NCBI GenBank assembly: GCA_030167865.1
Contig: JALAGF010004276.1
Span: 50,685 to 70,684, forward strand
Reading direction: 5' to 3'
DNA: 20,000 bases
DNA from: Craspedostauros australis
Taxonomy: Eukaryota
Shown: positions 1 to 20,000 of the stretch, piece by piece
Layout of the letters: every line of letters begins with the position of its first letter
Numbering within the stretch: position 1 is the first letter of the stretch
Program-made: the position numbers and the translations under genes
Notes under the pieces: model-generated
What the model saw: only the letters and a program-made list of their open reading frames with translations
What the model was told of the DNA's origin: nothing
Database searches by the model: none

Positions 1-1326
1 AGTTCCTTGCGGACATTGATAATCTGTAGACACCACTAGCAACATTTTCGCTATCCATTTGGTATAGAATAATAAAAACAACCCATGGATTCCATTTCAT
101 TCATATTATATTATATAATGAATTCTATAATATTTTATACAACGGTATGGCATGCAATACAATACAATGATGCATGATGCCTGGATCCACAACACTGGAA
201 ACTAAGGCGGTATTCGTCAATGCGTTGAGGAGGAGAGTGTAGATCGCAGATCATGGCTCGCAGAGTACGAGCTAGTCTTTCCGTTTCGTTTGGAGAATCG
301 GCGGCAGGATCGCGATTGTGCACATGATTCAATCGAGGTGCTGCGGACAACAACAACTCAAGGCGCCTCTCAGTAATCGCTGGTACGTGTGTCGAAGAGG
401 GGCTCGCGGTGAATTGAAAAACAAACATATTCTATCATTTTCATCATAAAAACACGTTCAATACGCATTTCGTCTTTGTTTATTCCTTTCAACTGTGCAC
501 CAAACGACCAACTCGATTAATCTCCAACGACAACACACAATTTTTTGAATCGGCTGTTTGTGAGGCGGTTGGCGAACAAGAGGCACGAAGTAGTGTCGTG
601 TGTGTTCACAACGAGGTTAGGTGTCTCCTCGGCAACACAAACCTGCATTGCGAAAAGCCACAACAACCTGCCTTGTGCGCATTGCTGGATCCACGATCGA
701 TTGCACCCTCCAGGAGCGACGACTACTGCCACGATCACACAGCCCCTTTCACAAGCTCGTCATCTCCCTTGACTACATTGCGCTGCGCTGTACTCGGAGA
801 ACTCTACTTGGGTCCATCGGTGGAAGAGAGTGCAACCACCAACAGGTCCCGTCGCCATCTCGACCGTGAGTCGTCTCCAACCGCGCAAATCCAACAACAC
901 TTCCATCCGTCGATTGACGTGGTCCTCCTGGAGCACGTTGGTCGCCCTTGTTCACATCCAAGCCTTCAGCTGAGGATACGACAAGACAAAGGTGCTGCTT
1001 CGGTCGCAGCGAGGCCCGCATCAACTGAGCATCAAGGCCATCTCCGTCATCGAAGAAAATCATTTGTTTCGCAGCCAACGGTCCATCCCCATCCAAGAAG
1101 GCTATCCGTAGGGAGGCTAGAACTCAACTACTTTCCAATTCGGGCAGATCAACCAAAGTATATTCCTCCATTCATTACTTGGCAGCCCTGATCGACCACT
1201 GGAAACTCATCGACGCCATCGGTATCGTTGCGAGAATCAGAGACCAAACATCCTTAACGAGGACATCGCATCCGTACCAAACATACGCACTGTGAGTCTG
1301 ATCGACCCGCAGCCTCGGAAGCGATC

Positions 1327-4300
1327 ATGAATCCAAATGGCATTGGTGGAAACCCAGTCGGGGGGAGCTCGAATTATCCACGCACACCTGTGCCTCAAGG
1401 AAACCAGCAGCAACTCCACCAGCAACAACTCCACCAGCAGCCACAACTACAACAGCCACACTTTCAACAACCACACTTTCAACAGCAACTCCACGTGCAA
1501 GCACAACGGCAAGTGCAACTCCAAGGAAGTCCGCCCCTCCAAGTCAATCAGAACACCTTCATTCGCCATCACCAGCAGGCCGTGCAGGCTTCGCCTCCTC
1601 TGATCCAGGTGCAGGCGCAGCCAGCGGTGCATCACGTTCGGCCGCACCCACCGCCTGTGCGTCAGGTTCAACTCCCAGCACCGACACAGTACGTCGCACA
1701 AGTGCCCGCCCAGGTTGGACAGACTGCTGGGGTGAAACGAGGATTGCAACCGACTGTGATCGCCCAACACACGGCAGCACCATCGCAGAAGAAGCTCAAG
1801 CCAGTTCCGATCGCACCAAAACTCATCAAACCACCGCCGCAGGCGCAGCCACTGCCTGAACAACAGACTATCGCGCAAGTACCAGCTCCAGCACACACAC
1901 TGCCTGCCGTCCCCACGCACACCAAACATGCAGCATTAGTTCTACCAACCAATGCTTCACCGGGAGTCGTGTTTGCTGCGCCGGCTGCTGCTGCCGCTGC
2001 TGCTGCTATTCTCAATGCGGCTGGGGCTACTACTGAGACTCCTGCTGTTCCTGTTGGGAAAAAGATCATCGTCCCAGCCAAACCCGTCAAACCCTCAGAT
2101 CCAGACGGGCCCGATGAAATCGTCAGCAAGCACCTCAAGCTGCAGCCACCGCCATCCCTTGCGGCCAAAATTCCATCCCTCAACCCCAACGACATCAAGA
2201 CATTGGAGACCTGCCTCGACATCGGACGCACGGAGAAATGGCGCGACGATTGGATCGGAAACCTTGCATTCTTGGACCAGGACGTGACGAACCCAGACAT
2301 CAAGACCAACACTGGGCCCAAGAGACCGCTTCTCCGCTGGGCGCAGAACACGCGCTCGGGGCTCAAGCTGGTCAACTACCTCATCCGTCACGTGTACCAT
2401 CTCCCAGAGACACCCCAGCAGGCGCGGCATATCCTGGCCAACGCAGATCGCAAATCCATCGACGCCATCCAGAACGCAGTACGGCGCGTTTCATACGACC
2501 CCATCGTCCTGCGACAAGATGGCTGGACCACGCAAAAGACCCTAGGTCCAATCGGATCGTCGGGAGGGCCCTATCGCATCGGTGAGCGCGTGTTTTGGCA
2601 GAACTACGAAGGTGTCGTCATTGCTTACATCCACGACCACGATCTGGGAGATCTGTGGAAGGCCATGTGGTTTGATGAATTTGACACCTTCGACCTGGAG
2701 GCAGAGGAGCTGGAAGATGCCCGCCGGAGATACCTGAAACGCATCGCCCCGGCAGCGCAGAAGCGTGCGTCGGGGAAGGAAGGGAAACGGTCGGCGGCCA
2801 CAAGCCCCGTGCCACCGGATGGACGCAGTCGATCGGCACGATACGCCGCAGCAGCCGACTTCACAGTCAAGGGCATCGAGCATGGAATCGTGATGGCTGT
2901 CTCGTACGCAAGAGGCGCTCGACCTGGCGTCTTCTGGCCCGCACGGATCATGCACGCATCCGAAATGACCTCGCCCCTCAGCAAGCGAGGGACGCAGCGA
3001 CAGAAAGTCGACGTCATCTTCCTCGCGCCGTACTGGAACGGAGCTCACGTCATGTCAGGCAGCAAACGGACCGTTGGGTCGTATCACGACAGCCTCACCA
3101 GAACTGGTGGTTCTATCTTCGACATGGGGCCATTGTTCGCGATGGAGAGCATCGATGTTGGCAATGAGACTCTTCAGGAATACCCCTACGACGGAAGCCG
3201 TGGCCTTGACATCGACCAACTACGGGTTGCGTTCAAGTTCGTCGGCCTGCCAAGCGCTGCGTTCTCTCGCTATGTCGATGCGCATCGTCTGGCTGTGTCC
3301 CTGAAGGAGTACGCGCGAAGTCGACTGTCATCCGACAACGACAAAACAACTGCCGGTCTGTTTGAGGTGCACCCCATGTCCGTCCAGACGGCATTGTTCC
3401 CAGCAGCAGCGCTTCAATTGCCGTTTGAACATATTCTGTCTCAAATGCCAACCACCCCTGGTGCGAACGTGTCGGTATTGGTGGCAGACGGTCACACCAC
3501 GCTCGAACCATCCATCCATCTGGGCCGCATCTTGGATTCCATGAAGCCGCTGGCGGATGGAGACGAGGCAGACGCAGGTGCGACAGGCAAGTCCAATGCA
3601 ACTGCAGCAGCAGTGAGTGCTGTTCACAGAGCACGCTCGGTTCCTGCACCCAATCCTTTGCAACTTGCGGTGCAGAAGCGAACTGAGCCGATCCAGCTGG
3701 ATGAATTCATTCACGACTTGCCGTACATCAAACAGGTGATCAAGACGGAATCCAGTCTCTGCAACATCCTCAAGACGTGCATGGAGTTCTTGCTCGAAAT
3801 TGTGCCAGTCGACAAGGCAGCCGTCCAGTCGATGGATGCCCCGACAAAGCGCCTCAAAGCACAGCAGTTCCTCAAGTCCTGGTCCTTTGCAAAGGTGAGT
3901 GCGAGTTCGTCCTTGTTCCGACGTGCTTTGCATTGGCATATTGATGATGACGGTGGGATTTGTGAGAGCCATGTGATCACTTGTCGATGCACTGTGTTGG
4001 ACGAATTGCACTCTTGTATGGTGGTTTTGGAAAGCTCACTGTTGCCTACTGCATTTCTGTCTGGTCATCTTGTTCGTTCATCTTCTGCTGAAAATGATGC
4101 GTCCTCTGCTGGTCTTTCACCGATCATGACACATCGCAGTCACAAGGCGAAGATGCTGCGGGATCCCTTCTGTCTCCAGGCGGAGACGTCATGTATAGGT
4201 TGGAGTGGAGAAAAGCCTGCGAACGTATATACAAGTATTTCATCGGCCGCATGTCGAGCACTGGGTACGGCAATGGTGTCTCGTTCGTCATCACCGACTC

Positions 4301-5887
4301 TCTGTGCAACCAACATCTCACGTCGGCTGGATGCTTCGAGCGCGCGGTTCGCATTCCGGCCGCCATGAAAGCAGCGAAGACGGTGGGTGCCGGCAACAAG
4401 CCAGGCCTGCGACTTCTGACATCAGTGGACAAGTCTTACCTGGAACTAGCAGAGAAAGAGATCATCATCAAGGCCCACAGCAGATCCTACATCAAGCGCA
4501 TGAAGAATCGATGCATGGCTATTGCGCCAAACCAGGATATCGCCGCTCTCACGGAAGACAGCGACGGCAATGGCGGCGAAGACACAAGTGAGTCACAGTG
4601 TTGGAATCGTGATTGAGCGGTGCGGTGGTTGTTGCTGTAGCTGTTTTGGTTGGTGCTGTCGCAATTGTGGTTGTTGCAACACTGTTTCCTTGCATACCAC
4701 AGACTTGACTTGTTCACTCACTTTGTTTCGACATGGCTAACCGATGAACATCATCCTTTTCGCTTGGTAACTGGCGCAACCATTGCACAACGGTTGATAT
4801 AGAGGGTTCTCGGGGAACATGGATGGCAGCCATCGCGGCAGTTGGTGCGGCGATTCAAGGAGTTGACATGATCATGCGAGGGGAATGCGTGAACGGATTC
4901 TGCATTACCCGTCCTCCGGGCCATCATGCTGGTCGTGAGCTGCACCCGATGAACGCCGTGTCCAATGGATTCTGTGTCCTGAATACGGTCGCCTGCGCCG
5001 CCCTGTACGCAGCATCGGCCGTGTCGGACAACGGGATCGGTCTGCGACGTGTTTGTGTGATCGACATCGACGTGCACCACGGCAACGGAACGCAAGATAT
5101 CTTGGGTTCAACGTACGATCCACGGTTTCTGTACGTCTCCGTGCATTCTGGCGGTCCTCAGGTCAACGGCGTCGACCCTGGAGATGATGGGGATATGCCA
5201 TCGCATCATCTCGGCCGCCAGGGATCCAAGGGAATCTACCCTGGCAGATGCGGCGACACGTCTCCGCATCCCGGAGTGTTGAACATCCCTCTTGGTCCCA
5301 AGGTGACCCCGCATGCGTTGGGAACGGCGTTGATCACCAAGATGAAGCCCACCGTTGAGAAGTTCGCACCGGAGCTCATCATTGTATCGGCTGGTTTCGA
5401 TGCGCACAAGAATGACCCGCTGGGGCTCGGTGGTCTGGCCGCGAAGGATTTCGCGACGCTGACGGAAGTCATCTGCCAGGTTGCTCTCAGGATCTGCGGT
5501 GGACGTGTGCTGAGCGTGTTGGAGGGCGGATACGGAGTCCCGTGCTGCAGACCACCAGAGACTCAATTCCTGCCAGACAACCTGAAGCCGTCCGCCGGAG
5601 GTGGCGGCATGGGTACGTCATCACAAACTGCTGCAGCAGCTGGGACGAGCGGAAAGGCAACTGCAAATGGAAGCTCAGGCGCATCAAGTGCACAGACGGT
5701 GCAGCAGGTGATGCAGCAATTGAAGCCGATCCAGTTGCTTGATCTGGGAGACGAATTGCCGGCGAACATGCCGGATCCAGTGACGTACAATCTGGGGAAA
5801 CGGCTGGAGAAGTGCCATGCAGAGGGGTTCATGCATTGCGTCCAGGAGCATGTGCAGACACTGGGCAAGTGCAATACGCTGTCGTAA
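1327..5887 (+). CDS. Class II-like (Rpd3/Hda1 superfamily) Zn-dependent histone deacetylase with long N-terminal extension (Q/P-rich, Tudor-like and PWWP-like segments); 3 exons, ~1366 aa
   Basis: Exons 1327-3894, 4140-4587 and 4803-5887 join in frame (2568+448+1085=4101 nt) using GT-AG sites AAG|gtgagt...cgcag|TCA and ACAA|gtgagt...atatag|AG. HDAC motifs are all present: H..S...FER..RI and KAHSRSY (exon 2), RPPGHHA (from 4910), NGFC, DIDVHHGNGTQ, SVH, YPG, NIPL, SAGFDAH..DPLG and VLEGGY (Tyr at 5531-5533). The start codon is the first ATG of the long ORF. Confidence 0.9.
3895..4139 (+). other. Spliceosomal intron 1 of the HDAC gene (245 nt, phase 0)
   Basis: gtgagt donor after AAG, T-rich interior and cag acceptor at 4137-4139. 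Splicing joins the long ORF to the frame of ORF 4191-4616. The alternative cag at 4177-4179 is out of frame. Confidence 0.8.
4588..4802 (+). other. Spliceosomal intron 2 of the HDAC gene (215 nt, phase 1)
   Basis: gtgagt donor, CTAAC branch-like motif at 4737-4741 and tag acceptor at 4800-4802. The join gives EDT-K-GSRGTWMAAIAAVGA, as expected for the HDAC 'DT...A..A.G' segment. Confidence 0.85.
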
Positions 5888-6090
5888 CTCAGTGCGTGCA
5901 CGTGAGTATGAGGAAGAGCGTGATTGTGTTGGGAGGAGTACAACTGTACCAGTACGATAGTAATAGCAAATAAAATATTTGCGCATTGGATGCTCTCCTC
6001 GTGCATTGACGCTGGTGTTTGTTTTTGCATGGTGTGTCTTAGCAGCAGTTACATCAATGGTGCGAATCCTACTTGAGTTGTTGTCATGAT

Positions 6091-7107
6091 TCATTGCCCG
6101 CTACTCCTGACGATGTTCTGGACTTCTTTTGGCAGCTCGGACAGGCAGTGGATAGTCGATGTGATGTACTTTTGCGCATGTCTCCTTTTCTCATCACGCT
6201 CCGCAATTTCCTCCGGTGTCGCCGTGGACCAGGAGTAGCCGGTGTTCTGCGCCGCCTCTTCCTTCCCGGCCATCCAAATGGCCTTCGCACCACACTTGGC
6301 GCTGGCCGCCACATCATTGACCAAACAATCCCCAACATGAATCCAGCACAAATCATCCTGATCGTCGTCACCACCGCATGCCCGCAACGCCCGTTCAAAG
6401 ATGTACGCATCCGGTTTGCGCCGCGGTCCGGCATGCGTGCCATCTAGATCGTAGTCATCTTCGCCGCTGATACAGGCATCAAAGTAGTCTGCGATCTTGG
6501 GCATCCGCAACGGCGTGCCGGCACCATTCGTGATGGCCAAAATGGTGGCATTGTGCTGCCGCAATGCCTGCAACATGGGAATGGCGGCATCGAAGACATG
6601 GTCGTTGGCGGCCTCGTTGCGCATGCGTTCCCATTGCGCGTAACATGCGGCGACGCGGTTCGTTTGATCGGGAGGTAGGATGGAACGGATGGTGCGTTCT
6701 CGCAAACCGCGGTAAGTAAGTTTGGTGGGCAAGATTTGGGTGCGGATCGTTTTGGTGCGTTGCAAGTATTCGGTCATTCCGAAGAGCGGGTCGTTGTTGT
6801 TGTTGTTGTTGGTATTGTCGAGCCATGTGGGAGCATGTTGATGCAACTCCTGAAGCAGGACGGCGTTGGCAGCTGCGACGACGGGTTGGATTGGGAAGAG
6901 CGTGTCATCCAGATCGAATGTGACGAGGAGCCTGGGTGATTGTGCTGACGATGATGCATCAGCTGTCATCTGCAGCAGCGTTGCTGGTCGGCATGGAGAC
7001 GAGGCGCATGATGTGGCTGCCTTGGGAAGAGATGGCGTGAATGCCGATGACAAGGAACAGAGCATCATGAGCAGACACTGCGTTCGCGTGCGTGCGGTGG
7101 AGACCAT
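6091..7107 (-). CDS. HAD-superfamily hydrolase (subfamily IA, YigB/NANP-like phosphatase), predicted plastid-targeted; 338 aa, intronless
   Basis: Motif I LLVTFDLDDTLF, motif II ITNG, motif III RKPD and motif IV HVGDCLVND. The N-terminus MVSTARTRTQCLLMMLCSLSSA|FTP has a signal peptide and an ASAFAP-like site, followed by a Ser/Ala-rich, acid-free transit peptide ending LLQM. Substrate cannot be determined from sequence. Confidence 0.9.
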   Translation of the reverse strand: MVSTARTRTQCLLMMLCSLSSAFTPSLPKAATSCASSPCRPATLLQMTADASSSAQSPRLLVTFDLDDTLFPIQPVVAAANAVLLQELHQHAPTWLDNTNNNNNNDPLFGMTEYLQRTKTIRTQILPTKLTYRGLRERTIRSILPPDQTNRVAACYAQWERMRNEAANDHVFDAAIPMLQALRQHNATILAITNGAGTPLRMPKIADYFDACISGEDDYDLDGTHAGPRRKPDAYIFERALRACGGDDDQDDLCWIHVGDCLVNDVAASAKCGAKAIWMAGKEEAAQNTGYSWSTATPEEIAERDEKRRHAQKYITSTIHCLSELPKEVQNIVRSSGQ

Positions 7108-7130
7108 GGTGGAGCAGGGTGCTCTACTCT

Positions 7131-7168
7131 GATGTGATGTGATGTGATGTGATGCGGTGTGGTGTGGT
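7131..7168. repeat. Pentamer microsatellite (GATGT)4-GATG decaying into GGTGT units
   Basis: gatgt gatgt gatgt gatgt gatgc ggtgt ggtgt ggt, starting 24 nt upstream of the HAD start codon. Confidence 0.9.
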
Positions 7169-7306
7169 ACGTGCTATGCTTTGTGGTACAAGGTTGAGGC
7201 CAGCGCTTGCTGCCCTTGGACTGTCACTCTTCCTTCGAGAATGGCATGGAGGATGCTTGCGTACCGTTGGCTCGTTCCAAGTGAGATGAACGAACAATCG
7301 CTGCCG

Positions 7307-7337
7307 TCTCCGCGTTGCTCTCCGCGTTGCTCTCCGC
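7307..7337. repeat. 12-bp tandem repeat (TCTCCGCGTTGC) x2.6
   Basis: tctccgcgttgc tctccgcgttgc tctccgc read directly from the sequence. Confidence 0.85.
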
Positions 7338-7457
7338 CTCGTCGGCATGTCGGTTGGAGTCAGGAAAATGACGAGAGACGTGAGAAAACGTCACGATGCA
7401 CAGAAAGGGAAGGGAATTTGGAATTTCATCTACACCAGCAGGGAACACGGCCATTGA

Positions 7458-7465
7458 TGACGTCA
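7458..7465. promoter_or_regulatory. Palindromic TGACGTCA (CRE/C-box type bZIP site) in a divergent intergenic region
   Basis: Exact palindrome. Further ACGT cores lie at 7378-7381 and 7388-7393 (ACGTCA). Function is not demonstrated. Confidence 0.3.
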
Positions 7466-7877
7466 CGACGGCTCGGAGAATCGATCGAGGCAGCAAAATT
7501 CCTCCGGTTGTTGCGTTTTGTGGTCGTTTTGTTTCGTACTGGCTTTTGCGGTGGTTTTGTCGTGTGTGTTCGCCTTCGTGTGGACTCAACGGTCGTTGTG
7601 TGGGTACAGGTTTGACACAGAATTGCGACAGGCCAGCCAAGGACTGCCAAGAACAGTACAACAAGGAAAAATACCGCGGAAGATTGGTCGCCACAGACAG
7701 AGAGACCTCCCGCCAATGGTCTTGTCAAACAACGAGAGGTGATAGCTGAGCGGGGAACAAGGATCCGCAGAGAGGGAATTGGTATCCATCCGTACTGTGA
7801 CGAACACCTGCGGTGAATGGCAAGGAGGACGATCTTGGGCACCGACGAACTGAGCGATTGATTGATTGAACAAGCGA

Positions 7878-7944
7878 CAAGGAGTAGCAAGGAGTAACAA
7901 GGAGTAGCAAGAAGTGTAACAAGAAGTGTAACAAGAAGTAGCAA
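7878..7944. repeat. Minisatellite of 10-12-bp units CAAG(G/A)AGT(GT)A(G/A) x6
   Basis: caaggagtag caaggagtaa caaggagtag caagaagtgtaa caagaagtgtaa caagaagtag caa. Confidence 0.9.
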
Positions 7945-8262
7945 CATCCGCACTCTCTCTAGAGAAAGAATCAGCAGCAGACGAGAACCATAGCAAGAAA
8001 GAGAGTGCGCCCTCTATTCCTTCTCCGGAGTCCCACAGTCAATAGCAGTACTGCCTTCACTCGCAGCGGCAGCAGCGACAAACAAATCGCGAAGCCGGTT
8101 CGAACTGTGGAGCAAGGCCATTTGTCTCTGGCGCCTCATCAAGTCCGGAGCTCCCTTTGCACAGCAAGGCGAAGCAAAGCAAAGCAACACAGAATACTGC
8201 CCACAGGAGAACTTCCATTAGGACTCTGCTCTATTGGGGATCTATTGGGACTGCGGTCGATC

Positions 8263-9423
8263 ATGAACGGGCTGTCCTTTGGCAACGCGATCGGAGGGGG
8301 TGGTAATGGCGGTAATGGCGGCAATGGAAATAGCGGTGGCTCCAATGCGGGCGCATCAGCTGCGAACGCCTCTTCCAATGGATCCGCTGGTGCTGGAAAT
8401 GATGCCTCTGTGGCCACAACAGCGAGTGCGAACGCGAGTATGAACCTTGCCATGGGTGCAAGCAATGTCACTTCCAGCACAGGCGGCAACGCAGGGGGCA
8501 ACAACAACAGCAGCATTAGCAACAGCATTAGCAACAGCCTCAATCTGAATGGCGGCATGATGAACGCGAGTCTCAATCTGGCCATGGGCAACTTGGATCG
8601 CAGCACCGGCAACGCAACGCCCCGTGGGAATGCCAACACCAACGTCAATGGAAACGCCTGGAATGCCCTGTCTTCCATCTCTCAGCAGCAGCCTCAGCAG
8701 CAACAGCAGCAACAACAACAACAACAACAACAAACGCTCGGCTTCCTCGCCAACAAACGATCCAACTTCGACATCAGCAGGACTTCAGCAGGCTTCGCCA
8801 ATCTCACGCCCCAAACAACGAAGCGCCTCAAGCTCAATTCCGGCGCTGCTGCCAACGGCATCCAGCTCCCCATGCAGATGGGCATGCCGATGCCGACACC
8901 CATGATGGGGGGCAATCCATCGCAGCCCGCCTCCACCTCCATGCACAAATCAAACAACAACAACAATGGCGGCATCTCTCAGCAGATGCTGGAACGTCTC
9001 ATGGGTCTGGGAGGTGGTCTGCCCATGCCCAAGGCATGGAAGCGCGCCATCTCGACGCCCAACACTGCGAATTCTGCTGCCGGTGCTGCATCCAGCAATG
9101 CCTTTCAGCAGAACAAAACGTCAGCCAATGATCCATCGCAACAGCGTTCGGCCGTATCACCGGCCGACTCCGAACTGGCCTCGCAGACGGTGGCCCGCTT
9201 GAAGGGAGGATTCCCCATGCCGTCCACGCAAGATACCACCCAGCAGCCGTCCAACGGCATGGATCACCACCACAATAAGCGCCGCACGCAACCAAAACTC
9301 AAGGCCTTCCAAGAAACGTGGCAACAAGCCAACGATCCCTACCTGCGCAAGGAGCTCCTCTTCCGCCAGCTCCACGGCAGTCGGACCAGAGGCATTCACA
9401 ACAACCGCCACAGCTCAACGTGA
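8263..9423 (+). CDS. Hypothetical low-complexity (G/N/S/Q/M-rich) protein, 386 aa, with a short ordered C-terminal motif
   Basis: The first ATG of ORF 8005-9423 is at 8263 (the track start is a GTG). Codon usage is C-ending like neighbouring genes, trinucleotide repeats are in frame (poly-Q, poly-N), a KRLKL basic patch is present, and the C-terminus reads GGFPMP...PKLKAFQETWQQANDPYLRKELLFRQLH. Confidence 0.75.
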   Translation: MNGLSFGNAIGGGGNGGNGGNGNSGGSNAGASAANASSNGSAGAGNDASVATTASANASMNLAMGASNVTSSTGGNAGGNNNSSISNSISNSLNLNGGMMNASLNLAMGNLDRSTGNATPRGNANTNVNGNAWNALSSISQQQPQQQQQQQQQQQQQTLGFLANKRSNFDISRTSAGFANLTPQTTKRLKLNSGAAANGIQLPMQMGMPMPTPMMGGNPSQPASTSMHKSNNNNNGGISQQMLERLMGLGGGLPMPKAWKRAISTPNTANSAAGAASSNAFQQNKTSANDPSQQRSAVSPADSELASQTVARLKGGFPMPSTQDTTQQPSNGMDHHHNKRRTQPKLKAFQETWQQANDPYLRKELLFRQLHGSRTRGIHNNRHSST

Positions 9424-9700
9424 TTTGTCACGCTTTCGCAGTCGTCACGCATCGTGGACAACATGTGGTGATCACCAAAACCCCACATTCCACGATCGTG
9501 GAGGCAAGTTTTTGCGCGCTCACTGATGTGTGCCACATTCACACGGCCAGCAACAACGACGGCGACATCACGCATCAAACGGATCTTCGCGCAGCATGGC
9601 AGAGCACAGTGAAGCAAACCAAAATCCGACCGACCTCCAAAGGACACAAGATCGTTGTTTCGCTCACTTTGCCTGCCTTTTTGCCACCACCGCTACGGCC

Positions 9701-10816
9701 ATGTCCTACAGATTCACCGTCCCTTTCAGCTACCGCTCGAACGGCGCTGCTGCTCCCGCTCCTGTCAACATGACGCAGCCACTACTCAACTGGCGCATGA
9801 ACCCCGACCAAAGCTACAGCGATTGGACGCTCTATGTCACGGTCCGGGAGACCGGCATCACGTCGACCTACCACCTTCACAAGTGCATCGTCGGAGCGGG
9901 TCCGCGCAAGAGCGACTTTCTCATCTCCTGCTTCCAAGCGCAAGAGGAGATGGATGATGACGAATCGTCGTCTCCACCCAAACGGAAGACCAGACGCGAT
10001 GCCACGCGCGGGGACAATCACGCGGTCTCACCGAACAACGCAGTTGACAATGCATCAGCTGACACGGTGGCGAAAACCGTCACGGCCGACGACAATGAGG
10101 ACGCGATGGAAGTGACCAAAACTGAGGAAACCGACGCCGTTCCATCATCATCATCAACAGCCAACGAAAGTGATGCGAAGCTTCCTCTCCCCGCCGCGAA
10201 AGTGTTGCCATTGGTGGAGTCGGTCCGGCAGAATGACGACGGCTACCACCGCGTCACCGAGTCCACCGACTCGGCCTTCGCCTCCGCAGATCAGCGCGAT
10301 ACGACCCACGTCACCCTCGGCTTCGACGCGGCGCAGGCTCTCCCGTTGCTCCTCGACTTCATCTACCCGGAGGTCAAGTTCGCCATGGATCAGGACAACC
10401 TCACCGTCACCACCGCCATCCAACTCCACAACGTGGCAGACTTCTTCCAGGTCGAGGGCCTCATCGATCCCATCAAGAACTTCCTGCGCCGCAAACTAGA
10501 ATGGTCCAACCTCGTCGACTACGTCCACGCCACGCGCGATCACGAGCGTTTCACCCAATGCTACAACTTCATCGCCACGGACATTGCGGCACGTGAGTTT
10601 TCCAGCAACTTTGGAGAAAACAGCGAGGAGTACTACCAGCGCTACACGCAGAACGTCCCCGATTTCCTCTCGCTTGCCTACGACGTCATCACCGGCAAGG
10701 GCCACGATTTGCGTTACGAGCTGAACTGCTACTGGGGTGAGCAGGAGGCAGGTACGGGCAACAACAACAACAATCAGGACGACGTGGTTGTTGACGACGA
10801 CGATGATGACTACTAA
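9701..10816 (+). CDS. BTB/POZ-domain protein (diatom-type), ~371 aa, BTB interrupted by an acidic low-complexity insert
   Basis: LNWRMNPDQSYSDWTLYV...TYHLHKCIVGAGPRKSDFL matches the BTB N-half (SD..l.v...hvHk.il...S.yF). TTHVTLGFDAAQALPLLLDFIY...AIQLHNVADFFQVEGL matches the C-half (f..lldfiY...l...Adyf.v..L). The start is uncertain (ATG 9701 or 9770; 9530 is a GTG). Confidence 0.85.
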   Translation: MSYRFTVPFSYRSNGAAAPAPVNMTQPLLNWRMNPDQSYSDWTLYVTVRETGITSTYHLHKCIVGAGPRKSDFLISCFQAQEEMDDDESSSPPKRKTRRDATRGDNHAVSPNNAVDNASADTVAKTVTADDNEDAMEVTKTEETDAVPSSSSTANESDAKLPLPAAKVLPLVESVRQNDDGYHRVTESTDSAFASADQRDTTHVTLGFDAAQALPLLLDFIYPEVKFAMDQDNLTVTTAIQLHNVADFFQVEGLIDPIKNFLRRKLEWSNLVDYVHATRDHERFTQCYNFIATDIAAREFSSNFGENSEEYYQRYTQNVPDFLSLAYDVITGKGHDLRYELNCYWGEQEAGTGNNNNNQDDVVVDDDDDDY

Positions 10817-11224
10817 ATCAATCGCAGCTCAGTCTTCTCCAACCTCCATCCGACGAAGAGTTCGGTCGGTGTACTTGATACGAGCATGTACATTCAGCCG
10901 ACAAGACCACTACTCCGAAAAGGATACAACATACTTGTGCGCACGCACACGCATCTACCAAATTAAGCACACCATGAGTAGAGTAGAAAGAGAGCATACT
11001 CTAAGTACTCTATTCAAATAACAGAACCACTTTACCCAAGAACAACATGTCTGATCACTGGATGCCCGTAGTCATTAGGTCCTTCGCTGCTGGACTTCAT
11101 GCTTATGCGGACAATGATGCAACGTGACGCAATCCAAGTGGAGTACGAATACATCGTCGTGCTATACGTACGTGTAGAATTGGATTTGTATAGTACCACA
11201 CCATACTTTTTAGCTTACAATGCT

Positions 11225-14200
11225 CTACGAGATGTTAGCATCCTTCAACGACTTTGGTTTGACGGGACCAGCGGATGTCAGCAATCGACAGGCGGTGCCG
11301 TCCTCGGCAACCCAAGTGGCTTCTCCGTCCGCATTCGCCCTCAGCGCTGCCTTCACCCGATCAAAGGCCTTCAAGGCACCCTTCGATTTCATCATCGGAT
11401 CTGGATCCGTCGGGTCTTTGCCTTCCACATTCAGCAATTCACCGTTTGGCACATCCGTTGGCACCTTCAGCAGCTCCACCGTCTCACCTTCCTCCTTGCC
11501 ATCAGTCGCGGCAAGCAGCATGGCGGAGCTTTCGATGCCCCGCATCTTCGATGGCTTCAGATTGGTCACGGCGACGATCTTCGCACCGACCAGCTCCTCG
11601 ATGGGAATCAATCCGGCGAGACCGGCAACCACCGTGCGTGGTTCCGGCGTCGTGCCATCCTCACCGACGTCTCCGCAATCCACCTTGCAGACAAGGAGGC
11701 TGTCGGCGTCGGGATGCTGCTCGGCCTCCAGGATCGTCGCGGCGCGCAGTGCCACGCGCAGGACGTCTTCGGCTGGCTTGGCATTGTTGTTGCCGCCGCC
11801 GCCCTTCTTCCTCTGCTGCTGTTGCTGTTGATGTTGCTTTTGTTTCTGTTTGCCACCCTTCTTGTTGTTGTTGTTGCCGTTGTTTCCACCGGCAGCTCCC
11901 CACGTATCTCTCAACGTCACGACTCTGTTGAAGACAAGATTGTCATCGCCCGTGGTGTCCTTGTCGACGGCGAAGTATCCGCTGCGTTCGAACTGGTACG
12001 CCAAAGAACCTGGGTAGATTATATCTCCACCATCGTCCTTGGTCTTGCTGACTTGTTCCAACAGTCCCTCAACATCCTTCGCCACACTGGGTTCCACCAT
12101 AACGTTCTTGAGCACTTGTAACGAATCCGGGTTGAGATCCTTCAGGAAGTCCCCACTCTCCTTCCCAGGTTCCTCCGTGGTGAACAAGCGATCGTACTGA
12201 TTGACTTGACACGTCACGCCAGTCGACGCCTCCACCCAATGGATAATTCCCTTGACGCGCTTCATGCCCTCGGGTGTGACACCAGCGCGTGTATCGGGAT
12301 AATACGTGCATTTCAATTCGATGGGTTCCTCCGTTTCTGGATCTCTCACGATCTCATCGCATCGAATGACATACGCATACCTCAAACGGACTTGCTGATT
12401 GGGCAGCAGACGCTTGAAGCCCTTTGGTGGCTGACCTTCGGTGGCCTTGCCTTCTGGGCCCTCCGTGTCGAAGAAGTCCGATCGTTCAATGAAGACCTCC
12501 TTGCCGAATGGAATGACACGTTCGCCCATCTCATCCTTCTTGGGATGGCATGGAACAGTGAAGTCCTCGAGGCCGTCTGCGTTGTTTTGCAAGTTGGTTT
12601 GGCAGTGAGTCGGTTAGGTGAAGTTGGGTAAGAATATGCGTTTGCATTAAACATGGGTGGATGACATGCCGTTGGAGTAGTGCCATACCAGCTCCGCGCA
12701 GAAACGCACAACACATGCGTTCGAGTGTATTGTGAACTGACTATCGTCATCGTCGTCGTCATTGCCGTCGCCATCGTCGTTATCGATGTCATCGAAAGCA
12801 AGCAATGCAGTAAACATCGCAGCAGCAGAACGCAGATGCCAACGAATATCCAATGTAGCATCCAACAACGACTCTCACCTTGATCCCAATTCGTAATGGT
12901 AACCTTCAACGGTTTCAGCACGCAAAATGCACGCTTGCAGGCATCGTCCATCTCCAACCGCACGCAGTCCTCCAAATTGGAAAAGGCAATATTCGAATCG
13001 GTCTTGGAGATGCCAACACGTTCGCAGAACAATCGCAGGGCCGACGGCGGCACACCGCGACGGCGCATTCCCGACAAGGTCGGCATGCGTGGGTCGTCCC
13101 ATCCGCTGACGTGCTTCTGTTCGACGAGCTGAATGAGCTTACGCTTCGATAGCACGGTGCTTTGGATGTTGAGACGGCTGAATTCGATCTGCTGTGGTTT
13201 GGCGCCGATGAGTCCTGTGGGCAGGAGCTTGTCGACGGTCCAATCGTAGAAGGGTCTGTGATCTTCGAACTCCAGCGTGCACAGGGAATGGGTGATGCTC
13301 TCCAGCGCATCCGAGATGGGGTGGGAGAAGTCGTACATGGGGTAGATGCACCACTTGTCGCCAGTCGATTGGTGAGATTCGTGCTTGATGCGGTACAGCG
13401 TTGGATCTCTCATGTTGATGTTGGGTGACGCCATATCGATCTTTGCACGCAGCACATGCTCTCCTTCCTTGCAATCTCCGTCTTTCATCTGGGTTGAGAT
13501 GTGGATCGTTCATGGCGGATTCAATAGCAGAAGAGTGAGTGCGGTACGAGAAGGCACATAGGTTTCGCGTGTGCGTGGATGCGTAGATGCATGCATGCAT
13601 GACTTTCAATCGCTCACACTCCAAGTGATCGCCTTCGAAGCCGCCGATATTTCCACCCCATCACCTGGACATTATCTGCCGCCACCTGATATCATGATGT
13701 CATGCAAATACCCGACGACGCACAAAGGAATGAATCCGACATACTCGTACCTTCTGGAACAATTCAAGATTCTCTTCGATACTGCGAGTGCGATACGGTG
13801 ACTCCTTGCCCGGCTCGGTCAACGACCCACGGTACTCTCGCATTTCCTCGGCCGTCAAAGATTCCACGTACGCATCACCTGACTTGATCAGCGCCACAGC
13901 GCAATCGTAAATGGTGCCGAAGTTATCCGACGTGTACCGCACGGAACCCTCCCATGGATCCGCAGCTTGATGCAAACCCGATTGAATCCAGCGCACGTCT
14001 TCCAAAATGGATTGCACGTACTCCTCATCCTCCTTGGTGGGATTGGTATCGTCCATGCGCATGTTGCAATTGCCACCGAACATGCGGGCGACGGCGAAAT
14101 TGAAGCTAACCGCCTTGGCGTGTCCCAGATGCAAGTAGCCATTGGGTTCGGGCGGGAAGCGCGTGGTGATGGTGCCGTCGAACTCCTTGGCAGTGGTGGT

Positions 14201-14356
14201 GTCATCGTTGGCGTCGTCGGTTTGAGCGATGGTCGGCACGATGCCGGTCTCCTCCTGGATGATCTTGGTGATGAAGTTGGGCGCGTATGCGAATCCGGAC
14301 GCTTGCTGGGCCAGGCAGAGCCAGGCGAACGCGGCGCTGGCAGTGACGATCTTCAT
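11225..14356 (-). CDS. glnS: Glutaminyl-tRNA synthetase (GlnRS) with N-terminal signal peptide and C-terminal EMAPII/Trbp111-like tRNA-binding domain; 3 exons, ~855 aa
   Basis: Exons 14356-13751, 13488-12879 and 12576-11225 join in frame (606+610+1352=2568 nt). Motifs: [23 protein letters not shown] (HIGH), [39 protein letters not shown] (KMSKS equivalent), [26 protein letters not shown] and [11 protein letters not shown], all typical of GlnRS. The C-terminal HPDADSL...RTVVAGL...[19 protein letters not shown] is an OB-fold tRNA-binding domain. Confidence 0.95.
12577..12878 (-). other. Spliceosomal intron 2 of GlnRS (302 nt, phase 1)
   Basis: On the minus strand: G|gtgaga donor, CCTAAC branch-like motif near 12613-12618 and cag acceptor. 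The join gives [18 protein letters not shown]. Confidence 0.85.
13489..13750 (-). other. Spliceosomal intron 1 of GlnRS (262 nt, phase 0)
   Basis: On the minus strand: AAG|gtacga donor and ccag|ATG acceptor. The join gives [26 protein letters not shown], collinear with the conserved 'LF..M..G....G...LRAKIDM'. Confidence 0.9.
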
Positions 14357-14522
14357 TGTGGATGGAGGATCTTTTTCGTTTTCGAGGGGAGGCAACAGTT
14401 GTGTGGTTCTGTGGTGCTCTGGAGTATTCTGATGAGTATGCAATCAAGAGCTTGTGGTGGAAGTTGATGTTGTGTGTTGGGATTGGATGGAATGACGCCT
14501 CGAACAATGGACTCTGCAGTCA

Positions 14523-14615
14523 AATCAAGTTAAGTCAGCTCAACCTAACTCAACCTAACTTAACCTTACTCAACTCAACTCAACTCAACTCAGCCAAACC
14601 AAGGCCAAGTCAAGG
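14523..14615. repeat. Degenerate 5-bp-period tandem repeat (CTCAA/CCTAA/CTTAA variants)
   Basis: ...agtcagctcaacctaactcaacctaacttaaccttactcaactcaactcaactcaactcagccaaaccaaggccaagtcaagg, about 170-260 nt upstream of the GlnRS start. Confidence 0.85.
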
Positions 14616-15566
14616 TATAATAGCTTGGAAGAAAAGATCGGGTTGATGAATGAGCGCGATCGGCAGTTGCTTCGATTGTGTCAGTGATCAGAACTTTGTT
14701 CTGCCGAACAGAATCGGAACAATGATACTCTCTTGTCGACGAAGGAAAGGAACGCACAACGAGTGATTCTGATGGCACATGCGTTTGCGTCTCAGAAACG
14801 ATGGCGATGATGATGATGATGATGTGGTCGCGCTGATGTCGGTGGCTGACTGTGTGCGATGTCGGATGCTCTGTCCCTCTTGCGAATGCACAACACATCA
14901 ATTCCAACCAAACAAATCCAAACGTCAACAGACACCAACGCAAAGCACACAAAACGGATCCACTTTTTGTCTGCACCATGCTTGTGCACCACTGGCATCA
15001 CCCAGCAGAGTGACGTGTTTGTGCGACACAAAGGATCAAAGTCGAGAATGCGATGTATTTCCATTCGTGGATGTTCCATTCGATCCCTCCGTGTTTCAAA
15101 ATGTCTGAATTTGACGCCTCCTTGCGTCCGCGACAAAAAAACGGTCCCATCAAATGACAAAGCCAACCACATGGAAGTCACATCCGATGCAACACCAACG
15201 CAACTGAACACGGTTGAGCACTCCATAGATCATGCCACAGTGCAACACAATCCCTAACCCATCCCACTTCATACCATCTTGCTCGCACTCGTACTTTCGA
15301 TCTTGCATCACCAAACATCCCATCACGCAGCGTTCCCACAACGATGGTCCTGCCGTGCAAGACTCATCCTGAGCTTTGTTTCCCGGCGCGCTCTTGCGAC
15401 CACAACCGTGCCGATTGAGCGACGCTACTTCTCATCATTTGTTGCCTTTCCCATTCCACCGCAAAGCAAGCTGGGCTGCGATAAATCGTCGAAACAACCA
15501 TCGCACATACCCAAAATCCATTGGCGTTCACTTCCCAAACGCCGACATCTGAACAGGGCCACCACG

Positions 15567-17152
15567 ATGATGAGACTCGACCAGCAACGCCTCTTGATGT
15601 GCCACCGGCGATTTCGGATCGCCAACGTCCTCTGCCTCATCGGTGTGGCGGTCACGCTGCTGTGGGCTGCTAATCTGTTCATCATGAATGAACTCAGCGA
15701 GATGCATGCCAGCCAGTACCGCAACAGAGGGTTGATGCCGACAATGCCATTGCGCGAAGGTGGGCGGGTGATACTCAACACAACGGCAAGCGCATCTTTG
15801 GAGCAGCAGAAACTGACGATATCGCTCCCGAGATTTCATTTCGAATCGTCGGCACTGCCATCATCACTATCATCGACATCGTCAGTTCCAGAGTCACCGT
15901 CACGAGAGACTGAAAACGTTCACGCAAATGCACCGTACCAGCACCAGCAGCAACAGCAACAGAGCTCGCACAACAACGGCAGCGAATCGAGCATTACGCA
16001 GGTCATTCTCGACAGTCAGCAGAACAAGCCATCCAACATCTTGCACATCGTCACCACACGGTTCATGCAATTCCAGCCCCATCTCCTGCATCTGGGCGTG
16101 GCGAGACTGTGGCTGTTCGAGACGTTCTGCTTGCCACCCATGATCCATCAGCTGGAAAAAGATTTCGTGTGGGCCATCCTCGTCGATCCCGACCTGCCCG
16201 ACATCCTCCTGCAGCACATGATGCAGCTGCTGCGACCCTACCCCAACTTCTACCTGATCCGCAGCAACAGCGCACGATTTACCATGGACGATCTGACGGC
16301 CACGCCGGTACGGACGGGCAACATCACGCACCTTCAGGAAATGCTGACCGATCCCCGACGCAACCTGGTGCTGCAAACACGCGTCGATGCCGACGACGGC
16401 ATTCACCGTAAGACCATCTGGGCATTGCAAAACAAGGCGCGGCAGCTCATGCACGTGAACGCGGCCGGTTGGAAGATCATCTGCGCCAAATTGAACTACG
16501 AGTGGCGCAACATGAACATCATGCAAAGCACGTTGGCGTCAGAGAAGGTGGGATCGGGGAAACTCCGGATCGTGCAAGAACAGATTTGCATCACGCCGGG
16601 ATTGACGATGGCGTACGCGCGCAACACGACCGCCGACAATGCGCAGCCGCTGTTGATTCCGCCGCCCGTGCAGCACCAGCTGATCAATCGCAAATGGTCA
16701 CCCTGCAAAGATCCGCCGCATGCCTCCTCCGCCAACTGCTGGACGAGATTGCCCGGCTTCCCGGCCGCCATCCGTTCCCGCACCATCACAAGCGCCGGCA
16801 TGAGCCGCATCAACGCCGAACCGAAACACGACAACTCCACGGACACCCTGTGGAGACTCCTGAGTCGCGACTACCACATCCCGCGCGATCACGCTCAGCA
16901 AACGTCGGGCTATTTGCACGATCATTTGCAAGACATTGTGAAAGACAATTTGGATGGGCAGTGGTACGTCTTTGTGGAGCGTTGTCATTGTATGATTGTT
17001 GCACTGGTTTCTAATCGGCTTTACTTGACTCACTTTGTATCTTTCGTATCCACAGCTCACATGGCCACAGTTGCAAGAAAAGCAGCAAGAAGAAGTTGGA
17101 ATCGGTGCTGGATCAGACCTGGAATGATACGAGGGTGTTGTGGCAGCCGTAA
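15567..17152 (+). CDS. Putative glycosyltransferase (resembles the 'putative rhamnosyl transferase' GT-A-like family), type II membrane protein; 2 exons, ~497 aa
   Basis: Exons 15567-16963 and 17056-17152 (1397+97=1494 nt). A basic N-tail (HRRFR) precedes a TM helix (IANVLCLIGVAVTLLWAANLFIM) and an S/Q-rich stem. The catalytic-like domain has HIVTTRF...RLWLFETFCLP.MI.Q...DFVW...VDP.LP and a DxD-type TRVDADD. The spliced C-terminus reads NLDGQCSHGHSCKKSSK. Confidence 0.75.
16964..17055 (+). other. Spliceosomal intron of the putative glycosyltransferase (92 nt, phase 2)
   Basis: TG|gtacgt donor, T-rich interior with ctaat/ctcac branch-like motifs and cacag|C acceptor. Splicing creates the Cys of GQC..GHSCK. 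Confidence 0.8.
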
Positions 17153-17407
17153 ATAATAATAGAATAGAGCAGCATGTATTGTACGGGGATAGGCCTTTAT
17201 GTACGTGACATGACTCAAACAGCAAACAGCGAAAACGCCGAAAATCCAACACAGAGTGGCCTGAATGGCTGGCTCTGCTTCAACAAGGGAAGTTTGGCGC
17301 AAGCGCAGAGCCCAAACACAACACACCAAACTGGGATGAATCAAGTTGATTCGATCACTTCACTTCACGCAGCTCGCCAAATAGCCTCGCTCACCTCCGC
17401 ATCCACA

Positions 17408-18409
17408 ATGAAACGCCGACTTGGAGAGGCGCCATCGCAACAGCGTTCGAATGCTGCACCAGCAGAGTGCAAGCGCGATCGCAGGCAAGGCGAAGGATCG
17501 ACAGCGGCGAGCGAAGGCCATGACAAGGAGAACGCCAGCGACGACGCCTTCCTGTGGACGGAGCAGTTCCATAGGCACTTCGCGAGCGCCATCTACGAGA
17601 TCGGCGTGGCCAATTCGTCGCCGGCCGTCATCCACGAGAACATGATGCAGCGCGACAACGCCAACATCACCAGCGAGCGCATCAAGAGCAAGCTGCAGAA
17701 GTATCGCAACAACAAGCAGAAGTCGAAGCAGACCTTCCTGGAGGAGTACGACACCTTCCTGCAGAAGGCCAGCGCCATCGAGATGGCGGCCGCGACGAAC
17801 CAGAATGCCATGCTGCCGCCGTCCGTCGTGCTCGAGATGATGGGCAACGCGCAGAAGCAGCGCCCGTTGGTGGGTGGCGACGTGGCGGCGTATTTGAGTT
17901 ACTGCGTCATGAAGGACGAGCAGCGCAACAAGGCAGCGCGCAGTGCCGCCGTGCCCGCGGATCATTGCGCGGCAGAGGAGTTGTTGCCGACCAAGCGCCA
18001 TCTCAAACGCGGCGCGATGGATTACATGGAGAAGTTTTCGGGCACCGGCATTTCGTTTCCGCAGCTGACGGATCAGGAGAAGGACACGTCTCTGGGCGTC
18101 TCCATCACATTCGTCATGGGCCTGTTCCTCTCCATGACGCAGCATCTGGTGCAGGAGCGTGGGGATGAGGAACAGCCTGGAGATCCCGATGGCAGCGGGC
18201 ATGCGAGTATTGGGGAGCATGAGGATGGACAGGGAATGGATCAGACGACGAATGCTGCCGACGGTAAGGCACCATCAGCAGCCGTTCGGCGAGTGCGTGT
18301 GCGTGGTGCGGACAGGGTTAATGCCATGCAGCAAGGCCGCCCGCAGGAGGTCGCTGGCGATCCGCCTCCGCTCCCCAGAATGGTAGAGGAAGAGGATGTG
18401 GCGAAATAG
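17408..18409 (+). CDS. Myb-like GARP/SHAQKYF-class transcription factor, 333 aa
   Basis: FLWTEQFHRHFASAIYEIG...SP..I...M......ITSERIKSKLQKYR (17549-17707) matches the GARP signature W(T)..LH..F..A...LG...A.P..I...M....LT...V.SHLQKYR. ATG 17408 (acaATG, MKRR) is preferred over 17174, which lies only 22 nt after the upstream stop. Confidence 0.85.
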   Translation: MKRRLGEAPSQQRSNAAPAECKRDRRQGEGSTAASEGHDKENASDDAFLWTEQFHRHFASAIYEIGVANSSPAVIHENMMQRDNANITSERIKSKLQKYRNNKQKSKQTFLEEYDTFLQKASAIEMAAATNQNAMLPPSVVLEMMGNAQKQRPLVGGDVAAYLSYCVMKDEQRNKAARSAAVPADHCAAEELLPTKRHLKRGAMDYMEKFSGTGISFPQLTDQEKDTSLGVSITFVMGLFLSMTQHLVQERGDEEQPGDPDGSGHASIGEHEDGQGMDQTTNAADGKAPSAAVRRVRVRGADRVNAMQQGRPQEVAGDPPPLPRMVEEEDVAK

Positions 18410-18440
18410 AATAGAGTAGAGAACTCAACTATTCTAGATT

Positions 18441-18465
18441 AGAGAGAGAAAGAGAGAGAGGAGAG
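18441..18465. repeat. (AG)n microsatellite
   Basis: agagagagaaagagagagaggagag, just downstream of the Myb stop codon. Confidence 0.8.
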
Positions 18466-20000
18466 CAGGCTCTATTGTGTGTTCGTGATCGTGCGCAGAT
18501 CTGACGATCGGCCGTGTCGTTCCGCATTACAGAAGCCTGCAACTCCATCGGATCGAGTCAAGCCAAATCTGGAGTATGAGCAGAGGCTGTTCATGAGCAA
18601 GGGTGACCTTCGCTTCGTTTCATTGACGATCCCGCGACTCGTTGCACCGACGAGCACTTCCTTCCTCGTGCATGCTTCTCGATCGACAGCACATCCAGAA
18701 GAGCGACACCAAAGGAGATGCCTTGTTCGTGGTCTGGGCTGGCACTGGAAGTACCTACAACTATCATCACCGTACACTGCTCCACGATCAGTTCGTGTCA
18801 TACTGCATGCATCCACGAGAGCTGGTTTTGGCTACCATGTTCTCCGCTCTCTCTCAAGGAACCAAAGTGTCAAGGGAAGGGTGACGATGGGAAGAGCTCA
18901 CGCGACGGCGATGCAAGAACTCTTATCCAACGCGGACAAGAACCGCTTTGGAGGCATTCTGGACTCCTCTCCAGAGGCCACAAAAGCCACCCTGCATCAG
19001 AAACAAGGAGCGATCGAAACGAAGAGCAAGAAAGAAGGAACGCTCTTTGCACCACGCGTCCATCAAAACGGCGATGGATGGGAACTGGAGGCCACTCGCT
19101 CTTGTGGTCGCAATCGTAATTGCAACCGTAATTGTACCCACACGCTCTTCCTGTTGACACGATCATCACAAGAGTCCTCGGATTCGAGGCGGTTATTCTT
19201 GGAAGCGTGCTATGACCTTCGGACATTCTGAACATTTAACTGAAGAATGACGGTTTATGGGGCCTCATCGATTGTGACAACACGCTGTGCGCCAAGATGA
19301 TGAAATGTGAGGCAGCGCTTGAAGCACAAGTCATTCGCAATGACCACTCGTTTGGATGGATTGAAAAGCTTCTCTTGACTCGCACGACTAATACTATCCC
19401 GATCCACTTCTCCAATGACAACAACACAAAACGCTGTGCCACATGATCGAAGAACGATGGGGAATCGTGGATTGAAACCAATGCACGGGATTGCACATCC
19501 TTCGAATCCCTCATGTTCCAGGGGGCGCTTCCAGATGCAAACTTTGAAAACGGCTCCAAATCCCAGGAACACCATAGAAGACGCCGATTTCGGCGCCACC
19601 ACGTCTCCCGCCTCACGCTGTGCGTGAAAGGGTTGGACAACGGCAAATCGTTGACGTGGTTCTACGATCACAGGAATGCGCTGTAAAACCGCTCCAAATC
19701 CCACAAGGGAACCGCGGTAAAGACCATATATTGGTCGGATTTTGCTTTGCTCACGCTTGAGGCGTGTTGTACGGTTTTGGGATCTGTCGAGTCAACCACT
19801 AATGGTATTACTAGAGCACGCCTTTCCCGTGTTGACTTGACGTTGCGCTTATTTACGTACGTGCTCGACATGTCGTGCACGGTGTGCCAATGCCAATGAT
19901 GTCCGCTTTGCGCTCGTTCCACCCCTGTCGTGTCTGCTCCAAGACATGCCAATTTCCAGACCCACGACATCACATCGCTGTCTTCTTGTCAATATGGCCC

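Follow-up and report, generated by a model that had tools for sequence, protein, structure and literature searches.

The minus-strand locus at 11225..14356 of the window, meaning the whole 20,000-nt stretch of Craspedostauros australis DNA analysed here, was confirmed as a real three-exon diatom gene coding for an 855-aa protein. By its domains and profile scores the protein is classed as a bacterial-type glutaminyl-tRNA synthetase (GlnRS), predicted to charge tRNA-Gln, and it carries a low-complexity linker and an EMAPII-like tRNA-binding domain at its C-terminus. The first-pass annotation had read the enzyme as a chimera of a bacterial-type core, lacking a eukaryotic N-terminal domain and bearing an EMAPII-type C-domain, and this reading is supported in all three parts. 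We consider it probable that the protein is a diatom organellar GlnRS, predicted to be plastidial, whose linker and OB domain serve as a tRNA-capture module acting in cis; the plastid location, the binding of tRNA and the kinetic benefit are the parts of this proposal that we infer.

Gene structure and the GlnRS core

Joining the three exons gave a spliced length of 2568 nt, translated to 855 aa, with both introns reading GT..AG on the minus strand; the protein length implied by the first-pass annotation was thereby reproduced. The features of the locus are as follows.

13751..14356 (-): exon 1, 202 aa, ATG at 14356..14354; presequence and first half of the catalytic domain
14279..14356 (-): presequence, 26 aa; 21 signal-peptide-like residues ending in ASG, then FAYAP (residues 22-26)
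13489..13750 (-): intron 1, 262 nt, GT..AG, phase 0
12879..13488 (-): exon 2, 203 codons plus 1 nt; remainder of the catalytic domain
12577..12878 (-): intron 2, 302 nt, GT..AG, phase 1
11225..12576 (-): exon 3; anticodon-binding barrels, linker, EMAPII-like domain and stop
11900..12576 (-): GlnRS anticodon-binding beta-barrels, ending at residue 631 (RDTW; the W codon ends at 11900)
11774..11899 (-): linker, 42 aa, residues 632-673, first base at 11899
11228..11773 (-): EMAPII-like tRNA-binding domain, 182 aa, residues 674-855
11519..11557 (-): predicted 3'-end-binding motif K746, R751, S755, M758 (conserved K..R...S..M)
11225..11227 (-): stop codon TAG, by direct reading

Removal of intron 1 restores a continuous match to the catalytic domain PF00749, with profile positions 2-131 on exon 1 (Pfam, E 7.5e-44) and 134-313 on exon 2 (E 9.2e-51), covering positions 2-313 of 314 over the two exons, and homologues are collinear across the intron 2 junction. 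The HIGH motif is present in exon 1 as HLGH at residue 76, and a KMSKS-type motif, VLSKR, in exon 2 at residue 314. Exon 3 encodes anticodon-binding barrels of the GlnRS/GluRS (eukaryotic-archaeal) type (PF03950, E 2.3e-19; PF20974, E 1.7e-17) and PF01588 tRNA_bind, completing the domain set that had been expected of the spliced protein; matches of this strength lie well outside chance expectation. The minus-strand frame at 11225..12613 stays open across 462 codons, no stop separates core from C-domain, and the frame contains the strings quoted in the first-pass annotation, including HPDAD and RTVVAGL; the claim that core, linker and C-domain follow one another with no intron therefore stands.

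Across all three exons, the NCBIfam glnS and PRK14703 models outscored the GluRS models. TIGR00440 (glnS) gave 183.9, 288.2 and 152.7 bits on exons 1, 2 and 3, spanning model positions 337-522 of 524 on exon 3, and its rough sum of 625 bits (exons scored separately, then added) exceeds the 425.8 cut-off, whereas TIGR00463 (archaeal-type GluRS) gave 119.3 and 163.5 bits, with none on exon 3 among the matches listed. Bacterial GlnRS share 58-64% identity with exon 2, and in a core tree (model LG+G4; row L004_b, a bad ORF extraction with a branch length of 10, was disregarded) the clade of the Craspedostauros protein nests inside bacterial GlnRS. Two rows pre-labelled as eukaryote-like and unfused, P0334 and P0360, were placed in this tree with bacterial or unplaced rows. 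Scores, identity and tree position all bear out the bacterial-type core proposed earlier. The proposed absence of the GatB-like N-terminal domain of eukaryotic cytosolic GlnRS likewise held, as none was found by Pfam on exon 1, where PF00749 is the sole match and only 26 residues precede the core start; the protein thus differs from the cytosolic enzymes both in having no appended N-domain and in its clade's position among bacterial GlnRS.

The top-scoring NCBIfam model on all three exons was NF011291, which describes a Deinococcus-type YqeY fusion. This assignment was rejected because the match breaks off at model position 588 of 769, short of the YqeY portion, and Pfam found no YqeY-type family on exon 3.

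The linker and the EMAPII-like domain

The linker, put at ~43 aa in the first-pass annotation, measures 42 aa by the landmarks used here. Its residues are 88% G/N/Q/S/K/R, with 9 K/R and zero D/E (+9), and its DNA is of low complexity and rich in CAA, CAG and AAC. Linkers of homologues vary in sequence and length (median 31 aa, range 19-57) and are always in frame, and their net charge is positive in 102 of 123 homologues.

The following domain, estimated earlier at ~180 aa, was measured at 182 aa and matches PF01588 tRNA_bind over profile positions 1-95 of 96 (E 6.4e-26; exon-3 residues 277-380; positions 11438..11749). EMAPII, TyrRS-C and Arc1p-C are monomeric owing to an extra C-terminal subdomain of ~60-70 residues, in contrast to the dimeric Trbp111 and CsaA. 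When the 189-aa C-terminal stretch was compared by HMMER, its residues 13-189 paired with positions 9-170 of human TyrRS-C (1NTG, 172 aa; E 2.9e-24). By contrast, Trbp111 and archaeal MetRS-C covered just residues 8-101, the Trbp111-like C-domains of bacterial and archaeal MetRS being of the short dimeric form; the preference stated earlier for an EMAPII-type over a Trbp111-type tail is borne out by this difference. An AF2 model of the C-domain (pLDDT 96.0, pTM 0.89) gave Foldseek TM scores (query/target) of 0.82/0.90 with 1NTG, 0.80/0.87 with Arc1p-C and 0.80/0.91 with EMAPII. The best seven hits were EMAPII-type domains (target TM 0.80-0.92 over 178-189 columns), while Trbp111 and CsaA aligned over ~105-125 columns with a query TM of ~0.5. 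As modelled, the C-domain is a full EMAPII-type fold, an OB fold plus C-terminal subdomain, with the same two-part fold as TyrRS-C (1NTG), the EMAPII domain of AIMP1/p43 (1E7Z, 1EUJ, 1FL0) and Arc1p-C (4R1J), to which it shows target TM of 0.87-0.91 and 30-38% identity.

The K..R...S..M motif has the spacing of Trbp111 K73..F78..S82..M85 and Arc1p K269/R274/S278/M281, an equivalence drawn from spacing and the papers' text rather than from a residue-level alignment to those chains. It aligns with NLKPAKMRG..S..M of human AIMP1 and with the TyrRS-C equivalent, the pattern NLKP.KMRG..S..M being shared by both human proteins and the domain described here. Among fused proteins, 138 of 142 possess the motif; K and S are present in 138/138 of these, and R, at the F78/R274 position, in 127/138. 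In Trbp111 and Arc1p the corresponding residues hold the 3'-terminal C75-A76 of the tRNA (PMC11286949; also PMC12021450), and Arc1p binds tRNA only when its basic middle region and its OB domain are both present (PMC11286949); PMC12021450 likewise reports that deleting the linker abolishes binding. The conservation of these 3'-end-binding residues strengthens the interpretation of the C-domain as a tRNA-capture module.

A search with the C-domain in the Protein Atlas, GlnRS families excluded, returned nothing but stand-alone tRNA_bind clusters. Their commonest phyla were Ascomycota, Oomycota and Streptophyta (scores 0.95-0.96). We treat these clusters as a lead on a eukaryotic donor of the C-domain, short of evidence.

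Predicted targeting, distribution and origin of the fusion

Plastid-targeted proteins of diatoms carry a bipartite presequence with an 'ASAFAP'-type motif, and the aromatic residue at +1 is a determinant of stromal import. In the Craspedostauros protein an aromatic F is present at +1 of the predicted cleavage site, hydrophobicity, crudely gauged, peaks within the first 26 residues at a Kyte-Doolittle mean of 2.13 over 9 residues, and FAYAP directly adjoins the conserved core start NFITK. F-A-x-A-P immediately precedes the core in 90 of 132 homologues, after G, S, A or C, and is replaced by L-A-[YF]-A-P in 15 more; the N-terminus is hydrophobic in 81 of the 84 homologues that start with M. In more distant fused homologues the presequences are long and differ in kind. 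The signal-peptide-like N-terminus and the F-A-Y-A-P motif together point to an organellar paralogue. A transit-peptide-like stretch is absent after the predicted cleavage site, where just five residues (FAYAP) lie before the core, so any transit function would overlap the mature enzyme; as this spacer is much shorter than a usual transit peptide, the stromal location is a prediction.

In the diatom survey of Gile et al. 2015 (PMC4494062), glnRS2 (Phaeodactylum KR017897, Thalassiosira KR025342) is reported as plastid-predicted in both diatoms and gatA/gatB as mitochondrial, which would leave the plastid to use a GlnRS. In diatoms glnRS2 is the second GlnRS locus; like it, the gene described here encodes a signal-peptide-like N-terminus and is predicted to serve the plastid, and we predict that its product corresponds to this organellar paralogue. 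The terms 'tRNA-binding', 'EMAP', 'C-terminal' and 'bacterial' do not occur in the main text of that study, so neither the appended domain nor the bacterial affinity of the core is discussed there.

Far from being peculiar to the Craspedostauros genome, this architecture recurs widely among diatoms and their algal relatives. All four domains were found in each of the long homologues listed (120/120), with 41-67% identity on exon 3; the fused homologues listed include diatoms, Triparma, a chrysophyte and a cluster with a cryptophyte, and Geminigera cryophila is a member of the P0304 cluster. Several four-domain homologues are MMETSP transcripts marked 'type:complete', and a Pseudo-nitzschia multistriata protein of the same orthologue group shows 83% core identity. 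By script, 141 fused GlnRS proteins were counted among the proteins collected. The first-pass annotation had allowed that such an architecture might be already common and characterised: common it proved to be, and it is also auto-annotated in databases, but literature searches found no paper describing a GlnRS-EMAPII fusion.

Some 20 eukaryote-like relatives in the same clade, including Ochromonas danica and Epipyxis sp., have no C-domain and end 2-9 residues after the core (22 in one outlier), indicating that the module is dispensable in some lineages. When core and C-domain phylogenies were built separately, as had been proposed earlier, the C-domain tree recovered the groups of the core tree with 3 changes, the minimum, and this congruence suggests a single ancient fusion followed by losses. 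The predicted organellar-paralogue identity, the wide distribution and the suggested old fusion with losses all go beyond the first-pass annotation.

Proposed function, alternatives and significance

We propose that an algal ancestor acquired a bacterial-type GlnRS core. For import across complex-plastid membranes this core would have received a signal peptide and an aromatic +1 motif (G followed by FAYAP). At its C-terminus a basic linker of low complexity and an EMAPII-like OB domain of eukaryotic type would have been added. Plastid tRNA-Gln would then be charged directly, replacing the route through GluRS plus amidotransferase. Linker and OB domain may act in cis as the Lys-rich middle region and OB domain of Arc1p do in trans: the basic linker would touch the tRNA body while the OB pocket (K746, R751, S755, M758) holds the single-stranded 3' CA end. 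This would raise the local tRNA concentration and reduce the Km for tRNA, with the acceptor end then passed on to the catalytic site. A simple model of extra grip during catalysis cannot hold, because the OB pocket would bind the same 3' end that is needed in the GlnRS active site, and a hand-off is therefore assumed.

Related appendages exist on other synthetases. The C-domain of MetRS lowers the Km for tRNA, and the YqeY domain of Deinococcus radiodurans GlnRS reportedly helps tRNA-Gln binding. The Deinococcus enzyme (PMC1865053) is, as here, a bacterial-type GlnRS with a domain appended after the anticodon-binding domain, although YqeY is unrelated to tRNA_bind. Plant and nematode MetRS with an EMAPII-like C-domain (the nematode case is cited in PMC9136112) resemble our protein in carrying tRNA_bind in cis on the C-terminus of a class I synthetase, but the synthetase differs; matches to NCBIfam MetRS models lie on exon-3 residues 239-381. 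In Arc1p and AIMP1, too, the domain is preceded by a basic or Lys-rich linker (PMC9136112, PMC12021450). Known hosts of EMAPII-like domains are cytosolic TyrRS, MetRS, LysRS (Entamoeba, 4UP7) and scaffolds of multisynthetase complexes, whereas the host here is a bacterial-type GlnRS, predicted to be organellar and with no GST-like domain.

We weighed three other explanations against cis tRNA capture. The C-domain might chiefly be an aminoacyl-tRNA deacylase that proofreads by clearing wrongly charged tRNAs in a compartment where the range of editing activities is reduced, which we judge improbable. According to PMC12021450, tRNAs bearing small amino acids, Ala-tRNA among them, are hydrolysed by the EMAPII-type OB folds of MCP1 (T. 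brucei) and Arc1p (yeast), mutation of K326, R331 or S335 abolishes activity, and a Lys-rich linker is needed for full activity of MCP1; the K-x4-R-x3-S triad corresponds to K746, R751 and S755 here, and the linker has a counterpart too. Simple binding of the 3' end depends on these same residues, however, and their conservation therefore cannot tell capture from deacylation; moreover, for tRNA-Gln the mischarging that matters most would be with Glu, and a deacylase tethered to a synthetase risks hydrolysing the product of its own enzyme. A combined scenario, in which the fusion arose once in the ancestor of cryptophyte/ochrophyte organellar GlnRS and was lost repeatedly, with the tethered OB domain perhaps both capturing 3' ends and deacylating tRNAs in the manner of Arc1p and MCP1, strikes us as conceivable though doubtful.

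Cis capture in the stroma, which we favour, would also have to be revised were the enzyme not, or not only, stromal, through mitochondrial dual targeting or through retention in the ER or periplastidial compartment, with the C-domain serving another tRNA pool or a role in assembly or trafficking. The five-residue spacer, which leaves no room for an ordinary transit-peptide-like stretch, and the differing long presequences of distant fused homologues would both fit such a location, as would the frequent dual targeting reported for many diatom organellar aaRS (Gile et al. 2015, PMC4494062). Nevertheless, the great majority of the diatom clade retains F (or L, in the 15 further cases) at +1 after a hydrophobic N-terminus, and the plastid prediction of glnRS2 in both diatoms stands beside mitochondrially predicted gatA/gatB (PMC4494062), on which account mitochondria should not need a GlnRS; a non-stromal enzyme thus seems to us unlikely. 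That the fusion is an artefact of annotation or reading, in which adjacent genes or an unspliced intron mimic a GlnRS-EMAPII polypeptide, we find very hard to credit. The one RNA run listed for the species did yield just one 469-nt contig, on 11185..11651 (1 mismatch), which falls short of the linker, bridges neither linker nor introns and so weighs neither for nor against continuity; its four short low-complexity matches at 11813..11850 belong to other sequences, and the linker DNA is itself of low complexity. Against this, the frame stays open across 462 codons and no stop parts core from domain, the four domains occur in one polypeptide in all long homologues listed, complete transcripts included, linkers change in length yet stay in frame, and the core and C-domain trees are congruent.

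As a rule, Gln-tRNA-Gln is formed in plastids by an indirect route, which combines a non-discriminating GluRS with an amidotransferase; diatoms are among the exceptions. Since appended general tRNA-binding domains are a well-established principle and public databases already contain these proteins, we regard the advance as incremental. Even so, the gene indicates what underlies the diatom exception, namely a bacterial-type GlnRS equipped with a tRNA-binding module of eukaryotic type. GlnRS thereby joins the few synthetases with an EMAPII-like domain, and such a domain is here predicted to lie in an organelle, away from any multisynthetase complex. Two recent claims about this fold, 3'-CA end capture (2024) and intrinsic deacylase activity (2025), can be examined on this naturally cis-tethered example, and the coexistence of fused and unfused forms in one clade provides natural controls. 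The fusion may also help in tracing how red complex plastids evolved: were the single origin true, it would be a shared derived trait, and a rare one, among nucleus-encoded plastid proteins linking these plastids, and it may have been the adaptation by which a foreign GlnRS of bacterial type came to serve a tRNA-Gln of cyanobacterial type and supplanted the GluRS/GatCAB route.

A three-exon gene for a GlnRS with an EMAPII-like domain

Reading of the DNA, checked by script, resolved the GlnRS gene into three exons, separated by introns of 262 nt and 302 nt on the minus strand, both bounded by GT..AG:

14356..13751, minus strand, exon 1
13488..12879, minus strand, exon 2
12576..11225, minus strand, exon 3

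The spliced coding sequence is 2568 nt long (855 codons and a TAG stop). The strings quoted in the first-pass annotation read exactly so in the 462-codon open frame at 11225..12613 (minus strand). Exons 1 and 2 each match PF00749, the Glu/Gln catalytic domain of class I synthetases (E 7.5e-44 and 9.2e-51), at profile positions 2-131 and 134-313 respectively, and the first splice therefore rejoins one continuous domain. Exon 3 encodes both GlnRS-type anticodon-binding barrels (PF03950, 2.3e-19; PF20974, 1.7e-17) and, beyond a gap, the tRNA_bind domain PF01588 (6.4e-26, profile positions 1-95 of 96), so that all four Pfam families are found, exon by exon. NCBIfam GlnRS models outscore GluRS models on each exon (TIGR00440: 184, 288 and 153 bits on exons 1, 2 and 3), and HLGH and VLSKR were located by script at residues 76 and 314. 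The top-scoring NCBIfam model was the GlnRS/YqeY model NF011291, of which the YqeY part is unmatched, the alignment ending at model position 588 of 769. The three-exon model and these matches confirm the earlier claim of a GlnRS with a C-terminal tRNA-binding domain at 11225..11899.

We searched the last 189 residues (window 11228..11794, taking in the C-domain) against all PDB sequences. The top match was 1NTG, the C-domain of human TyrRS, which is EMAPII-like (E 2.9e-24); query residues 13-189 align to residues 9-170 of the 172-residue chain and reach its C-terminal ...SLK..NIS. Human AIMP1/EMAPII followed, with E about 4e-19 over query residues 6-161, and Arc1p-C matched less strongly. In contrast, the short forms Trbp111 and archaeal MetRS-C match only residues 8-101. 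An AlphaFold2 model of the C-domain (36-sequence input alignment; mean pLDDT 96.0, pTM 0.89) again ranked 1NTG first by Foldseek against the PDB (query/target TM 0.82/0.90, rmsd 1.6 A, 38% identity). Behind it, with target TM 0.80-0.92 throughout, were Arc1p-C, four entries for EMAPII/p43 and the p43 C-domain of Plasmodium vivax, whereas Trbp111, CsaA and MetRS-C align over ~105-125 columns with a query TM near 0.5. As modelled, the C-domain is a complete eukaryote-type EMAPII fold, since 1NTG, Arc1p-C and EMAPII align fully and the short forms only partly. The full-length 1NTG alignment and the Foldseek ranking thus bear out the first reading of an EMAPII form rather than a short Trbp111.

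Other features of the window are listed here; the three neighbouring frames with a Pfam match are an ordinary nuclear gene context, unconnected to the fusion:

1258..4368, plus strand, long open frame of 1036 codons, no Pfam family at E <= 0.001
4748..5887, plus strand, histone deacetylase domain (PF00850, E 4.4e-53)
6091..7173, minus strand, HAD-type hydrolase (PF00702, E 1.4e-12)
7963..9423, plus strand, open frame of 486 codons, N/G/S/Q-rich with a run of ~17 glutamines, no Pfam family at E <= 0.001
9527..10816, plus strand, long open frame of 429 codons, no Pfam family at E <= 0.001
14540..14600, minus strand, stretch upstream of the GlnRS start
15258..17156, plus strand, putative rhamnosyl transferase (PF11316, E 1.8e-13)

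Low-complexity N/Q/G coding occurs in the 7963..9423 frame and in the GlnRS linker alike.

Distribution and origin of the fusion

Exon 3 was searched against proteins longer than 789 aa (7996 candidates scored), giving 230 matches at E <= 0.001, none of them identical to the window's protein. All four Pfam families are present in every one of the 120 matches listed (of 230; 41-67% identity), among which the named diatoms are Cylindrotheca, Pseudo-nitzschia, Seminavis, Thalassiosira, Cyclotella, Chaetoceros, Helicotheca, Entomoneis, Fistulifera, Mayamaea, Odontella and Amphora, together with the bolidophyte Triparma. Several fused matches are assembled transcripts flagged complete. Using two of the more distant fused proteins as further queries, together with cluster look-ups, extended the range; a fused protein (P0296) of a chrysophyte labelled H2 was found, and one fused cluster includes a sequence from the cryptophyte Geminigera cryophila. 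Named ochrophyte relatives in the same clade, from Ochromonas danica (P0328), Epipyxis sp. (P0323) and Phaeomonas parva (P0338), are unfused and end a few residues past the core.

By script, 207 of 376 proteins have a complete core, 141 with the C-domain and 64 without it. Sorted by N-terminal extension, the unfused proteins are bacterial-like (42) or eukaryote-like (22), and nearly all of the latter stop 2-9 residues past the core. In precomputed annotation, P0342 (683 aa) and P0420 (693 aa) combine the same bacterial-type core with WHEP-TRS (PF00458) instead of tRNA_bind; if true, this would be a second, different eukaryote-type appendage on this GlnRS core.

In exon 2, identity to bacterial GlnRS is 58-64% (best 80 of 594 confirmed prokaryotic loci). 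We built a maximum-likelihood core tree (96 rows, 552 columns, LG+G4, short search, SH-aLRT). It takes in the window's protein, 12 proteins from named diatoms, a further 28 fused ones, 22 unfused ones of eukaryote-like form, 11 of bacterial type and 22 bacterial ORFs (every third of 64 extracted); ~100 more fused sequences of the diatom type and most of the near-identical 558-aa bacterial proteins were omitted. All 41 fused rows and 20 unfused eukaryote-like rows fall into a single clade with support 99, itself nested within bacterial sequences; together with the exon 2 identity, this upholds the bacterial-type core proposed at first pass; P0342 falls just outside this algal clade. The first-branching, cryptophyte-containing subclade is fused, as are 20 of 21 rows in the diatom/bolidophyte subclade and 16 of 35 in the chrysophyte-containing one. 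The label 'fused' requires 7 changes on the core tree, at least 5 of them forced by well-supported branches. A C-domain tree (41 fused rows, 181 columns) again gives the four groups of the core tree, at a cost of 3 changes (the fewest possible), and the separate phylogenies suggested in the first-pass annotation are thus congruent. Judged from these trees, core and C-domain travelled together, since the C-domain tree gives the core tree's groups with minimum changes. The simplest reading, unrooted, would be one old fusion and several later losses.

N-terminus and predicted plastid targeting

The first 21 residues of the window's protein are a hydrophobic stretch with ASG at its end; FAYAP follows, and then at once the core start NFITK:

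14279..14293, minus strand, FAYAP, placed after the predicted signal-peptide cleavage site and directly adjoining the conserved catalytic core

Import into the diatom plastid stroma has as its hallmark a signal peptide followed, at +1, by an aromatic residue. Among 142 fused proteins (141 homologues and the window's own), the core start was recognisable in 132. F-A-x-A-P immediately precedes it in 90 of these, after G, S, A or C, and L replaces F in another 15. The exact string FAYAP occurs in 87 of the 132 and is highly conserved across diatoms (homologues P0004, P0007, P0035, P0039, P0079 and P0088). Of the F-A-x-A-P proteins, 84/90 start with M, and 81 of those 84 contain a hydrophobic 9-mer >= 1.8. 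Practically no transit-peptide spacer separates F from the mature enzyme, an uncommon arrangement in a stromal protein.

Gile et al. 2015 (PMC4494062) describe two GlnRS loci each in Phaeodactylum and Thalassiosira, glnRS1 predicted to be cytosolic and glnRS2 plastid-targeted; with the amidotransferase genes gatA and gatB predicted to be mitochondrial, GlnRS was concluded there to be unnecessary in mitochondria. The window's gene is an orthologue of diatom glnRS2.

Proposed role, alternatives and significance

In the work of Juru et al. 2024 (PMC11286949), the part of tRNA captured by the Trbp/EMAPII OB fold was shown to be its single-stranded 3' CA end, with contacts from K73, R75, I77, F78, S82 and M85 in Trbp111 and from K269, V271, M273, R274, S278 and M281 in Arc1p; Arc1p was also shown to require an adjoining basic region as a second contact, to the tRNA body. 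The window's protein carries K746, R751, S755 and M758 with spacing identical to Trbp111 and Arc1p, in a motif that aligns with its equivalent in AIMP1 and TyrRS-C. This K..R...S..M-type motif is found in 138/142 fused proteins, and 127 of those 138 have R at the stacking position. The linker is variable in sequence and consistently basic (median 31 aa, range 19-57; net charge positive in 102 of the 123 proteins with both landmarks found); the window's own has 42 aa, with 9 K/R and zero D/E. Because the 3'-end residues are kept with the same spacing and the linker is basic, linker and C-domain probably act as a tRNA-capture device, tethered in cis and Arc1p-like. Such a device would give a foreign GlnRS acting on plastid tRNA-Gln a lower Km for tRNA. 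A hand-off of the 3' end from OB pocket to catalytic site is assumed, since the two compete for one 3' end.

The C-domain may possibly instead be a proofreading module that hydrolyses charged tRNAs. Watkins et al. 2025 (PMC12021450) report that T. brucei MCP1 and yeast Arc1p, which share this fold, hydrolyse tRNAs charged with small amino acids, for which K326, R331 and S335 are essential; such a role is possible because the equivalent triad is conserved in the window's protein, but the amino acids reported to be preferred, Ala, Gly and Ser, do not match the obvious Glu error. Some doubt also attaches to the stromal location, given how few residues lie between signal peptide and core. The fused homologues in practice exclude an artefact of annotation as the source of the fusion.

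The first-pass annotation had asked whether the architecture is already common and characterised. Common it is: the four domains are visible in precomputed Pfam annotation of > 100 public proteins. As to characterised, a full-text literature search over papers readable without subscription found none that describes an EMAPII- or Trbp-type domain on a GlnRS. Two papers come closest: Gile et al. 2015 (PMC4494062), in whose main text the C-domain is unmentioned, and a Plasmodium QRS study, which describes a short basic C-terminal extension only and no EMAPII domain. What appears to be new is that a familiar accessory domain is joined to a synthetase on which it is not known to occur, in an enzyme predicted to be organellar. 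The fused P0296 and its unfused ochrophyte relatives provide natural with/without pairs inside one algal class, and the fusion is relevant to those who study tRNA synthetases or the evolution of plastids.
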